From contig CAVRJY010000001.1 of the NCBI GenBank assembly GCA_963721805.1, positions 1,184,001-1,248,000 of the forward strand: a stretch of 64,000 nucleotides of DNA. The letters are read 5' to 3'. How positions within the stretch are numbered: position 1 is the stretch's first letter; the number at the start of each line of letters is the position of its first letter. Under the pieces are notes generated by a model that worked only from the letters and a program-made list of their open reading frames with translations, did no database searches and was not told the DNA's origin. The position numbers and the translations under genes are program-made. This document shows, one piece after another, positions 1 through 64,000 of the stretch. The stretch is from Nitrospirota bacterium (GTDB lineage Bacteria > Nitrospirota > Thermodesulfovibrionia > Thermodesulfovibrionales > JdFR-86).

Positions 1-243
1 GTCTATAGAGTAAAACAGCTCCTTGCCCTGCTCCATGTCCTTTACTTCCACGCCGAAATTGCGTTGCAGGAGCACGACGATCTCGACCGCGTCGAGGGAG
101 TCGAGGCCGAGCCCGGCGCCGAAGAGCACCTCGTCGTCCTTTATCTCCTCGGGCTTGATGTCATCGAGCGAGAGTTCGTCGACGAGCATCGACTTGAGCT
201 TCTTCCTTATCCCGGCCAGCGCCTCTTCCTTTGTATTGTCCAT
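1..243 (-). CDS. Acyl carrier protein (3' end runs off the window)
   Basis: Manual translation from ATG at 243: MDNTKEEALAGIRKKLKSMLVDELSLDDIKPEEIKDDEVLFGAGLGLDSLDAVEIVVLLQRNFGVEV. Contains the LGLDSLD phosphopantetheine motif. GAGGA RBS upstream. Not in the ORF track. Confidence 0.93.
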   Translation of the reverse strand, partial: MDNTKEEALAGIRKKLKSMLVDELSLDDIKPEEIKDDEVLFGAGLGLDSLDAVEIVVLLQRNFGVEVKDMEQGKELFYSID

Positions 244-261
244 CGCGTGCTCCTCTGCTGG

Positions 262-1161
262 TTATTCGTTATCTCCCCAGATGTCGTGAAATACGAACCA
301 CTGGTAAGGGTATTGCTCCACGTACCGCTCGAGTATCGCGGCATACTGCCGCACGCAGCCTTTTATGTCGTCACGCCGGGTCTTTCGCGTGAACTGCCCG
401 GTTGTGATCACGTTTGAGAAATCCACGACGTACTTGCGCTCGGAGACCTTTGCCGATAGCATCACGAAGACCGGGCAGCCTGCCGCCGCTGCTATCGCGA
501 ACGCGCCGTAAGGCAGGCGGGCCGTATCGCCCAGAAACGTGACCTCCCCGGTCCTGTGCCCATACCCGCGGTCGCCCATGATCGAGACGAGGCCGCCGTT
601 TTTGATCGCCTCCAGCGCCTCCAGCGCGCCCGAGAAGTCCTTGGGGTCCAGGATCCTCAGCCAGTCGCGCTCCTCGTAGAGCCTCAGGGCCTCGCTTACG
701 GCCGCGTTTTCCTCAGGCCGCATCATCAGATAGACCGGCCTCCCCAAGCCTCCGAGCGCCGGCATCGTCATCTGCCAGTTGCCGATATGGGCAGTCAGGA
801 GCACCGCACCGCGGTCCGATTCGCCTAAAACCCTAATCATTTTATCATATCCGGCCACCTCGGTGTCGAAGAGCGAGAGCCCGGAATCGGTTGAAACATA
901 GCGGTCCACAAGGTTTTTTCCCTGGCTGACATAGAGCCGCAAGACTCCGAGGCAGCGCCTGATGAAACCGCTTGCGGGAAAGCGCCTGCGTATATACGCA
1001 TCGCTCGCGCGGAACGCCGCGCGGTCAAGCAGGAGATAGTAGGCGCAGACGGGATATAAAAATGCATACGCGGCCTTAAGTCCGGAGGTCTTGAGCACGG
1101 CGCGGAAAAACCAGAACCCCAGCCGGTTGCCGCGCTTCTTGGGGGGCATCTCCTGCGTCAT
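262..1161 (-). CDS. Lipid A lauroyltransferase (LpxL)-like / lysophospholipid acyltransferase
   Basis: LLTAHIGNW, MGDRG and YPYQWF motifs. Start moved to MTQE, overlapping the upstream stop. Confidence 0.85.
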   Translation of the reverse strand: MTQEMPPKKRGNRLGFWFFRAVLKTSGLKAAYAFLYPVCAYYLLLDRAAFRASDAYIRRRFPASGFIRRCLGVLRLYVSQGKNLVDRYVSTDSGLSLFDTEVAGYDKMIRVLGESDRGAVLLTAHIGNWQMTMPALGGLGRPVYLMMRPEENAAVSEALRLYEERDWLRILDPKDFSGALEALEAIKNGGLVSIMGDRGYGHRTGEVTFLGDTARLPYGAFAIAAAAGCPVFVMLSAKVSERKYVVDFSNVITTGQFTRKTRRDDIKGCVRQYAAILERYVEQYPYQWFVFHDIWGDNE

Positions 1162-2351
1162 GCTGGCTTCCGCTTTTCGAAGGCATGCGCTATGAAGAAA
1201 AACGCCGAGGCCATCAATATCGAGGCCACCGGGGCTATAACCAGCGAGCCGAGCAGCCACTCGTAGAGCCTCTGGTGAAACTGCGCAAATACGGTCTCAA
1301 ATGTAAGGTCCGTAAGCCAAGCCCCGTGGCGCATGTAATAGCCCAGCTCTATGCAGAGCGCCGGGGTGAACGGGGCCATGAAGACGTGCTGGACGTTCAG
1401 GGCCACGATCTTGTTAAGGTTCAGCCTGACCGAGACGTAGAGTATCGCTGCGGTGTGCAGGAACAGCAGCGGGATTATCGCCAGAAACGAGCCGACCGCG
1501 GCAGCGGCAGCGAGCCCCTCAGGGGTCGCGTTTTCCTTTATAAGGTGGCGTATGAGCTTAAGCGGGTTGAAGATCAGCCCTATGTCGAACTTTGGCGCTG
1601 GCGCTAGCCGCTTGTGCCCGAAAGGCAGGAGCCGCAGGCCTATCAGCATCGAGTGCACGCGCGTGAGCCTGAGGTTGTCCATGACCGGCCTGAAGCTCGA
1701 GACGCGCTGCCCGGCCGGGGGGTAGTATACCCCGATCCCGACCGAGCGGAGCCTGAGCCCGGCCCAGGCCGCCTTGGCTAGCACCTCGGCCTCGAAGTCA
1801 TAGCGGCGCCCCTTGAACTTAAGTAAGTTTAGCTGTCTTACAGGATATGCCCGAAAACCGCTCTGGCAGTCGTCTATATGCTGGCCGGTCTCGATCCTGA
1901 GCCAGAAGTTCGCGAACCTACGGCCGAACCGGCTCGAGCGCGGGATGTTCTCGACGCTGAAGTCACGCGAGCCGACCACGAGGCTCAGTTCGTCGTCTTG
2001 AAGCATCGGGATGAACTTCGCGATATCGCCGGGGTCGTGCTGTCCGTCGGCGTCAATCGTGATCATATACTTGCCGCCCTGAAGCTCGACGAAGCGCGAG
2101 GCGGTGAGTATCGCCTGGCCCTTGCCCATGTTGGCGTGGTGGCGGAGCACGACAGCGTCTAAGTTCGAGATGAGTGCGCCTGCGTCGGCGTCGGTCGAGC
2201 CGTCGTCTATGACGACGACGCGGCCGGGGAGCATCCGGCAGCAGCCCTCGACGACAGCCCTAAGCGTCGGGGCGTTGTTATAGACCGGCACCGCGGCCCA
2301 GACGAGATCGGTGCCGATTGTCTCAGTTGCTGCGCTTGCGCTTGCGTTCAT
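1158..2351 (-). CDS. Glycosyltransferase family 2 with C-terminal DUF2062-like membrane domain
   Basis: VPVYNN, IDDGSTD, DADGQH and DCQSGFR motifs, plus hydrophobic C-terminus. Confidence 0.88.
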   Translation of the reverse strand: MNASASAATETIGTDLVWAAVPVYNNAPTLRAVVEGCCRMLPGRVVVIDDGSTDADAGALISNLDAVVLRHHANMGKGQAILTASRFVELQGGKYMITIDADGQHDPGDIAKFIPMLQDDELSLVVGSRDFSVENIPRSSRFGRRFANFWLRIETGQHIDDCQSGFRAYPVRQLNLLKFKGRRYDFEAEVLAKAAWAGLRLRSVGIGVYYPPAGQRVSSFRPVMDNLRLTRVHSMLIGLRLLPFGHKRLAPAPKFDIGLIFNPLKLIRHLIKENATPEGLAAAAAVGSFLAIIPLLFLHTAAILYVSVRLNLNKIVALNVQHVFMAPFTPALCIELGYYMRHGAWLTDLTFETVFAQFHQRLYEWLLGSLVIAPVASILMASAFFFIAHAFEKRKPA

Positions 2352-3678
2352 GTAGCATCATATCCCAGAGCGTGCCTGTATGGCCGAGCTTGTGGAGCAC
2401 TTGCAGCCCGCTGTCTATCGAGTCGGGCGGGAATATGCAGTGGCGCACGCCTTTAAACGCCTCGGTCAGCCTCTGCGTGAGCCATTCGGGGTCGACAGTG
2501 GGCGATAGGTAATAGGTCGGGGCCAGCAGGTCGGTCTCGGGCGTTATCACGCCTTCCCTAAGCGCGATATCAGCAAGCGGGGTGTTGGGGAATATGCGTA
2601 TGCCCATGTATATGAAGACCACGCTGTTGCGCAGCGAGAGGAGGTTTGCTATCCCCTCCTCGGCGGTCTCGGGGGTCTCGCCGGGGCAGCCGAACATCAC
2701 GAAATGCGAGCAAGGGATCGACTCGGCCGCGAAGAGGTCGTTTGCGGCCACGACGTCCGCGAAAGTGAAGTTCTTGCCCATGCGCCTGAGCGTTACGTCG
2801 GTCGATGCGTCCGTGCCGATCTCGACCGCTGCGAGCCCTGAGCGCTTCATAAGGCCGACAGCCTCGGCATCGAGGCCCTTGGGCCTGAAGAATCCCGACC
2901 ACGGAACCCGCGTATCGCGGCGGACCATCTCGCGAACAAGATTAAGATACTCGCCGCCCTCGTCGTTGAATACCGAATCGACGAAGAATATCGTCTTGCA
3001 GGCGTGCGTGTCGCGCAGCAGTATCATGTCGTCCACTACCGAGGGGACATGGCGCGGGCGGATGGCATGGCCCTCCAGAAGCGGATACGTGCAGTAGACG
3101 CAATGGGAAGTGCAGCCGCGCTTGCTCTGCACCGAGGCGATATTGCCGCTTTTGAGGTAAAACTCCATGAGGGTTGCGTCATAAGCGGCAGAGGGTATCG
3201 CCAGCCCCGTGAGACTGCGGGTAGAGTAGATCAGGCGGTCCTCGGGGTATACATCCCGGCTGGCGTTCTCGGCGAATACGACCACCAGGGCCTCGCTCTC
3301 GCCGACGAAGCCGTAGTCCGCTCCGGTTACGTCGAGTATCTCCTGCGGCATGAGCGAAAACCCCGCACCACCGAGGATGATCTTAGCCTGCGTGAGGGCC
3401 CTCAGGCGCGTGACGATCTCGCGCACGTGGTCGATGTAGTACTGCTTGTTCATGTAGTTTACGTTGTCGATGTTGCGGATCGAGATGCCGAGCAGCTCCG
3501 GACTGAACTCAGCCACCGCTGTCTCTATCGCGGCCATCGAGCTCCCCTCGCGCAGGTAGTCGAGCTGGCGCACCTCGTGTCCGGCCGATGTGAGAGCCGA
3601 GGAGATCATCGCGAGCCCGAGCGGGTAGACCGGGTAGGGCGAGGTCGCGATGTTGGACGAAAGCAGCAGTACGCGCAT
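2323..3678 (-). CDS. B12-binding radical SAM protein (lipid-biosynthesis type)
   Basis: PYPVYPLG N-terminus, SIRNIDN, KRGCTSHCVYC (CxxxCxxC). Confidence 0.9.
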   Translation of the reverse strand: MRVLLLSSNIATSPYPVYPLGLAMISSALTSAGHEVRQLDYLREGSSMAAIETAVAEFSPELLGISIRNIDNVNYMNKQYYIDHVREIVTRLRALTQAKIILGGAGFSLMPQEILDVTGADYGFVGESEALVVVFAENASRDVYPEDRLIYSTRSLTGLAIPSAAYDATLMEFYLKSGNIASVQSKRGCTSHCVYCTYPLLEGHAIRPRHVPSVVDDMILLRDTHACKTIFFVDSVFNDEGGEYLNLVREMVRRDTRVPWSGFFRPKGLDAEAVGLMKRSGLAAVEIGTDASTDVTLRRMGKNFTFADVVAANDLFAAESIPCSHFVMFGCPGETPETAEEGIANLLSLRNSVVFIYMGIRIFPNTPLADIALREGVITPETDLLAPTYYLSPTVDPEWLTQRLTEAFKGVRHCIFPPDSIDSGLQVLHKLGHTGTLWDMMLHERKRKRSN

Positions 3679-4946
3679 TACCTGTTCTCCCGGCGGAGGG
3701 CCTCGCGCCTGGCTCCGCGCTTCGGCCTGATCGATTTATACGTCCCGTCGGCCTGCTCCTTGGCGATGACCTTCATAAACAGCCGCGCCATCCTGAGCTC
3801 CTGGCTGCTCTCGCCGTAGAAGGTCTGCCATGCGTAGTGGTATAGCTCCTGCAAGCGCTCGGGGCTCATCTTCGCGGGCTTGAAAACGACGTCCCCGCCG
3901 GTATACCTGCGCCAGTCGTTGTGCAGGATGCGTCCCTCGTCCGCGAGGCTCTGGCGGATCGGCGTGTGCGGAAACGGGGTCAGGATCGTGAACTCCGCGA
4001 GGTCGAGCTTGATCTCCAAAAGGAAGTCCACGAGCCGCTTGATATAGTCCTCGTCGTGGTCGTCCATGCCCAGTATGATCGTGCCCTCCACGCCGATGCC
4101 GCGCTCCTGCAAGCGCTTGACGCGCTTGCGGATATGGTTGGAGGTATCGAATATCGCCTGGTAGACATACCAGCACCCTGCCTCGGCCGCGAGGTCGAGT
4201 ATCTCGTCGTTGTCCTTGATCGGGTGCGATATCCACTTGCGCTTAAGCGGTATCAGGGCGCGAAACAGGGCCTTCTCCCACTCGTCGTTCTGCGCGAGGG
4301 AATTGTCCACCAGAAAGAGGCGGTTGTTGTCTATGGATTCGATTTCCTTTACAACGATGTCGAGGTCGCGGGGACGGAACTTCCTCCCTCCCAGAAACGG
4401 CGTGCAGCACGGGAAGCAGTTGAAGCGGCAGCCGCGTGAGGCGTGCATGAGATCCACCATCTGCACGCCGCGATAGTTATAGAGCTCGCGGTTGAGGATG
4501 CTGCGCCGCGCCGGGCCGATCTGGCTTGCGTCCGGGAAGTTCTGCGTGAAGTCGTAGACCTTCTTGAGCTGCTTCTTTCTGAGGTCGTCTATCACCGCGC
4601 CGAAGCGGCCCTCGGCCTCGCCGAGGAATACCGAGTCAGAGTGCGCCATCGTCTCTTCGGCATGCAGCTGGGTCGCGATGCCGCCGAATATCACCGGCAC
4701 CCCCGCCTCGCGGAAGCGGTCCGCGATCTCCCATCCGCGCGGTATCTGGCAGGTGAGCATCGAGGATATCGCCACGAGGTCGACGTCCGTGTCAAACGGG
4801 ACCGGCTCTACGTTTTCGTCATAGAACTTAAGCTCGACGTCCTCCGGCACGGTCGCTGCGAAACAGACCGGCCCGTGCGGGGGCAGGTGAAACTCGGTCT
4901 GCCGGTTGAGCTTGGGCCACTTTGGATATATGAGCCGTATCTTCAC
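3678..4946 (-). CDS. B12-binding radical SAM protein
   Basis: Cobalamin-binding-type N-terminal domain, SRGCRFNCFPC motif, LTPFPHT. Confidence 0.88.
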   Translation of the reverse strand: MKIRLIYPKWPKLNRQTEFHLPPHGPVCFAATVPEDVELKFYDENVEPVPFDTDVDLVAISSMLTCQIPRGWEIADRFREAGVPVIFGGIATQLHAEETMAHSDSVFLGEAEGRFGAVIDDLRKKQLKKVYDFTQNFPDASQIGPARRSILNRELYNYRGVQMVDLMHASRGCRFNCFPCCTPFLGGRKFRPRDLDIVVKEIESIDNNRLFLVDNSLAQNDEWEKALFRALIPLKRKWISHPIKDNDEILDLAAEAGCWYVYQAIFDTSNHIRKRVKRLQERGIGVEGTIILGMDDHDEDYIKRLVDFLLEIKLDLAEFTILTPFPHTPIRQSLADEGRILHNDWRRYTGGDVVFKPAKMSPERLQELYHYAWQTFYGESSQELRMARLFMKVIAKEQADGTYKSIRPKRGARREALRRENR

Positions 4947-5557
4947 TTCTGGTGCACCTCGCTGTAAATTTTCGAGAGTTCCTGATCAATATCCAGGGGC
5001 GCATCGCCCCGGCCTATAAGCATGTATATCGCCTCGCGCCCGTCAGCCTCGCCGACGAGCATCGAGTCCGCCTCGCCGGAGCCGATCATATCGCCTGCCA
5101 TCGAGACGAGCGACCCGAGCGCTCCCTTGGCCGAGCTTGCGTAAAGCAGCGGCCCGAGCAGGCCGAAGTGTATCGCGGCCTCCCCAAGCGGGCTTGAGGG
5201 CAGGGTATAGATAAACAGGCTCGCGCGCCCCAGCGTGCGGCCCCCTTCGAGGTAGTCGCGGAAGTAAGCCGCGTCGGTGGCTATCGAGCCGGTCGAGTTG
5301 GTGCCGATTATGCCGATGTCCTGCTTGAATCCCATCGAGTACGAAACGCCGGCGTCCTTAAGTGCGAGCGCGACTGCGTGGCAGACGTTCCTCGATACGT
5401 CATCGAGCCTTCCGAAGTTCTTAAACGGATACGCGAATAACGATTTGCACGTAAAACGGCCGCTGGGGTCGACCTCTTCGCACCTGCTGCGCTCGCCGCT
5501 TCGGATCGCGCCGTACCTGCCTCCGCTGATCCAGCCTATGCCCTTGATCTCGATCAC
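4943..5557 (-). CDS. Short non-catalytic ketosynthase-like (chain-length-factor-like) protein
   Basis: FGRLD and LFIYTLPSS KS N-terminal-like motifs, no catalytic Cys-His-His. GTG start inferred from overlap with the upstream stop. Confidence 0.75.
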   Translation of the reverse strand: MIEIKGIGWISGGRYGAIRSGERSRCEEVDPSGRFTCKSLFAYPFKNFGRLDDVSRNVCHAVALALKDAGVSYSMGFKQDIGIIGTNSTGSIATDAAYFRDYLEGGRTLGRASLFIYTLPSSPLGEAAIHFGLLGPLLYASSAKGALGSLVSMAGDMIGSGEADSMLVGEADGREAIYMLIGRGDAPLDIDQELSKIYSEVHQK

Positions 5558-6678
5558 CGGGCGGCCACCACGAGGGCCGCGTTTATCCCGCTGAAGCCCG
5601 AGTTGGTCATGAGCGCCATCTTCGTGCGGTCGATTCCAACCGCCTTCGGCGAGACCCATCCCGCCGCGAGTTCGTCCGGCTCCGAGAGGTTTACGGTAGG
5701 CGGTGTTGTGCCTTCTTTGAGCGCGCGCAGCGCGATTATGAGCTCAAGCATCCCGGCCGCGCCCATCGTGTGGCCCAGCGCGCCCTTGACCGAATAAACC
5801 GGCCGGGGCGCTTCATTGAAGACCGCGCGGAACGCCCTCATCTCCATCGCGTCGTTATACGCGGTGCCTGTCCCGTGGGCCGAGATCATCCCGATTGCGG
5901 AGGAGTCGCATCCCGCCATCCTGAGCGCCTTGGTTGCGGCGAGTATCAGGCCCTCGCTCTCGCGCGAGGGGCCGGTCATGTGGTTGGCGTCGTCGCTGAG
6001 GCCCCAGCCCGCGACCTCGCCGAGCACCTCGCGGCCTTCAGATTCCGCCCGCTGTTCGCTCATCAAAAGCGCGTACCCGGCGGCATCGCCGAGGCTCAGG
6101 CCCTCGCGAGTGCGGTCAAACGGCCTCGCGAATCTACGGTCCATGGCCATCAGCGACGAAAAACCCGAAAACACGAACTCCGTGACCGCATCGCACGCGA
6201 TGACCAATACCGAATCCGCGCGGCCTGAGCATATCATCGACGCGCCGCGCGCTATCGCGGCCGAGCCCGAGGCGCATGCCGCGGATACCACCATCGAGGG
6301 GCCGGCCACGCCTGCGAGCGAGGCTGCCTTCTCAAGCAATCTAACCGGCGCGCAGGCGTCCTGCGGTATGCCTGTCTCGCCCAGTATCCGGCGCTCTAAA
6401 AGGTCGATCTCGCCCTTGGTAGTTGCGAGTATCAGGGCGGAGTCCGCTGGCGCGGGTATTACGCCAAGCAGGCGCTGAAGCATCTGGAGCACGAGCGAAT
6501 CGCCGTCGTGGTATCTGAGCGACATGATCGTTGCGGCGTTCTCTGACATGAAGGCCGAGGTGTTAAACCTCTCGATCTTCCCTATGGCGCTTTGGCCTGA
6601 CGTGATCGCGTCCCAGCAGGCATCGAGCCCGGGGCCGAAGGGCGTGAGCATATCGTATGCGGTGACGACTGCCTTCAT
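5554..6678 (-). CDS. Beta-ketoacyl-ACP synthase (FabF/FabB family)
   Basis: SAACASG, HGTGT, KGALGHT. Start MKAVVTAY. Confidence 0.92.
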   Translation of the reverse strand: MKAVVTAYDMLTPFGPGLDACWDAITSGQSAIGKIERFNTSAFMSENAATIMSLRYHDGDSLVLQMLQRLLGVIPAPADSALILATTKGEIDLLERRILGETGIPQDACAPVRLLEKAASLAGVAGPSMVVSAACASGSAAIARGASMICSGRADSVLVIACDAVTEFVFSGFSSLMAMDRRFARPFDRTREGLSLGDAAGYALLMSEQRAESEGREVLGEVAGWGLSDDANHMTGPSRESEGLILAATKALRMAGCDSSAIGMISAHGTGTAYNDAMEMRAFRAVFNEAPRPVYSVKGALGHTMGAAGMLELIIALRALKEGTTPPTVNLSEPDELAAGWVSPKAVGIDRTKMALMTNSGFSGINAALVVAAR

Positions 6679-7157
6679 CCGAGGTCCCTGAACTCTCCGT
6701 CGAGCCAGCGTTTCCTGAACCGCACCAGCAGCTCCGGCGCCACGAGGCAGACGCTGCCGCTTGCAGCGTCGGTCAGGACCTGCACCCTGTAGCCGCTCGT
6801 CGCGAGCGTGCCGTCCGCCCTGGTAATCCTGAATTCGGTGTTTATCTTGGCCGCCTCGTTCCATATGATCGAGGCAGCTACTGAAAATTCCTCGTCGAGC
6901 GTGAGGGGGCAGAAGTAATCGATATGGAGTTCGGCTATGGGGGCGCGGAGTCCGGCCTTGAAATAGTCCTCGAACCCGAGACCGCATCTTCGGCCTAGTT
7001 CGGTCGAGGCCTCCTCGAAAAACTGCGGGTAGCGGCCGAACCACGATATGCCCATTACGTCGGCATCGCTGAAGCTCACGCGCCGCCGGATCTCGAAGCT
7101 CACCGGCTCGGGCGAGCCCGGCATGCGCTCGAAATATGCTGTCCTCCGGCGTCTCAT
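6675..7157 (-). CDS. Acyl-CoA/ACP thioesterase (hotdog fold, YbgC/4HBT-like)
   Basis: RVSFSDADVMGISWFGRYPQFFEEA motif. Confidence 0.85.
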   Translation of the reverse strand: MRRRRTAYFERMPGSPEPVSFEIRRRVSFSDADVMGISWFGRYPQFFEEASTELGRRCGLGFEDYFKAGLRAPIAELHIDYFCPLTLDEEFSVAASIIWNEAAKINTEFRITRADGTLATSGYRVQVLTDAASGSVCLVAPELLVRFRKRWLDGEFRDLG

Positions 7158-7537
7158 CGTTGCGGTGCCTCGTCGAGCGATACGCGGAGCTTGATCTCAG
7201 AGACGCGCGCACCCGCCCGGCTCCACTGCGCCTTGATATCGAACTCGCCGGACTCCATCAGAGGGCCGCACTCGCAGAGCACCTCTTCGGCCGGGAGCAC
7301 AGGGGCCATAAACTTGGCGTTAATGACCTTTATGATGCGCACCGGCCTTCCGCTCCAGGTCGCGATCATACCGGCCGCGCATTCCATCTGGCATACGCCG
7401 GGCAGGACCTTCGCGCCGGGGAAGTGGCCCTGAAACCCTACGAAGTCTTCGGGAAACGAGAAGCGCGCGGAAAGCCTGCCGGACTCGAGCCCGAGACCGG
7501 ACATGCATCTGAGCGCATCGGACCTGAGGCGGTTCAA
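7154..7537 (-). CDS. FabZ/ApeI-like 3-hydroxyacyl-ACP dehydratase
   Basis: FQGHFPGAKVLPGV and AKFMAPVLP motifs. Confidence 0.85.
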   Translation of the reverse strand: MNRLRSDALRCMSGLGLESGRLSARFSFPEDFVGFQGHFPGAKVLPGVCQMECAAGMIATWSGRPVRIIKVINAKFMAPVLPAEEVLCECGPLMESGEFDIKAQWSRAGARVSEIKLRVSLDEAPQR

Positions 7538-8208
7538 TCGAGTATCTCCTTGACTTTCACGGTCAGGCTGTAGCCGTATTGATAGTTCTGTAAAAGCACG
7601 CCACGATTGATGATTTTACCATTTTTGCGCTCCGGCCCGAAATACAGCACCCGCCAGCGCAGGTCGTTCTCGACGAAATACGCCTTCTCGACCAGCGAGC
7701 CCTCGGCTCCGGCGAAGACGTATTTCATGATCCCGCCGTCCGTGCGTTCGTTGACTACCAGCTCATTGCCGTCCCACCAGCTCCACCAGCCCGCGCCCGA
7801 GGGTGTCGTATCGAAGTATATGCGCCTGATGTCCTCACCTATCTTCGCCCCGAAACTGCCTTTGCCTCCGCGCTCTAGCATAGGCAGGACGAAGCGCGTC
7901 GTCGTGCCGCTTCGGTCCCCGCTAAGCTCAAAGAGCTTCATGCCCATAGGGTTGAGGCAGGCCACAGCGAAAGTGCCCGCTGATTGGTCGAGCTCAAGCT
8001 CGCCTATGCCCGTGATCTCCTGCGGGCCGAAGCCGAAGGTCACGCTGCTTAGGAGCTTCAACTGCTGTGGTATCGCGGCCCTGTATTGCGCGATAACCTG
8101 TGCGGGGTCGTGCGAGGGCATCGGCGTGCGCCCGACCGGGGCGAAGGGAAGGGCGGCGGCGCAGGCCGAAAGCGCGAGCGCCGCGATCATGAGTATCAAG
8201 GCCCTCAT
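7534..8208 (-). CDS. Lipoprotein (DUF3261-like) of the lipid cluster
   Basis: Signal peptide with lipobox LSAC. Context typical of aryl-polyene-like clusters. Confidence 0.65.
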   Translation of the reverse strand: MRALILMIAALALSACAAALPFAPVGRTPMPSHDPAQVIAQYRAAIPQQLKLLSSVTFGFGPQEITGIGELELDQSAGTFAVACLNPMGMKLFELSGDRSGTTTRFVLPMLERGGKGSFGAKIGEDIRRIYFDTTPSGAGWWSWWDGNELVVNERTDGGIMKYVFAGAEGSLVEKAYFVENDLRWRVLYFGPERKNGKIINRGVLLQNYQYGYSLTVKVKEILD

Positions 8209-10610
8209 TTAGTGCGCACCACGAGGAACATGCGGCAGAGCGCGGGGACTAGCGTTATCGAGCTTAGCCAGCCGATAAGCAGGCTGATGCTCATCGCGAG
8301 TCCCATCGAGAACAGCGCGGGGTGGCGCGCGAACAGCAGGACTGCGGTGCCGATCACGGTCGAGACCGCCGATAGCGATATGCCGAGCACCGTGCCGAGG
8401 TTAAGCCTCTCGTGGTGCTGGTATGTTATCCCGATCCCGAAATCCACGACTATTCCGGCGGTGACGATGCTCGCTATTATGTTGGCGATGTTCACCGGGA
8501 CGTTCATCACGGCCATGATCCCCAGCAGCCATATCGTGCTTGCGGCCACGGGTATTAAGGCTATCAGCGCGGCCTTGAGGTTCCTGAAAAACAGCGCGGT
8601 AAGTATGATGTTGGCCGCGATCGCGAGCGGCACGAGCAGGTATGCCTCGCGGCTCGTGAAGATCGAGATAGAGCGCGAGAGCGCGCGCCGCGAGAGCACG
8701 AACGCTCCGGGCTGGTCCTTCGTTATCGCATCGACCTTGCGCAGGGACTCAGCGTCGTCGGGGAAGAACGATAGCACCTGGTACTGGCCGCCGCTTTGGT
8801 GGACGAACCGCTCCTTGAGCCTGCCGAGCAGCTCGTCTATCGAGCCCGAGTCGATGGATTTGGGGTAGAGGTTGTCAAAGAACGGGCCGAATGCGTCGGC
8901 CGAAAAACCGTAGCGGGCGCCCTCGGATTTGATGAGCGATTTAAGCCTGTCTTCGCGGCCGCCGCGCCAGAACGCGTTCCAGCGGCCGATGTTCGCGCTG
9001 CGCTTTTCTCCGGAGGGCCAGAGCATCGAGAAGCTTACGAAGTTGCCGATCCCCGAGGCGGTCGCCATCTCGTACGCGCGGTCGCTCTGCCTGAGCGCGT
9101 CTTCGTAGGTCTTGCCGCTCAGCACGAGTATGGCCTGGCTGTCGGTGCCCCCCCATGCCTCGTGAAACCGCGCCTCCGCGTCCTTGACGTACTGCTCGGT
9201 GCCGTCAAGCTGTGCCACGTTGCTCTCGACGTGCACCCCGAAAGCGCAATACAGGAGCACGGCCGTGGCCACCAGCCACAACGCCACCATGGCGCGGCTG
9301 GAGCCGAACGTGCGTTCGAGGTGGCGCTCCAAAAACGAATGGTAAAGCGCGCCCTCGCGTCTCCACCGGAGCGCGTGCGGCAGGATGAACATCGCAAGGA
9401 AGACCGAGGCGGCGATGCAGACCATCGAGAATACCGCGAGCTGGCGGTAGCCCTCGATGCGCGACAGAAGCAGCACGCCGAAGCTCGCAGCGGTCGTGAT
9501 CGCGTCGATGAAGATGAGCCTCGCGAGCTTGACCGTGTTCCGGTCGTCGAGCAGGCCCTTCTTCGCGGCGATGTAGGAATATATGCCGTAGTCTATCGTG
9601 ATGCCGCCTATGACCGTCCCGAACCCTATCACGACCGATGCGAGGTCCCCAAGCAGCATCCCGGTGATGTTGATCGAATATATGACGCCGATCATCGGGA
9701 TCGCGAATACGAGCCCGACCCTGGGGTCGCGGAAGACGCCCAGAAAGAGTATCAGAAACGCGGCCGAGGCGATCAGCGACGTGAGCTTCACGTCGCGCTC
9801 GATCACGCGCTGGTTGCTCACCGTATGGAAGTGCCCGCCCACGGCGTCGACGGTTACGTTAGGCGGGAGAGCCTTGATCTCGCGTTCGACATACTGCACG
9901 AGGCGCTTGCTTCCGATGCTGTCGGTCATAGGGATCGAGGTCTGCGCGATGACGAGCGCATGGCGGCCGTCGAGGCTCACGAGGTGGCCGCCCTCGATCA
10001 TGAGCTGGTAGCCCATCGAATCCGATAGGGCCTTAAATTTACGCAATGCCTGCAATCGCAGCCCGAGAGGGTCGGAGCGCGACATCGAGCCCATCAGGAT
10101 GCTCTCGGGCTTGAACGATTGTAGGTATATCTGGCGCATCCGGGCCGAGATACCGTCTGGCGTGATCATGCGGTCGATATCCTTCAGGTCATTGTCGGTG
10201 CTCACCGAGGCCACGTATCCCATGAATTCACCCGACATCATCGAGCCCGGGGAAAACCCGGTCACGACCTCCGAGAACATCGGCGGCTTTAGCGCGGCCG
10301 CGAATCGGTCGACCGCGGCGAAAAGCTCCTCGTGCCCGCCCTGTCCGGGGTCTTTGAGCGAGACCGAGAACACGACCTTCCCCGAGAGGTTGGTCTCGCG
10401 CAAAAACGTCATGTCGCGCCTGATCTCCGGCTCGTCCGGGAGCATAAGGTCTATGTCGCCCCTGAAGCGGTGAAACCCGAGGCTGGCAGCGGCTATGACC
10501 GTGAGCGCCAGAAGGCCGAGCAGGACGCCCTTGCGGTGCCGCTCTATCGCATGGTAGAGGGCAAGTACGGCGCGTTCAAACACCGCGCTCGACCTTGAAG
10601 TCACCGTCAT
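8205..10610 (-). CDS. MMPL/RND-family lipid exporter
   Basis: 801 aa with two multi-TM halves, each with GIxxDY/F motifs and large periplasmic loops. Confidence 0.85.
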   Translation of the reverse strand: MTVTSRSSAVFERAVLALYHAIERHRKGVLLGLLALTVIAAASLGFHRFRGDIDLMLPDEPEIRRDMTFLRETNLSGKVVFSVSLKDPGQGGHEELFAAVDRFAAALKPPMFSEVVTGFSPGSMMSGEFMGYVASVSTDNDLKDIDRMITPDGISARMRQIYLQSFKPESILMGSMSRSDPLGLRLQALRKFKALSDSMGYQLMIEGGHLVSLDGRHALVIAQTSIPMTDSIGSKRLVQYVEREIKALPPNVTVDAVGGHFHTVSNQRVIERDVKLTSLIASAAFLILFLGVFRDPRVGLVFAIPMIGVIYSINITGMLLGDLASVVIGFGTVIGGITIDYGIYSYIAAKKGLLDDRNTVKLARLIFIDAITTAASFGVLLLSRIEGYRQLAVFSMVCIAASVFLAMFILPHALRWRREGALYHSFLERHLERTFGSSRAMVALWLVATAVLLYCAFGVHVESNVAQLDGTEQYVKDAEARFHEAWGGTDSQAILVLSGKTYEDALRQSDRAYEMATASGIGNFVSFSMLWPSGEKRSANIGRWNAFWRGGREDRLKSLIKSEGARYGFSADAFGPFFDNLYPKSIDSGSIDELLGRLKERFVHQSGGQYQVLSFFPDDAESLRKVDAITKDQPGAFVLSRRALSRSISIFTSREAYLLVPLAIAANIILTALFFRNLKAALIALIPVAASTIWLLGIMAVMNVPVNIANIIASIVTAGIVVDFGIGITYQHHERLNLGTVLGISLSAVSTVIGTAVLLFARHPALFSMGLAMSISLLIGWLSSITLVPALCRMFLVVRTK

Positions 10611-11208
10611 TGAGCGGGGCGTCGATCACGGTATTGATGAAGTTGATCGTCGTGACGTCCTTGCCGGTCTCCTCGATCCTGATTCCCTTTAGGTACTTCT
10701 CGTCGTCCCTGAACGTGACGATGATGCGTTTGATCACGCTCCTGGCGGGGTTCTTCGAGTTAGGCGTAAATTCGAGCGCGAGCGGGGCGTGGCTCAGCAC
10801 GCGGACGTCGTTGTCCTCCGTTAGCGCGGCGAAGTCCCCGGTAAACCAGACATTCAACTGGTTCAGGACGTTTTTGAGTATCGGGTTTCCGACGAGCGAG
10901 ACCTCTTGCACCTTGCCGGATTCCTCGTCCCACTGGCGGATGAATTTGTCCGTCATGAGCACGCCGTAGCGGATCGGGCTGTCGACGTGCCATGCGACCT
11001 TGTTGGGTTTCTGGAGGTAAATGCGCCCCTTGATCGTGAGGCGGTGCTTGAACATCGCGAGGTCCTTCTCCTGCACGAAATCGGTCTTGAGCGTCTTAAA
11101 CGCCGAGACGTGCGAGCCTATAGTGCGCAGGAGCGCCGGGACGTCCTCGGCCGCATACAGCGGCGTTGCGATGAGCAGAAGGCATATAACTGCAAGTGCG
11201 CGCCGCAT
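10576..11208 (-). CDS. LolA-like periplasmic lipid/lipoprotein carrier
   Basis: Signal peptide MRRALAVICLL, then DFVQEK...KGRIYLQKPNKVAWHVDSP. Confidence 0.82.
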   Translation of the reverse strand: MRRALAVICLLLIATPLYAAEDVPALLRTIGSHVSAFKTLKTDFVQEKDLAMFKHRLTIKGRIYLQKPNKVAWHVDSPIRYGVLMTDKFIRQWDEESGKVQEVSLVGNPILKNVLNQLNVWFTGDFAALTEDNDVRVLSHAPLALEFTPNSKNPARSVIKRIIVTFRDDEKYLKGIRIEETGKDVTTINFINTVIDAPLNDGDFKVERGV

Positions 11209-12683
11209 CAATTGAGCCCCTTCTGCCAGATCTTGATCTCGCCCTGGGCGATCGTGGCCTCGCCGTTTTGGACCGTGCCGTGCACCAGGCCGAACTCGCC
11301 GAACTTGCCGAGCTTTCGGACATGGACGCGGAGCCTGTCGCCGGCCCTCGCCGTGCCCGTGATCTCGAAATCCTTGACCCCGATCAGGAAGCCATCGCCT
11401 GAGCCGCCCTCGCGGCCCATCGTGCGAAAGCCGTGTTGCGCCGCGATGGCCTGCGCGACGATCTCGACGTACGCGGGCTCGCCGAGCCTGCCGTCGGCCT
11501 CGACGAAGATATTGTCCGCGCCGATGTCGGCCTCGACCGTGGCCGAACGCTCGCCGACCTCGACGAGTCGGCTGATGAGCAGCATCGGCGGGCGGTGCGG
11601 CACGAGCATCGAGGCCTCGGCCGGTACGGTCATGATCTCGTGCTGCCGCGCGATGTTCCTCCAGCACAGGGGGTCGGAGGCGAGGTAGTCGCCGGTCATC
11701 TGAAACGCCGCGCCCCGGCAGCCGTAGCAGTTGTCGATCCGCTCGCACTGGCGGCACGGACCCTTGATCGTCTGCCTATAGCTCTTGAGGTCTCCGATCA
11801 CCTCGCTCTCGCGGATGATCTCCCTAAGCGGCTTTTGCCGGATGTTGCCGACCGGGATCGTGACCCCCACGCATGGCTGCACGTCACCGAGCGCGTTTAC
11901 GGCGCACGAGAAGCGGTGCCTGAGGCACTCGCCTCCCGCGAGCGGCGGCTGCGGCGTCCAGTCCTTGCCGTACTCGCGGTCTATGCCCGCAAGTTCGGTG
12001 AAGAGTTCCTTCACGCGGTCGCTCTCGACATAGAGGTTGTCGTTTTCGCGCGCGTTTCCCTGTGGGGTGATCATCTCGAAGTAGGGGTTCAGACCGTTTT
12101 TGCGGAGCCAGCGCCACATGGCCGGAAGCTCGGCGAGGTTCTGGCGGCAGACGATAGTGCTGATCCCAAGCTCGCTGCCCTCCGAGGGATACCCGGCCTC
12201 GCGCAGGTTCCTGAATGCCTCCTGTATCTGAAGGTACGCGCCTTTCTTGCCGGAGAGCGTGTCCTGGAGCTTCTCGTCGAAGGTGTTCATCTTAAGCGCT
12301 ACGGTCACGCCGTGGGCATGGAGACGCCGCGCGTTCTCTAAGGTCATGTTAGTCCCGTTCGTGAAGATCTCGACCGACATCCCGTGCAGCCGGATGAAGT
12401 CTATCATCCCGGTGATGTGGCGGTAGAGCATCGGCTCGCCGCCGAGGATGATGATCTTCCTCGCGCCGAGCTCTCGGGCCTGCATGATGATGCCCTCGGC
12501 CTCCTCGCGCGTAAGCTCGATGCGCGGGTCGGCGGTCTTCGCTGCATAGCAGTAGACGCAGCGGAAGTTGCAGGCCTGGTTGAACTCTATCTCCATCGAG
12601 AGCAGGCGTCCCTCGCGGACCGCCTCCTCGACCTCGGCCTGCGAGAACTCCGCCCCGTATACGCGTCGATCGCAACTGCTCAT
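11208..12683 (-). CDS. Radical SAM/SPASM protein fused to a C-terminal hotdog dehydratase-like domain
   Basis: CNFRCVYC, SPASM cysteines (CRQC...CYGC...DPLC), then LVPHRPPMLLI hotdog domain. Confidence 0.88.
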   Translation of the reverse strand: MSSCDRRVYGAEFSQAEVEEAVREGRLLSMEIEFNQACNFRCVYCYAAKTADPRIELTREEAEGIIMQARELGARKIIILGGEPMLYRHITGMIDFIRLHGMSVEIFTNGTNMTLENARRLHAHGVTVALKMNTFDEKLQDTLSGKKGAYLQIQEAFRNLREAGYPSEGSELGISTIVCRQNLAELPAMWRWLRKNGLNPYFEMITPQGNARENDNLYVESDRVKELFTELAGIDREYGKDWTPQPPLAGGECLRHRFSCAVNALGDVQPCVGVTIPVGNIRQKPLREIIRESEVIGDLKSYRQTIKGPCRQCERIDNCYGCRGAAFQMTGDYLASDPLCWRNIARQHEIMTVPAEASMLVPHRPPMLLISRLVEVGERSATVEADIGADNIFVEADGRLGEPAYVEIVAQAIAAQHGFRTMGREGGSGDGFLIGVKDFEITGTARAGDRLRVHVRKLGKFGEFGLVHGTVQNGEATIAQGEIKIWQKGLN

Positions 12684-12686
12684 ATA

Positions 12687-13983
12687 TTATTTCCTCATAT
12701 CTAGAAACCTGATGGGTTTTCGGGAGTTGCCCGGATATATGCGTCCCATGATCTCGTCGTCAGCGACTATCACGACCTCCGGCCTGACGCGCAGGCGGGC
12801 TTGCAGCGCGTTCGTCACGTCCACGGGCGAGCCGCCGAACTCCGGGCTGACCGATATCAGCACGCGAAGCTCGTCGGAGAGCTCGTAGCCGCCGGATGAG
12901 ACCTCAAGGCAGTACTCGCTCACGCCCGACGATGGCGTCTAACACCTCAAACACCATGTTCGGATAGAGCGTCGTGCCTCGAAACTTCATCATCTGCTGC
13001 TTGCGGCCGAGGATCGGCCCTATGCGCGGCGTGTTGCGGCCGCACGAGCAGGGCTCGCTGACCAGAAAGCTCACGTCCCCGGTGCGGAACCTCAGCAGAG
13101 GCATCCCCTCGATCCCGAGCGGCGTGAGCACGATCTCTCCGGCCTCTCCGTCCGCAACGCGGCCTCCGGCGTCATCCACGATCTCGACTATAGCGAGTTC
13201 GGGGTGGAGGTGCCCGCCGCAGCCCCCGGTGCATTCGCAAAACGAGCTGATCGTCTCGGACGAGGCGTAGGTCGAAAATACCTTTGCACCATCCCATGCC
13301 TCGGCGAGCCTCTGCCCCAGCGGCGAGGGGCGCAGGTCGCGACCGCGCACCGGCTCGCCTATGCAGATCAGCCGCTTCACGCCGGATGCAGCCTCAGCGA
13401 GCCCTGAGCCGGAGAGGAACCTGCCGAGCTTCGCGAGGAACGATGGCACGCCGACTATGGCCGTGGGCCTGAGGCGCGAGATGATCTCGGCGTGGCTCTC
13501 CAGCGTGTTGAGGCCGTTACGGATCGCGGCCGCGCCTATCGCCCTGACGCCGAGGTAATACGCGAGCCCGGCTATGAAGCACCGGTCCATAGTGCAGGTA
13601 AGCAGGACGGTGTCCTCGGCCGTGAGCCCGGTCGACGCGAACGAGAGCTGCTCGTTATATGCGAGCCGGTCGAGGTCAGCTCTAGTGTACATGATGCGCG
13701 TCGGCCTGCCTGTGGTGCCTGAGGAGAGCACGATGTCCTCGATCTTCGAGACCGGCACCGATAGCAGCTCGTCGTTGTGGTCGCTAAACGCCTTCTTGTC
13801 AGTCAGCGGAAAATCCGCAAGGAGGTCGAGACCGAGCGGGCCCGTGGGAATATCCTTCAGCAGCCTGCGGTAATAGGGCGAGCGCTCCGCGATATAGCGC
13901 AGGTGCTCGCCCAGCAGGCGTTCCTGCATCGCGCGTATCTCGGCGGGAGTGCCGAACTCGATGGCTCCGGGCTTTGGGTTCAT
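12687..13983 (-). CDS. Phenylacetate-CoA ligase (PaaK)-like AMP-binding enzyme, with a 1-nt frameshift near 12925
   Basis: SSGTTGRP, YASSE, RFRTGD. The C-terminal domain continues in another frame (ORF 12687-12923). Removing one G of GTCGGGCGTG restores the frame. Confidence 0.85.
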
Positions 13984-14741
13984 GAGCCGGCCTCCATCAG
14001 GTCGAGTTCGTGCTGGATCGTATCGCGTATGCGGTTTTTGAGCGTGAAGACCTGCATGCCCTTGTAGTCTTCCTGTTGGACGGCCGGAAGCCTTCTGACG
14101 CGGATCGTACCGGGCCGGAGCATTAGCGAGCCCTTGCGGGGTATGTCCTCGCTGCCAGAGATGCAGACAGGCACTATCGGCGCGCCGCACTGAAGCGCGA
14201 GCCGCGCGAACGCCCCGTTGAAGCTCCCCATCCGCCTGCTTGCCGAGCGCGTCCCCTCGGGGAAGAACGCTATCGATACGCCCTGTCCGAGCAGTTCGCG
14301 GCAGCGTGAGAAAAACTCGTCCGGGTCCATGCGCTTGATGTTTAGATACCCCGCGGCCTTCGCGAACTGCCCGATCACCGGGATCTTGAACGGCCATACG
14401 TTTACGATCTGCACGATCTCGTAAGGGAACACGCACAGCAGGTATGCGTCCGAGGCCGAACGGTGGTTGCAGACGAATATATACGGCGCGCCCGTATCTG
14501 ACGCGTCGCCATGGTCCTCGTACCTGAGCCTGATGAACGGATACGGCATCGAGGTCACGATCTTTCCATAGAGGCTGATCGCGCGGCGGAAGTACCGCAT
14601 CGCGGTGCGGTGGCTCACGAAGGGCGCGCGTACCGCCACCCCTAGCGTCAGCAGCGGGATCGCCATGGCCGAGGCGGCCAGTATCAGGGCGTAGCTGTAG
14701 ATGCTGAGCGCCAGATGCCCTATCCGCCCTGCTGATTGCAC
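13980..14741 (-). CDS. 1-acyl-sn-glycerol-3-phosphate acyltransferase (PlsC family)
   Basis: CNHRSASD and FFPEGTRS motifs. Confidence 0.9.
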   Translation of the reverse strand: MQSAGRIGHLALSIYSYALILAASAMAIPLLTLGVAVRAPFVSHRTAMRYFRRAISLYGKIVTSMPYPFIRLRYEDHGDASDTGAPYIFVCNHRSASDAYLLCVFPYEIVQIVNVWPFKIPVIGQFAKAAGYLNIKRMDPDEFFSRCRELLGQGVSIAFFPEGTRSASRRMGSFNGAFARLALQCGAPIVPVCISGSEDIPRKGSLMLRPGTIRVRRLPAVQQEDYKGMQVFTLKNRIRDTIQHELDLMEAGS

Positions 14742-14743
14742 GG

Positions 14744-15001
14744 CTATCCGGCCATCTTCTGAGCTATGAATTTGTAGATGTCCGCAAGGGTGCGTATCTC
14801 CCTCACGCTCGCCTCGTCTCGGATGCTCACGCCGAAGGCCTTCTGGAGCGCGACGACGAGGTCGACCACGTCGAGGCTGTCGAGGCCGAGCTCGGTGAAG
14901 ATGTTGGCCTCGGGCACCAGCCTCGCGGGCTCGATCTCGAATGAGTCCTCGAAGACCTTGTTAGTTTTTTCTATGATTTCACGTTCTGTCATCTCAGTCA
15001 C
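14744..15001 (-). CDS. Acyl carrier protein
   Basis: LGLDSLDVVDL motif, 85 aa, acidic. Confidence 0.93.
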   Translation of the reverse strand: MTEMTEREIIEKTNKVFEDSFEIEPARLVPEANIFTELGLDSLDVVDLVVALQKAFGVSIRDEASVREIRTLADIYKFIAQKMAG

Positions 15002-16230
15002 CTTTCTTCATCCGGCTGGAGCTTCCTGCATACGAGTGCGGAGTTTATCCCGCCGAAGGCGAAACAGTTTTTCAGTATGGTATTTATCGTCGCGTCCCTC
15101 CGGGCGGTCACGTGGTCTATGCCCGCGCAGTCGTCAGCGACGTTCTTGAGGTTCAGCGTCGGGTAGATCACGCCGCGCCGCATCATCTCGAGCGTTGCGA
15201 TCAGCTCCAGCGCGCCCGAGGCCCCCAGCGTGTGGCCCATGTAGCCCTTGAGGCTGCTCACCGGCGTGCCGTCGCCTATGACCTCGCGGATAGCGGCCGC
15301 TTCCTCCGCGTCGCCCTGCAATGTTGCTGTGGCGTGCGCATTGACGTAGTCCACTTCCGGGGCGGTGATGCCTGCCTCGGCCATAGCGGTGCTCATGCAG
15401 TATGCCATCGAGCCCCGGTCTGACTGGCTCATGTGGCTGCCGCTCCCGCTCGTGGCATAGCCGGTGATCTCGGCGTATATATGCGCCCCGCGCGAGACGG
15501 CGCGCTCGTAGTCTTCGAGCACCAAAATCCCCGAGCCCTCGCCGCATACGAGGCCGTCGCGATCACGGTCGAAGGGGCGGGGGGTGGCCTCCGGGCTGTC
15601 GTTATACCCCGCGGATGTGGCGTATAGCACGTCGAACGAGCCGGTCACGGTCGGGTGGAGCTCCTCGGCCCCGCCGCAGAGCAGGACGTCCTGCCGCCCG
15701 ATGCGGATCATGTCATACCCGGTTCCTATCGCCTGAAGCGCTGAGGCGCAGGCCGCGGCGGTGTCCATGATAAGCCCGTTTAAGTTCAGGTACTGCGAGA
15801 CGTTTGCGGCTGCGGTATGGGCCACGCACTGAAAGAACATCGTGGAGTTTAGCTTTGAGATGTCGTGGGCCGGGAGCATCGTCTCGAACACGTCGCTTAT
15901 GCTCTTGGCGCTGCCCATCGTCGAGCCTACGATGCACCCGGCGCGGCGCTCGGGCAGCTCGGTTATGCCCGCATCAGCCAGCGCAAGCCCCGCGGCCTGT
16001 GCGGCGAATATGCTCATGCGGCCCATCGTGCGGCGCTTCTGCCTTGGGATGAGCTTTTCGTCCGTGACCTCAGCAGGCGCTCCGACGAGGCTTTTTAGCC
16101 CCTTGTATGCCTCCCATCCGGGCATCCTGCGCACGCGGCTCTCCCCTGAGGCGATACCGGACATCATCGCCTCGGTGCCCTTCCCAAAGGGCGAGACCGC
16201 GCCCATCCCCGTGATGACGACGCGCCTCAC
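14998..16230 (-). CDS. Beta-ketoacyl-ACP synthase II (FabF family)
   Basis: RRVVITGMG, AACASA, HATAT, KGYMGHT, FAFGG. GTG start inferred. Confidence 0.93.
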   Translation of the reverse strand: MRRVVITGMGAVSPFGKGTEAMMSGIASGESRVRRMPGWEAYKGLKSLVGAPAEVTDEKLIPRQKRRTMGRMSIFAAQAAGLALADAGITELPERRAGCIVGSTMGSAKSISDVFETMLPAHDISKLNSTMFFQCVAHTAAANVSQYLNLNGLIMDTAAACASALQAIGTGYDMIRIGRQDVLLCGGAEELHPTVTGSFDVLYATSAGYNDSPEATPRPFDRDRDGLVCGEGSGILVLEDYERAVSRGAHIYAEITGYATSGSGSHMSQSDRGSMAYCMSTAMAEAGITAPEVDYVNAHATATLQGDAEEAAAIREVIGDGTPVSSLKGYMGHTLGASGALELIATLEMMRRGVIYPTLNLKNVADDCAGIDHVTARRDATINTILKNCFAFGGINSALVCRKLQPDEER

Positions 16231-17726
16231 CGGCCGAGCCCCCGTTCTATGAAGCCGTCGAGCGTTGCGCCGTCGAGCACCGAGCGCGCCACGATGAACG
16301 AGGACATCATCGCCCCGATTATGCCGGGCAATAGCGAACTCTGCCCGGCGGCGAGGAGGTTTCGCAGCGGGAGCTCCGAGCGCAGGTTGATCTGCCCGAG
16401 CTTCTGCTTGATGCCATAGGCCGAGCCGTCGGGGCTGTGCAGGTAGTCCCTGAAGGTAAGCACGCTCGCGGAATCGAGCACCTCGATCTTCGATGAATAT
16501 TGGGGGAGCATCGCGCATATGCGCTCTATCATGCGGCCGGTCTTGGCCGCCTTGAATTGCCGGTAGTCCTCCGGCCGCTTGCCGGTCGTCGTGTCTGCCC
16601 ATCGTGCGGCGGAGTCGACCGAGGCGGGCTCAAAGAGGCTCAGCACCTTGCGGGGCCTGCCGTGCACCAGCTCGATGGATTTCATCAGCAGTATCGCGGA
16701 GTCCGGTATGCCCTGATCGAGCATGCGGTTGATGTCCGCTTCGGGCATAATGGTCAGCAGCGAGCGGCCGAAGTCCGCCTCCTCGAACTCATCCGGCAAT
16801 ACCGAGAAGACCGAGAAGAAACCCGTAGAGGACTCAAACGAGCTGACGCGCTCCCTGAACGCCGGGGATACGCACCCCGGAGGCAGGAGGTCGATGATCC
16901 CCTTGGGGTGGATCGTGAATACGCAGTGGCCGGCCGCGATCTCCTCTCCGGTGCTGAGGATAAAACGCTTTACGCGCTTGCCCTCGATCTCGGCGAGTTC
17001 GCTGATACGGCAGCCGGTCTGGATCTCGATGTCCAGCCCCCTGGCGCGGGCCTTGAACGCCTTGATGAACGCCTCGCCGCCGTCTTTGACGCGCGCCATC
17101 GACTCGTACAGCCCGATGCTCATCCTCGCGTGGTTCGCGAACGAGACCTCGGAGGGCTTGGTGCCGTAGCACATCGCGAATACCGACAGCAGGGCATGGA
17201 GCGTGCGGTTTGGGCTCAGCGAGTCCAGTACGCTTTGGAGGCTCACGAAATCCTCCTCGATATGGGTGTGCTTGGCGCACAGCCTGCGGAGGTCCATCGA
17301 GGGCGTCCGGGAGCATACGTCGCGGAGCATCATGAAATATTTATCTATCGCGGCGGCCTCGGAGGGGAAATACCCCGAGAGCTTTCGCCTTATGCGGTCT
17401 ATTCCGGCGGGGATGTCATACCTGAGCCCTGTGTCTTCGAACAGGAGGGAGCTCGCGGAGTCTTCCTGAAGGAACTCAGGCTCGATCATCCCCTCGATGC
17501 CGAGCACGCGGAGGATGTCGTTGAGGATGCCGCCCGGCTCGAGCCCGCCGCTAAAGTGAAACCCCGTATCGAACGGGACGCCCTGCAGCCTGAAGCGGGA
17601 CATCGAGCCGCCGATTATAGGGGCTGCCTCGATAAGCAGGACCTTGCGGCCGTTGAGGCCGAGTATGAGCGCCATCGTCATGCCGCTGATGCCGCTGCCT
17701 ACGACAATGGAGTCGAACCTCCGCAT
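16227..17726 (-). CDS. FAD-dependent oxidoreductase, phytoene dehydrogenase/retinol saturase-like
   Basis: VVGSGISG Rossmann motif, FDTGFH, GSAYG and AGQS near the C-terminus. Confidence 0.85.
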   Translation of the reverse strand: MRRFDSIVVGSGISGMTMALILGLNGRKVLLIEAAPIIGGSMSRFRLQGVPFDTGFHFSGGLEPGGILNDILRVLGIEGMIEPEFLQEDSASSLLFEDTGLRYDIPAGIDRIRRKLSGYFPSEAAAIDKYFMMLRDVCSRTPSMDLRRLCAKHTHIEEDFVSLQSVLDSLSPNRTLHALLSVFAMCYGTKPSEVSFANHARMSIGLYESMARVKDGGEAFIKAFKARARGLDIEIQTGCRISELAEIEGKRVKRFILSTGEEIAAGHCVFTIHPKGIIDLLPPGCVSPAFRERVSSFESSTGFFSVFSVLPDEFEEADFGRSLLTIMPEADINRMLDQGIPDSAILLMKSIELVHGRPRKVLSLFEPASVDSAARWADTTTGKRPEDYRQFKAAKTGRMIERICAMLPQYSSKIEVLDSASVLTFRDYLHSPDGSAYGIKQKLGQINLRSELPLRNLLAAGQSSLLPGIIGAMMSSFIVARSVLDGATLDGFIERGLGR

Positions 17727-17731
17727 GCGCC

Positions 17732-18454
17732 CTACATCGCCAGACCGCCGTTTACGGCGATCACCTGTCCATGGATGTACATCTCGGGCTCGGTGCAGAG
17801 GAAGTTCACGACCGAGGCGACCTCGCCGACCGAGCCCACGCGGTTAAGCGGGATCAGCGGTATCACCTGCTCCTTGGGTATGTGCGCGGTCATGTCCGTA
17901 TCGATGAAGCCGGGGGCCACGACGTTTACGAGTATGCCGCGCTTGCCGACCTCGCGGGCGAGCGCCTTCGCGGCCCCGATCAGCCCGGCCTTCGAGGCGG
18001 AGTAGTTCACCTGCCCGGCCTGCCCGATCTGGCCCGAGGCCGATGAGATCACGACTATGCGGCCCTTCCTGCGCCTGAGCATCTCAAAGACCACGGGCTT
18101 GACGACATTGAAAAACCCGTCGAGGTTCGTCGAGAGCACCGCGTCCCATTCGTCTTTTTTCATCATCGCCATGAGGTTGTCGCGCGCGATGCCGGAGTTG
18201 TAGACGAGCACCGCGGGTGTTGCGGATTCGAGCCTGCCTGCAAGCGCGGCCGCGGTCTCGTCATAGGACGCGACGTCAAACGCAATGAGCTCACAGCTGC
18301 GGCCCATGGCCTCGATCTCGGATTTCACCTCGGAGGCGGCCACGGAATTTTGTTTGTACGTGAGCCATATATCGAACCCGGAGCCCGCAAGCCGCAGCGC
18401 TATTGCCCGTCCGATGCCGCGGCTTCCGCCCACGACCAGTGCGATTTCGGCCAT
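17732..18454 (-). CDS. fabG: 3-oxoacyl-ACP reductase
   Basis: GGSRGIG, NYSASKAG, VAPGFIDTDM. Confidence 0.93.
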   Translation of the reverse strand: MAEIALVVGGSRGIGRAIALRLAGSGFDIWLTYKQNSVAASEVKSEIEAMGRSCELIAFDVASYDETAAALAGRLESATPAVLVYNSGIARDNLMAMMKKDEWDAVLSTNLDGFFNVVKPVVFEMLRRRKGRIVVISSASGQIGQAGQVNYSASKAGLIGAAKALAREVGKRGILVNVVAPGFIDTDMTAHIPKEQVIPLIPLNRVGSVGEVASVVNFLCTEPEMYIHGQVIAVNGGLAM

Positions 18455-18549
18455 GTCTCTCCCCTGTGGTACGCTTAGATATTACAATAATACGGTAATG
18501 TTAATTATCCCTGAAAATCGCCCGGTTTTTCAACCGAATCCGGGGCTTA

Positions 18550-19578
18550 TCAGGGTTTTTTCAACGATATCCAGCCCCTTGAGCCCGCGCAGTCGAGCCT
18601 CAGGCAGCGGATGGATTTAAGGGGGACGGCGGGGGAGGGCTCATATAGTTTGATCCCCGAGGGGTTTTCAGTGACGGGGTTCGGGAACCCGGCCCCGCGC
18701 CGCAGCATCAGGGCCGAGGCCGTGAGGTGAAACGCGCTTGAGCTCATAGAGCTGCCGAATACCGGCGAGTATGAGGCCACGGGCATGCCGTCAGGTATAG
18801 CGGCCAGGTACCCGGACTCGTCCGGGAGCATGCCGTCCGTGTCGATAACGAGCAGGCTTTCTGTCGCCGCGTTTTCATCGAACCCGACCGCAGCGATCCG
18901 GGCGATAGCATCGCCTGAGCTTTGAGGGCCGAGAAGGAAAAAGGCCGCGCCTTCGCCGGGCACGCAGCCCGTCCGGTTAAACCCGAAGGGCGAGATCCGC
19001 TCAGATGGGTGGAGCATCCGGCCAGCGACATGCCCGAGCACCTCGCCGTACTGCTCGACGCCGCCCACTAAGACATGCTTGCACCTGCCCTCGCCAATCC
19101 AGAGCCCGGCAAGCACGAGCGCGTGGTGCAGCGAGAATGCGAACTCGGTGATCGTCACAGTCGGCCCCTGTATGCCGAGCACGGATGAGATGTATGACGC
19201 GGCGGCGTTGTGCACGGAGTTGGAAAACGTGGTCGGCGATACGCCCGCATCCCCGTAGTCGAGGATGTCGTCCAGAAACTCGAAGGTCGTGACGTGCGCG
19301 CCTAGCGCTGTAGAGACTATCACGCCGGTATCGGCTGGGTCGATTGCGCCGAAGCTCGCGGCCTCGGACGCGGCGAGCACGGCCATCTTGCTTAGCTTGT
19401 CCGCGCGGCGGATTTTTTTTAGGGAAGGGTCCGTGACCCCGTCGAGCGATACGCGGCAGGCGTACCGCCCCTTCTCATCGGGTGCGGCGAAGCTCCGGGA
19501 GTTAATGAGCGCGTCTTCGAAGCTCTCAATTCCGCGCCCGCCCGCGAATATCGTCCCTATACCTAGTATGTCGATCAT
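18550..19578 (-). CDS. Ketosynthase chain-length-factor-like protein (non-catalytic)
   Basis: RRADKLSKM and SPTTFSNSVHNAA motifs, catalytic Cys absent. Confidence 0.82.
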   Translation of the reverse strand: MIDILGIGTIFAGGRGIESFEDALINSRSFAAPDEKGRYACRVSLDGVTDPSLKKIRRADKLSKMAVLAASEAASFGAIDPADTGVIVSTALGAHVTTFEFLDDILDYGDAGVSPTTFSNSVHNAAASYISSVLGIQGPTVTITEFAFSLHHALVLAGLWIGEGRCKHVLVGGVEQYGEVLGHVAGRMLHPSERISPFGFNRTGCVPGEGAAFFLLGPQSSGDAIARIAAVGFDENAATESLLVIDTDGMLPDESGYLAAIPDGMPVASYSPVFGSSMSSSAFHLTASALMLRRGAGFPNPVTENPSGIKLYEPSPAVPLKSIRCLRLDCAGSRGWISLKKP

Positions 19579-20747
19579 GAATAGAGCCCTATTACGAGCG
19601 CGGAGTTGTTGCCCCCGAACGCGAGCGAAGTGGATATCGCATGCCTGCCCTCGACGGCGGTCCTTTGCGTAAGCGGCGTGATCGGGATGCCCTCGTCCCG
19701 GTTTTGAAACCCGGCAGAGGCCGGGAGCCATCCCTCACGGAGCCCCATCGCCGTGAACGCAGCCTCGAGCCCTCCTGCAGCGCCGAGCGTGTGGCCTGTG
19801 TAGCCCTTGGTCGAGAGCACCTTTGCATCGTTGCCGAAAATATTGGCGAGCACCGCGCCCTCGACCTTGTCGTTCTCCATCGTGCCGGTGCCATGGGCAT
19901 TGACGAACGCGATCTCAGCGGGCGATATCGCGGCCTCCTGCATCGCGCGGTATATCGCCTTCGTGAGCCCCCGGCCCCCGGGGTGGGGAGAGGTCAGGTG
20001 GTATGCGTCGGCCGCTGTGCCGTAGCCGAGCAAGCGGAGGTCAGCCCTCGCGCCTCGCCTTCGGGCCGAGCCTTCGCTCTCGAGCACGAGCACGCCCGCG
20101 CCCTCGCCGAGGTTGAGGCCGCGCCTGTCGCGGTCGAAAGGCGAGCAGAGGCCGGGGTTGACTATCCCGAGGCTGGAAAACCCGCAGTACGGTATCCGGT
20201 TGAGTTCGTCCGTGCCCCCGGCTATCGCGATCTCACACAGCCCGGCCCTGATCCATGAGAGCGCGACGCCTATCGCATCGGTGCCGGATGAGCACGCGTT
20301 TGCGACGGTCATACGAGGCCCGCGAAGGCCAAGCATTTTTGCCAGCGCGGCGGCCGGGTTGCCCTTCAGGAACCGCTCTACCGCGTCCATCGGGGCGTCG
20401 CCCGCCCGGCGGTATTCGCTGTAAAACGCGAGGTCATTGAGCTCGCAGGCTACCGTGGTGCCGATAGCGATGCCCGCGCCCGCCATATCGCCCTGCTCGA
20501 GCCCGGCGTTCTCAAGCGCCTGCCTGACAGCATGCAGAGCGAGCCCCAAAGACCGCTGACCAGTCAGATGGTATTTATCCGGTAAATTTCGCACCTCGAA
20601 GACCGGGTGCCGAAGCGGGGTTTTAAACAGGGTGGGGGGCGCTGCGTTTCTCCTCGATGCCTCGAATGAGGCGAGGGTCTCCCGGTACCCGGCCCCCAGA
20701 GCCGAGATCATGCCCATGCCGCTTATGACGACCCCGCGCTCCCGCAC
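19575..20747 (-). CDS. Beta-ketoacyl-ACP synthase
   Basis: NACSSG, HGTGT, KGYTGHT, AFGGNN. Confidence 0.92.
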   Translation of the reverse strand: MRERGVVISGMGMISALGAGYRETLASFEASRRNAAPPTLFKTPLRHPVFEVRNLPDKYHLTGQRSLGLALHAVRQALENAGLEQGDMAGAGIAIGTTVACELNDLAFYSEYRRAGDAPMDAVERFLKGNPAAALAKMLGLRGPRMTVANACSSGTDAIGVALSWIRAGLCEIAIAGGTDELNRIPYCGFSSLGIVNPGLCSPFDRDRRGLNLGEGAGVLVLESEGSARRRGARADLRLLGYGTAADAYHLTSPHPGGRGLTKAIYRAMQEAAISPAEIAFVNAHGTGTMENDKVEGAVLANIFGNDAKVLSTKGYTGHTLGAAGGLEAAFTAMGLREGWLPASAGFQNRDEGIPITPLTQRTAVEGRHAISTSLAFGGNNSALVIGLYS

Positions 20748-20752
20748 GTATC

Positions 20753-21352
20753 TTAAAGCAGCAACAGGCCCAGCCGCAGGCGTATGCTGTTGAGCGGGCC
20801 GTTGGGGCGCGAGGTGCCAGCGTTCGAGATATGGTGGTAGCGGCAGTTGAGGTCGACAGCTACGTGCCTGCCCCAGAGTTCCATATCGGTCGGCCACTTG
20901 ACGCCCGCGCCGAACTGGTACGAGCCGTCCCACTCGCGGCTGAGTTCGGGGACGTGGAGGTTCGTGTAGACCGGCCCGCCTCCGCCGAAAACGTAGGGGA
21001 CGAAACCCTTGGGAGAGGTGAAGTTCCATATGGCGAAGAAGTGAAGCCCGACGATGACCGCGCTCTCGGGGCTGTATACGTAGCTGACCGGAAGCTCGAC
21101 CGCGAATTCGTGGCGGCCGCGATACCAGGAGTCCCCGCCGATCTCGCCGGTCAGGAAATACCCGTAACGTCCCACCAGGTCTATGGCCTCAACGCGCGAG
21201 CGCGTCGCGCCCATGCCGGGGATCGTCTCGCCATATCCGGTGAACAGGCCCCATTCGTCCTTTGCGGTGAGGAAGGCGTCCCGCGTGTCAGCGAGCGCGG
21301 GGGCCGCTGTGCATATAAGCAGCAACAGTGCAAAAAGTACGCGCCTGTGCAC
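20753..21352 (-). CDS. PagL-like outer-membrane beta-barrel (lipid A 3-O-deacylase/acyloxyacyl hydrolase family)
   Basis: Signal peptide, alternating beta strands, C-terminal YHHISNAG..PNGPLN motif. Confidence 0.8.
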   Translation of the reverse strand: MHRRVLFALLLLICTAAPALADTRDAFLTAKDEWGLFTGYGETIPGMGATRSRVEAIDLVGRYGYFLTGEIGGDSWYRGRHEFAVELPVSYVYSPESAVIVGLHFFAIWNFTSPKGFVPYVFGGGGPVYTNLHVPELSREWDGSYQFGAGVKWPTDMELWGRHVAVDLNCRYHHISNAGTSRPNGPLNSIRLRLGLLLL

Positions 21353-21354
21353 CG

Positions 21355-21798
21355 CTATTTTCTCCTGAGCGCCATGACGATTATGAGCCCTACGCCCACC
21401 GTAAGCGCGCTGTCGGCCACGTTGAACGCGGGCCAGTAGTGGTTGCCTATGTGAAAATACAGGAAGTCGTGCACGCTGCCGATACGGATGCGGTCCGTCA
21501 GGTTTCCGGCCGCGCCCCCGAGGATCAGCGAAAGGCTCAGCGGGTGCTCCATGCCCTTTACGAGCATGTATGAGATCACTAATATGGCAACGCTCGCCAT
21601 CGTGATGAAAAAACCGTTGCCCAATGTTACGCCCATGCTGAAGGCCGCCCCGGTGTTGTGCATGTGCACGAGGTCGAGGACCGGCAGCACGTGCACAGAG
21701 TCGCCCGGCGCGATCCGGGCCTGGACGATATACTTTGTCACCTGATCGAGCAGGTATACGCCCGGTATCACGAGCGCGGCTGTAGTCCATTTTTTCAT
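21355..21798 (-). CDS. lspA: Lipoprotein signal peptidase II
   Basis: DQVTK, NTGAAFS, GNLTDR, FNVADS. Confidence 0.95.
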   Translation of the reverse strand: MKKWTTAALVIPGVYLLDQVTKYIVQARIAPGDSVHVLPVLDLVHMHNTGAAFSMGVTLGNGFFITMASVAILVISYMLVKGMEHPLSLSLILGGAAGNLTDRIRIGSVHDFLYFHIGNHYWPAFNVADSALTVGVGLIIVMALRRK

Positions 21799-24566
21799 GA
21801 GATCGCGTTGTGACAGCGGACGCAGATCTCGGGGTGGCCCTCGATGCTGCCTACCTCGGACGTCCAGTTCCAGCACCGCTGGCACTTGGCCCCGGCCGCG
21901 CGCTTTATGCCGATCTTCAGCCCCTCAATAGTGGGGCTTTCATATGCGCCATCAGCGGGCTCGGCCACGATGGCCTCGGATACGATGAACAGCGAGGGCA
22001 GAAACGCGGCCTGTGCCCGCAGCAGCTCGCGGTCGGCCTCGTCCTTGGGCCATACAGCAACCGAGGCCTCAAGCGCGTTTCCGATAAACCGCTCCGCGCG
22101 CCTGAGTTCGAGCGCCTTATTGACCTCGTCTCTGATGGCTATGAGCCGCGCCCATTTCCCTTCAAGCTCAAGGTCGATAAAGGCATCCCTTGCGACCGGG
22201 AAACCAGCCAGAAACACGCTCTCGGCCGGTTTGTTTTTGGTATGCTGCCAGACCTCCTCGGCCGTGAAAGACAGCACAGGGGCCATCAGACGGGTCATGG
22301 TCATCAGGATCTCGTTTAAGACCCACTGGGCCGCGCGCCGCCCGGCGGAGTCCTTCCTGAACGTATAGAGGCGGTCTTTGAGGATGTCGAGGTAGAAGCT
22401 GCTCATGTCCACTATGCAAAAGCGGTAGAGGCTTTGGTAGACCTCGTGGAAGTTAAATGCCTCGTAGCTCTCGGTGACCTTCTTCGTAAGCCCTTCAAGC
22501 CGGGACATCGCCCAGCGGTCGATCTCTAGCAGGCTGCCGGAGTAGTCAGCGCCGTCGAAGTCGTTCAGGTTCCCAAGCAGGTACTTCTCTGTGTTGCGGA
22601 TCTTGCGGTATGCCTCGACGAGGCGGTCGAGGATCTCCTTTGAGATGCGGATGTCGCCGCAGTAGTCCTCGGCCGCGACCCACAGGCGGAGTATCTCGGC
22701 CCCGGAGTTCTTGATGATGTCCTGCGGCGCGACGACGTTTCCGAGGGACTTCGACATCTTCTTGCCCTTGCCGTCCACGGTGAAGCCGTGCGTCAAAACG
22801 GTGCGGTAAGGGGCCGATCCGCGCGTCCCTATCGAGGCCAGCAGCGAGCTTTGGAACCACCCGCGGTGCTGGTCCGAGCCCTCGAGGTACAGATCCGCGG
22901 GCCAGGTGAGCCCGTATCTTTCGTTGAGCACGCAGGCGTGGCTCACGCCGGAGTCGAACCAGACGTCGAGGATGTCTTTCTCCTTCTCGAACTCCGCCCC
23001 GCCGCACTTCGGGCACTTCCAGCCCGGAGGCAGAATCTCTGCGCTCTCGCGCTCGAACCACACGTCAGCGCCGTGCTCCGTTATCATCGCGACCGTGCGG
23101 TCCAGGACTTCCGCATCCGATGCGAGCCTGCCACAGCCCTTGCAATGAAATAGCGCTATCGGCACGCCCCATGTCCTCTGGCGCGAGATGCACCAGTCCG
23201 GGCGGGCCTTGACCATGTTATGTATGCGCTCACGGCCCCATGTCGGGACCCACTGCACGCGGTCGATCTCGGCGAGAGCTTTTTCGCGGAGGCCTTCGTG
23301 CTCCATCGATATGAACCACTGCTCGGTCGCGCGGAATATGACCGGCTTCTTGCACCGCCAGCAGTGGGGGTATGAGTGCTGTATCTTGTCGGAGTTCAGC
23401 AGCGCGCCGCGCTCGGTCAGAATTTCGAGCACGAGCTTGTTGGCCTCGAATACCGGCCTGCCCTCAAGGGCCTCGACGCCCGAGCCCCTGAACTTCCCGT
23501 ACTGATCGACCGGGGCCAGTATGTCGAGCCCCTCGCGCACTCCGACCTTGTAGTCGTCCTCGCCATGTCCGGGCGCGATATGCACTATGCCGGTGCCGTC
23601 CTCGGTCGAGACGAAGTCCCCGTGGGTGACGGTAGATATGCGGTCGAGGAATGGATGGCGCGCGCGGACGCCTATCAGTGTATCGCCGCGTAGGGTCAGC
23701 GCGACCTTTTTCGTTATAGCTGTCTTTGCGCAGAACGAGTCGGCGAGCGCGGAGGCGACGATGTAATGCGGCCCTCCGGCGTCCAGCGCCGAGTATTCGA
23801 TATCAGGGTTCACCGCGAGGGCGAGGTTGGCCGGTATCGTCCACGGCGTCGTCGTCCAGATCACGATATAGGCCTCCTTGCCCGCAAGGCCTAACTTCGC
23901 GAGGTCAGCGTCCTCGATGCGGAAGCGGACGAATATCGAGGGGGATTCCTTGTCCGCGTACTCGACCTCGGCCTCGGCCAGCGCTGTGACGCACGAGGCG
24001 CACCAATGCACCGGCTTCTTGCCCTTATAGACATACCCGCGTTTGACGAACTCCATCAGCTCCCCGGCGATGCGGCCCTCGTACTTGAAGTCCATCGTGA
24101 GGTACGGGGCCTCCCAGAAGCCGAACCCGCCGAGGCGCTTGAACTCCTCGCGCTGGATGTCTACGAACTTCGCGGCGTACTCGCGGCACATCTTGCGCCG
24201 CTCGAGCACGCCGATCTCGGATTTCTTCTTGCCGAGCTGCTTGTCGACCTCGAGCTCGATCGGCAGGCCGTGGCAGTCCCAGCCCGGCACGTACGGGGCA
24301 TAGAGGCCGCGCATCGAGTTGTACTTGACGATGATGTCTTTGAGGATCTTGTTAAGCGCGTGGCCTATGTGGATATGGCCGTTTGCATACGGCGGGCCGT
24401 CGTGGAGGATGTAGGACGGCTTGCCCTTGTTCGATTCGACCAGTTTTTCGGCGATGCGGCCTTTAAGCCAGAAGGCGAGCATCTCCGGCTCGCGCTGGCT
24501 GAGGTTGGCCTTCATGGGGAAGGCGGTTTCGGGCAAATTTAGGGTATCCTTGTAATCTTTTTCCAT
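21795..24566 (-). CDS. ileS: Isoleucine--tRNA ligase
   Basis: HDGPPYANG, HIGH, KMSKS, C-terminal zinc finger CQRCW...CVRC. Confidence 0.98.
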   Translation of the reverse strand: MEKDYKDTLNLPETAFPMKANLSQREPEMLAFWLKGRIAEKLVESNKGKPSYILHDGPPYANGHIHIGHALNKILKDIIVKYNSMRGLYAPYVPGWDCHGLPIELEVDKQLGKKKSEIGVLERRKMCREYAAKFVDIQREEFKRLGGFGFWEAPYLTMDFKYEGRIAGELMEFVKRGYVYKGKKPVHWCASCVTALAEAEVEYADKESPSIFVRFRIEDADLAKLGLAGKEAYIVIWTTTPWTIPANLALAVNPDIEYSALDAGGPHYIVASALADSFCAKTAITKKVALTLRGDTLIGVRARHPFLDRISTVTHGDFVSTEDGTGIVHIAPGHGEDDYKVGVREGLDILAPVDQYGKFRGSGVEALEGRPVFEANKLVLEILTERGALLNSDKIQHSYPHCWRCKKPVIFRATEQWFISMEHEGLREKALAEIDRVQWVPTWGRERIHNMVKARPDWCISRQRTWGVPIALFHCKGCGRLASDAEVLDRTVAMITEHGADVWFERESAEILPPGWKCPKCGGAEFEKEKDILDVWFDSGVSHACVLNERYGLTWPADLYLEGSDQHRGWFQSSLLASIGTRGSAPYRTVLTHGFTVDGKGKKMSKSLGNVVAPQDIIKNSGAEILRLWVAAEDYCGDIRISKEILDRLVEAYRKIRNTEKYLLGNLNDFDGADYSGSLLEIDRWAMSRLEGLTKKVTESYEAFNFHEVYQSLYRFCIVDMSSFYLDILKDRLYTFRKDSAGRRAAQWVLNEILMTMTRLMAPVLSFTAEEVWQHTKNKPAESVFLAGFPVARDAFIDLELEGKWARLIAIRDEVNKALELRRAERFIGNALEASVAVWPKDEADRELLRAQAAFLPSLFIVSEAIVAEPADGAYESPTIEGLKIGIKRAAGAKCQRCWNWTSEVGSIEGHPEICVRCHNAIS

Positions 24567-24576
24567 GTTCAGTGCG

Positions 24577-25587
24577 TTACCTTCTTCTGGGAGTTGGTGG
24601 CGTATAGGCCGGCTCCTCTGAGTCGGAGTCGGGGTCGTTGTCGCTGCTGTTGTCTTCGTTGTCAAACTGGTCGTTGTACGCGGGCTCCTCCGAGATAGGC
24701 GGTCTGACCGCCCTCGCGGGCCTCCGGCGCTCGGCGCCCGGTATAGGCATCTGCGGCCGGGACACGCGCATATTGACGGGCCGTCTTACGGGCGTATTGG
24801 GCAGCGCCTTGACTCCCCCGGCCGTTTCGAATGTCTCGAGCATGGTAAGCGCGCCCTTATCGTCATAGTGGAAAAAGTAGTTCTTGATCCCGGCCAGGGC
24901 CATGATGCGTATGGCGGCGCGCTGGAGTTCCATGCCGCTGAACTCGGTCGAGACGGGCAGGTCAGGCGTGTTGCCGTAGAGCTTCACCGTGAAGCCGCCC
25001 TCCTTGGCCAGCGCGTTGAGCACGGCCGACATCGGGGTGTTTACGATCTTCACGCTCGCGAGGCCCCCCTTGACCGAGACCTCCATGGCGGGCATGGCCT
25101 CTGGCGAGGCTTCATTGGCAAGCCCGGCGGTCGCGTTCGCGACGGCTGGGACAGGGCTATTGGCCAAGGCAGCGGCGTCCCTGGCCGCAACGGGCGCGTT
25201 TAGGACCGCTGGATGTTGCGCGGCTGGGGGCGTCTTGGGGAGCGGCCGCAGCCTGCCTGCCGGCGATGAGGGTATCCGCCGCCCCCTGAGCACTTGCGAG
25301 GGCGCCGCCGGTGCGGACGCTATGGGCGGCGCGATCTCGGCCGGTGACGCCTCGTTTGAGATCGCGTTCTGGCTGGCGAAGACCGGAGGTGGCAGCAATG
25401 CCCGGCCCCTTGTACGCGGGGCCCTTGGGTATGTGGCGCGCCGGGGCGGGGATACGGTATTGATGATCTTCGCATTTCTGAACTGGGCGTCGCTGGAATC
25501 CGAGTCGTCCTCGGCCATGGCCGCGCCTGCGGTCAGCACCGCGAGCGTCAGAGCGGCCAGCGCGAGCCCCAGTATCTTAAGCCGCAT
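24577..25587 (-). CDS. Secreted hypothetical protein with Pro/Ala-rich linker and possible STN-like domain
   Basis: N-terminal signal peptide, low-complexity middle, acidic C-terminus. Its start overlaps the fusA stop. Confidence 0.6.
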   Translation of the reverse strand: MRLKILGLALAALTLAVLTAGAAMAEDDSDSSDAQFRNAKIINTVSPPRRATYPRAPRTRGRALLPPPVFASQNAISNEASPAEIAPPIASAPAAPSQVLRGRRIPSSPAGRLRPLPKTPPAAQHPAVLNAPVAARDAAALANSPVPAVANATAGLANEASPEAMPAMEVSVKGGLASVKIVNTPMSAVLNALAKEGGFTVKLYGNTPDLPVSTEFSGMELQRAAIRIMALAGIKNYFFHYDDKGALTMLETFETAGGVKALPNTPVRRPVNMRVSRPQMPIPGAERRRPARAVRPPISEEPAYNDQFDNEDNSSDNDPDSDSEEPAYTPPTPRRR

Positions 25588-27675
25588 TATTTTTCCTCTT
25601 CATCTTTTTTGCGCTCGTCCACGAGCTTCTGCGTCAGGTGCGAGGGAAGCTCGTCGTAGTGCGAGAATTCCATATGATACGTGCCCCGGCCGGCCGTCAT
25701 GCTCTGGAGATGGTTTGCGTAGGTGAGCATCTCCGACATCGGGACAGCCGCGGATATGACCTGCTTGTTGCCCTGCGCGTCCATGCCGTGCACCTTGCCG
25801 CGCCGCGAGTTCAGGTCCCCGATGATCGTGCCCATCGCCTCCTCGGGCACCGTGATCGCTACCTCCATCATCGGCTCGAGGATGACCGGCTTGGCGTCCA
25901 TGAACGCCTTTTTGATCGCGAAGCTCCCGGCGATCTTAAACGCCATCTCAGAGGAGTCGACCGCGTGGTATGAGCCGTCGAAGACCGATACCCTCAAATC
26001 CACGACCGGGAACCCGGCATAGAGGCCCTTGTGCATCGCCTCCTGTATGCCCTTGTCCACGGCAGGGATGTAGTTGCGCGGTATCGAGCCGCCAACGATC
26101 TTGTCGACGAACTCGTAGCCGGTCCCGCGCGGCAGCGGCTCGATCTTTATCCAGCAGTCGCCGAACTGCCCCTTGCCGCCGGACTGCTTCTTGTACCTTC
26201 CCTGGGCCTCGGACTTCGCGCGGATCGTCTCGCGGTACGGGATCTTCGGGGCCTTCATCAGGACCTCGACGCCGAACTTGCGCTTGAGCTTCTCCAGCGT
26301 TACCTCGAGGTGGACCTGCCCCATCCCGGCGATGTGCATCTCCTTGGCCTCCTCGTCGCGCGTGAAGCGGAGCGTCGGGTCCTCCTCGAGCACCTTGTGC
26401 AGCCCGGTGGCGATCTTGTCCTCGTCGCCCTTGTTCCTGGCCTCGATCGCGTAGGAGATCATCGGCTCGGCGAAGTCCACCGCATCGAATGCGATCTTCT
26501 GGGCCTCGTCCGAAAGCGTGTTGCCGGTGTGCGTGTCTTTGAGCTTCGCCACAGCGCCGATCTCGCCGGGGCCGAGGGACTTGACCGGGGTGTTTTTCTT
26601 GCCCTGCATCACGAATATCTGCCCTATGCGCTCGGAGGCCTCGGTCGAGGAGTTGTAGACCGTGGAGTCCGCGTTGATCGTGCCGGAATAGACGCGGAAG
26701 AGCGAGAGCTTTCCGGCATAGGGGTCTGCGATGGTCTTAAATACGAACGCCGAGAGCGGGGCGTTCGGCTCGGGGCTGCGGGTGGCCTCGGAGCCGTCCT
26801 TGGGGTTCTTGCCGGTGATCGGCATCTTCTCGGCGAACTCCACCGGGGAGGGCAGGCACATCACTATTGCCTCGAGCAGCCTGTGGATGCCCATGTTCTT
26901 GATAGCGGAGCCCACGACGACAGGCACGAATATGCGCTTGCGCGAGCCCTCGCGCATCCCGAGGAGGATCTCGTCCTCGGTGAGCGCGCCGGTCTCCAGG
27001 TATTTCTCTATGAGCGAGTCGTCGCCCTCGGCGGCCTTCTCTATTAGCTTTGTCCTGAGTTCCTCGGCGCGGTCCCTGAGATCGGCGGGTATGTCAACCT
27101 CCTCGGCGGCCTTTCCGGTGCCGGGGCAGAGGAACGACCTCATGGACATCAGGTCCACGACGCCCTTGAAATTCTCGGCCGAGCCCATCGGGAAGTTAAG
27201 CGCGATGGCGGGCTTGCCGTAGGTCTTCTCTATGTTCTGGAGCGCGGCGTCGAAGTCCGCGCCCTCGCGGTCGACCTTGTTGACGAAGACGAGCGTCGGG
27301 ACGCCGAAGTCCTCGGCGTACTTCATGAGCCGCTCGGTCTCGCCCTTGATGCCGCTCTCAGCGCTCGCGAGCACGACCGCGCCGTCCGCGACCCTGAGGG
27401 CGCCCCTAGCGTCCTCGAGGAAGTTTATGAAGTCCGGGCGTGTCGATGATCGTGATATTGTGGCCCTTCCACGTGCAGTGCGATGGGGACGACGAGATCG
27501 TGATCTTGCGGCTGATCTCCTCCGGCTCGAAGTCGGTTACGGTCGTTCCGTCAAGCACGGTGCCGAGGCGGTCTATCGCGCCCGCGCCGAATAGCATCGC
27601 CTCGACCAGAGTGGTCTTGCCCGAGTTGCTGTGTCCGATTACCGCGATGTTCCTGATTTTGTCGATCTCTGCCAT
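25587..27675 (-). CDS. fusA: Elongation factor G paralogue (EF-G2 type), with a 1-nt frameshift near 27432
   Basis: IRNIAVIGHSNSGKTT and DTPG in ORF 27406-27675. NKVD, KKQSGGKGQFG and DSSEMAF in the second frame. Deleting one base gives DTPGFINFLEDARGALRVADGAV. Confidence 0.9.
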
Positions 27676-27699
27676 AGTGATGTTTTTAAAAAACCCCCT

Positions 27700-28137
27700 C
27701 TATGATTTATTGTCTTCGACTATCTGCGTGATGACGGGCAGTTGCGCGTCACCGGGCTTGTGCAGAAAGACAGACCAGAGCTTGACCAGCAAAAGCGCGA
27801 GGATGAGCAATCCGAAACCCGTGACGGCCGAGACCATCTCGGGGTCCCTGCCGGGGAAATATGCAGCGAGGAAGTCCTTGCCGATGACAGCGCCAACGAT
27901 CAGGCCGAGGACGGGTATGCCGTAGGCGATGAGCGCGCCCTTTATGTGGCCCGAGGGCATCTCGATCAGGACGCGCTGGCCCTCGTGCGCGCCGGGCGCG
28001 TTTATGGCCTCGATCTCCATGCCGCCCTCGGCCGCGGAGCAGATGCCGCCCGAGCACTTCTCGCACATGGGCGTCCGCTGCACTTTAACGCGCGCGATAC
28101 GGCCGTTTATGCCCGTTACAACCCCGCACTCTTCCAT
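27700..28137 (-). CDS. RseC/MucC family membrane protein
   Basis: MEECGVV...CEKCSGGIC...AYGIP, two TM helices. Confidence 0.82.
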   Translation of the reverse strand: MEECGVVTGINGRIARVKVQRTPMCEKCSGGICSAAEGGMEIEAINAPGAHEGQRVLIEMPSGHIKGALIAYGIPVLGLIVGAVIGKDFLAAYFPGRDPEMVSAVTGFGLLILALLLVKLWSVFLHKPGDAQLPVITQIVEDNKS

Positions 28138-28247
28138 AGTGTCTAATTCTAGCATAACTATATAACCGTTAGGCGGGTAGGCGGCGGGGGAAAAACCGCG
28201 CCCCCGGCCCGGTCCGGGCGCGAGGGCGCGATGAGTGGCTTTAAAGG

Positions 28248-28409
28248 CTATTTGCTATGGCTTGAGCAGAACTTCGCGCCGGCCGGGGCCATGCGCTTGC
28301 AGCGCGTCCCGGCGGCGGTCTTGGCCGCGCACTGCGCCGGGGCCTTTTCCTTCCTGGCGGTCGTGCCGCACTTCGATTTCTTTGATCCTCCTCCGCAACA
28401 TCCTGCCAT
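28248..28409 (-). CDS. Small basic Cys-rich protein with CCCH zinc-finger-like motif (53 aa)
   Basis: Manual translation MAGCCGGGSKKSKCGTTARKEKAPAQCAAKTAAGTRCKRMAPAGAKFCSSHSK. AGGAGG RBS ~8 nt upstream. Below the ORF-track size cutoff. Confidence 0.75.
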   Translation of the reverse strand: MAGCCGGGSKKSKCGTTARKEKAPAQCAAKTAAGTRCKRMAPAGAKFCSSHSK

Positions 28410-28577
28410 GCCCATGCCCTCCTGCGTGGTGATATAAGCGGGCTCATGCCCATCGGCTGTAAGTATATCCCCGGCGTCGCATATCTATCAAGGTTTTTCT
28501 TCGGCCGGGCTGCGCGCGCAATTTCATTAATATGACAAAATGCTCAGGGTCGCACCGGATCGGGTGCGGGGGCTTCC

Positions 28578-28607
28578 TTGACTAAAGAAAATTACATTTG
28601 GTAGGTT
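28578..28607 (+). promoter_or_regulatory. Putative sigma70 promoter of dksA
   Basis: TTGACT-N18-TAGGTT with TG extension, in an AT-rich intergenic region. Confidence 0.45.
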
Positions 28608-28637
28608 ATTAGGACTAAATTTTATGAGGTTCAATAT

Positions 28638-29398
28638 ATGCCTGCAAAGAAGAAGAGTATAAAGAAGAAAGCCCCGGCCGCCAAGGCCGCGCCCAAGAAG
28701 GCGGTTGCCAAGAAAACCGTGACGAAGAAAGCTGCGCCCAAAAAGGCCGTTATTGCCAAGAAGGCGGCACCGGCGAAGCAGGCCAAGAAGGCGTGGCCGT
28801 CCCGGTGAAGAAGGCCGTTAAAAAGGCCGCGCCGGTTAAGGCTGCTCCAAAGAAGGTAGTCCCGAAGAAGGCAGCGCCGAAGAAGGCAGTCCCCAAGAAG
28901 GCAGTCCCCAAGAAGGCAGTCCCCAAGAAGACCGCTCCTGTTAAGGTCGCCCCGAAGAAGGTTGCGCCAGTTAAGGCACCGGTCGCACCGCCGCAGCCCG
29001 TGGTCGCGGCCCCGAAGGGCCCGCCGAGGAAACTCACCGCGCGCGACAAGCGCATCCTTAAGATCAAAAATACGCTCCTTATGCAGAAGCATACGCTGCT
29101 GAGCGAGGCCGAGGTGGCCATGAACGCCCTGCCCGAGCAGACGATATTCCCGGACTTGGGGGACCAGGCCTCGGCCGAGACCGACCGCAACTTCATGCTC
29201 CGCCTTCGCGGCCGCGAGCAGAAGCTTATAAAGAAGATCGAAGAGGCCATCGAGCGCATCGACACCTGGACCTACGGCATGTGCGACAACTGCGGCGATG
29301 AGATCGAGATCAGCAGGCTGGAGGCCCGTCCGGTCACGACGATGTGTATCGACTGCAAGACCGAACAGGAAGAGGAAGAGAGACTGCAGGGGGATTAA
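28638..29398 (+). CDS. dksA: DksA/TraR C4 zinc-finger protein with long histone-H1-like Lys/Ala/Pro N-terminus, with a 1-nt frameshift near 28792
   Basis: ATG at 28638 after GAGG gives MPAKKKSIKKKAPAAK... The KKA repeats continue in the -1 frame into DLGDQA, YGMCDNC and CIDC. Confidence 0.88.
28861..28930 (+). repeat. 15-nt coding tandem repeat (CCCAAGAAGGCAGTC, PKKAV)
   Basis: Visible near-identical tandem copies within the dksA N-terminus. Confidence 0.85.
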
Positions 29399-29413
29399 GA
29401 GCTAGATATTCCC

Positions 29414-29446
29414 AAAAGGCGGAGCAGCAATGCTCCGCCTTTTTTT
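29414..29446 (+). terminator. Rho-independent terminator after dksA
   Basis: AAAAGGCGGAGCA-gcaa-TGCTCCGCCTTTTTTT. Confidence 0.9.
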
Positions 29447-29471
29447 GTTGCTCTCATGTGGCTCTGGGAGG

Positions 29472-29639
29472 AAAGCCGCGCTAAAGTCGCGTGATACTGC
29501 GTCACAACTCGCAGCCCGATCCTCAACGTATGTCCATATACGCCTCCGGTCGGTCTGCTCGTTGTTCCTTGTCTGACGCGATTTATCGCGCTTTGGTGAT
29601 GCCTATGCGGGATCGTGCGAGCGGTCAACGGCATTGATT
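29472..29639 (+). repeat. Structured palindromic repeat, copy A
   Basis: AAAGCCGCGCTAAAGTCGCGTGATAC...GTCTGACGCGATTTATCGCGCTTT plus tail GATCGTGCGAGCGGTCAACGGCATT. Aligns with copies B-E. Confidence 0.9.
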
Positions 29640-29798
29640 TATTCCTCATTCTTTCGGATATACACTGCTCCGACGATGCCCACCCGTTTTCGATGGAATT
29701 TATTTGGTTAAATTGCATCTGATGACTATTTTATCTGTCTCAATATACATGTGATATACTACTGCAATAATATGGTAGACCATAGAAAGGGTTAATCA

Positions 29799-31178
29799 GT
29801 GCTGCGTTATCAGGATATATTTGTCCCTGGAGGATTTCCTCATTATACTTATAGTTCGCGTATAGAATTGAAGCTTGAAGAGAAGCTGTCTGCTGTTAAA
29901 GAAAATTTATGTAAGCTTGTCGCAGTTACTGGGCAAACGAAATGCGGTAAAACCGTTCTTGCGCGAAAAGTTTTTCCACGAGATACTTCAATTTGGATAG
30001 ATGGAGGTACAGTTTCTGAGGAAAATCATTTCTGGCAAGTTATCGTTGACCAGCTAGATCTATTTCAGTTAGTAGGCAGAGAGGTCACGGAAGATTCGAC
30101 TAGTAAGTTTGGTGGCAAGGGAACAGCTGAAGCCAATTTCTTTGTCGCTAAAGGTTCTGGTGAGTTAAGTGCCGGAATAGAGAAATCTCATGGCTCATCG
30201 AAAAAAAGCAGTCGATCGTTATCCTCACGTGTCGTAGCTCTCCGTGGCTTGCGTATTAATATCCCACTGGTAATAGATGACTTTCACTACATCCCTCGCG
30301 AAATACAAGGAACTTTAATACGTGCTTTGAAACCCCTTATTTTCGATGGCCTGCCTGTTGTTATCATCGCCATCCCTCACCGTCGTTACGATGCGTTAAA
30401 AGTAGAGAAAGAAATGACTGGTAGAATCTCACCAATCGATATACCTACGTGGTCGGATACAGAGCTTCAATTTATCTCAAAAACTGGCTTTGAACTTCTT
30501 AATTATAGAGTATTATCAGGTTCCTCCGATCAGCATTCTTCGGAATCTGTTGGCAGTCCTTTATGGTCGGCGACAGATATGAAGAGCATTGCGGGAGCAG
30601 GTATTGGATTGCTTAATTACAGGGTACCTGCAGAGTTCGAAAAGCAACTTTCATCAGAATCTATTGGTAGTCCTCATCTGATGCAGGATTTTTGCCGTGG
30701 CCTATGCAAGCTGCTAAATATTTCGCATAAGAAGTCACCTGAAGTACTAGTGGTGAGCAGAAATCAAGTTGAAAAAGTTTTTCGGGATGTTGCAGAGACC
30801 ATTGGACGGCCAATATTCGAGAAGCTAGCACATGGACCTCGCCAGCGTACAGATCGTATTCAGCGGAGATTAAAGGATGGACGTACTGTAGATATATACG
30901 GATTAGTATTATCTGCACTTGCCTATATTAGACCAGGTTTGGTTAGTCTTGAGTATGAGGCGCTTCGCGCTGCAATCAAGGCTGTTTCGGCGGAGCATAT
31001 ACCTCAGTTGCATGAAGTTGAGCGTGTTCTAAAATACATGACTACTATTGCATCTACAGATCAGAGTTCATCACCAGTAATTGATTTTGATGGAGCAGAT
31101 AAAAGGCTGCATATAACGGATCCATTTTTTGCTTTTTATTTACGTTGGGGTGATATTTCAGAAGATGTTTTTGAGTGA
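29799..31178 (+). CDS. AT-rich P-loop ATPase (accessory, probably horizontally acquired)
   Basis: Walker A GQTKCGKT, Walker B LVIDDFH, C-terminal DPFFAFYLRW. GC markedly lower than flanks. Confidence 0.85.
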   Translation: MLRYQDIFVPGGFPHYTYSSRIELKLEEKLSAVKENLCKLVAVTGQTKCGKTVLARKVFPRDTSIWIDGGTVSEENHFWQVIVDQLDLFQLVGREVTEDSTSKFGGKGTAEANFFVAKGSGELSAGIEKSHGSSKKSSRSLSSRVVALRGLRINIPLVIDDFHYIPREIQGTLIRALKPLIFDGLPVVIIAIPHRRYDALKVEKEMTGRISPIDIPTWSDTELQFISKTGFELLNYRVLSGSSDQHSSESVGSPLWSATDMKSIAGAGIGLLNYRVPAEFEKQLSSESIGSPHLMQDFCRGLCKLLNISHKKSPEVLVVSRNQVEKVFRDVAETIGRPIFEKLAHGPRQRTDRIQRRLKDGRTVDIYGLVLSALAYIRPGLVSLEYEALRAAIKAVSAEHIPQLHEVERVLKYMTTIASTDQSSSPVIDFDGADKRLHITDPFFAFYLRWGDISEDVFE

Positions 31179-31236
31179 AGTGTGTATTTGTAAACGCCTA
31201 CTGAAAGAGGTGAAAAGTAGACAATTTTGTTTTTCT

Positions 31237-31404
31237 AATCAATGCTGTTGACCGCTCGCACGATCACTCTGAAGCAGCTTAAAGCGCGATAAATCGCGTC
31301 AGACTAGGAACGACGAGGAAAACGTCCGCAAGTGTACTGAGACGTACTCTGGAGGACGGTTTCCGATGCCGTGACAACGTATCACGCGTATTTAGCGCGA
31401 CTTT
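31237..31404 (-). repeat. Structured palindromic repeat, copy B (inverted relative to A)
   Basis: Reverse complement reads AAAGTCGCGCTAAATACGCGTGATAC...GTCTGACGCGATTTATCGCGCTTT...GATCGTGCGAGCGGTCAACAGCATTGATT. Confidence 0.9.
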
Positions 31405-31411
31405 CAGAAAA

Positions 31412-32218
31412 CTACTCTCGGTCGCGACGTATCCCCATCTTCTCCGATAAAGAGTCGCCAAGTATATTGAAGCTCAGCGCCGCGAGCATTATCGCGAGGC
31501 CGGGGAAAACGGTCATCCACGGCGCGGACAGCATGTAAGATCTAGACGAGCTGATCATCGCGCCCCAGCTCGGCGACGGCGGCTGGGTGCCGAGCCCAAG
31601 GAAGCTCAGCGAGGCCTCGGTGAGTATGAACCCACCGACCTTGAGCCCCATCATAACGAGCCCAAGCGGTATGCACTGAGGAAGCAGGTGCACAGTGATG
31701 ATGCGCATATGCCCGCAGCCTATCGCGCGCGCCGCGTCAATGAACGGTTCAGAGCGGAGCTTCAGGACGTGGCTTCGGATCAGCCTCGCAAACGATGCCC
31801 ATCCGACCGAGGCTATCGCGATCATCGAGGTATAGGTGCCGGGCGGGAGCACGACCGCTATCCCGATAGCCAGCAGCAGCGAGGGGAACGAGAGCACGAG
31901 GTCGGCCATCGCGACGAGCGCGGTATCTACCCTTCCGCCGAAATACCCGGCGCTGAGCCCTACCGCAAGCCCGATGCCCAGCGATATCAGCGCCGCCAGA
32001 ACCGCGACCGAGATCGATATCTTGCCCCCCGCAAGCACGCGCGCGAAGACGTCGCGGCCCTTCTGGTCGGTGCCCAGCAGGTGCTCGCCGCCCGGCGAGA
32101 GCTTAAGCTCATCGAGGCTTACCGTTACCGGGTCGTAGCGGCTGATATAGGGCGAAAGCAGCGAGAGCGCGAGCATCGCGCATATCACGAAAAGCCCGAT
32201 CTTTCCCCTGAGGTCCAT
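31412..32218 (-). CDS. Peptide/nickel ABC transporter permease (OppC/DppC)
   Basis: LLGTDQKGRD, AARAIG, EASLSFLGLG. Confidence 0.92.
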   Translation of the reverse strand: MDLRGKIGLFVICAMLALSLLSPYISRYDPVTVSLDELKLSPGGEHLLGTDQKGRDVFARVLAGGKISISVAVLAALISLGIGLAVGLSAGYFGGRVDTALVAMADLVLSFPSLLLAIGIAVVLPPGTYTSMIAIASVGWASFARLIRSHVLKLRSEPFIDAARAIGCGHMRIITVHLLPQCIPLGLVMMGLKVGGFILTEASLSFLGLGTQPPSPSWGAMISSSRSYMLSAPWMTVFPGLAIMLAALSFNILGDSLSEKMGIRRDRE

Positions 32219-32221
32219 CGC

Positions 32222-33154
32222 TTATGAGCCGCCCCCGTCGAGCCTCACGCGCGGGTCCATGAAGTGATAAGCGATGTCCACGAGCAGGTTAATCAGCACG
32301 AATACGACCGTGCCCAGTATGATCGTGCCCATCACGACCGGGTAGTCGCGCTTGATGATGCCCTCCATCGCGAAGCGGCCGATGCCGTCCCAGCCGAAGA
32401 TCGTCTCGGTCAGGACCGCGCCGTTAAGATAGCTGCCGAAATCGAGCCCGATGAGCGTGACTATAGGGATGAGCGCGTTACGGAGCACGTGCACGATGTT
32501 TATGCGCATCACGCCCAGGCCCTTGGCGCGCACGGCCTGCAAAAAGGGCATGTCGAGCACCTCGCATACCGTCGTGCGCGTGACGCGTGCGATGCTCGTA
32601 AGCGCCGGGAGGGCGAGCGTCATCGCAGGCAATATGATATACCGGAACTCTCCGGTGCCTGAGGGCGGGAGCAGCCGCAGGGTGAAGCTGAATAGCAGCA
32701 TGAGCATCAGCCCGGTCCAGAACACCGGGGTGCTGATGCCGAGCACCGAGAGCGTCGTAATCGCGCGGTCCAGCCGCGAGCCCCGGTGGTATGCCGCGGT
32801 GAACCCCGCGGCTATGCCGGGTATGACCGCCATCAGCATCGCTGTAAACGCCAGGGCGAGCGTGTTGGGGAATTTGTCCAGGAGGTCCGCCGAGACGCTG
32901 CGGTTGGTGTAATACGACCGTCCCATCTCGCCTTGGGCAAGCAGCGAGACATAGCCCGCGTAGCGCATCGCCACGTTGCGGTCCGCCCCGATGCTGGCGC
33001 GGATGCGCGCTATCGTCTCTGGAGAGGCGCGCTCCCCTACCATGCTCGTTGCGGGGTCGCCGGGCAGGGCGCTCGTGAGCGTGAACGTAAGGAGGGTTAT
33101 CCCCAGTAAAAGGGGGATCAGGAGGAGCAGTCTTTTGAAAATATACCTTGCCAT
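32222..33154 (-). CDS. Peptide/nickel ABC transporter permease (OppB/DppB)
   Basis: PGDPA, RAKGL, ETIFGWDGIG, RDYPVV. Confidence 0.92.
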   Translation of the reverse strand: MARYIFKRLLLLIPLLLGITLLTFTLTSALPGDPATSMVGERASPETIARIRASIGADRNVAMRYAGYVSLLAQGEMGRSYYTNRSVSADLLDKFPNTLALAFTAMLMAVIPGIAAGFTAAYHRGSRLDRAITTLSVLGISTPVFWTGLMLMLLFSFTLRLLPPSGTGEFRYIILPAMTLALPALTSIARVTRTTVCEVLDMPFLQAVRAKGLGVMRINIVHVLRNALIPIVTLIGLDFGSYLNGAVLTETIFGWDGIGRFAMEGIIKRDYPVVMGTIILGTVVFVLINLLVDIAYHFMDPRVRLDGGGS

Positions 33155-33247
33155 GGCGGGCTTTTTTTAGCAGTGTTATGATACCGCTTCGGGCGGGCCA
33201 AAGACAAACCTCGCGGCCTGTAACCATGTGGTATAATTCTGCTTGAT

Positions 33248-34300
33248 ATGCAGGAGAAAGTCCTTGTAGCAGGCAATATCGCGATAGCCGAGGCCGCCAT
33301 AGCGGCCGGGTGCAGGTTCTATGCCGGGTATCCGATCACGCCCCAAAACGAGATCCCGGAGTTCATGTCATCGAAGCTCCCGCTGGCCGGCGGCACGTTC
33401 ATCCAGGCCGAGAGCGAGCTTGCGGCCATAAACATGGTCTACGGCGCATCGGCCACGGGCGCGCGCGCGATGACGTCGTCCAGCAGCCCCGGCATCAGCC
33501 TCAAGCAGGAGGGGATATCCTTTCTGGCGACCGCGGAACTGCCCTCGGTGATCGTCAACATGCAGCGCGGGGGGCCGGGGCTCGGGAACATCGCCGGGAG
33601 CCAGGCCGACTACTTTCAGGCCGTAAAGGGCGGGGGCCACGGCGACTACCACATGCTCGTGCTGGCCCCGTTCAACGTGCAGGAGCTATGGGACCTGACG
33701 ATGCTCGCATTTGACAAGGCCGACCAGTACCGCACCCCTGTGATGATATTGGGCGACGGGATCATCGGCCAGATGATGGAGCCGATAGTCAAGACCCCGT
33801 ACGTCCGGCCCGCGCTGCCAGCGAAGGACTGGGCGCTCACCGGGGCGAAGGGCCGCAAGCCCAACCTGGTGAAGACCCTGCATCTCGGCGAGGGCGACCT
33901 GGAGGCCCACTGCTGGAAGCTTCAGGAGAAGTACAAGGCATGGGCCCGCGACGAGGTCAGGTTCGAGAGCTATCAGACCGGGGACGCGGAGCTCGTGATC
34001 GTCGCGTTCGGCATCGCGGCCCGCATCGCGCTTTCGGCCGTCGAGCGGCTGAGGGCCGAGGGCCGCAGGGTGGGGCTGCTCAGGCCGATAACGCTATATC
34101 CGTTCCCCACCGACGCGATCCGGGCGCTCGCCACTGCGGGCCGCTCGATACTGACCGTGGAGTTCAACGCCGGGCAGATGGTCGAGGACGTCAGGCTCGC
34201 GGTCGAGGGCCGCTGCCCGGTGCTCCTGTATGCGCGGCCCGGCGGGACGATAGTTAACCAGGACGAGGTCTACGAGAAGGTCGTCGAGGCCATGGGCTGA
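33248..34300 (+). CDS. 2-oxoacid:ferredoxin oxidoreductase alpha-type subunit (VorB-like)
   Basis: YAGYPITPQ, QAESE, TSSSSPG, QRGGPGLG. Confidence 0.9.
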   Translation: MQEKVLVAGNIAIAEAAIAAGCRFYAGYPITPQNEIPEFMSSKLPLAGGTFIQAESELAAINMVYGASATGARAMTSSSSPGISLKQEGISFLATAELPSVIVNMQRGGPGLGNIAGSQADYFQAVKGGGHGDYHMLVLAPFNVQELWDLTMLAFDKADQYRTPVMILGDGIIGQMMEPIVKTPYVRPALPAKDWALTGAKGRKPNLVKTLHLGEGDLEAHCWKLQEKYKAWARDEVRFESYQTGDAELVIVAFGIAARIALSAVERLRAEGRRVGLLRPITLYPFPTDAIRALATAGRSILTVEFNAGQMVEDVRLAVEGRCPVLLYARPGGTIVNQDEVYEKVVEAMG

Positions 34301-34414
34301 GGGCCCCCCGAAGGGCCTTTTTCCTGCCTGCGCTTTTTGTTTTTGGCGGCAGGTTTATGCTAATATACTCATCTTATGAACAGCTTATGTATATCAAGGA
34401 GGTTTTAAAATCAG

Positions 34415-34765
34415 ATGCCGAGGGCAAAAGGTGGATTTAAGACACGCAGGCGCAGGAAGAAGGTCCTGGAAAGCACGAAGGGCTATTACGGGAGCAAGAG
34501 CCGCCTGTTTCGCATAGCGACGGAGGCTCAGGACAAGGCGCTCCAGTACGCATACAGGGACAGGAAGAACAAGAAGCGCGAGTTCCGCGCGCTGTGGATC
34601 ATCAGGATCAACGCCGCCTCCAGGGCGCTGGGCGTCACGTACGGGCGGCTGATGAATTCCCTCAAGAAGGCCGGGATCGGTCTGGACAGGAAGGCCCTCG
34701 CTCACATGGCCTACCACGATCCGGCCGCGTTTAAGTCCCTCATCGAGACCGCAAAGACCGCGTAG
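34415..34765 (+). CDS. rplT: 50S ribosomal protein L20
   Basis: MPRAKGG...[24 protein letters not shown]. Confidence 0.98.
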
Positions 34766-35779
34766 ATGAAGGACCTCGCGGGGCTGAGGCAGGAGTTTCA
34801 GGCCGAGCTTGACGCCGCGTCCTCCGCAGATGACGTAGAACGCATCCGCATAAAGTATCTGGGCAAAAAAGGCACCTTAAGCGAGCTCCTCTCGGGGCTC
34901 GTTTCTTTTTCGCCCGAAGAGAAGAAGACCTTCGGCCGAGACCTCAACGACCTCAAGCGCCACGTCACCGAGGCCATAACCAGCCGCAAGGATTTGCTCA
35001 GGCTCTCAGAACTCGACCGCAAGCTCGCCTCCGATTCTCTGGACATCACGCTGCCGGGCAAGTACACCGAGATGGGCTCGCTGCACCCGATCAACCAGAC
35101 GATGGAGGAGATAGTCTCGATATTCACCTCGATGGGCTTCGGCGTGGCCGAGGGCCCTGAGGTCGAGACCGACTACCATAACTTCGAGGCCCTGAACATG
35201 CCCCGCTACCACCCGGCGCGCGACATGCAGGACACGTTTTATATAACCGAGGACTCGGTCCTCCGCACCCATACCTCGCCTGTGCAGATCAGGTCGATGC
35301 TCGGCAGAAAGCCTCCGCTTAGGATCATCGCGCCCGGTAGGGTCTATAGGTGTGACGCTGACGTCACGCACTCGCCGATGTTCCACCAGGTCGAGGGGCT
35401 CATGGTAGATACGGATATCAGCTTCAGTAACCTTAAAGCAATACTTGAGCTATTCATCCATAAGTGCTTTGGCCCAAAGATTCCTGTCCGCTTCAGGCCC
35501 GCGTTTTTCCCGTTCACGGAGCCCTCGGCCGAGCTCGACATGGGCTGCATATTCTGCTCTGGAAAAGGGTGCCGGGTCTGCAAGACCACGGGCTGGCTCG
35601 AGATCCTCGGCGCTGGCATGGTCAACCCCAACGTGTTTCGCATGGTCGGGTACGACCCGGACGTATATACCGGCTTCGCCTTCGGCATGGGGGTCGAGCG
35701 GATAACGATGCTCAGGCACTCGATCGACGATATCCGCCTGTTCTTCGAAAACGATTTACGGTTTTTGTCGCAGTTCTGA
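34766..35779 (+). CDS. pheS: Phenylalanine--tRNA ligase alpha subunit
   Basis: HPARDMQDTF, LRTHTSPVQ, FPFTEPS, GFAFGMGVER. Confidence 0.98.
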   Translation: MKDLAGLRQEFQAELDAASSADDVERIRIKYLGKKGTLSELLSGLVSFSPEEKKTFGRDLNDLKRHVTEAITSRKDLLRLSELDRKLASDSLDITLPGKYTEMGSLHPINQTMEEIVSIFTSMGFGVAEGPEVETDYHNFEALNMPRYHPARDMQDTFYITEDSVLRTHTSPVQIRSMLGRKPPLRIIAPGRVYRCDADVTHSPMFHQVEGLMVDTDISFSNLKAILELFIHKCFGPKIPVRFRPAFFPFTEPSAELDMGCIFCSGKGCRVCKTTGWLEILGAGMVNPNVFRMVGYDPDVYTGFAFGMGVERITMLRHSIDDIRLFFENDLRFLSQF

Positions 35780-35789
35780 TCCCTCCTGC

Positions 35790-35952
35790 AAAGCCGCGCT
35801 AAATACGCGTGATACGTTGTCACGGCTCGCCGCCTCGTCCTCAACGTACGATACAGTACGCCTCCGGGCGGTCTGCTCGCCGCTCCTAGTCTGACGCGAT
35901 TTATCGCGCTTTAAGTTTGCATTGCGTAATCGTGCGAGCGGTCAACGGCATT
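35790..35952 (+). repeat. Structured palindromic repeat, copy C
   Basis: Same ends and tail as copy A. Starts 11 nt after the pheS stop. Confidence 0.9.
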
Positions 35953-35998
35953 ATTCACCCCGGTATACTGTCCGCGCAATCCGGTGTCTTATCCAGTA

Positions 35999-36657
35999 AT
36001 GTGCGGACGGTTTGAACTCCACAGCCCGATAGATCGGATAATCAAGACCTTCGGTGTGAAGAATTCAGTTGTTGAGTTTGCGCCGCGCTATAACATCAAA
36101 ATATACTCATAGTTACCTCAGAGGGACACGTCAATCGTTTGCTGATCGCGAGGTGGGGTTTGATACCGGTATGGTCAAAGGACCCGCGCATAGGCAGCCG
36201 CATGATTAACGCAAGGGCCGAGACCCTGACAGAGAAACCGTCATTCAAGGGCCTGCTGAAGAAGCATCGCTGTATTGTAGTCGCGGACGGTTTCTTTGAA
36301 TGGAAGCACGAGGGCGTGCGGAAGATACCGATGTATATCACGCTTAAGGGGAGGCAGCCCTTCGGGTTTGCGGGGCTTTTCAGCTTGTGGAAAGATCCTG
36401 ACGGCGAGACGGTGCCGACCTGCACGATCATCACCGTAGCCGCCAATGTGGCTCTTCAGGTCGTGCATGACCGGATGCCCGCGATCCTGTCGAAAAAGGA
36501 TGAGGCGCGGTGGATTGATGCTGAGCAGGATTATTCCATAATCTTGCCCGAAGTGCTCAGGCCATACCCGCCGAAGGAAATTGTCTGTTATGAGGTTCGC
36601 CCGCCGGTTAACAGTACGTCGAATGATATCCCGGAAAACATCAAGAGGATTGCATAG
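35999..36657 (+). pseudogene. SOS response-associated peptidase (SRAP/YedK), frameshifted
   Basis: Starts MCGRF. After PRYNI the conserved APxQ residues are missing and the frame shifts. The remainder has WGLIP, INARAET and HDRMPAIL. Confidence 0.85.
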
Positions 36658-37103
36658 GCGTCCATATACCCTTACTTGCCGCGATAAACGATTCACGGGT
36701 TTGCCTGTGCATTAACTATAGTTAATCGTAAGTTAATAGAAAACGCACGGCCCATCATTTTTCCTATCAACTCCGGTTTATATATAAACCGTAGTATATC
36801 GCTTTTTTCATTTCGTTATGCTTCAATACACAATGACTATGACAGGCTCATTTTTGATAGCGCTGAAAACGAGGGCGGAGGCCGATGGACAGCGCGAAAA
36901 ACGTATCCGAACATCCGAACACGGGAGAGGTCAAATTAGCGATGTTTTTCGGTACCTTGGACTGTTTTTTGTCTGTTCATTCGAACGCAATAAAAAACGC
37001 GCGCGCACGCGCGCGGAATGCCTATGTATGCCTAAGCGCGGACATCAGAACATGCCTTTGACCTTGTGGGGCGCGGGGGGCGTCCGTTCGTCCGTGCCCC
37101 CCG

Positions 37104-37227
37104 AAAGCGCGGCCAAATCGTCTTCAGACAAGGCAGGGCGAGAAGACCGCCCGATGGTGTACTGTGAGCGTACATAGAGGGCGAGTCTTCGATGCCCAAC
37201 GCAGTATCAAGCGATTTGGAGCGCTTT
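37104..37227 (-). repeat. Structured palindromic repeat, copy D (core only, diverged)
   Basis: AAAGCGCGGCCAAATCG..CAGACAAGG...GTAC-loop-GTAC...GCAGTATCAAGCGATTTGGAGCGCTTT. Confidence 0.75.
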
Positions 37228-37268
37228 CAAGGAGCTCCCCTTAAGCAGTATGGGTTACGAAATGGGAT

Positions 37269-37326
37269 GTACATAGAGGGCGAGTCTTTGAAGCCCAACG
37301 CAGTATCACGCGATTTGGCGCGCTTT
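37269..37326 (-). repeat. Half copy E of the same repeat (direct repeat of 37170-37227)
   Basis: GTACATAGAGGGCGAGTCTT.GA.GCCCAACGCAGTATCA.GCGATTTGG.GCGCTTT occurs twice. Confidence 0.85.
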
Positions 37327-37400
37327 GATAAATGTGTAGAGATAGCATTTTTCAGTCTCGCATCATTGACCATATGGTTGCTCAGGTGGTAAAATTGAAG

Positions 37401-38216
37401 ATGGCTAGATCCATGCTCATTTCACTATGTATGGTCTTGTTAGTTGCTCAGTCCGCCTGGGCCGACGTCTACAAATACGTCGACAGCTCCGGCACTGTCA
37501 CACTCACTGACGTCAAGACCCCGACCACCGAGCCCGGCCACGTGCTGGCGCGGATATACAGGGTCAGTACGGCGCCTTCCTACACCCCGCCGGACAAGTA
37601 TACCTATCCCGATTCTCATCTCAGGATCTCCCCGGCTCGCAGCGAGAGGTACCGTGACATGATCGACGACCACGCGAGCGAGCACGGGCTGGACCCCCGG
37701 CTGCTGGAGGCCGTCATCACCGCGGAGTCGAACTTCAACCAGACGGCTATATCGAACAAGGGCGCGCTGGGGCTGATGCAGCTCATGCCGGACACCGCTT
37801 CGCTGATGGGGGTGAGAAACCCCTTCAACGCCGACGAGAACATCTCGGGCGGAGCGCGGTACCTGCACGCGATGCTGGACCGCTTCGGCGGCAACCTGAC
37901 GCTCGCGCTCGCGGCCTATAACGCCGGGCCGCAGAACGTAGAGAAATACGGCACGGTCCCGCCGTTTGCCGAGACGCAGAACTATATCAGGCGGATCTAT
38001 TCGCTCTATAAGGGCGAGAAGCGCCTGAAGGGATACTCCTCGGAGGCGTCGTTCAAGCCGGCCACGATCGTGACCCAGTCGGCGGTCGTCTCGGCCTCGG
38101 TGACTCCGCCTCCGAAGGCCAAGAAGGAACCGATCTACAAGATGGTCCTCGCCGACGGCACGATACTCTATACAAATAACGCGTATGCCGGCAGGGCTGG
38201 AAACGCGGCGCGGTAA
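37401..38216 (+). CDS. Lytic transglycosylase (SLT domain) with N-terminal DUF4124-like region
   Basis: AESNFN, GALGLMQLMP, AAYNAG, ETQNY. Signal peptide present. Confidence 0.92.
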   Translation: MARSMLISLCMVLLVAQSAWADVYKYVDSSGTVTLTDVKTPTTEPGHVLARIYRVSTAPSYTPPDKYTYPDSHLRISPARSERYRDMIDDHASEHGLDPRLLEAVITAESNFNQTAISNKGALGLMQLMPDTASLMGVRNPFNADENISGGARYLHAMLDRFGGNLTLALAAYNAGPQNVEKYGTVPPFAETQNYIRRIYSLYKGEKRLKGYSSEASFKPATIVTQSAVVSASVTPPPKAKKEPIYKMVLADGTILYTNNAYAGRAGNAAR

Positions 38217-38234
38217 ACTGTTATAACATCCTCC

Positions 38235-39212
38235 ATGCTCAAAGAAATCCTGAGGTTCAAGTCCGAACGCCGCGCCCTGATCGTCGCCCATAACTACCAG
38301 CGCGACGAGGTGCAGGAGATCGCGGACTTCTGCGGCGACTCGCTCGAACTCTCGCGCATCGCGTCGACGGCCGAGTGCGAGGTGATCGTGTTTTGCGGCG
38401 TGGATTTCATGGCCGAGAGCGCATCGGTGCTATGCCCTGACAAGACCGTGTTGCTGCCCGAGATCGGGGCCACCTGCCCGATGGCGGACATGATCCGCAC
38501 GGACGAGCCCCGGCGCGTCTGGAAGGAGTTCCCGGGCTATAGCGTGCAGCCGATGCTCCGCTACCCGATCGAGTATACCCTCAGGCAGATCAAGGCCGAG
38601 CACCCCGGTGCGCCGGTGGTCACCTACGTCAACACGACCGCTGCGGTGAAGGCCGAAAGCGACGTCTGCTGCACCTCGGCCAACGTGATCGAGGTCGTAA
38701 ACTCGATGCCCGGCGAGAAGGTCATCTGCGTGCCGGACCGCAACCTCTCGGCATGGGCGCAGAGGAACACGACAAAGCAGATCATAAGCTGGGACGGGTT
38801 CTGCCACGTCCACGACCGCGTGACCGCCTCTGACATCGAGGCCGCGAGGCGCGAGCATCCCGGCGCGGTGCTGATGGCGCACCCCGAGTGCAGGCCCGAG
38901 GTGCTTGCCCTGGCCGACCACGTGACGAGCACCTCAGGGATGCTCAGGTTCGCGAAGCAGTCAGGTAGCCGCGAGTTCATCGTCGGCACAGAGATCGGCC
39001 TGATGTACAGGCTTAGGAAGGACAACCCTGATAAGGTCTTCCATGCGCTTCGCAAAGACATGATCTGCCCGAACATGAAGAAGACCACGCTGCGAAGCGT
39101 GCTTGCCGCTCTTCAGGAGATGAAGCACGTGGTCAAGGTCCCTGAGGACATACGCGTGCCCGCCAAGCGCGCGCTGGACCGGATGCTCGAGATCAGCGCG
39201 ATCAAGAAGTAA
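38235..39212 (+). CDS. nadA: Quinolinate synthase
   Basis: AHNYQ, FCGVDFMAE, CPMA, YVNT, CHVH, AHPEC, CPNMK. Confidence 0.96.
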   Translation: MLKEILRFKSERRALIVAHNYQRDEVQEIADFCGDSLELSRIASTAECEVIVFCGVDFMAESASVLCPDKTVLLPEIGATCPMADMIRTDEPRRVWKEFPGYSVQPMLRYPIEYTLRQIKAEHPGAPVVTYVNTTAAVKAESDVCCTSANVIEVVNSMPGEKVICVPDRNLSAWAQRNTTKQIISWDGFCHVHDRVTASDIEAARREHPGAVLMAHPECRPEVLALADHVTSTSGMLRFAKQSGSREFIVGTEIGLMYRLRKDNPDKVFHALRKDMICPNMKKTTLRSVLAALQEMKHVVKVPEDIRVPAKRALDRMLEISAIKK

Positions 39213-39271
39213 TCGAATGGGGCCAGCCGCGCCCCGCGTAAGCGGCCGCTTTCTATCTGGTAATATAATGA

Positions 39272-40288
39272 ATGTCCGCGACCGAGTATCTGTACCTTAA
39301 GTTTTCCTCGTACGCCGGGATGTTCGCGCTTCAGGCCGCGCTGCACTCGCTGGTCGCGATGGTGCTGGCCGAGAGCGCGATCATCGCATGGGAGATCGGG
39401 GACCCGGCCGTGCGCCAGCGCTTCAGGTTCCTCGTGATCCTCGTGCCGATAGCGTTCTTCCCGCTCTACCAGTTCGTCGATCCGCACCGCGGGGACGTGT
39501 ACTTCAGGTTTATGAGCCTGATGGACTCTAACCGCTGGTTTTTCCTCGAGCCGGTAAGCGGCATGCCGGTACTGCTCGCGGTGCTCGCGATATTCGCGCT
39601 CACCGCGGCCGTGTTCTTCCTGCAGGAGCTGATGCCGATAGCCATGCACCTGGTCGAGAAGGGCAGGGGCGGGGCGGATGGCGAACCCGGTGAGGTGGAC
39701 GAGGCCTCGGAGCGGAAGGTGCAGGAGGCGCTCGACGGCCTGCCGATAGGCATGGACACGGTCGACATATTCGAGGACGCGGAGCTGGTCATATTCTCGT
39801 CGACCGGTTTCGACCCGAAGGTGCACGTATCGACCGGACTTGCAGGGGCCTTTACGGCCGGGCAGCTGCGCGTCGCGATAGCGCACGAGATCGCCCATAT
39901 CCAGCGCAGCAGGAAGCCGTTTCTTATCGTCGCGTACCTGCTGAGGATGATCGCGTTTTATAACCCGGTATCGCTCGTGGTCTTCCGCAAGCTCGCGCAG
40001 GAGGAGGAGATGGTCTGCGACGACATCGCGGTGCAGATCACCGGCGACCGCGAGTCGCTCGCGGATGCGGTCAACCTGCTGCGGCCCGAGGATGACGAGC
40101 GGGCCCCGGATGACGAGGCGCGCGGCATCGGCCGGATGGTCTCGGCCGTTGAGCGCTACGGCCTCGACCTGATGCTCGCGCACAGGGCCGAGCGCATCGC
40201 CGAGCCCCGCGACGACGAGTCGCACTGGAGGCTCCCATACCTCGTCACGCTCGCGAGCATTGTCGGGGTCAACTACTTCGTGGTTTAA
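39272..40288 (+). CDS. Membrane zinc metallopeptidase, M56 (BlaR1)/M48-like
   Basis: TM helices, HEIAH motif, EMVCDD. Confidence 0.8.
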   Translation: MSATEYLYLKFSSYAGMFALQAALHSLVAMVLAESAIIAWEIGDPAVRQRFRFLVILVPIAFFPLYQFVDPHRGDVYFRFMSLMDSNRWFFLEPVSGMPVLLAVLAIFALTAAVFFLQELMPIAMHLVEKGRGGADGEPGEVDEASERKVQEALDGLPIGMDTVDIFEDAELVIFSSTGFDPKVHVSTGLAGAFTAGQLRVAIAHEIAHIQRSRKPFLIVAYLLRMIAFYNPVSLVVFRKLAQEEEMVCDDIAVQITGDRESLADAVNLLRPEDDERAPDDEARGIGRMVSAVERYGLDLMLAHRAERIAEPRDDESHWRLPYLVTLASIVGVNYFVV

Positions 40289-40294
40289 TAGTCG

Positions 40295-40840
40295 ATGCCA
40301 CGCTCCGCGACAGCGAAGACTTTGATGGGATTATTGAAGTTCGCCCTGATGGCCGCGCTGACGGTCGCGGTGATCTCGCTCCTGAACCGCTTCGTGACCT
40401 CGGCCGCCACGGGGTTCGCGAGGAAGTACGACACGGTCGACGATGCGCGCCGCTCCATCGGTGCGCGCGAACTCCTCATCCCGTCATATTTCCCTGAGGG
40501 CATCTCGTGGCCCCCCTCGCTCATAATCGGCCAGCAGCGGCCGTTCCGCGCCGCGGTCATGGAGTTCAGCTCACCCTCCACGCACGATACGATCCTTGTG
40601 ATCGAGCAGTCCGAACTCGCGGCCAGGGACGACAAGCTCCTGCGCATCTCCCTCGATAATGTCGTCGAGGAGACGGCATACAACTTCAAGGGCAGAAGCT
40701 CGGTCCTGCAGGTCGGCTCATGCAGCGGCCACGCGCCGTGCAGCCGCATCACATGGCTTCAGGACGGCGAGCACCACACCGTGCTCCTGCTGTCATCCCC
40801 GTTTGAGCTCGTGAAGATCGCAGAGAGCATGGTCCGCTAA
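40295..40840 (+). CDS. Membrane-anchored hypothetical protein
   Basis: N-terminal TM helix, host-like codon usage, directly follows the peptidase gene. Confidence 0.7.
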   Translation: MPRSATAKTLMGLLKFALMAALTVAVISLLNRFVTSAATGFARKYDTVDDARRSIGARELLIPSYFPEGISWPPSLIIGQQRPFRAAVMEFSSPSTHDTILVIEQSELAARDDKLLRISLDNVVEETAYNFKGRSSVLQVGSCSGHAPCSRITWLQDGEHHTVLLLSSPFELVKIAESMVR

Positions 40841-40909
40841 GCCGGATTTCTTCCCGTCTGATCCGTAAATCCCCCTCGCTGTCCCGCTAAGCACGCTTTC
40901 CCGCTCATC

Positions 40910-40947
40910 TAGGAACTTTTTCCTATGGAAATCGGACTGTATTCCTA
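40910..40947. promoter_or_regulatory. Tandem inverted-repeat operator upstream of the multiheme operon
   Basis: TAGGAA-cttt-TTCCTA (40910-40925) and TCGGAC-tgta-TTCCTA (40932-40947), 22-bp period. -10-like TAGACT at 40971. Confidence 0.55.
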
Positions 40948-41007
40948 TTTTCATCCCCCTTAGGCGCTGATAGACTTGAAGGCAAGAGAACGAAGGAGGA
41001 AAAGGAG

Positions 41008-41352
41008 ATGGAGACAGGAACTCAGGAGATCGGATGCGGGTATCACGAGTCAGGCATCAATTTCAGAGGAGGCATCGACATGAGCGGATCGACGAGGAAG
41101 ACAGGACTGACGGTATTGGTGGCCACGCTGTTCATTGTGGGCGTGGCACTTTCGGTTGCGCTCCCGTATGGCGTCGGGACGATGGTATTTCTCTTCATGC
41201 TCGCGTTTTGCGGAGCGGTCTATGCGGTGGGCGTGGCATGCTTCGGCCTGTTGAGGGAACTCATGGGCAGGAGCGTCTCGTTTGGGTACTTGCCGGGCGA
41301 GGCCTACATGACCGGCAAGAAGTCCCGCAAGCAGGTCTGCCGGGGACGTTAA
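41008..41352 (+). CDS. Small membrane protein, paralogue 1
   Basis: Strong RBS (alternative start 41080), LSVALPYGVG, C-terminal FGYLPGEAYMTG followed by a basic tail. Confidence 0.75.
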   Translation: METGTQEIGCGYHESGINFRGGIDMSGSTRKTGLTVLVATLFIVGVALSVALPYGVGTMVFLFMLAFCGAVYAVGVACFGLLRELMGRSVSFGYLPGEAYMTGKKSRKQVCRGR

Positions 41353-41416
41353 GCAGGACAACGACGCCAAGCCCGAGGGGCAGTAAGGTTTTATAAAGGC
41401 GAAGGAAAGAAGGTCG

Positions 41417-41827
41417 ATGAAGATGATCGCATACAGGGCGGGCATAAAGGTCGGGCAGGGGTCGTACTGGAACCCGGACGACGGTGCCTATATCACGTTC
41501 GATGAACCGGGCCGCATGCTGCCCGGGGACGAGCGGACGACGTATATAAAGATGACGTCGCTGCGCTCGATGGTGATCGCGCCGCTGTTCGGGATGATGT
41601 ACGTATTGTTTCTGCCGCTGTTCGGTGTCGCCGCGTTCGTCGTCACCGCGGCGGCGAGGGCGCTGTGCGCGGCCGGTTCGATCACGTCGTCGGGCCTCCG
41701 CGTCTGCGGCGTACTGGCGAGCATCAGCACGCGCCTGAACTGGCGGCCCTCGCAGGCCTATCTCTCCGGCGTGCGCAAACACAGGCGCTCAGGCGGGTGC
41801 GGATGCCCCGGCCCGCGCGGACGCTAA
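41417..41827 (+). CDS. Small membrane protein, paralogue 2
   Basis: YRAGIKVGQGSYWNPD, TM segment, WRPSQAYLSG followed by a basic tail. Confidence 0.8.
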   Translation: MKMIAYRAGIKVGQGSYWNPDDGAYITFDEPGRMLPGDERTTYIKMTSLRSMVIAPLFGMMYVLFLPLFGVAAFVVTAAARALCAAGSITSSGLRVCGVLASISTRLNWRPSQAYLSGVRKHRRSGGCGCPGPRGR

Positions 41828-41849
41828 CAAGGTAATAAGGAGAACCGCG

Positions 41850-42254
41850 ATGTTTCTATACAGGGCAGGCACTACAGTCGGGAAGGGGACCTACTGGAAC
41901 CCGGATACGAAGCTGAGGCAGGTAGTCGAGGACGAGTGTGAGCTGACCGGCAGCGGATGGTATTTGAGATTTCCGGAGAGCTGGCTGCTTCTGCCGGTGA
42001 TCCCGCTCGGGCTTGCGCTCTCGGTGGCGCTCCCATATGGCCTGGGCGTGATGCTGTTTCTGGCGATGGCTGCGATCTATACGCTGATGTTCGAGACCAT
42101 AAGCGCGGTCGAGGAGGTCTTCGGCGCGCCGCTCAGGGCGCTGGGACGGGAGCTCGTGACATGGCTCACGTTCGGGATGAGGCCAACGGTCGCCACGCTT
42201 GACGGCACCGGCAGGACCAGGCGCGGCGGCAAGAAGAACCGTACGGACAAGTAA
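41850..42254 (+). CDS. Small membrane protein, paralogue 3
   Basis: YRAGTTVGKGTYWNPD, LSVALPYGLG, FGMRPTVATLDG followed by a basic tail. Confidence 0.8.
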   Translation: MFLYRAGTTVGKGTYWNPDTKLRQVVEDECELTGSGWYLRFPESWLLLPVIPLGLALSVALPYGLGVMLFLAMAAIYTLMFETISAVEEVFGAPLRALGRELVTWLTFGMRPTVATLDGTGRTRRGGKKNRTDK

Positions 42255-42272
42255 GGGAAAAAGGAGGATGCA

Positions 42273-42662
42273 ATGCACACGCTTTTTGACTTCATCAGCC
42301 ACGTTAACGGCATGCAGTATGTAATCGCGCTCTGCTCGGTGGCGGGCTTCGCCCTGTTCGTCGAGCTCCTGAGCCCCAGGCCGTTTCTGGGACTGATCAG
42401 CGCGATCGCCGAGGACATAAGGCATATCAAGGCCGAGGGCTCGGTCAAGATCTACGCCCTCGCCCGAAACGGCGCTGTGGCCCTCGGGTGCGCCGCGATG
42501 TACGCGGCCTCGCTGCCGATACTGTTCGCTAGCGGTATGCTGGCGAACCTCGGAGAGACGTTCGAGGCCGTCAACCCCACCGGCTGGAACCCCGTACGGG
42601 CATACTTCGTAAAGCGCAGGAAGACGACGAAGACCGACAACAAGGACGAGGCCGGAAAATGA
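42273..42662 (+). CDS. Small membrane protein, paralogue 4 (N-terminus reminiscent of HmcD)
   Basis: MHTLFDFISHVNGMQYVIAL, C-terminal GWNPVRAYF followed by a basic tail, AGGAGG RBS. Confidence 0.75.
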   Translation: MHTLFDFISHVNGMQYVIALCSVAGFALFVELLSPRPFLGLISAIAEDIRHIKAEGSVKIYALARNGAVALGCAAMYAASLPILFASGMLANLGETFEAVNPTGWNPVRAYFVKRRKTTKTDNKDEAGK

Positions 42663-43126
42663 TCCCGGTCAGGCGTCTCGTATGCAGGACCGCGCTGCGC
42701 GTCCTCACAGCACTGCTCCTCGCGTGTTGCGCCGGCGCGGTCGCACTCGCTGATACGGGCAATATAACGATGCCCGGCACTATCAATATAAAGGCGCTCG
42801 AAGACCGCTTCGGCCCCGTGGCCTTTGACCACGAGAAGCACGTGACGATGGCCGGGGCGTGCGGCAAGTGCCACCACCTTCATAACGACAAGACAGTGGA
42901 CGCCTGCAGGACCTGCCATTCGCTCAAGGCCGAGGACTTCAGGGCCACGGCCACGCAGGGCTTTCTTCGGTGCGAGGGCTGCCACTCGGACGCCTCGGCC
43001 GAGTCGCCCGGCATGCCGGGGCTAAAGGTTGCGTTCCACAAGGTCTGCTTCTCGTGCCACGTTGGGATGGCCGGGCTCGGCTCGACCCCAAAGTCGTGCG
43101 AGCGCACCTGCCACTCACGCAGATGA
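42659..43126 (+). CDS. Periplasmic cytochrome c3-family protein (4 CxxCH plus 1 CxxxCH)
   Basis: Signal peptide, VAFDHEKH, CGKCH, CRTCH, CEGCH, CFSCH, CERTCH. Confidence 0.9.
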   Translation: MIPVRRLVCRTALRVLTALLLACCAGAVALADTGNITMPGTINIKALEDRFGPVAFDHEKHVTMAGACGKCHHLHNDKTVDACRTCHSLKAEDFRATATQGFLRCEGCHSDASAESPGMPGLKVAFHKVCFSCHVGMAGLGSTPKSCERTCHSRR

Positions 43127-43146
43127 TTAGCGATAAGGAGGGTGAA

Positions 43147-44106
43147 ATGTCTATAACAAATGAGGCCGCAGAAGGCGGCGCCCGCCCCAGCGGCATATCG
43201 AGGCGCGGTTTCCTCTCGCTCTCTGCCTTCGCGGCGGTCACAGCTATAGCAGGCAGCGCGCTTGCCTCGCCCGGCAACTCGGTGCCTGAGTTCAGCGGCT
43301 GGCCCAAGAGCTATGGCATGCTCACGGACTTCACCGCATGCGTCGGCTGCCGCAGTTGCGAGGCCGCCTGCAACGCGGCCAACAAGATGCCGAAGCCTGA
43401 TAAGCCCTTCGACGATCCGGCTGTCTTCGAGCAGGACCGCTGGCCCACGGCCTCGGCCCTTACGGTGGTAAACCGCTACAAGGGTGCGGACCCATCAAGG
43501 CCGGTATACAGAAAGATACAGTGCAACCACTGCCTCGAGCCCGCGTGCGCCTCGGCCTGCCCGATCCACGCTTACACCAAGACGCCCGAGGGCGCGGTCC
43601 TCTACAACCCGGACCTCTGCTTCGGCTGCCGGTACTGTGTCGTGGCCTGCCCGTTTAACATGCCTGCCTACGACTACGGCAGCGCGCTTCAGCCCAGGAT
43701 CGTAAAGTGCATCATGTGCCACCCCAAGATCGCGAAGGGCGAGGCCCCCGCGTGCGCCGCGGCCTGCCCCGCAGGCGCGATCACGTTCGGCCGCAGGGAA
43801 GAACTTATAAAGGTAGCGCACGAGAGGATCAAGAAGGACCCCGGCCGGTACATAGATCACGTCTATGGCGAGCACGAGGCAGGCGGCACGTCGTGGGTAT
43901 ACCTCTCGGGGGTGCCGTTTGAGCAGCTAGGGTTCCCGGTCAACCTCCCGGACAAGCCGATGATAGAGCTGTCGAAGGACTACCTCTCGTCCGTGCCGGT
44001 GATATTCACTACCTTCCCGGCGATATTCGGGCTCGTTTATTACGCGATGCGTGGTAAGGATAATAAGGACGAAAACGGCAAAGACAAGGAGACCCGCCAT
44101 GAATGA
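43147..44106 (+). CDS. Tat-exported 4x[4Fe-4S] protein (HybA/HmcB family)
   Basis: SRRGFL, CVGCRSCEAAC, CNHCLEPACASACP, CFGCRYCVVACP, CIMC..CAAACP, YGEHEAGGT, C-terminal TM. Confidence 0.92.
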   Translation: MSITNEAAEGGARPSGISRRGFLSLSAFAAVTAIAGSALASPGNSVPEFSGWPKSYGMLTDFTACVGCRSCEAACNAANKMPKPDKPFDDPAVFEQDRWPTASALTVVNRYKGADPSRPVYRKIQCNHCLEPACASACPIHAYTKTPEGAVLYNPDLCFGCRYCVVACPFNMPAYDYGSALQPRIVKCIMCHPKIAKGEAPACAAACPAGAITFGRREELIKVAHERIKKDPGRYIDHVYGEHEAGGTSWVYLSGVPFEQLGFPVNLPDKPMIELSKDYLSSVPVIFTTFPAIFGLVYYAMRGKDNKDENGKDKETRHE

Positions 44107-45343
44107 CGATGCCCGCGCGGCCGCGCGTCCGATAAGTTTCAGGGAGTGGTTCATGGACAAGCTGTTTATGGGCCTGAGCGCGCAGGACTACGCCCGCAGG
44201 ATAGCGACCCCCTTTAACATGGTCGCGGTCACGATACTCCTGGTGGCCACACCGGTGTTCTTCAGCCGTTACGTTTACGGCCTGGGCTCAGTGATGGACG
44301 CAACGAGCGAGTACCCCTGGGGCGTGCTCTTAAGCTGGGGGATCTTCGCCGGCGAGCCGATGTTCGCGTCCGGTTTCGTAGTGGCGGCGGCCTACTACCT
44401 CTTCGGTATGAAGTCCTTCAGGCCCCTGGTGCGGCTCGCGGTGCTCGGCGGGATGCTCGGCTATGCGTTTGCGGCCTCGTACCTCCTGATAGACCTGGGC
44501 AGGCCGTGGCGCTTGTACTATCCGATGGTCATCAACTTCGGGCCGTCCTCGGTCCTGTTCATCGTGGCCTGGCACGTATCGCTTTATGTCACGGTGCAGC
44601 TCCTGGAGTTCTCGCCGGCCATACTCGAATGGCTGGGCTCCAAGCGCATCCATAAGTGGGCCGTAAACGCCACGGTCGCGCTCATCATCGGCGGCGTCAT
44701 ACTCTCTACCGTGCACCAGTCTGCGCTCGGCGCGATGTACCTGATGACGCCTGGCAAACTCCACCCGCTATGGTATTCGCCGCGCCTGCCGCTGCTGTTT
44801 TTCAGCTCGGCGGTCTACGGCGCGATGTGCTTTGCGATGCTCCTTGCGTTCATCGCGGTGCGGTATTATCCTTCGCGCTGCGACAGGGCGTTTACGGACA
44901 GCATCCCGAAGCTCACGCTGAGCCTCGCCAAGGGCGCGGCGCTTGCGATGTACGTCTATTTCTCGCTCAAGGTGCTGGCGCTTGCCGAGGACAACCGGTG
45001 GGAGCTGCTCCTGACCCCCTTCGGCCACTGGTATCTCGTCGAGCTGCTGTGGTTCGTCGTGACGCCGATGGTGATGATGAGCGTCGCGGTCAAGCGCGAA
45101 AGCATAGGGCTGGCGCGCTTTTCGGCGCTGGCGGCGGCCCTCGGGATACTGCTTAACAGACTGAACGTGAACCTTATAGCGTATAATTGGGACAGGCCCG
45201 GCCACATGCACAACATCATCCCGGCCTGGACCGAGATCGTTATGATTATGGCGATGGTCACGCTGCACGTGATGGCCTTCAGGTGGATCATGAACAGGTT
45301 CCCGGTGACGAACGAGCTGCCGGAATACAGGGATTCGCATTAG
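44099..45343 (+). CDS. NrfD/PsrC-family integral membrane subunit (HybB/HmcC-like)
   Basis: YPWG, DLGRPWR, LSTVHQSALG, KLHPLWYS. Confidence 0.92.
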   Translation: MNDDARAAARPISFREWFMDKLFMGLSAQDYARRIATPFNMVAVTILLVATPVFFSRYVYGLGSVMDATSEYPWGVLLSWGIFAGEPMFASGFVVAAAYYLFGMKSFRPLVRLAVLGGMLGYAFAASYLLIDLGRPWRLYYPMVINFGPSSVLFIVAWHVSLYVTVQLLEFSPAILEWLGSKRIHKWAVNATVALIIGGVILSTVHQSALGAMYLMTPGKLHPLWYSPRLPLLFFSSAVYGAMCFAMLLAFIAVRYYPSRCDRAFTDSIPKLTLSLAKGAALAMYVYFSLKVLALAEDNRWELLLTPFGHWYLVELLWFVVTPMVMMSVAVKRESIGLARFSALAAALGILLNRLNVNLIAYNWDRPGHMHNIIPAWTEIVMIMAMVTLHVMAFRWIMNRFPVTNELPEYRDSH

Positions 45344-45353
45344 GAGGCCCGGG

Positions 45354-46820
45354 ATGCCCTCCCGCCTGAGCATGAGGATCGCGGCCGGATCGGCGGCAGC
45401 CTTCGCCGCGGTAATCGTCGCTGTTGCCCTGTTTGCCGCGACCTGCTTCGCCGAGGACGTCAGAGCCGGGGACGAGCGCGCGGCCTGCCTGAAGTGCCAC
45501 GCGCAGGGCGGCGGGATCAAGCGGTTTCCGGACGGGAAATCCATATCGACGTACGTCGACGGCGTGGAGCTCGAACAGTCCGTGCACGGCGCTCTGCCTT
45601 GCACCGCCTGCCACAAGGACTTCGCCTCGGGCCGCCACCCGGACCGCGCCTTCAGGAACAAGCCTCAGTACCTCATCCGCGAATCGCACGGCTGCCGGGG
45701 CTGCCACTCGGACGCCGCGCTCAGGCGCAAGCAGGTCCACGAGGAGCTGTTTGCGAAGGAAGACGCGGGCGACGCCATTGTATGCACCAACTGCCACGGA
45801 GCGCACGCGATACGGCGCGCCAGCCACGCCTCGGACAAGGGCGAGGACGAGCGCTGCATGGGTTGCCACGAGGGCGGCGGGGCATCTGAGTTCTTAAACG
45901 GCGAACAGCTGCCGGTCCATGTCGACCTCGCTGTGATCGGCAGCTCCGCGCACCACGGCCTGCGGTGCATGGACTGCCATTACTGGATCACGGGGGAGCG
46001 CCACCCGCGCCGGAACTTCCGCTCGCTGAGGGACTACCAGCTCGCCACGGCCGAGATCTGCCGCCGCTGCCACTTCGACAAGTACTCAGAGGTCAGCGAG
46101 AGCATCCACTACGACATGCTCAGAAGCGGGAACCTGAAGGCCCCCACCTGCATCGACTGCCACGGCGGGCACTCGGCCACCTCGCCTGCCAGGGACCGCA
46201 TGGCCGTCGTGCGCAAGTGCCGCGCCTGCCACGGCGGGATATACGAGACATACGCTGCGAGCGTCCACGGCAGCGCCCTGATACAGGAGGGCAACCGCGA
46301 CGTCCCGATCTGCACCGACTGCCACTCCTCGCACAGCATCAAGCGCGCCGACACGAACGCCTTCCACCAGGGGATCCCGGACACGTGCAGCGCCTGCCAC
46401 TCCAACCCGGCCATCATGTCCAAGTACGGGCTCTCGACCGACGTGGTCAGGACCTATCTTGCGGATTTCCACGGCGTGACGATGGAGTTCTACCGCAAGC
46501 AGGGCGGGATGTCGCAGTACCGCCCGGCGCAGAGCATGGCCGTGTGCACCGACTGCCACGGCACGCACGACATCATGCGCATGTCCGGCTCCGACACGAA
46601 GGAGATCAAGGCGCGGCTGCTCGAGCGCTGCCGCAACTGCCACCACGACGCCACCGAGCAGTTCCCCGACGCCTGGCTCTCGCACTACCGGCCGAGCTTG
46701 AAGGTAGCCCCGATGGTGTTCATAGTCGAGAAGTTCTACGGCCTGATGATGCCGCTGATGGTCGTCGGGCTGATACTCCAGATACTGCTTCACATATGGC
46801 GCTACCTGGTCAGCCGGTAA
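45354..46820 (+). CDS. Membrane-anchored multiheme cytochrome c (13 CxxCH)
   Basis: 13 CxxCH motifs counted, signal peptide, C-terminal TM helix. Confidence 0.93.
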   Translation: MPSRLSMRIAAGSAAAFAAVIVAVALFAATCFAEDVRAGDERAACLKCHAQGGGIKRFPDGKSISTYVDGVELEQSVHGALPCTACHKDFASGRHPDRAFRNKPQYLIRESHGCRGCHSDAALRRKQVHEELFAKEDAGDAIVCTNCHGAHAIRRASHASDKGEDERCMGCHEGGGASEFLNGEQLPVHVDLAVIGSSAHHGLRCMDCHYWITGERHPRRNFRSLRDYQLATAEICRRCHFDKYSEVSESIHYDMLRSGNLKAPTCIDCHGGHSATSPARDRMAVVRKCRACHGGIYETYAASVHGSALIQEGNRDVPICTDCHSSHSIKRADTNAFHQGIPDTCSACHSNPAIMSKYGLSTDVVRTYLADFHGVTMEFYRKQGGMSQYRPAQSMAVCTDCHGTHDIMRMSGSDTKEIKARLLERCRNCHHDATEQFPDAWLSHYRPSLKVAPMVFIVEKFYGLMMPLMVVGLILQILLHIWRYLVSR

Positions 46821-46830
46821 GGAGGACACC

Positions 46831-47520
46831 ATGAAACCCGCGATACACGCCGATCAAGAGGAAGTCCGGAGGTTCAGCAACTACCGGATTGCGGAGCACT
46901 TCAGCCTTCTGGCGCTGTTCGTCATCCTCGCCTCGACCGGCCTGGCCCAGAAGTTCCACGAACTCCCGCTCGCGCAGAGCTTCATGGTCTTCATGGGCGG
47001 CATCAGTACCATGCGCGCCGTGCACCACGCCGCCGGGGTTGGGCTGCTGGTCCTCCTTCTCGAACACGTGCTCACGGCCTGCGCCGGGATGTCGTTCTGG
47101 CGCTGGTCGCCCTCCATGCTCGTCACGTTCAAGGACTTCAGGGACACGCAGCAGAACGTCAGCTATTACCTAGGCATACAGCCTGAGCCCCCCAGGTTCG
47201 GCAGGTACAGCTACAAGGAGAAGTTCGTCTACTGGCTGATCCTGCTGGGCAGCCTGCAGCTGATCGTCTCGGGCCTCGTGCTCTGGTTTCCGGTGGCGGT
47301 CGCTAAGGTCCTGCCGGGGCAGTTCATCCCGGCCTCGAAGGTCGTACACTCAAACGACGCGATGACGATATTCCTGATGATTGCGATATGGCATATTTAC
47401 GATTCCATATTCAGCCCCGACGTGCTGCCGCTTGACAAGAGCATCTTTACCGGATATATTTCGGTTAAGAGGATGCGGGCCGAGCACCCGCACGAGGCTG
47501 CAGGCGAAAGACAGGACTGA
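46831..47520 (+). CDS. Di-heme cytochrome b (FdnI/formate dehydrogenase gamma-like)
   Basis: Four TM helices with His ligands, GRYSYKEKFVYW, WHIY. Confidence 0.88.
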   Translation: MKPAIHADQEEVRRFSNYRIAEHFSLLALFVILASTGLAQKFHELPLAQSFMVFMGGISTMRAVHHAAGVGLLVLLLEHVLTACAGMSFWRWSPSMLVTFKDFRDTQQNVSYYLGIQPEPPRFGRYSYKEKFVYWLILLGSLQLIVSGLVLWFPVAVAKVLPGQFIPASKVVHSNDAMTIFLMIAIWHIYDSIFSPDVLPLDKSIFTGYISVKRMRAEHPHEAAGERQD

Positions 47521-47616
47521 CAGGGCGGATGCGCCCGGACCTGCATGCCCCGGCCTCCGGCCCTCGCGGTATTTTTTGCTATACTGTTCAATGACGCGAC
47601 CGGTGCGGGGGAGACC

Positions 47617-49473
47617 ATGCAGCGCAAGATAGTTCTCCTTATAATGAGCTGCGTGCTGGTTATCCTCCTGACCGTGGGCATCGTAAGCCACCTCCGAGTC
47701 CAGGAAAGCATCAACCATTACATGGACTCCCACCTCGACCTGGCGCAGATGATCAGCCGCAACCTCGACGCCGTGGTCGAGCAAAACATAGCGAGGCTCC
47801 AGGGGATCGCGCTCTCGGGCGACCTCAGCCCCGGAGGGCCGGGCCTGGAGGCCGAGCGCAGCGCTCTTAGGGAGGCGTACGCTTATTCGCTCTTCGACCA
47901 CGGCCTGTTCCTGATGGACCTCCAGGGCAACGTCGTGCTCACTTACCCCCCGCGCGACGAAGAGCAGCGCAACCTTTTGGCCATTCCGATCGTCGCCGAC
48001 GCGATTGCGAAAAATGAGGTCTCCGTCTCCGGCATGTACACCGAGGCCGATACCGGCCAGAGCCTCTTGTACGTCCTCGTCCCGGTTAAGGGCGCAGACG
48101 GCGAGGTCGGCGGGTTCGTGGGTGGCGAGATCAGCCCCGCAAACGGGATGCTCGCCTCGTTCATACGCACCGTCGCTTCTGACAAATACATGAGCCTGGA
48201 TCTGGTGGACAGCCGCGGCACCGTGATAGCGAGCAACCGCGGCGACCGCGTCATGCAGCACCTCGACTATAAAAACGTCATCACCAAGATGATACACGAG
48301 GGCCGGAACTTCGTCGGCATCTGCCATAACTGCCATTTCTCGACGACCGAGGGCAACAGCCGGCTGCGGGAGGAGGACGTCCTCGTGTTCGTCCCGCTTA
48401 AAAGCGCGCCGTGGGGCATATCGATCCGCCACCCGAGCGAGATAGTCTTCGGCCCGGCCCGCAGCCTCAGGAAGTCTTTCCTGCTGATAGGGGCGCTCAT
48501 TATCGGCGTCTCGGTGGTGCTGTCCGTGGGGCTCAGCCGGAGCATTGTCCGGCCGCTCAAGGAACTGACCGCGGCGTCAGAGCGCATAGCGGAGTGCAAC
48601 CTCGACGAGCCTGTCACGGTCAGGCGCTCCGACGAGATAGGGGTGCTCGCAAACAGCTTCGAGCTCATGCGCTGGAGGCTCAACGAGCTCCTGGGCAGGA
48701 TACAGACGCATAACCAGGAACTCGAGCACCGCGTGGCCGAGCGCACCTCGGAGCTCCAGCGCAGGAAGCTCCAGCTCTCGCGGCTCGTGCGCGAGGGCAT
48801 GCGCGCACAGGAGGACGAGCGCAGGCGCATTGCGCGCGAGCTCCACGACGAGACCAGCCAGACGCTGGCCGCCATGGGTATGTCGCTTGAGATCGCGACC
48901 GTCGCGCTTGCCGACGAGAAGCTCACCCCCGAGATGCTCGCCGGTTTGCAGGGCCGCGTCGGAGTGCTCGTCGACGGGATACACCGCATCATACAGGACC
49001 TGCGCCCGCCGGTGCTCGACGACCTCGGGCTCGAATCCGCGGTGCGGTGGCTGTTGAGGAAGAACCTCGACGAAAACGGCATAGAGTACACGTTCAGCTT
49101 CAGCGGGATCGAGGACCTGGAGATCGAAAAGAAGGAGGAGATGCGCATCTTCCGCATAATACAGGAGGCCCTCGCCAACATAGTGCGCCACTCGCGCGCG
49201 TCTCACGTATGCTTCAGCATGGCGGCCGACGAATTCACGCTCGACATAGACATCGTGGATAACGGCGTAGGCTTCGACGCCGAGGGCGCATTCGGCGGCT
49301 CGAGGGCCGACGAGGGGCTCAAGGGCTACGGCCTGCTCGGGATGCACGAGCGCGTCGAGCAGTTTTCAGGCGCGTTTTCGGTCACCTCGTTCCCGCTTGA
49401 GGAGACCGATATCGAGATCAGCCTCCCGATGGAGTTGATAGTGAAGAAAGGGAGCGGGACCGATATTGCATAA
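47617..49473 (+). CDS. Sensor histidine kinase (Cache-like, HAMP, HisKA_3) with periplasmic CxxCH
   Basis: ERRRIARELHDETSQ, QEALANIVRH, DNGVGF, GLLGMHER, CHNCH in the sensor domain. Confidence 0.93.
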   Translation: MQRKIVLLIMSCVLVILLTVGIVSHLRVQESINHYMDSHLDLAQMISRNLDAVVEQNIARLQGIALSGDLSPGGPGLEAERSALREAYAYSLFDHGLFLMDLQGNVVLTYPPRDEEQRNLLAIPIVADAIAKNEVSVSGMYTEADTGQSLLYVLVPVKGADGEVGGFVGGEISPANGMLASFIRTVASDKYMSLDLVDSRGTVIASNRGDRVMQHLDYKNVITKMIHEGRNFVGICHNCHFSTTEGNSRLREEDVLVFVPLKSAPWGISIRHPSEIVFGPARSLRKSFLLIGALIIGVSVVLSVGLSRSIVRPLKELTAASERIAECNLDEPVTVRRSDEIGVLANSFELMRWRLNELLGRIQTHNQELEHRVAERTSELQRRKLQLSRLVREGMRAQEDERRRIARELHDETSQTLAAMGMSLEIATVALADEKLTPEMLAGLQGRVGVLVDGIHRIIQDLRPPVLDDLGLESAVRWLLRKNLDENGIEYTFSFSGIEDLEIEKKEEMRIFRIIQEALANIVRHSRASHVCFSMAADEFTLDIDIVDNGVGFDAEGAFGGSRADEGLKGYGLLGMHERVEQFSGAFSVTSFPLEETDIEISLPMELIVKKGSGTDIA

Positions 49474-50125
49474 GCCGATCAAGATACTGATTGTCGACGA
49501 CCACGCGCTCGTGCGCGAGGGCATCCGCGCTTTGGTCGCGATGCACGAGGGCATCGAAGTAGTCGGCGAGGCCGAAGACGGCCTGCAAGCCATCGAGATG
49601 ACCGGCGACCTCGACCCCGACGTGGTGCTTATGGATATTGCGATGCCCAGGTACGGCGGCCTCGAGGCCACGCTCGAGATCAGGAAGAAGCACAAGGACG
49701 CCAAGATACTGATCCTCAGCCAGTACGACGACCCCCAGTACCTCGACCGCTTCCTCAAGGCCGGCGTCTCGGGGTATATCCTGAAGAAGGCCCTCGGCTC
49801 CGAGCTCGTCTCGGCCATCCGCGCGGTCGCGGCCGGGGAATCATACCTCCACCCGAGCCTGACCGCCAACGTGATAGAGCGCTACCTCTCGAAGGGCTCG
49901 CCCAAAAAGCCGGCAGAGCCCGTGAGCCTGACCTCACGCGAGCAGCAGATATTGAAGCTGCTGGCCGAGGGCAACAGCCACAAGGAGATAGCCTCGATAC
50001 TCGATATCAGCGTCAAGACCGTCGTCGCCCACCAGTCGAACATCTCCGAGAAGCTCGACCTGCATACGCGCGCCGGGCTCATAAAATACGCCTTCCAGCA
50101 CGGCATAGTCAGGGCCGAATCGTGA
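49466..50125 (+). CDS. NarL/LuxR-family response regulator
   Basis: IVDDH, MDIAMP, LTSREQQILKLLAEG, ISVKTV. Confidence 0.95.
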   Translation: MHKPIKILIVDDHALVREGIRALVAMHEGIEVVGEAEDGLQAIEMTGDLDPDVVLMDIAMPRYGGLEATLEIRKKHKDAKILILSQYDDPQYLDRFLKAGVSGYILKKALGSELVSAIRAVAAGESYLHPSLTANVIERYLSKGSPKKPAEPVSLTSREQQILKLLAEGNSHKEIASILDISVKTVVAHQSNISEKLDLHTRAGLIKYAFQHGIVRAES

Positions 50126-50170
50126 GAGGCAGGATGCGTGGGGGCAAGGGTGTGAGAACCTCTTGAAACG

Positions 50171-50200
50171 AAAAGGGTTTGCGATCTCTCGCAAACCCTT
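50171..50200. terminator. Hairpin terminator between the response regulator and the convergent tRNA
   Basis: AAGGGTTTGCGA-tctc-TCGCAAACCCTT, with a T-run on the minus strand. Confidence 0.8.
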
Positions 50201-50209
50201 GGTATTAAG

Positions 50210-50283
50210 TGCCCCCTGCAAGGCTCGAACTTGCGACCCCAGGTTTAGGAAACCTGTGCTCTGTCCAACTGAGCTAAGAGGGC
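50210..50283 (-). tRNA. tRNA-Arg (anticodon CCT)
   Basis: Reverse complement GCCCTCTTAGCTCAGTTGGACAGAGCACAGGTTTCCTAAACCTGGGGTCGCAAGTTCGAGCCTTGCAGGGGGCA folds as a cloverleaf. CCA is not encoded. Confidence 0.95.
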
Positions 50284-50527
50284 TCAGCAGATACTCTAAC
50301 ATGACGGCGTGAGCCCAGTCAAAACACCGCGATTCCCTCCTCGCCGCGCACTGATAACGCGCTTCAGCCACCCTGAAAATAATATTTCAAGCGATTGAAA
50401 ATAGGCTATTAACATTTTCCTTGCTTTATGAGATAATTATTAAATATTATAGTGCGAAAGCGCACTTAGCTAAGTTTTATGGCTTATTTACGCGGAATTA
50501 TTCACATAACGAACATGGAGGGTCAGT

Positions 50528-51640
50528 ATGGAGGAAAAACCAGGCAGGCCGTTTGGCGAACTCTACGACTCATTGATCCAGCGCGGCGTGACGCGCCGGG
50601 ACTTCCTGACGTTCTGCAGCACGATGGCCGCGGCCCTGGCGCTGCCGGCCGGTTACGGCGCGACAATTGCCGAGGCGCTGGAGAAGGCAAAGAAGCCGAT
50701 CGTCGTCTGGCTCGAGATGCAGGCCTGCACCGGGGATACAGAGTCCCTGCTTCGGGCCACCAAGCCCGCGGTCGGAGAGCTGCTCCTTGACATCATCTCC
50801 CTGGACTACGCTGAGGTGATCATGGCCTCGGCCGGTTTCCAGGCCGAGAAGTGCCTCTCCGACGTGGTCAAGAACGAGAAGGGCAAGTACATCTGCATCA
50901 TCGAGGGCGCGATCCCGCTGGCCGAGGGCGGCATATACGGCACCATCGGCGGCAGGACAATGGTCGATATTGCTAGAGAGGTCAGCGGCAGCGCCCTGGC
51001 CACAATCGCTGTCGGCAACTGCGCCTGGGACGGAGGAATACCCGCGGCCCAGCCTAACCCCACCGGCGCGGTGGGGGTCAAGGACGCCGTGAGCGGCATA
51101 ACGCTGATCAACCTGCCCGGCTGCCCGATGAACGGAGAGAACCTTACGGCAGTAATCGTGCACTTCCTGACGTTCGGCACCCTGCCGGTCACCGATACCT
51201 TTGGCCGCCCGCGCTTCGCATACGGCAAGCGCGTCCATGACAACTGCGAGCGCCGCGCGCACTTCGACGCCGGGCAGTATGTCCGCAGGTGGGGCGACGA
51301 AGGCCACCGCCTCGGCTGGTGCCTCTACGAGATGGGGTGCAAGGGGCCGGACACCTTCCATAACTGCCCTATCGTCAGGTGGAACGGGGGCACAAGTTGG
51401 CCGGTGCAGTCCGGCCACGGCTGCATAGGCTGTGCTGCGCCTCACTTCTGGGATACGATGACTCCGTTCTACCGCAGGCTGCCCAAGGTGCCGGGCTTCG
51501 GCATCGAGACCACGGCCGACAAGATCGGCCTCGGCGTGGCTGCCGCGGCCGCCGCGGGCCTCGCAGCGCATGCCATAACCAGGGCGGTAAAGGGCGGTTA
51601 CAAGCCCGAGGAACATAAAAAAGAGGAGGATAAAAAATAA
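50528..51640 (+). CDS. [NiFe]-hydrogenase small subunit (group 1, Tat-exported, C-terminal anchor)
   Basis: [42 protein letters not shown]. Confidence 0.96.
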
Positions 51641-53349
51641 TGCCGAAAATCGTAGTCGACCCGATCACGAGGATCGAGGGACATTTGAGGATCGAGGCGC
51701 AGGTCGATGGCGGTAAGATCGTCGACGCGTGGGCCTCGTCCACGGCATTCCGCGGGATAGAGATCATACTGAAGGGCAGAGACCCGCGCGACGCATGGGC
51801 CTTTACCCAGCGAATATGCGGGGTCTGAACGACCGTTCATGCCACCGCATCCGTGCGATGCGTCGAGAGCGCTTTAAACATAACGATCCCCGATAACGCG
51901 AGGGTCATACGCAATATCATCAGCGGCATGCAGCAGGTGCAGGACCACATCATACACTTCTATCACCTGCATGCCCTTGACTGGGTAGACGTCGTCTCCG
52001 CGCTCAAGGCCGACCCGGCCAAGACCTCCGCGCTCGCCCAGTCGATCTCCGACTGGCACAACTCCAGCGCCGCGTATTTCAAGGGAGTGGCGGCAAAGCT
52101 CACCGAGTTCGTCCAGCGCGGCCAGCTCGGCCCGTTCGCGAACGCATACTGGGGGCACAAGGCCTATAAGCTCCCGCCCGAGGCGAACCTGATGGCCGTG
52201 GCTCATTATCTCGAGGCCCTCGAAATTCAGAAAGACATCATCCGCCTGCACGCCACCCTGGGCGGCAAGAACCCCCACTTGCAGACGTACGTCGTTGGCG
52301 GCATGGCGTGCCCGATCGATCCCAACAGCCAAAACGCGATCAACGCCGCGAGTATCCAGTTCATGAAGGATCTTTCCGCGAGGGCCACCGCGTTCGTCGA
52401 GCAGGTATACATCCCTGACCTGCTGGCGGTGGCCTCGTTCTACAAGGACTGGGCCGCGATAGGCGAGGGCGTGGGCAACTACCTCTCAGCCGGCGACTTC
52501 CCCATGGACGGCCTGCCCAACAGCACGAACAACTGGCTTCCGGGCGGAGTGATCAAGGGCAAGAACCTCTCGAAGGTCGAGACCGTAGATCCCAAGAAGA
52601 TCGCAGAGCACGTCGCCCACTCGTGGTATACATACTCTGGCGGCGACGAGAAGGGCGTCCACCCGTATGACGGCGAGACGAGCCCGAAATATACCGGGCC
52701 CAAGCCGCCATATAAGGAACTCGACACTGCCGCCAAATACACCTGGTCCAAGGCCCCGCGTTACGACGACCTGCCGATGGAGGTCGGGCCGCTCTCGCGC
52801 ATGCTAGTGGCGTACGCACAGGGCCACAAAGAGGTGGTCGAGGTCGTGAACCTCGTCTTAGGAAAACTCGGAGTGGGACCGGCGGCGTTGTTCTCGACTC
52901 TGGGCCGCACCGGAGCCCGTGGAGTCGAGACGCTCGTGATAGCCCGTAAGCTGCCGTCGATGATCGACGAGCTCGCGGCGAACATCAAGAAGGGCGACCT
53001 CGCTATAGCTAACACGACTCTATGGGAGCCCTCGACCTGGCCGAGCGAGTGCAGGGGGTACGGTTTCCACGAGGCCCCGCGCGGCATGCTGAGCCATTGG
53101 ATCAACATCAAGGACCAGAAGATCGCGAACTACCAGTGCATAGTGCCCGGCACCTGGAACGTCTCTCCGCGCGACGCAAAGGGGCAGCGCGGCCCTTACG
53201 AGGCTGCCCTGATCGGCACGCCGATCGAGAACCTCGAGCAGCCGCTGGAGATCCTGCGCACGGTGCATTCGTTCGACCCATGCATGGCGTGCGCGGTGCA
53301 CGTGGTCGACGCCCAGAAAAACCCGGTCATCACAGTAAAGGTGAAGTAG
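51640..53349 (+). CDS. [NiFe]-hydrogenase large subunit, 569 aa if the in-frame TGA at 51826-51828 is read through (candidate Sec63)
   Basis: [16 protein letters not shown][TGA][19 protein letters not shown] plus cleavable C-terminal tail. Both ORF-track fragments are in the same frame. Confidence 0.93.
51826..51862 (+). promoter_or_regulatory. Candidate bacterial SECIS element following the in-frame UGA
   Basis: Stem CGCATC (51846-51851)/GATGCG (51857-51862), loop CGTGC with GU at loop positions 2-3, loop starting 23 nt after UGA. Confidence 0.55.
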
Positions 53350-53365
53350 GGAAGGAGGACAGACC

Positions 53366-54055
53366 GTGATTGATAAAGGAAATGGGGAGACCTGCTCCCT
53401 TGCGTCACGCATAGTGTATGTCTGGCAGGTCCCGGTCCGCCTCGTGCACTGGACGAACGTCCTGAGCATCCTGACGCTCTCGGTCACGGGCTTCTACATC
53501 GGGGCTCCGTTCATGCACGCCATCGACACGACTCAAAACATAATGGGCAACATCAGGTTCATCCACTTCACGGTCGCCTACATTTTCCTGGTGAGCGTGC
53601 TGTCGCGCATCGCGTGGTCGTTCATGGGCAACAAGTATGCGAGTTGGAGGACATGGTTCCCGTTTTCGCGGCCTCACCTCGGCGAGCTGTGGAACGCCCT
53701 TAAGTTCTATATCATGATAGGCGGCAAGAAGCCCACCGTGGTCGGCCACACGGGCGTTGCGCTCATCACGTATTTTTTCCTGCATGTGCTGTACGCGCTC
53801 ATGCTTCTTACAGGCTTCGCCTTTTACAGCATGGGCAGGCCCGAAAGTTTCGTGACGTTCCTGATGGGCAGGTGGGTGCTGAACTACGTGAGCCCGCAGG
53901 ACCTCCGGCTTTACCACCACATAACCATGTACGTGATCCTGACCTTCGCGGCCGTGCACGTTTACATCGCGTGGTGGTTCGACCTGATCGAGCGAAACGG
54001 GATAATGAGCAGCATGTTCAGCGGCAACAAGTTCCTGCACGAGGAAGAACGTTAA
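53366..54055 (+). CDS. Ni/Fe-hydrogenase b-type cytochrome subunit (HyaC/HupC)
   Basis: YVWQVPVRLVHW, RFIHF, LYHH, VHVY, SSMFSG. Confidence 0.93.
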   Translation: MIDKGNGETCSLASRIVYVWQVPVRLVHWTNVLSILTLSVTGFYIGAPFMHAIDTTQNIMGNIRFIHFTVAYIFLVSVLSRIAWSFMGNKYASWRTWFPFSRPHLGELWNALKFYIMIGGKKPTVVGHTGVALITYFFLHVLYALMLLTGFAFYSMGRPESFVTFLMGRWVLNYVSPQDLRLYHHITMYVILTFAAVHVYIAWWFDLIERNGIMSSMFSGNKFLHEEER

Positions 54056-54554
54056 ACTCTCGATCATAGGCATAGGCAATACCCTGCTCAGCGACGAGGG
54101 TGCGGGGGTGCACGCCGTAAGGGCGCTCGTGGAGAGGTACAGCTTCCCCGGAGGCGTCCGGCTGATCGACGGCGGCACGAAGGGGCTCGAACTGCTCTCT
54201 TACGTCGAGGGCGACCACCTGATGCTGCTTGACGCGGTGGACTTCGGCGCTGCCCCCGGCACGGTGCGCATGATCGAGGGCGACGGCATCCACGCGTTTA
54301 TGGACATGAAGTTCTCGGTCCACCAGATCGGGGTGCCGGACCTCCTGTTCGCCGCGATGCTGACGGACGCGCTTCCGAGGGACGTCTGTCTGGTTGGGAT
54401 ACAGCCTCAGTCGCTCGAGGCAGGGCTGGAGCTTACGGACGTGGTGCGTGGTAAAATGGAAGAACTCCTCGGCATGGCCGTGGAGCGGCTCCGCTCGTGG
54501 GGCGTAGAGGTTGCCATCAAGGAGGCGGCTGATGTGTCTTGCGATTCCCTCTAA
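54051..54554 (+). CDS. Hydrogenase maturation protease (HyaD/HupD), no canonical start codon
   Basis: (V)KLSIIGIGNTLLSDEGAGVHAV, IDGGT, LDAVD, SVHQIG. The frame is open upstream of the ORF-track start. Confidence 0.88.
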   Translation, partial: VKLSIIGIGNTLLSDEGAGVHAVRALVERYSFPGGVRLIDGGTKGLELLSYVEGDHLMLLDAVDFGAAPGTVRMIEGDGIHAFMDMKFSVHQIGVPDLLFAAMLTDALPRDVCLVGIQPQSLEAGLELTDVVRGKMEELLGMAVERLRSWGVEVAIKEAADVSCDSL

Positions 54555-54831
54555 AGTTATAGAACTTGACGATATGCTCGCTACCGTGGATCTGTACGGC
54601 GCGCGCACCTCGGTGAGCCTGATGCTGATGCCCGAGGAGGTCAGGGTGGGCGACTACGTGCTCGTCCATGCCGGGTTCGCCCTGCAGCGCCTCGATGAGG
54701 CCGCGGCGCTCGATTCGCTCGCGCTGCTTCGTGAGGTTCAGGAGTTCATCGAGGCCGAAGAGGCCGAGGCGCGCGCCTCGGGTTTATTGTGCGGCCCCGT
54801 CCACGAAGGGCCTAAACTGAACTATTTGTAG
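54532..54831 (+). CDS. hypC: Hydrogenase assembly chaperone HypC/HupF
   Basis: MCLAIP N-terminus, [11 protein letters not shown]. Confidence 0.95.
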
Positions 54832-55331
54832 CGGATCACCTCGAACCGTTCGACGCCGATTTTCTCGTCCTGCCTGATCCCGGCCTTGCGCATCGAGATC
54901 GATATCTGCTGCTGCGCGGTGTCAACCCCTTCGAGGTCTGGAAGCAGCAGCCCCCGTCTGCCCCCCGCCGTTACGATCACCCCGTAGCGCCTGGGGTCAA
55001 GCGCGGAGAGGTCGTCTACGGGCTCGGGCGCCGTGAGCACGTCGACCGAGTAGGTGATCTCGTCGAGTTCATCAGGGGTGACAGGAGTGAAGCGCGGGTC
55101 ACGCGTGGCCGCGCTGATCGCGTTTTCGACGGTCTCATGTGCGACCGAGGCCGTGCAGGGCTGTATGGTGCCGATGCAGCCCCTGAGTTCGCCGTGTTTT
55201 TTGAGCGATACGAAGACACCCGCCTGCCTTCCAGCGAGGTCGCCGAGCCCTTCTTCAGACGGCGTAATCTTCTTGTGCGAGCGGACGTATTCCTCGATGG
55301 TCTTCTTGGCCAGGCTTACGATAGGGTGCAT
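54822..55331 (-). CDS. AMMECR1-domain protein (AmmeMemoRadiSam protein A-like)
   Basis: GVFVSL...LRGCIGT, DPRF, GLLLPDL. Confidence 0.9.
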
Positions 55332-55366
55332 GGCATTTACCTCTTTCTCTTGGGCGGGAGGCGTTA

Positions 55367-56356
55367 TTATTTGCCGCGAATCAGGGCGTACTCAGAAAGT
55401 TCGAACAGGTTGTCTCTTTCCTTCGAGTGCGGGAAGACCGAGAGGGCGGCACGGGCTTCGTCGACGAGCTTGCGGGCGTGTTCGAATGCGGCTTCGAGCA
55501 CCCCATAGCGGCCGAAGAGCTCCTGGATCCGCGCCAGTCCGTTTTCGCCGACGCCGTCCGCGACGATCTTCGCGATCTCGGCCCGTTCGGCGGGGTTTGC
55601 GGCCTGCAGCAGCAGTATCAGGGGCAGGGTGATCTTCCCCTCGCCCAAATCAGTGCCCAGGCGCTTTCCGAACGCGGCCTCGTCGGCCATGTAATCGAGG
55701 ATGTCGTCTGCCATCTGAAAGGCCATGCCGGTCTTGAGCCCGAAGGCCGCCAGCGCCTCTTCCTTCGCGTCCGTGGCGCCCGCTACTATGGCCCCGAGCC
55801 TGCACGCGGCCGAGATCAGCACGCCGGTCTTGGCCGATATGATGGCCAGGTAGTCCTGCTCGGTTATCGCGGTGTCGCCGAGCTTCTGCAGCTGTATGAG
55901 TTCGCCCTGCGTCATCCCGGCGATGGCCGAGGCGAGGATATCGACGATCTTTGTGTTTTTGAAGGTGACGGCGTGGCGCAGGGCGGTGGAATACAGGTAA
56001 TCGCCTACGAGTATCACCGGCGCGTTGCCCCATATCGAGTTCGCGACCGGGCGGCCTCGCCTTAGCTCCGAGCCGTCCACGACGTCGTCGTGCAGGAGCG
56101 AGGCGGTGTGGATCGATTCGACCACCCCCGAGAGCACTATCTGTCCTTCGCCGCCGTCCCCTGAAATCGCTGCGGAGGACAGCAGGAACAGTGGCCTGAT
56201 GCGCTTTCCGCCGCTTTCATGTATATGCAGGCCTATGGCCTGTATAAGGACAGACTCGCTCTTGAACATCCCAAGGAGGTACTGATCCACCCTGCGGAGC
56301 TCCTCGCGGTGGGCCTCGAAGACCCTGCTTATGTCTGCGGTCTGGTTGCCCTGCAT
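55367..56356 (-). CDS. Polyprenyl diphosphate synthase (IspB-like)
   Basis: [34 protein letters not shown]. Confidence 0.93.
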
Positions 56357-56363
56357 TGCCCTG

Positions 56364-57422
56364 TTAGACCCTCAGTTTGTCGATCTCGGCCCCCGGCTCG
56401 GAGAGCATATGGAGGTCCGAGGGCTTAAAAGCGCCCTTCTCTGTAATTATAGCAGTTACGTAGCGCGCGGGTGTGACGTCAAACGCCATGTTCAGGGCCT
56501 TGGCCCCCTCGGGCGCGATGCGGTAATGGCCCATGATGTTCGTGACCTCGTCGGGGGAGCGCTCCTCGATCGGGATAAGATCGCCGCTAGGCATCGTGAA
56601 GTCTATGCTGCTCGTAGGGGCCGCGACATAAAACGGTATCCCGTGCTCCTTGCAGAGCACCGCCACGCTATAGGTGCCTATCTTGTTCGCGACGTCGCCG
56701 TTTCGTGCGGTGCGGTCCGTGCCCACGATCGCCAGGTCTATCATGCCGCGCTTCATCAGCGCCCCGGCCGAGTTGTCCGGGATCAGCGTGACGTCCACCC
56801 CGGCCTGCATCAGCTCCCATGTCGTGAGGCGAGCGCCCTGCAGCCACGGGCGTGTCTCGTCGGCGTAGACCGAAAATTTCCTGCCCATCTCGTGCGCCAC
56901 TAGCATAGGGGCCGTGGCCGTGCCGTAGCCGCCTGTCGCGAGGCTCCCGGCGTTACAGTGCGTCAGCACGCGGCTGCCTTCTTTGATGAACTTCTCGCCG
57001 AACCTGCCGATGGCCTTGTTGGTCTCGATGTCCTCGCTTAGCACGCGGTCGGCCTCCTCGAAGAGGAGCTCCTTAAGCTCGTCCACCGATACGTTCGGCC
57101 GCGAGGCCAGAAAGCTCCTTATGCGCTCGACCGCCCACTTGATGTTGACCGCGGTCGGCCGGGTGGCAAGCAGATCGGCGTATACGGGTTCGAGCCCCTC
57201 GCAGAAGCGGCGGAAGTCCGAGGTCTCGATGGCGTTTGCGCCGAGCGCAATGCCCATAGCGGCCGATATGCCGATGGCAGGCGCGCCCCTGACGTTCATC
57301 TCCTTTATGCACCGGGCCACCTGTCCGGGGCTGGTGCATTCAATGTACCTGACCTCGTTCGGCAGTACCGCCTGGTCGAGGATCATCACGCGTTGGCCTT
57401 CCCTGTATATTGTGCGTACCAT
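56364..57422 (-). CDS. mtnA: S-methyl-5-thioribose-1-phosphate isomerase
   Basis: VRGAPAIG, RPTAVN, THCNAGSLAT, ETRPWLQGARLT, NKIGTY. Confidence 0.96.
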   Translation of the reverse strand: MVRTIYREGQRVMILDQAVLPNEVRYIECTSPGQVARCIKEMNVRGAPAIGISAAMGIALGANAIETSDFRRFCEGLEPVYADLLATRPTAVNIKWAVERIRSFLASRPNVSVDELKELLFEEADRVLSEDIETNKAIGRFGEKFIKEGSRVLTHCNAGSLATGGYGTATAPMLVAHEMGRKFSVYADETRPWLQGARLTTWELMQAGVDVTLIPDNSAGALMKRGMIDLAIVGTDRTARNGDVANKIGTYSVAVLCKEHGIPFYVAAPTSSIDFTMPSGDLIPIEERSPDEVTNIMGHYRIAPEGAKALNMAFDVTPARYVTAIITEKGAFKPSDLHMLSEPGAEIDKLRV

Positions 57423-57432
57423 ATTCCCTCCC

Positions 57433-58668
57433 TTATCCGCCCGCGGGCATCACGGACGTGACGACCATGACGGCGGCAAGAATTATTATCACGAGTACCG
57501 TGGCCCAGGTGACGTAGTTATAAAACCTGTTATTGGTATAACTCCCCATTATGCGCTTGTTGTTGACGAGCATGACCGCAAAGACGAGAACGAAGGGCAG
57601 TATCAGGCCGTTGAGCGCGGCCGACGCGACCATCAGCGCCACGAGCGGGGCGCCGGGAATAAGAATGATCAGGCAGCTCACGGCGAGCAGCGCCGTGTAT
57701 ATCCACATGAACTGCGGGGCCTCGGCGAAGGACTTGTTCACGCCGCGCTCCCAGCCCATCGCCTCGCAGATGTAATATGCGGTCGCAAGCGGCACTATGA
57801 TCGCCCCGAGTATGGAGGCGTTTACGAGGCTGACCGCAAACAGGGTCGAGGCGTACGGGCCGGCAAGCGGTTTCAGGGCGAGCGCCGCCTCGCCGGCGTC
57901 AGTGACCCTGATGCCGTGCGGAAACAGCGTCGCCGCGCACGAGACGATGATGAAGAACGATACGATATCGGTGATGAAGCAGCCGGACACGACGTCTATG
58001 CGCGAGAGCTTGTAGTGGCTCTTCCTGATGCCCTTCTCGGCTATCGAGGACTGCAGGTAGAACTGCATCCAGGGCGTGATGGTCGTGCCTATGATCGCTA
58101 TGACGAGCATGACGTATTCAAAGTCATATTGTACGTGCGGGACAACCAGGTTCTTTGCAACGGCCGACCAGTCAGGATGCGAGAGGAAGCCCGAGATCAC
58201 GTATCCGAAATACAGCAGGCAGGCCCCGAGCAGGACGCGCTCGACGAATTTATAACTCCCCCGCGTGACGAGCAGCCAGACGAAGAAGCCCCCCAAGGGA
58301 ACGACTATATAGCGGCTTATGCCGAATATCTCCATGCTCGCGGCGAGTCCGGCGAAGTCCGCGACCGTGTTGCCGAGGTTCGCGATGAAGAGGCCGACCA
58401 TCATGTAAAACGTGGCCTTGACCCCGTAATTTTCGCGGATCAGGTCTGAGAGCCCCTTACCAGTGATAACGCCCATGCGCGCTATCATCTCCTGTATTAC
58501 GATCAGCGCGACCGTTGTAGGGATCAGCGTCCAGAGCAGCGTATAGCCGTATCTCGCCCCCGCCACCGAGTACGTGGTTATGCCGGGTGCGTCGTTGTCG
58601 ATGTTGGCGGTGATGATGCCCGGCCCCATGACCGACAGAAACAGCGCTATGCGCTTCCAGCGCTTCAT
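57433..58668 (-). CDS. NRAMP-family divalent metal transporter (Mg-transport-related subfamily)
   Basis: GPGIITANIDNDAPGITTYS, GTTITPWMQFY, multiple TM helices. Confidence 0.9.
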   Translation of the reverse strand: MKRWKRIALFLSVMGPGIITANIDNDAPGITTYSVAGARYGYTLLWTLIPTTVALIVIQEMIARMGVITGKGLSDLIRENYGVKATFYMMVGLFIANLGNTVADFAGLAASMEIFGISRYIVVPLGGFFVWLLVTRGSYKFVERVLLGACLLYFGYVISGFLSHPDWSAVAKNLVVPHVQYDFEYVMLVIAIIGTTITPWMQFYLQSSIAEKGIRKSHYKLSRIDVVSGCFITDIVSFFIIVSCAATLFPHGIRVTDAGEAALALKPLAGPYASTLFAVSLVNASILGAIIVPLATAYYICEAMGWERGVNKSFAEAPQFMWIYTALLAVSCLIILIPGAPLVALMVASAALNGLILPFVLVFAVMLVNNKRIMGSYTNNRFYNYVTWATVLVIIILAAVMVVTSVMPAGG

Positions 58669-58675
58669 GCGCCCC

Positions 58676-59938
58676 TCAGACGCTCCGCATGAGCTTGCGG
58701 GCCTTCTTGGGTATCAGGCGGTCGAGGATGTCGTCGACCGTCACGACCCCGACCATGCAGGTGTCGCAGTCCACGACCGGTAGCGCGACGAGGTTATACT
58801 TGGCGATCACGCCCGCCACCTCGTCCTCGTCCGTCTCGGGCCTGACGGACTTGATGTTAGTCTCCATGATGTCCCCGAGCGTCGCCTCCGGGCTGGCCAG
58901 CAGAATTTCCCTCAGGGATGTCACGCCGCGAAGCTTTTCGTCCTCGTCGATTACGTAGATGTAGTATATGTCGTGGATGTCCTCGGCGTCAGTCTTGAAC
59001 TTCAGGATCGCATCGGCCACGGTCATCTCAGGCGGGTAGGCCACGTAGACGTTCGTCATCAGGCCGCCGGCGGTGTCGGCGTCGTGGCCGAGGAGTTCCT
59101 GGATGTCCTCGGCCTCCTCCTGCTCGATATGGCCGAGGAGTTCCTGCGCCTTCTCGGCCGAGAGGCTCGACAGCAGGTCGGCGGCAGAGTCCGGCGGCAT
59201 CTCTTCGAGGATGTCGGCGGCGCGCGAGGCCTCGATGTCGCTGATGACAGACTGCTGGTCCTTGGGGTCGAGCTCCGAGATCGCGTCCGCGGCGGTCTCG
59301 ACGTCGAGGTTCCGGATCAGGTGCGCGCTCTCCTGGGGCGATATCTGGCTTATCATCTCGGCCAGGTCGGCAGGGTGCAGGTCAGCGACGATCTGCCTCG
59401 TGACCGTAAGCGAGATGTTCGTGAGCTTCGGCTGCAGGGGCTGGATGTAGTTCCAGCTTATCAGGCTTTGGGGCATCTCGCGGCGCAGCAGCCTGAGGAC
59501 CATCTCGCCCTGGCGTTCTATCCCCATGCGGCGCAGCAGTCCCCTGATGCCTACGTCCACGGCAACCAGCACGGCCGTGTCGAAATACCCCTCGATCTTG
59601 ATGTCGTTTACGCGCACGACGCGCGCCCCGTTTGCGTCCACGATCTGCTTGTCGAGTATGTCGCGCACCGCGAGCAGGTCATCTTCGGCGGGCTCATAGG
59701 TCTGCATGGTGTTGATGAAGTTCATGGAGGTCATCACCTTGCGGTTAAAGAGGTTCAGGTCTGACCACTGGAGCTTCACCATGCGCTTCTTGCTCTCCAG
59801 CAGGAGGGTGTCGATCTTGGGCAGCGGCTCGCCCTTGACGACCGTGATGTCCTTGAGCCTGCCGAGCTCCTCGCCCTTGGGATCCAGTACGGGTTTGCCT
59901 AGAATGTCGCTAAGAAACAGCTCTCCGAACAGCGCCAT
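58676..59938 (-). CDS. MgtE intracellular domain/CBS protein with N-terminal PRC barrels
   Basis: LHPADLA, TAGGLM, CBS pair, GVVTVDD. No TM region. Confidence 0.88.
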   Translation of the reverse strand: MALFGELFLSDILGKPVLDPKGEELGRLKDITVVKGEPLPKIDTLLLESKKRMVKLQWSDLNLFNRKVMTSMNFINTMQTYEPAEDDLLAVRDILDKQIVDANGARVVRVNDIKIEGYFDTAVLVAVDVGIRGLLRRMGIERQGEMVLRLLRREMPQSLISWNYIQPLQPKLTNISLTVTRQIVADLHPADLAEMISQISPQESAHLIRNLDVETAADAISELDPKDQQSVISDIEASRAADILEEMPPDSAADLLSSLSAEKAQELLGHIEQEEAEDIQELLGHDADTAGGLMTNVYVAYPPEMTVADAILKFKTDAEDIHDIYYIYVIDEDEKLRGVTSLREILLASPEATLGDIMETNIKSVRPETDEDEVAGVIAKYNLVALPVVDCDTCMVGVVTVDDILDRLIPKKARKLMRSV

Positions 59939-60058
59939 TGGATATCCCTCCCCGCGTTGGTTAATCAGATAGTATATATGAGGCTTAAGCGGTTAATAAA
60001 GCGGGAATCCCCGCGCGATCCGGGGCTGCGCGCGCCGCCATATGCGGTACAATGATAT

Positions 60059-60715
60059 ATGTCCAGGGCAGCCTCTATAGCCGCGGTCGTCGCGCTATGC
60101 GCGCTCTTCGCGCTGCAGCACAGCCTGCTCGTGACCGACCAGGCCAAGGCGCTTGCGCGCCGCGCGCTCGGCTGGGCGTTCGTGCGCGCGTATTACCGCC
60201 TCGGCTTCACGCTCGTCAGCCTCGCGTCGCTCGCCGCCTTCGCGTTCGCATTCATGATGGTCCCGGATGCGGTGCTATGGTCGCCACCGTTGTGGCTCGT
60301 GGCAATTATGCGCCTCGGGCAGCTGGGCGCTGCGATATTCGCGGTCAGGTCGTTTACGGCCGTGAGCCTCTGGGAGTTCATCGGCCTCAGGCAGGCCTGG
60401 AGCGTGCTGCGCGGCGGCAGGCCCGCGGGCGACGTCGAGGGGCTCGCGATGCGGGGGCTCGTCACCAGCGGCTCATACCGCTACGTCCGCCACCCGCTCT
60501 ACCTCGCCGGGATACTGGTATTCACGCTGAACCCCGAGTTCACCCTCAACCGCGTTACGCTCGCGGCCTGCGCGGATATCTACTTCATCGCGGGCGCGAT
60601 GATAGAGGAGAAACGGCTGCTCGCAAGGTTCGGAAACGAGTACAGGCGGTACATGGCCATTGTCCCGCGCTTCATCCCTTCGTTAAAAAGAGCGGAGCGC
60701 CCGAGCGCGCGATGA
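60059..60715 (+). CDS. Isoprenylcysteine-carboxyl-methyltransferase/NnrU-like membrane protein
   Basis: FALQHSLL, YRYVRHPLY, EEKRL, FGNEY..Y...VP. Confidence 0.8.
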   Translation: MSRAASIAAVVALCALFALQHSLLVTDQAKALARRALGWAFVRAYYRLGFTLVSLASLAAFAFAFMMVPDAVLWSPPLWLVAIMRLGQLGAAIFAVRSFTAVSLWEFIGLRQAWSVLRGGRPAGDVEGLAMRGLVTSGSYRYVRHPLYLAGILVFTLNPEFTLNRVTLAACADIYFIAGAMIEEKRLLARFGNEYRRYMAIVPRFIPSLKRAERPSAR

Positions 60716-61514
60716 GGCCCCGCGAGGCGGCCATCTCAAAGAGCGCCGAGACCGCCGCCTCGCCCTCCGGCCCGACGTCCACCGAGTAGTCGTTGACGTA
60801 TAGCGCTATATGGCGTTCTATCACATCATCCGATAATTCCTGCGAGTGCTGCTTTATGTAGGAGATAGATTCATCGGGATGAGCGCGCGCGTATAGGATG
60901 CTCTCGCGGATTAGCGCCTCGACCTGTCCTATAAGCGCAGCGCCTAACGATCGCTTCATCAGTATCCCGCCGAGCGGGATGGGGCGGCCGGTAGCGCTCT
61001 CCCACCACTGCCCGAGGTCCATAAGCTGAATGAGGCCGTAGTTGCGGTAGGTGAACCTGCCCTCGTGGATTACGAGACCGGCATCGAACTCGCCAGCCGC
61101 CACGGCGGGCATGATCCGGTCAAACTGCATGGGCGTTGCGTTACGGACAAGCTCCGGGTCAAAGAGAGACAGCAGCAGGTACGCGGTGGTCATCAGCCCC
61201 GGCACCGCGATGCGCCCGCCGCGCAGCTTCTCCAAACTCATGCCCTCGCGCGCCACGACGAGCGGCCCGCACCCGCGTCCGAGCGCCCCTCCCGAGCGCA
61301 GGAGGCAATAATTATCCATCAGGGACATGATCGCACCGTAGGAGACCTTCGTGATGTCCAGCTCGCCGCCCAGCGCCATGCGGTTGAGCGTCTCGACGTC
61401 CTCGTGCCTGACCTCGAAATCAAGGCCCGGCGCGGGGATTTTGCCATGCGTGAGGGCGTGAAAGATGAATGTATCGTTAGGACAGGGCGAATAGCCAAGC
61501 GTGAGCGTACGCAT
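60672..61514 (-). CDS. mqnD: 1,4-dihydroxy-6-naphthoate synthase (futalosine pathway)
   Basis: GYSPCPNDTF, DVETLN, IHEGRFTY, LYVN. Confidence 0.95.
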   Translation of the reverse strand: MRTLTLGYSPCPNDTFIFHALTHGKIPAPGLDFEVRHEDVETLNRMALGGELDITKVSYGAIMSLMDNYCLLRSGGALGRGCGPLVVAREGMSLEKLRGGRIAVPGLMTTAYLLLSLFDPELVRNATPMQFDRIMPAVAAGEFDAGLVIHEGRFTYRNYGLIQLMDLGQWWESATGRPIPLGGILMKRSLGAALIGQVEALIRESILYARAHPDESISYIKQHSQELSDDVIERHIALYVNDYSVDVGPEGEAAVSALFEMAASRGLIARSGAPLFLTKG

Positions 61515-62176
61515 CACTCCAGCTGCGCCTTAAGCGCGCTTAGCTCCGCACGCAGCGTGGCCAGCTCTGACTTAAGCGCCGAGACCTCGGCCTCGAGCCG
61601 TTCCATGCGCTCGTCCTCCGCTCGCACGCGCAAAGTGGCGGGCTCATCCTTAAGCTCAGCCTGTTCCTCCGCGATCTCGGGCGCGCCGCATAGCAGGTGC
61701 GCATAGCGGCGCTCCTTCTGGCCGCTCTGGCGCGGGAGCTTCGTAACGAGCGGCTCGGGCCGGTTCATCAGGGCATCGAGCACGGTCTCGACCTCGACCG
61801 TGTTGCCGAATGCGAACATGCGCTCGGCGCGTCCTCTTAGCTCCCCGCTCGTCTGCGGACCCCGGAGCATGAGTTCGCATATCAGCGCGACCTCTGCCGG
61901 GCCTATCTCGAACTTGCGGCCGAAGTGGTGCTCGTACTTCGGCGTGCGGCTGTCTGCGCGCATGACCTTCTCGGTGAGTCCCGCCTGCCTCAGGCGGTCG
62001 AGGCCGCGCACGACCGTGCCCTCGTCGAAGCTGACGATGGGGTGGCGGTTGGACTTCTGGTTGCAGGCGTTGACGAGCGCGTTAAGCGTAAGCGGATAGT
62101 ACTCAGGCGTCGTGAGCTGTTTCTCTATCAGCGAGCCCAGTACGCGGGCCTCTATCGCATCGAGCAATGGTTCCAT
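61514..62176 (-). CDS. DUF480/YceH family protein
   Basis: EARVLGSLIEKQLTTPEYYPLTLNALVNACNQKSNR, LRGPQT. Confidence 0.92.
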   Translation of the reverse strand: MEPLLDAIEARVLGSLIEKQLTTPEYYPLTLNALVNACNQKSNRHPIVSFDEGTVVRGLDRLRQAGLTEKVMRADSRTPKYEHHFGRKFEIGPAEVALICELMLRGPQTSGELRGRAERMFAFGNTVEVETVLDALMNRPEPLVTKLPRQSGQKERRYAHLLCGAPEIAEEQAELKDEPATLRVRAEDERMERLEAEVSALKSELATLRAELSALKAQLE

Positions 62177-62208
62177 ATATTTACATTACGCATCAGCGAG
62201 GGCAAAAT

Positions 62209-63471
62209 TCAATGGCCCGAGGCTCCGCGCCTGCCCGAGAGCGCGTATATCGCGGTCGTAGTGATAAGAGCGAGCGCGAGTATCCCGGCCGCCCCGACCA
62301 CGCTGTTAAGCAGCTTCGGCCGTGCTATCAGCGCAACGCCGAGGTATCCCATCATCAGGCCCGAAAGCAGCTTCAGGAGCCGCCCCTCGGTCTCGCTCAG
62401 CTTCCTCCCGCCGAGCGTCACTACGAACAGCGCCACGATCACCGCAAGCGGTATGACGTAGACCACGTTATAACACGCGAGGTAGAGGTAATACGTGCTC
62501 CAGGGAAGCTTGTGGAGCGTGAGCACCCGCGTGTAGACCATCGGGAACCCCGCTGTGCACAACAGCTCGTATGCGTTTGCGGCCGCCGCGAGCACGACCG
62601 TCCCGGCCAGCATCGAGGGCATGCTGGACGCCTTGATAAGCCCCCTCATGCGCTCAAAGAGCATCGGCTTTGCGGCCTCGGGGATCGAGAGCGAGACGCC
62701 CTGCTTGAACGCGAAGAAGTCCTTTACGTTTATCGCCCCGGCTACAACGGCGCCGCCGCCCGCGACCGTCGTGATGAGCGCGATATTGCCGACTATCACG
62801 AAGAAGTTCAGCCACGCGGCCATGAACAGGAAATAGACCAGTCCCGAGAAGAATACAAACGTGCCGCCCACGATCAGCATCCGCGTGCGGCTCCGCGCGT
62901 GCACGAGCAGGCTCAGCAGGAACATCAGGACGAAGAGCGCGCAGGGGTTGAAGCTGTCGAGCCCGCCGAGTATGAGCGTCAGCAGCGGCAGCGAGATCGC
63001 GGATGCGTCGAGGCTGCCGAGCAGCGGTATCGTGACCGTCGTGGGTGGTTTCTCCTCGACGGGTGCGGGGTTTGGCGGTCGGTCGTGGTTCGCCTGCACT
63101 ATGCCCTCGATCCCGCGTGCCGTGTCCTCGCTGAAGCCCATGAATACCTGGTTTCCGATCACCGTGACAGGCACCGAGACGGCCGTTATCCCGGCCTTCG
63201 CGGCGAACGCCTGAAACAGCCTCGCGTTTCCTTCGTTATGCCAGACCTCCAGGTCAGTCACCCTGAGCTCTGGATACCGCTCGATCAACCCCGCCAGGAA
63301 CCTCTGCTCCTCGGCACAGTGAGGGCAGCCCTCGCCCCGGAACAAGAGGATGCTGACCTCGCGCGTGGCTGGCTTCTCATCGCGCGGCTGCGCGGTCGCC
63401 GGAGAGGCGGGCACGATTGATATGAGCAGCATGATTATCAGGAGCATCTTGCGTGTCGTCATCTGATCCAT
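62209..63471 (-). CDS. Glutaredoxin-like domain plus multi-TM membrane domain (DsbD/CcdA-like)
   Basis: GCPHC, DSFNPCA, ELLCTAGFP, about 7 TM helices. Confidence 0.82.
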   Translation of the reverse strand: MDQMTTRKMLLIIMLLISIVPASPATAQPRDEKPATREVSILLFRGEGCPHCAEEQRFLAGLIERYPELRVTDLEVWHNEGNARLFQAFAAKAGITAVSVPVTVIGNQVFMGFSEDTARGIEGIVQANHDRPPNPAPVEEKPPTTVTIPLLGSLDASAISLPLLTLILGGLDSFNPCALFVLMFLLSLLVHARSRTRMLIVGGTFVFFSGLVYFLFMAAWLNFFVIVGNIALITTVAGGGAVVAGAINVKDFFAFKQGVSLSIPEAAKPMLFERMRGLIKASSMPSMLAGTVVLAAAANAYELLCTAGFPMVYTRVLTLHKLPWSTYYLYLACYNVVYVIPLAVIVALFVVTLGGRKLSETEGRLLKLLSGLMMGYLGVALIARPKLLNSVVGAAGILALALITTTAIYALSGRRGASGH

Positions 63472-63586
63472 TATCTCACCAAGCGTGATCACCCGCAATC
63501 ATGCAAATATTGTCTTTTAGCGTATTGTCGTTTATACTGACTTCGGTCGTTGACCGAAATGCGGAATCGCAATAAGGGGAGGGGTC

Positions 63587-63787
63587 ATGCTAAAAAGGGT
63601 TGTGTTGGGATGTCTCGTGCTCGGTGGAGTATTCCTTGCCGGGTGCGCTCCGGTGAAGATCACAAAATGCAAGATCGAGTACAAGTACGAGAACGGGCAG
63701 AAGGTCATGGAGTATTCCGAGTGCATCGAGCAGGTGCCCGAGAAGATGCCGCCGATTCACCTCAAAAACGTGGAGCTGTATGAATGA
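63587..63787 (+). CDS. Small lipoprotein
   Basis: GGAGG RBS, lipobox LAGC. Confidence 0.7.
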   Translation: MLKRVVLGCLVLGGVFLAGCAPVKITKCKIEYKYENGQKVMEYSECIEQVPEKMPPIHLKNVELYE

Positions 63788-64000
63788 TCGGCTCCAAGGT
63801 GAATAGACCGGCGGGATATCTGGTCGGAGCTATGCTCGTTTTTTTTCTTGTCGCGGGCTGCTCATCCGCCGGAAGGCAATTCGATCCAGCACGGTTTTCA
63901 AGCTCCATTGAAAAGGGCAAATCAACAAAGAAGGATGTGATCGAGATATGCGGCCAGCCGCTCTCGACCCGGTTCGATTCCACCTCCGGGGTGGAGACCT
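63784..64000 (+). CDS. Lipoprotein, BamE/SmpA-like (runs off the window)
   Basis: Manual translation MIGSKVNRPAGYLVGAMLVFFLVAGCSSAGRQFD...IEKGKSTKKDVIEICGQP. ATGA overlap with the upstream stop. Confidence 0.65.
   Translation, partial: MIGSKVNRPAGYLVGAMLVFFLVAGCSSAGRQFDPARFSSSIEKGKSTKKDVIEICGQPLSTRFDSTSGVET

Follow-up and report, generated by a model that had tools for sequence, protein, structure and literature searches.

A gene for the large subunit of a [NiFe] hydrogenase, located in the stretch of 64,000 nucleotides of a Nitrospirota bacterium analysed here (the window), is interrupted by a single in-frame TGA lying on a metal-binding position, and the question arises whether this codon is read as selenocysteine (Sec), is read as another amino acid, or marks a gene that is simply broken. 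On the comparative evidence presented below we consider it highly probable that the TGA at 51826–51828 is a genuine Sec codon, decoded by a SECIS element and SelB, and that this Sec would form a bridge between Ni and Fe in a hydrogenase of Group 1.

The gene, at 51640–53349 on the + strand (as are all the features described here), spans 569 codons and ends at a TAG stop; its translation is intact but for this TGA, as originally predicted, and the assignment comes from PF00374 (covered over 1–508 of its 508 positions, E 8e-238) and the solved enzyme 3myr_B. In the translation, in the structure alignment and among relatives, the TGA (codon 63) stands where the second Cys of the N-terminal motif RICGVC is expected (QRICGV-U-TTVH), while codon 60 (TGC, 51817–51819) encodes the first Cys of the pair, a terminal Ni ligand. 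The C-terminal Ni-binding motif (53275–53301) is a plain DPCMACAVH, again as foreseen, with ordinary Cys codons for both ligands, and the complete set of Ni-Fe ligands reads C60 (TGC), U63 (TGA), C548 and C551. RICGV(U)TTVH and DPCMACAVH correspond to the metal-binding patterns RxCGxCxxxH and DPCxxCxxH. A C-terminal extension of 15 codons plus the stop follows (53302–53349, from translation). Cleavage of such a tail by a protease is an established step of Group 1 maturation and, by analogy, the maturation protease would be expected to cut this extension off after His554.

Full-length matches to PF00374 and to solved Group 1 enzymes place the protein in Group 1, the membrane-bound uptake type, and the top PDB matches all belong to this group (3myr_B, E 1.1e-209; 4c3o_A, 1.5e-200; 3uqy_L, 1.8e-182). 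The closest solved structure, the membrane-bound [NiFe] hydrogenase of Allochromatium vinosum (3MYR, alignment 3–554, E 1.1e-209), shares the motifs RICGVC(T) and DPC.AC..H, but all four of its ligands are Cys. U63 is aligned with the second Cys of RICGVCT in 3myr_B and 4c3o_A, and its predicted place in the active site is fixed by homology to these structures. This ligand corresponds to Cys79 in the numbering of E. coli Hyd-1 and Salmonella Hyd-5, which in the established structures bridges Ni and Fe. A Ni-Fe bridge has also been predicted for the Sec of N-terminal CXXU motifs, as stated in the accessible text of PMC13582414. When the large subunit was compared with the NCBIfam models, no equivalog cut-off was reached, the HysA-type model NF045518 giving 407.7 against a cut-off of 780 and NF033181 giving 545 against 600. 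The canonical HysA type (Group 1a) was rejected on these scores and on the C-terminal codon, which is TGC and gives DPCMAC, not DPUxxC. The canonical [NiFeSe] enzymes (HysAB of Desulfomicrobium baculatum, 1CC1, and of Desulfovibrio vulgaris Hildenborough, 2WPN) resemble the present case in having one Sec ligand specified by UGA and a SECIS; their Sec, however, is the first residue of the C-terminal pair and a terminal Ni ligand, and their structures gave a far weaker and partial match (E 1e-88 to 1e-101). With a predicted Sec at the bridging Cys and Cys elsewhere, the large subunit would instead be of the N-terminal CXXU type of [NiFeSe] hydrogenase, a name used by Takano et al. 2026 after Baltazar et al. 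2011.

Decoding of the TGA as Sec requires a machinery of which the window holds no gene, and a search of the whole genome recovered the complete set: SelA, SelB and SelD, the latter with an in-frame TGA of its own, and one tRNA-Sec found by ARAGORN, with a UCA anticodon, an 8-bp acceptor stem, a long variable arm and G73. Since TGA is also the ordinary stop used most often, at the end of 387 of the 963 long frames of the genome, the genetic code is not reassigned. The presence of SelA was rejected as a discriminator because it occurs in 40 of 41 related genomes whatever their motif, with or without the TGA. These genes bear on the identity of the inserted residue, which is predicted from sequence. 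In a rival reading the UGA is recoded via SECIS and SelB with insertion of Cys by a tRNA-ReC/SelC*-like tRNA, or another residue is put in by near-cognate read-through, to give an ordinary all-Cys [NiFe] enzyme. U73 is the mark of tRNA-ReC. tRNA-ReC-like tRNAs occur in a share of the genomes encoding UXXU Group 4 hydrogenases, and this possibility is discussed in the accessible text of PMC13582414. Here, by contrast, the only tRNA with a UCA anticodon has the canonical features of tRNA-Sec, ARAGORN found in the genome one ordinary tRNA-Cys(GCA) and no second Sec-like tRNA, and SelA accompanies a SelD that itself bears a TGA. We therefore hold the insertion of Cys, or of another residue, to be improbable and retain Sec as the predicted residue 63.

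A TGC or TGT codon becomes TGA by a single base change, so that a nonsense mutation, or an assembly or sequencing error, would suffice to explain a gene that is broken or that truly encodes Cys; the only public run found (contigs, share 0.10) gave no cover over 51640–51924, and the search for RNA runs found none. To evaluate this explanation we looked at the same codon in other genomes. The TGA aligns with Cys of homologues and is kept as TGA in orthologues: codon 63 was TGA in 27 of the 30 independently assembled related loci read, 22 with Sec predicted at both positions (U60 and U63, RIUGVU) and 5 with C60 and U63, the remaining 3 having Cys at both; this is the recurrence among homologues that the original prediction had proposed to look for. 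The codon was also found as TGA in named MAGs from other studies (L067–L069, L072, L074). Among the 36 matches listed for 41 related genomes, two in-frame TGAs were present in 23, one in 7 and none in 6. Across the order, matches at E<=1e-100 were obtained in 231 of 317 genomes, and a hand tally of the 150 matches listed (101 further exist) gave two TGAs in 96, one in 19 and none in 35. In a set of 110 loci, 76 were C/C, 24 U/U and 8 C/U, with 2 unreadable; in one of 80 related loci, mostly from other phyla, the counts were 73 C/C, 5 Sec-type and 2 unreadable. The predicted bridging-Sec variant is, on these counts, widespread among the relatives of this bacterium. In addition, dN/dS against three relatives was 0.05–0.06 for codons 1–62 and 0.16–0.23 for codons 64–569, with dS saturated (>1), and both sides of the TGA are under purifying selection.

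A further line of evidence comes from the RNA downstream of the TGA. Folding, loop conservation, pair types and synonymous constraint support a predicted SECIS hairpin at 51846–51862, 17 nt downstream of the UGA, in which 51846–51851 pairs with 51857–51862 to form a 6-bp stem (CGCAUC/GAUGCG) capped by a loop of 5 nt (CGUGC) whose second base is G. The loop columns read GUG in 27 of 27 Sec-type sequences and, when these were folded one by one, the stem was found as four fully paired 6-bp variants. In comparison with its nearest relatives (CAGCUC/GAGCUG), the stem of the window differs in three pairs, each changed on both sides, at the price of two amino-acid changes. Moreover, synonymous diversity over codons 64–76 in the 27 Sec-type genes was the second-lowest of 536 codon windows; by contrast, the same codons ranked 490 of 546 in a Geobacter-like Cys-type clade (n=23) and 401 of 520 in the Cys-type clade of Gemmatimonadota (n=31). 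The constraint on the RNA downstream of the UGA is thus specific to Sec-type genes. A downstream stem-loop with a conserved loop G and under selection is what is expected of a SECIS, and this element is a good candidate for one.

Folding alone was much less informative. In a 75-nt fold the hairpin by itself did not exceed the stability expected by chance (z = 0.85), and over 28 nt the folding energy averaged -8.58 kcal/mol both in Cys-type (n=51) and in Sec-type sequences (n=27); because the Cys-type control gave an equal mean, folding energy was rejected as evidence for a SECIS. In the RNAalifold analysis of the 27 Sec-type sequences the predicted consensus was not the hairpin but a different helix close to the UGA, invariant, weak (-0.87 kcal/mol) and devoid of covariation. 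In one fixed register, 77.8% of the cells were paired against 74.3% in the shuffles, 12 of 500 of which were as high, a difference that was not significant, and double-sided changes in the stem were no rarer in the shuffles (69 of 500). A single fixed register does not suit every subclade: one has a bulged register, and the clade at 52% identity has a different hairpin. An Rfam search of 51600–52100 at E<=10 returned chance-level matches only and no matching family. The SECIS-like hairpin proposed originally is present and its GUG loop is invariant, but it is unexceptional when taken alone, and its significance derives from the comparative data only. These same data, namely the compensatory changes of the hairpin on the window's own branch and the synonymous constraint confined to Sec-type genes, add to the conserved TGA and to the selection downstream of it in speaking against a mutation or an error, which had been left open at first and which we consider very unlikely, to the point of being effectively excluded. 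Recoding to Sec at the bridging Cys, the core of the original prediction, is instead strongly supported by the conservation of the TGA, the RNA constraint, the purifying selection and the full machinery. That translation simply ends at the UGA and a separate protein is made from the GTG at 51853 agrees with gene calling under table 11, which breaks the gene into exactly a 62-aa and a 498-aa ORF, but it is hardly credible, because the 498-aa product would be missing Glu13 (of RIEGH) as well as the two Ni ligands of the N-terminal motif and would be unable to hold the cofactor, purifying selection is strongest on codons 1–62 (dN/dS about 0.05), and in the relatives whose loci were read the two halves are always contiguous and in frame.

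If the TGA is read as Sec, the sequence of events could be as follows. SelB carrying Sec-tRNA(Sec) would bind the hairpin at 51846–51862 and insert Sec at residue 63 of what is probably a membrane-bound, H2-uptake hydrogenase of Group 1. In the mature enzyme this residue would be one of the two ligands bridging Ni and Fe, giving an active site with Se in one bridge and Cys-S as the three other ligands. By the standard steps, the cofactor would be inserted with the help of HypC, a HyaD-type protease would then cut after His554, the large subunit would be exported together with the small subunit carrying the Tat signal, and the complex would be anchored to a b-type cytochrome, passing electrons to the quinone pool. 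The partners needed for these steps, already named in the original prediction, were all recovered by Pfam and NCBIfam. The small subunit (50528–51640, 370 aa; PF01058, PF14720, TIGR00391 at 429.8 bits, and translation) has a Tat signal (TRRDFLTF, matching the NCBIfam model TAT_signal_seq) and a hydrophobic segment at its C-terminus, and its TAA stop overlaps the ATG of the large subunit by one base. Downstream lie the b-type cytochrome that would serve as membrane anchor (53366–54055; PF01292, TIGR02125 at 144.4 bits against a cut-off of 121.5), a maturation endopeptidase of the HyaD/HybD type (54054–54554; PF01750, TIGR00072 above cut-off) and a HypC/HupF chaperone (54511–54831; PF01455, TIGR00074, translation). 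A small subunit with a Tat signal, a b-type cytochrome, an endopeptidase and a large-subunit tail past the last His are the partners of a Group 1 operon. The endopeptidase lacks a canonical start for its full frame: its canonical-start ORF is 54108–54554, the codons for its conserved N-terminus (KLSIIGIGNTLLSDEGAG) start near 54054, where reading of the frame gave no ATG, GTG or TTG, and the TIGR00072 profile matched only from its position 18. For HypC, since the Pfam match begins at residue 8, the ATG at 54532 is the more probable true start.

To our knowledge, no natural hydrogenase with a bridging Sec has been characterised biochemically. The gene had been put forward as a candidate new type, a claim that did not hold, since two Group 1 and one Group 3 sequences with an N-terminal CXXU were reported by Baltazar et al. 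2011 (Eur J Inorg Chem), as cited in PMC13582414. In what is given there, these sequences, known from sequence only, have Sec at the second N-terminal Cys, as here, with a predicted Ni-Fe bridge; here, on the other hand, the variant is common across a whole order and lies inside a UxxU clade. The accessible text of the survey of Takano et al. (Front Microbiol 2026, PMC13582414) deals with Group 4, without Group 1. The Group 4 [NiFeSe] enzymes described in it (CXXU, UXXC and UXXU) resemble the present one in that Sec is confined to the N-terminal motif, one SECIS follows downstream with G as the first or second base of its loop, selABCD co-occur, and CXXU and UXXU forms are interspersed on the tree. 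They are, however, energy-converting multisubunit complexes, whereas the protein studied here would be a periplasmic uptake enzyme of Group 1 anchored by a cytochrome b. The available text of Evans et al. (PNAS 2021, PMC8020662) mentions 'purported examples' of substitution of the bridging Cys and describes an engineered C79U variant of E. coli Hyd-1, with 13% of the native H2-oxidation rate and O2 tolerance lost on prolonged exposure. The ligand position is the same and the enzyme is a homologous membrane-bound one of Group 1 (3uqy_L, above); in that variant, though, Sec is artificial, inserted at UAG via EF-Tu into an enzyme that evolved with Cys, whereas here it would be natural and co-evolved with Se. 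As the variant keeps only that fraction of the native rate, the benefit of a bridging Se is not obvious. A 2024 JACS paper, as far as its accessible text goes, concerns a Cys adjoining the proton-gate Glu, a position other than codon 63. Our literature search found no report of Group 1 UxxU hydrogenases.

The gene is a member of a large clade found in the order of this bacterium, probably Thermodesulfovibrionales (Nitrospirota), and the commonest form of the clade is UxxU, with Sec predicted at both N-terminal ligands. In the tree, the CxxU row of the window falls inside sets of UxxU sequences (SH-aLRT 97, 99 and 96), and from this nesting the first Sec has probably been lost; the copy derives most likely from a UxxU ancestor through a change of TGA to TGC at codon 60. 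We lean slightly towards regarding it as a half-reverted member of a mostly UxxU clade with one SECIS, which would have lost the terminal Se, kept the bridging one and re-tuned its SECIS by the three compensatory swaps. If so, it would represent a natural experiment showing that bridging Se is more valuable than terminal Se, and it would point to a two-selenium Ni-Fe site new to hydrogenase biochemistry.

As far as we know, all the biochemistry of [NiFeSe] hydrogenases comes from enzymes in which Se belongs to the C-terminal motif and is a terminal ligand of Ni. Natural enzymes with a Se bridge, or with two Se, would show how activity, catalytic bias and sensitivity to O2 are tuned by Se placed elsewhere, a question addressed so far only by engineered E. 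coli variants, which lose activity. Because gene callers split these genes into pieces of 62 and about 500 aa, it is probable that annotations of Thermodesulfovibrionales-like sulfur and sulfate reducers understate their H2 metabolism or call it broken. Apart from the split gene, this genome has no full-length Group 1 hydrogenase, the large subunit being its sole full-length match to PF00374.

The frame of the hydrogenase large subunit (51640-53349, + strand) translates into 569 residues with a single internal stop, a TGA at codon 63 (51826-51828, + strand; local reading QRICGV-U-TTVH), and ends with the ordinary C-terminal motif DPCMACAVH and a 15-residue tail. This confirmed the original observation of a frame intact except for one TGA at the second Cys of RICGVC, followed by a cleavable C-terminus. 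By translation table 11 the gene is split into ORFs of 62 and 498 aa, and PF00374 covers it full-length (E 8e-238). The operon is intact: as also observed originally, Pfam recognised the small subunit, a b-type cytochrome, a HycI/HyaD-type maturation protease and HypC, in agreement with NCBIfam, which added a Tat signal to the small subunit. The nearest solved structures are the Group 1 membrane-bound enzymes of A. vinosum (3MYR, E 1.1e-209), Salmonella Hyd-5 (4C3O) and E. coli Hyd-1, and alignment with them matches residue 63 to the RICGVCT motif's second Cys, Cys79 in Hyd-1/Hyd-5 numbering. This Cys is described in the literature as bridging Ni and Fe (PMC13582414). The D. gigas structure agrees with that role. 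The gene is the sole full-length Group 1-type large subunit of the genome. A canonical HysA-type [NiFeSe] identity was ruled out, the C-terminal codon being TGC and the curated NCBIfam models falling below their cut-offs.

The genome (2.78 Mb, 9 contigs) encodes the machinery for Sec insertion, namely SelA, SelB, SelD and one tRNA-Sec with UCA anticodon, 8-bp acceptor stem, long variable arm and G73. The tRNA-Sec (C1:1472357-1472453, on the same contig as the window, which spans C1:1184001-1248000) lies about 12 kb upstream of selD (G000:C1:1484881-1485801, outside the window). Since selD carries an in-frame TGA, its sequence indicates that SelD is itself a selenoprotein in this genome. Moreover, TGA terminates 387 of the 963 long frames, so it is the usual stop and the code has not been reassigned.

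The TGA is retained in relatives. Among 36 matches listed from 41 related genomes, 23 had two in-frame TGAs, seven had one and six none. When 30 loci were read codon by codon, TGA was found at codon 63 in 27: in 22 together with TGA at codon 60 (RIUGVU, hereafter UxxU) and in five alone (CxxU), these being the window, L030 and three members of a paralogue clade of 52% identity; the remaining three had Cys at both codons (CxxC). Order-wide, a match at E≤1e-100 was found in 231 of 317 genomes; a hand tally over the 150 matches listed, not the further 101, which counts TGAs per match rather than codon positions, found two in 96 matches, one in 19 and none in 35. The same feature is present in five named MAGs of other studies, from Nitrospirota, Thermodesulfovibrio sp. 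and Dissulfurispiraceae, on which ground the organism probably belongs to Thermodesulfovibrionales. In comparisons with three relatives, dN/dS before the TGA was 0.05-0.06 and after it 0.16-0.23, with dS >1; therefore, both parts have long been maintained as coding sequence.

The SECIS-like hairpin that had been proposed is present 17 nt after the UGA (+ strand), with stem CGCAUC (51846-51851)/GAUGCG (51857-51862) and loop CGUGC, but the fold itself is poorly distinguished. The 75-nt fold gave z = 0.85, RNAalifold did not pick the hairpin as consensus of 27 Sec-type sequences (TGA at codon 63, with or without codon 60), and with one register for all sequences the share of paired cells is 77.8% (shuffles: 74.3%), a level that 12 of the 500 shuffles also reach. 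The mean folding energy of the 28-nt hairpin window was -8.58 kcal/mol in Sec-type and in 51 Cys-type genes (Cys at both codons) alike. Taken alone, the hairpin is weak evidence for a SECIS. The comparative signal, instead, favours it: the loop GUG is invariant (27/27 Sec-type sequences), four fully paired stem variants occur (CAGCUC/GAGCUG, CGCAUC/GAUGCG, CGCCUC/GAGGCG and CUGCUC/GAGCAG), and three stem pairs are swapped between the window and its nearest relatives, with both strands altered, at the price of two amino-acid replacements (Ser69Ala and Ala73Cys). In the 27 Sec-type genes, only one of 536 windows is less diverse at synonymous sites than codons 64-76, a stretch that is unremarkable in two Cys-type clades (ranks 490/546 and 401/520); this is the clearest sign of a UGA-linked RNA element. 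With the TGA kept in relatives, the Sec machinery and this constrained hairpin, the recoding proposed originally stands, and the large subunit gene is very probably a real selenoprotein gene.

In a maximum-likelihood tree of 105 large subunits (IQ-TREE quick search, SH-aLRT support), the Sec-type genes grouped together with support (29 rows: 23 UxxU, 4 CxxU and 2 CxxC), next to a clade of Cys-type genes from Geobacter/Desulfuromonadales. The window's CxxU gene lies within nested UxxU sets (SH-aLRT 97, 99 and 96), and the simplest reading is that codon 60 went once from TGA to TGC on its branch, with apparent loss of the first Sec and retention of the bridging one, which is the new point of this locus. 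Because other parts of the clade, including whole genera, also show CxxU forms, codon 60 has changed several times. The separate paralogue clade, which belongs to the same order and shares about 52% identity with the window's gene, is also CxxU with another hairpin; it includes L037, L039 and L040 (genomes G027, G023 and G016) as well as G034 and G011, with TGA at the bridging-Cys codon only, and its Cys-type sister in the tree is L038. The L037 hairpin has the stem GCACUG/CGGUGC and loop GCUU, L039 folds likewise with loop GCUU, and L040 forms a 4-bp stem with an 8-nt loop. Several relatives (G065, G069, G070, G316, G051, G075, G079 and G074) hold TGA-containing and TGA-free copies together. 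This arrangement resembles the Se-regulated [NiFeSe]/[NiFe] pairs of Desulfovibrio.

The claim of a candidate new type of seleno-hydrogenase did not hold. Takano et al. 2026 report that Group 4 includes N-terminal CXXU, UXXC and UXXU variants, and credit Baltazar et al. 2011 with N-terminal CXXU in two sequences of Group 1 and one of Group 3 (PMC13582414), and Evans et al. 2021 mention purported natural substitutions of the bridging Cys (PMC8020662); thus, the window's CxxU enzyme is a new member of a kind that sequence data had already brought to notice. In a 2026 selenoproteome review the hydrogenases listed are C-terminal UxxC only, and outside supplements and subscription journals our literature search met with no description of UxxU enzymes in Group 1. 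The class is widespread and biochemically uncharacterised, and offers hydrogenase chemistry a natural series of UxxU, CxxU and CxxC.

SelB-dependent insertion would place Sec at residue 63, and maturation would be standard, with HypC and then the HyaD-type protease, which would cut behind His554. The large subunit would be exported via Tat together with the small subunit, and electrons would pass via cytochrome b to quinone, the predicted outcome being that a single Se acts as a bridge in the Ni-Fe site. In engineered E. coli Hyd-1, the C79U exchange left 13% of native activity and made the enzyme nearly inactive at 10% O2 (PMC8020662).

As for the neighbouring genes, residues 67-70 of the small subunit (50726-50737) read CTGD, with Asp at the place that, in the proximal-cluster CTGC motif of standard enzymes, is taken by the second Cys. 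This position is D in 18, N in nine and C in none of 27 Sec-type loci with a small-subunit match, and C in 36, D in 23 and N in eight Cys-type loci. In the region 54040-54110, the conserved N-terminus of the maturation protease (KLSIIGIGNTLLSDEGAG) is encoded 5' of the first canonical start, GTG 54108, and frame reading revealed no ATG, GTG or TTG from the preceding stop to this point. It seems likely that the start is non-canonical (ATC 54066 or ATA 54069, behind GAGGAAGAA) or coupled to the cytochrome b stop (TAA 54053-54055). Upstream of the operon, 42970-47520 encodes a 4Fe-4S dicluster protein, an NrfD-like membrane protein, a multihaem cytochrome c and a second b561-type cytochrome, and 47545-50125 a dCache/HAMP histidine kinase and a LuxR-type response regulator; together (42970-50125) they may represent a quinone-linked respiratory module and a hydrogenase regulator.

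Follow-up and report, generated by a model that had tools for sequence, protein, structure and literature searches.

The locus described here raises the question of whether a TGA codon inside the large subunit gene of a [NiFe]-hydrogenase is read as selenocysteine (Sec) under the direction of a stem-loop lying directly downstream, or is a random error. The window (the whole stretch of 64,000 nucleotides, positions 1,184,001 to 1,248,000 of contig CAVRJY010000001.1 of a Nitrospirota bacterium) had been described in an earlier note, made from the sequence alone, as carrying a SECIS-like structure and unusual codon choices after this codon, with synonymous sites constrained by RNA structure; as an alternative, the TGA was proposed to have arisen by template switching. 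The list of open reading frames under the standard code contained only a 498-aa piece of the gene, with an internal GTG start and the N-terminal motif missing. The features of the hydrogenase operon are as follows:

50409..50437, + strand: match to a sigma-70-like promoter (10/12) upstream of the hydrogenase operon, a consensus match only
50528..51640, + strand: small subunit of the hydrogenase, with a Tat signal; CTGD in place of CxxC at the proximal-cluster motif
51640..53349, + strand: large subunit of a group 1 [NiFe]-hydrogenase, ATG at 51640 to TAG at 53349; 569 aa with the TGA read through
51817..51819, + strand: TGC, Cys60, first ligand of the N-terminal motif; TGA at this codon in each of the 8 same-family orthologues retrieved
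51826..51828, + strand: in-frame TGA, codon 63 of the large subunit, conserved in 157 distinct homologous sequences
53275..53301, + strand: C-terminal Ni motif DPCMACAVH, Cys throughout; no Sec at the classical [NiFeSe] position
53366..54055, + strand: Ni/Fe-hydrogenase b-type cytochrome subunit (TIGR02125, above cut-off)
54108..54831, + strand: genes of a hydrogenase maturation protease (TIGR00072) and HypC (TIGR00074)

The large subunit was matched by Pfam PF00374 with 791 bits, and its closest solved structures were group 1 uptake enzymes (E 1e-209). Its sequence type is that of group 1: the N-terminal RxCxxC position reads R-I-C-G-V-U, the C-terminal motif is DPCxxCxxH and a maturation tail is present. 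None of the Hyd-1, Hyd-2 and HysA equivalogs was matched above its cut-off. DPC..C was found at the C-terminal motif in all 107 TGA sequences (of 157) whose locus extends that far. The predicted AlphaFold model (pTM 0.86) informs the fold and the helix limits (66-78) only, without ligand geometry. Since the neighbouring genes encode a Tat-signal small subunit, a b-type cytochrome, the protease and HypC, the protein was assigned to the membrane-linked group 1 uptake enzymes.

Some further characteristics of the surroundings were recorded. The small subunit carries ACTGDTES at 50723-50746, with CTGD as the proximal Fe-S motif. The corresponding residue was D in 18, N in 14 and C in 9 of the 41 TGA-type loci whose flank covers the motif, and C in both of the only two Cys-type loci scored; an altered proximal-cluster ligand may go together with the selenium site, to judge from these sequences. 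An upstream cluster at 42273-50125 encodes a c-type cytochrome, a multiheme cytochrome and a cytochrome b, HmcB/HmcC-like Fe-S and membrane proteins and a two-component pair; it may plausibly serve the hydrogenase as an electron route or regulate it. A tRNA-Arg(CCT) gene on the minus strand, with a terminator-like hairpin, occupies 50173-50283, between the regulator and the AT-rich promoter region of the hydrogenase.

Residue 63 was aligned with the bridging Cys79 of E. coli Hyd-1 and with Cys64 of Hyd-2, and its column is Cys in all 27 Cys-type homologues of the alignment. From the alignment to Hyd-1 Cys79, we infer a bridging role for residue 63. For Sec in an N-terminal CXXU motif, the available part of PMC13582414 likewise gives a prediction that it bridges Ni and Fe.

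Two hairpins are formed by the RNA at and after the UGA:

51826..51839, + strand: hairpin UGAAC-GACC-GUUCA enclosing the UGA, arising largely as a side effect of the U-T-T-V-H codons
51846..51862, + strand: putative SECIS upper stem-loop, CGCAUC (51846-51851) pairing with GAUGCG (51857-51862), loop CGUGC (51852-51856)

The geometry reported in the earlier note for the stem-loop was exact, coordinates and RNAfold being in agreement: the loop CGUGC starts 23 nt after the UGA of codon 63, and 32 nt after codon 60. The consensus model of bacterial SECIS elements (bSECIS), as given in the available part of PMC13188914, comprises an apical loop of 3-9 nt, an upper stem of 4-16 bp, a G in the first two loop positions, a UGA-to-loop distance of 16-37 nt and a minimum free energy of -7.5 kcal/mol or lower. 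The element of the window has, within the coding region, a 5-nt loop with G at position 2 followed by U, a 6-bp upper stem, a spacing of 23 nt and an in-frame UGA at a conserved Cys position, in agreement with the general model as claimed earlier; it differs in the missing optional N1-N2 loop pair (C...C). The codons of the stem are uncommon, as had been proposed for CGA: in the 934 long ORFs of the genome, CGA accounts for 5.9% of Arg and GCA for 10.3% of Ala codons (GTT for 8.1% of Val). In the large-subunit gene itself, with a GC3 of 83%, CGA is used in 2 of 22 Arg codons and GTT in 2 of 46 Val codons.

Taken alone, the fold is ordinary. RNAfold gave -10.7 kcal/mol for 51826-51862, with both hairpins formed, -9.6 for 51830-51870, -6.8 for the bare 17-nt hairpin and -7.8 for 51840-51870, the last lying marginally within the model limit of -7.5. 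The folding z was -1.65 for 51826-51862, -0.40 for 51820-51880 and +0.26 for 51830-51870, and ranged from -1.65 to +0.86 over six windows. For 51820-51880, the stretch whose folding had been proposed as a check, the stability is not beyond chance. A model-conforming hairpin of -6 kcal/mol or better follows 651 of 4883 ordinary Cys codons in the genome, and some hairpin of -7.5 or better was present in 16 of 30 Cys homologues; the generic model discriminates poorly in this 60% GC genome and among Cys homologues. No family match near threshold was obtained in an Rfam search. As the hairpin alone is not beyond chance, its significance rests on the homologues only.

Covariation was assessed in 149 distinct aligned TGA rows (of the 157 TGA sequences) and, as a control, in 30 Cys rows that carry T-x-[VT]-H; a further 10 Cys rows, of greater distance, were excluded from it. 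In the TGA rows, 80.3% of the six stem pairs were formed, with 66 double-sided changes and a covariation of 0.199, a score reached in 0 of 500 shuffles and exceeding all six slid controls. The Cys rows had 49.4% of the pairs formed, a single double-sided change and a score reached in 487 of 500 shuffles, which is not beyond chance. A perfect 5-bp core was found in 90 of the 157 TGA sequences versus none of the 30 Cys sequences, and the case that the earlier note had named as refuting, a hairpin equally present in Cys-encoding homologues, was not seen. The loop G (alignment column 37) was invariant in all 149 TGA rows, not in the Cys rows, and at least 14 switches among perfect stem types were counted on the tree. 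Codon choice was skewed in the same manner, relative to expectations derived from each gene's own usage. Val72 was GTG in 108 of 112 TGA genes (36.9 expected) versus 4 of 19 Cys genes (4.1 expected), and Arg73 was AGA or CGA in 85 of 112 TGA genes (21.2 expected) versus 13 of 26 Cys genes (12.7 expected).

The structure is not uniform within the TGA family. Most TGA genes other than those with the perfect core use shifted registers, and at least three stem registers occur, namely a CGUG[AC] pentaloop, a GGU triloop with a bulge and, in a Hyd-2-like subclade, a loop at 18 nt; the folds of 26 of the 157 TGA sequences place the loop elsewhere, and a G-loop at 22-24 nt also appears in the folds of 6 of the 30 Cys sequences. 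RNAalifold returned no consensus pairs over all 149 TGA rows, probably owing to the mixed registers; on 44 rows it recovered the stem, an illustrative result only, these rows having been chosen from tree clades with stems already known. The Fisher p of 2e-11 overstates, owing to kinship: independent Sec/Cys contrasts numbered only four, with the hairpin tracking Sec in 3.4 of 4 on average, and p<0.05 is unreachable with them. Of the 78 genomes with TGA genes, 74 contained selA, as did 19 of the 30 in which all such genes are of the Cys type. Cys and TGA paralogues occur together in three genomes (G187, G211 and G238) and on one Chloroflexota contig (loci L179/L180, L181/L182, L183/L184 and L135); the Cys copies have no perfect stem, and such pairs are a possible selenium-dependent back-up.

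The genome, with a completeness of 94%, encodes the machinery for Sec insertion. Profile searches detected selB (380 bits), selA (576), selD (356, with its own TGA) and tRNA-Sec (71), all above cut-offs, and the tRNA-Sec is canonical (8-bp acceptor, UCA anticodon, G discriminator). The comparison with other SECIS elements of the genome that had been proposed was carried out. In selD (C1:1484911), the UGA is followed at 32 nt by a CGUGC loop identical to that of the hydrogenase, on a stem with a single mismatch, no model-conforming hairpin free of mismatch being found in this gene; the shared loop suggests a preference of the host SelB. Among the matches listed in a noisy selenoprotein motif scan, further UGA genes, all candidate selenoproteins, were Prx (TFVU; L236, C4:235740), NifU-like (CYRU; L237, C1:1013086), TlpA/redoxin-like (WUARC; L238, C2:494289), Grx-like (WUGYC; L239, C2:94336) and MsrA-like (GUFWG; L240, C1:533439). 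The Grx-like domain is fused to an N-terminal domain, and the labels Grx-like and MsrA-like were read from motifs, not from library matches. G-loop hairpins lie 20-26 nt downstream of the UGA in the Prx, NifU-like, TlpA-like and MsrA-like genes; that of the Grx-like gene is ambiguous.

The hairpin is very likely a real SECIS because of the covariation in TGA genes, the perfect core in 90/157 versus 0/30 sequences, the presence of selA, selB, selC and selD, and the CGUGC loop of selD. The complete Sec machinery, the codon skews and a covariation confined to TGA genes bear out the constraint on synonymous sites that had been postulated, and argue against a random error. We therefore hold with high confidence that the window contains a real SECIS in a group 1 hydrogenase with a predicted bridging selenocysteine.

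Other readings of the codon have to be weighed against this one. Even behind a real SECIS, the UGA could be read as cysteine by a tRNA-ReC (SelC*), leaving no selenium at residue 63. In the available part of Takano et al. 2026 (PMC13582414), on group 4 enzymes, tRNA-ReC is enriched in UxxU genomes (about 56%) and UGA may then be Cys; the 94% completeness of the present genome is a further point in favour of this reading. Against it, only one intact UCA tRNA was found, canonical and with a G discriminator, together with one ordinary 76-nt tRNA-Cys, and only one CysRS-like gene scores strongly. At default thresholds, this 94% complete genome yielded no tRNA-ReC (long, UCA or GCA anticodon, U discriminator) and no second CysRS; a low-threshold ARAGORN scan gave other tca/gca candidates within 798 noisy matches. 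Within the scope of these searches, decoding as cysteine is considered very improbable. Another proposal is that template switching, in perfecting UGAAC/GUUCA, introduced the TGA recently, as a nonsense mutation or an error of assembly, leaving a broken gene with a chance hairpin. This draws on the palindrome, perfect in the window, and on the frequency of SECIS-like hairpins after ordinary Cys codons (651/4883). It is contradicted by the presence of the TGA in 157 distinct homologues with open downstream frames, 62 of the 149 aligned ones being without the A-U pair supposedly perfected; in addition, the second TGA of the relatives lies outside any such palindrome, and the downstream stem covaries. 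An independent soil contig of 151 nt with 91% identity showed no difference at either motif codon but had GTC at Val66 (one contig, depth 2.1, weak). The conservation of the TGA across phyla refutes the template-switch origin, and a broken gene retains next to no probability.

A further proposal would add to the SECIS a function of the hairpin that buries the UGA, e.g., ribosome pausing or shielding from release factor 2. This hairpin is present at 51826-51839 as the earlier note had described it, with the A of the UGA paired to the wobble U of the GTT Val codon, and GTT is enriched at Val66 in TGA genes (66 of 113, 24.1 expected; Cys genes 12 of 26, 9.2 expected). However, the protein sequence dictates four of its five pairs, which likewise occur in 29-30 of the 30 Cys genes, whereas the fifth (A-U) is formed in 87 and broken in 62 of the 149 TGA rows, with no covariation. 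For the Val66 codon, the tree shows a minimum of 28 changes, and no link emerged from independent contrasts (1.2 for, 0.6 against); its wobble U can pair in the lower SECIS stem instead, and the closer soil contig has GTC at this position. Moreover, when the UGA is in the A site, the geometry of the ribosome requires that the surrounding hairpin be already melted. The Val66 wobble base seems constrained because of the enrichment of GTT (66 versus 24 expected), with an ambiguous partner, since the A of the UGA and the A of the downstream Glu codon are both invariant. A function of the UGA hairpin is considered unlikely.

For the SECIS, the constraint extends beyond synonymous sites to the choice of amino acids at codons 70 and 74, to judge from the sequences compared. 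In perfect stems, these codons are reverse complements of each other, and therefore an Ala/Ala pair is impossible and one Ala is replaced by Ser, Cys or Gly. The stem types among the 157 TGA sequences were AGC/GCT (Ser/Ala, 52), TGC/GCA (Cys/Ala, 31), GCT/AGC (Ala/Ser, 6) and GCC/GGC (Ala/Gly, 5), and GCA/TGC (Ala70/Cys74) was found once, in the gene of the window; in the JGI metagenomes, this last type had 0 matches. Ala/Ala was present in 24 of the 30 Cys genes and in 24 of the 157 TGA genes, the latter being those with the bulged register. Both residues lie on the predicted helix 66-78 of the AlphaFold model. The Cys-type Hyd-2 of E. coli has Ser at position 70, and such residue swaps are accordingly within tolerated space.

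To determine the spread of the TGA, relatives were collected from several datasets. In a 40-genome search, the 29 loci fetched comprised 22 UxxU, 4 CxxU and 3 CxxC motifs, with TGA at the codon-63 position in 26; among the same-family genomes, all eight with an orthologue were UxxU, and two of ten had no group 1 match. A GTDB pattern scan, which demanded TGA at the second position and hence gives no Cys or UxxC frequencies, yielded among the matches listed at least 119 such hydrogenases in 120 loci (63 UxxU, 56 CxxU), with one chance match (L081). These matches belonged to at least seven named phyla: Chloroflexota, Nitrospirota, Thermodesulfobacteriota, plus single records of four others. The UxxC pattern was found in 0 of 301 genomes of the phylum of the window and in two loci of the JGI metagenomes, L244, in which the family stem is retained at a distance of 32 nt from the single UGA, and L243, which has no such stem and is possibly erroneous or a pseudogene. 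The named neighbours of the window gene on the 148-row tree place the organism in Nitrospirota, likely in Thermodesulfovibrionales. On this tree, the minimum number of changes was 13 at the first position and 6 at the second, these counts being without direction.

Two other observations were made among the relatives. In two genomes, UxxU genes (L231, L232) lie about 4.6 kb from a second, Cys-type large subunit (532 aa, RICGVCPTSH). A Hyd-2-like clade of about 50% identity (L045, L047, L048, L216, L222; L069, L082, L102) is CxxU with other hairpins, in which the loop lies at 18 nt or a GGU/GGC triloop occurs at 23 nt; this suggests that the same codon is served by SECIS elements of separate design.

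In trees calculated after masking of the motif and SECIS codons, the gene of the window was placed inside same-family UxxU genes, all with AGC/GCT stems (supports 97/90, 97/90, 100/99 and 98/94). The alternative grouping with seven other CxxU genes (six of Nitrospirota, one labelled delta proteobacterium) was rejected with a p-AU of 4e-60, in a test on 36 of the 148 rows with a Chloroflexota/Methylomirabilota outgroup. This nesting points to a likely reversion of the first Sec to Cys in the window lineage, together with three stem pairs flipped on both arms. The six compensated substitutions are not explicable as an assembly error; the single-base TGC at codon 60 could be one, but the soil contig, of low depth, does not differ there. 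Arm swaps link GCA/TGC with TGC/GCA and AGC/GCT with GCT/AGC, and it may be speculated that template switching helped to flip both arms at once. Among the sequencing runs listed, none of RNA contained the organism, and two DNA runs contained relatives only.

The following course of events is proposed. From the position in the tree, the ancestor would have been a UxxU enzyme with an AGC/GCT stem; in the lineage of the window, the first UGA would have become TGC and the stem pairs would have changed from A-U to G-C, from G-C to C-G and from C-G to A-U, the resulting GCA/TGC stem leaving Ala70 and Cys74. By analogy with established SelB/SECIS biology, SelB would bind the G-containing apical loop and Sec would be inserted at codon 63, where it is predicted from Hyd-1 Cys79 to bridge Ni and Fe. 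When selenium is lacking, the ribosome would likely stop at codon 63, which would tie the enzyme to the selenium supply. With moderate confidence, somewhat above even, the data as a whole are read as a large and so far unnoticed family of group 1 uptake hydrogenases (at least 119 species in seven phyla) in which one SECIS directs Sec to two UGAs three codons apart. The bridging Sec would be the stable core and the terminal Sec of the N-terminal motif a switchable extra (at least 13 versus 6 changes on the tree, UxxC almost absent), and the gene of the window would be a natural revertant of such a di-selenium enzyme, with two helix residues beside the active site rewritten by its SECIS. If this is true, N-terminal Sec would be a common form of the group 1 selenium hydrogenase and no exception. 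These genes also offer a test case of whether a single bacterial SECIS is able to serve UGAs at 23 and 32 nt. Because standard translation splits them and removes the N-terminal motif, surveys of hydrogenases in Nitrospirota and Chloroflexota are likely to overlook these genes or to label them wrongly.

Studies of [NiFeSe]-hydrogenases are built on enzymes with selenium at a single terminal ligand, in the C-terminal motif. The classical enzyme (HysA, NF045518) shares with the present one the group 1 fold, Sec as a Ni ligand and the dependence on SelB and SECIS; its Sec is the terminal ligand in a C-terminal UxxC, whereas DPCMACAVH is found here. Identity with HysA was rejected on the NF045518 score (408 versus a cut-off of 780) and the Cys-only C-terminal motif. 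Takano et al. 2026 described 47 group 4 enzymes with N-terminal CXXU, UXXC or UXXU, groups 1-3 being excluded, and suggested that a single SECIS may serve both UGAs (PMC13582414, available part). According to the same part, Sec solely in the N-terminal motif, a mosaic distribution of Cys and Sec and the SECIS loop G are common to both; the group 4 large subunit sits in an antiporter-containing complex, whereas here a Tat-signal small subunit and a cytochrome b accompany a protein nearest to group 1. A group 4 N-terminal-Sec hydrogenase was ruled out by the group 1 sequence type and the gene neighbours.

Similar in kind are two group 1 CXXU sequences reported, with one of group 3, by Baltazar et al. 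2011, as cited in the available part of PMC13582414; group, motif position and the Sec predicted to bridge Ni and Fe are the same. In contrast to that pair, the present family spans at least 119 GTDB species genomes of seven named phyla, over half of them UxxU, and has a SECIS with covariation. Our literature search, with most subscription journals outside its scope, yielded no description of a group 1 UxxU family or its SECIS; the bridging-Sec layout was known from sequences, with no study of the natural enzyme found. The kind itself being known from sequences only, what is added here is the evidence from covariation, the cost of the hairpin at the level of residues and a natural CxxU revertant inside a UxxU family.

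Selenium at the equivalent ligand has been engineered in E. coli Hyd-1 C79U, which was active at 13% of the native level, the best of four variants, with a lower KM for H2 and an almost complete inactivation by prolonged O2 (Evans et al. 2021, PMC8020662, available part). There, in contrast to the natural genes, insertion was artificial (UAG/EF-Tu), and no O2 tolerance was gained from that position. Although the engineered bridging variant is slower and has no O2 tolerance, selenium is retained at this position in these bacteria, at a price in protein sequence paid for the SECIS. The CxxU gene of the window, its UxxU relatives (about 78% identity) and the Cys revertants form a natural series on the role of each selenium in H2 affinity and catalysis.
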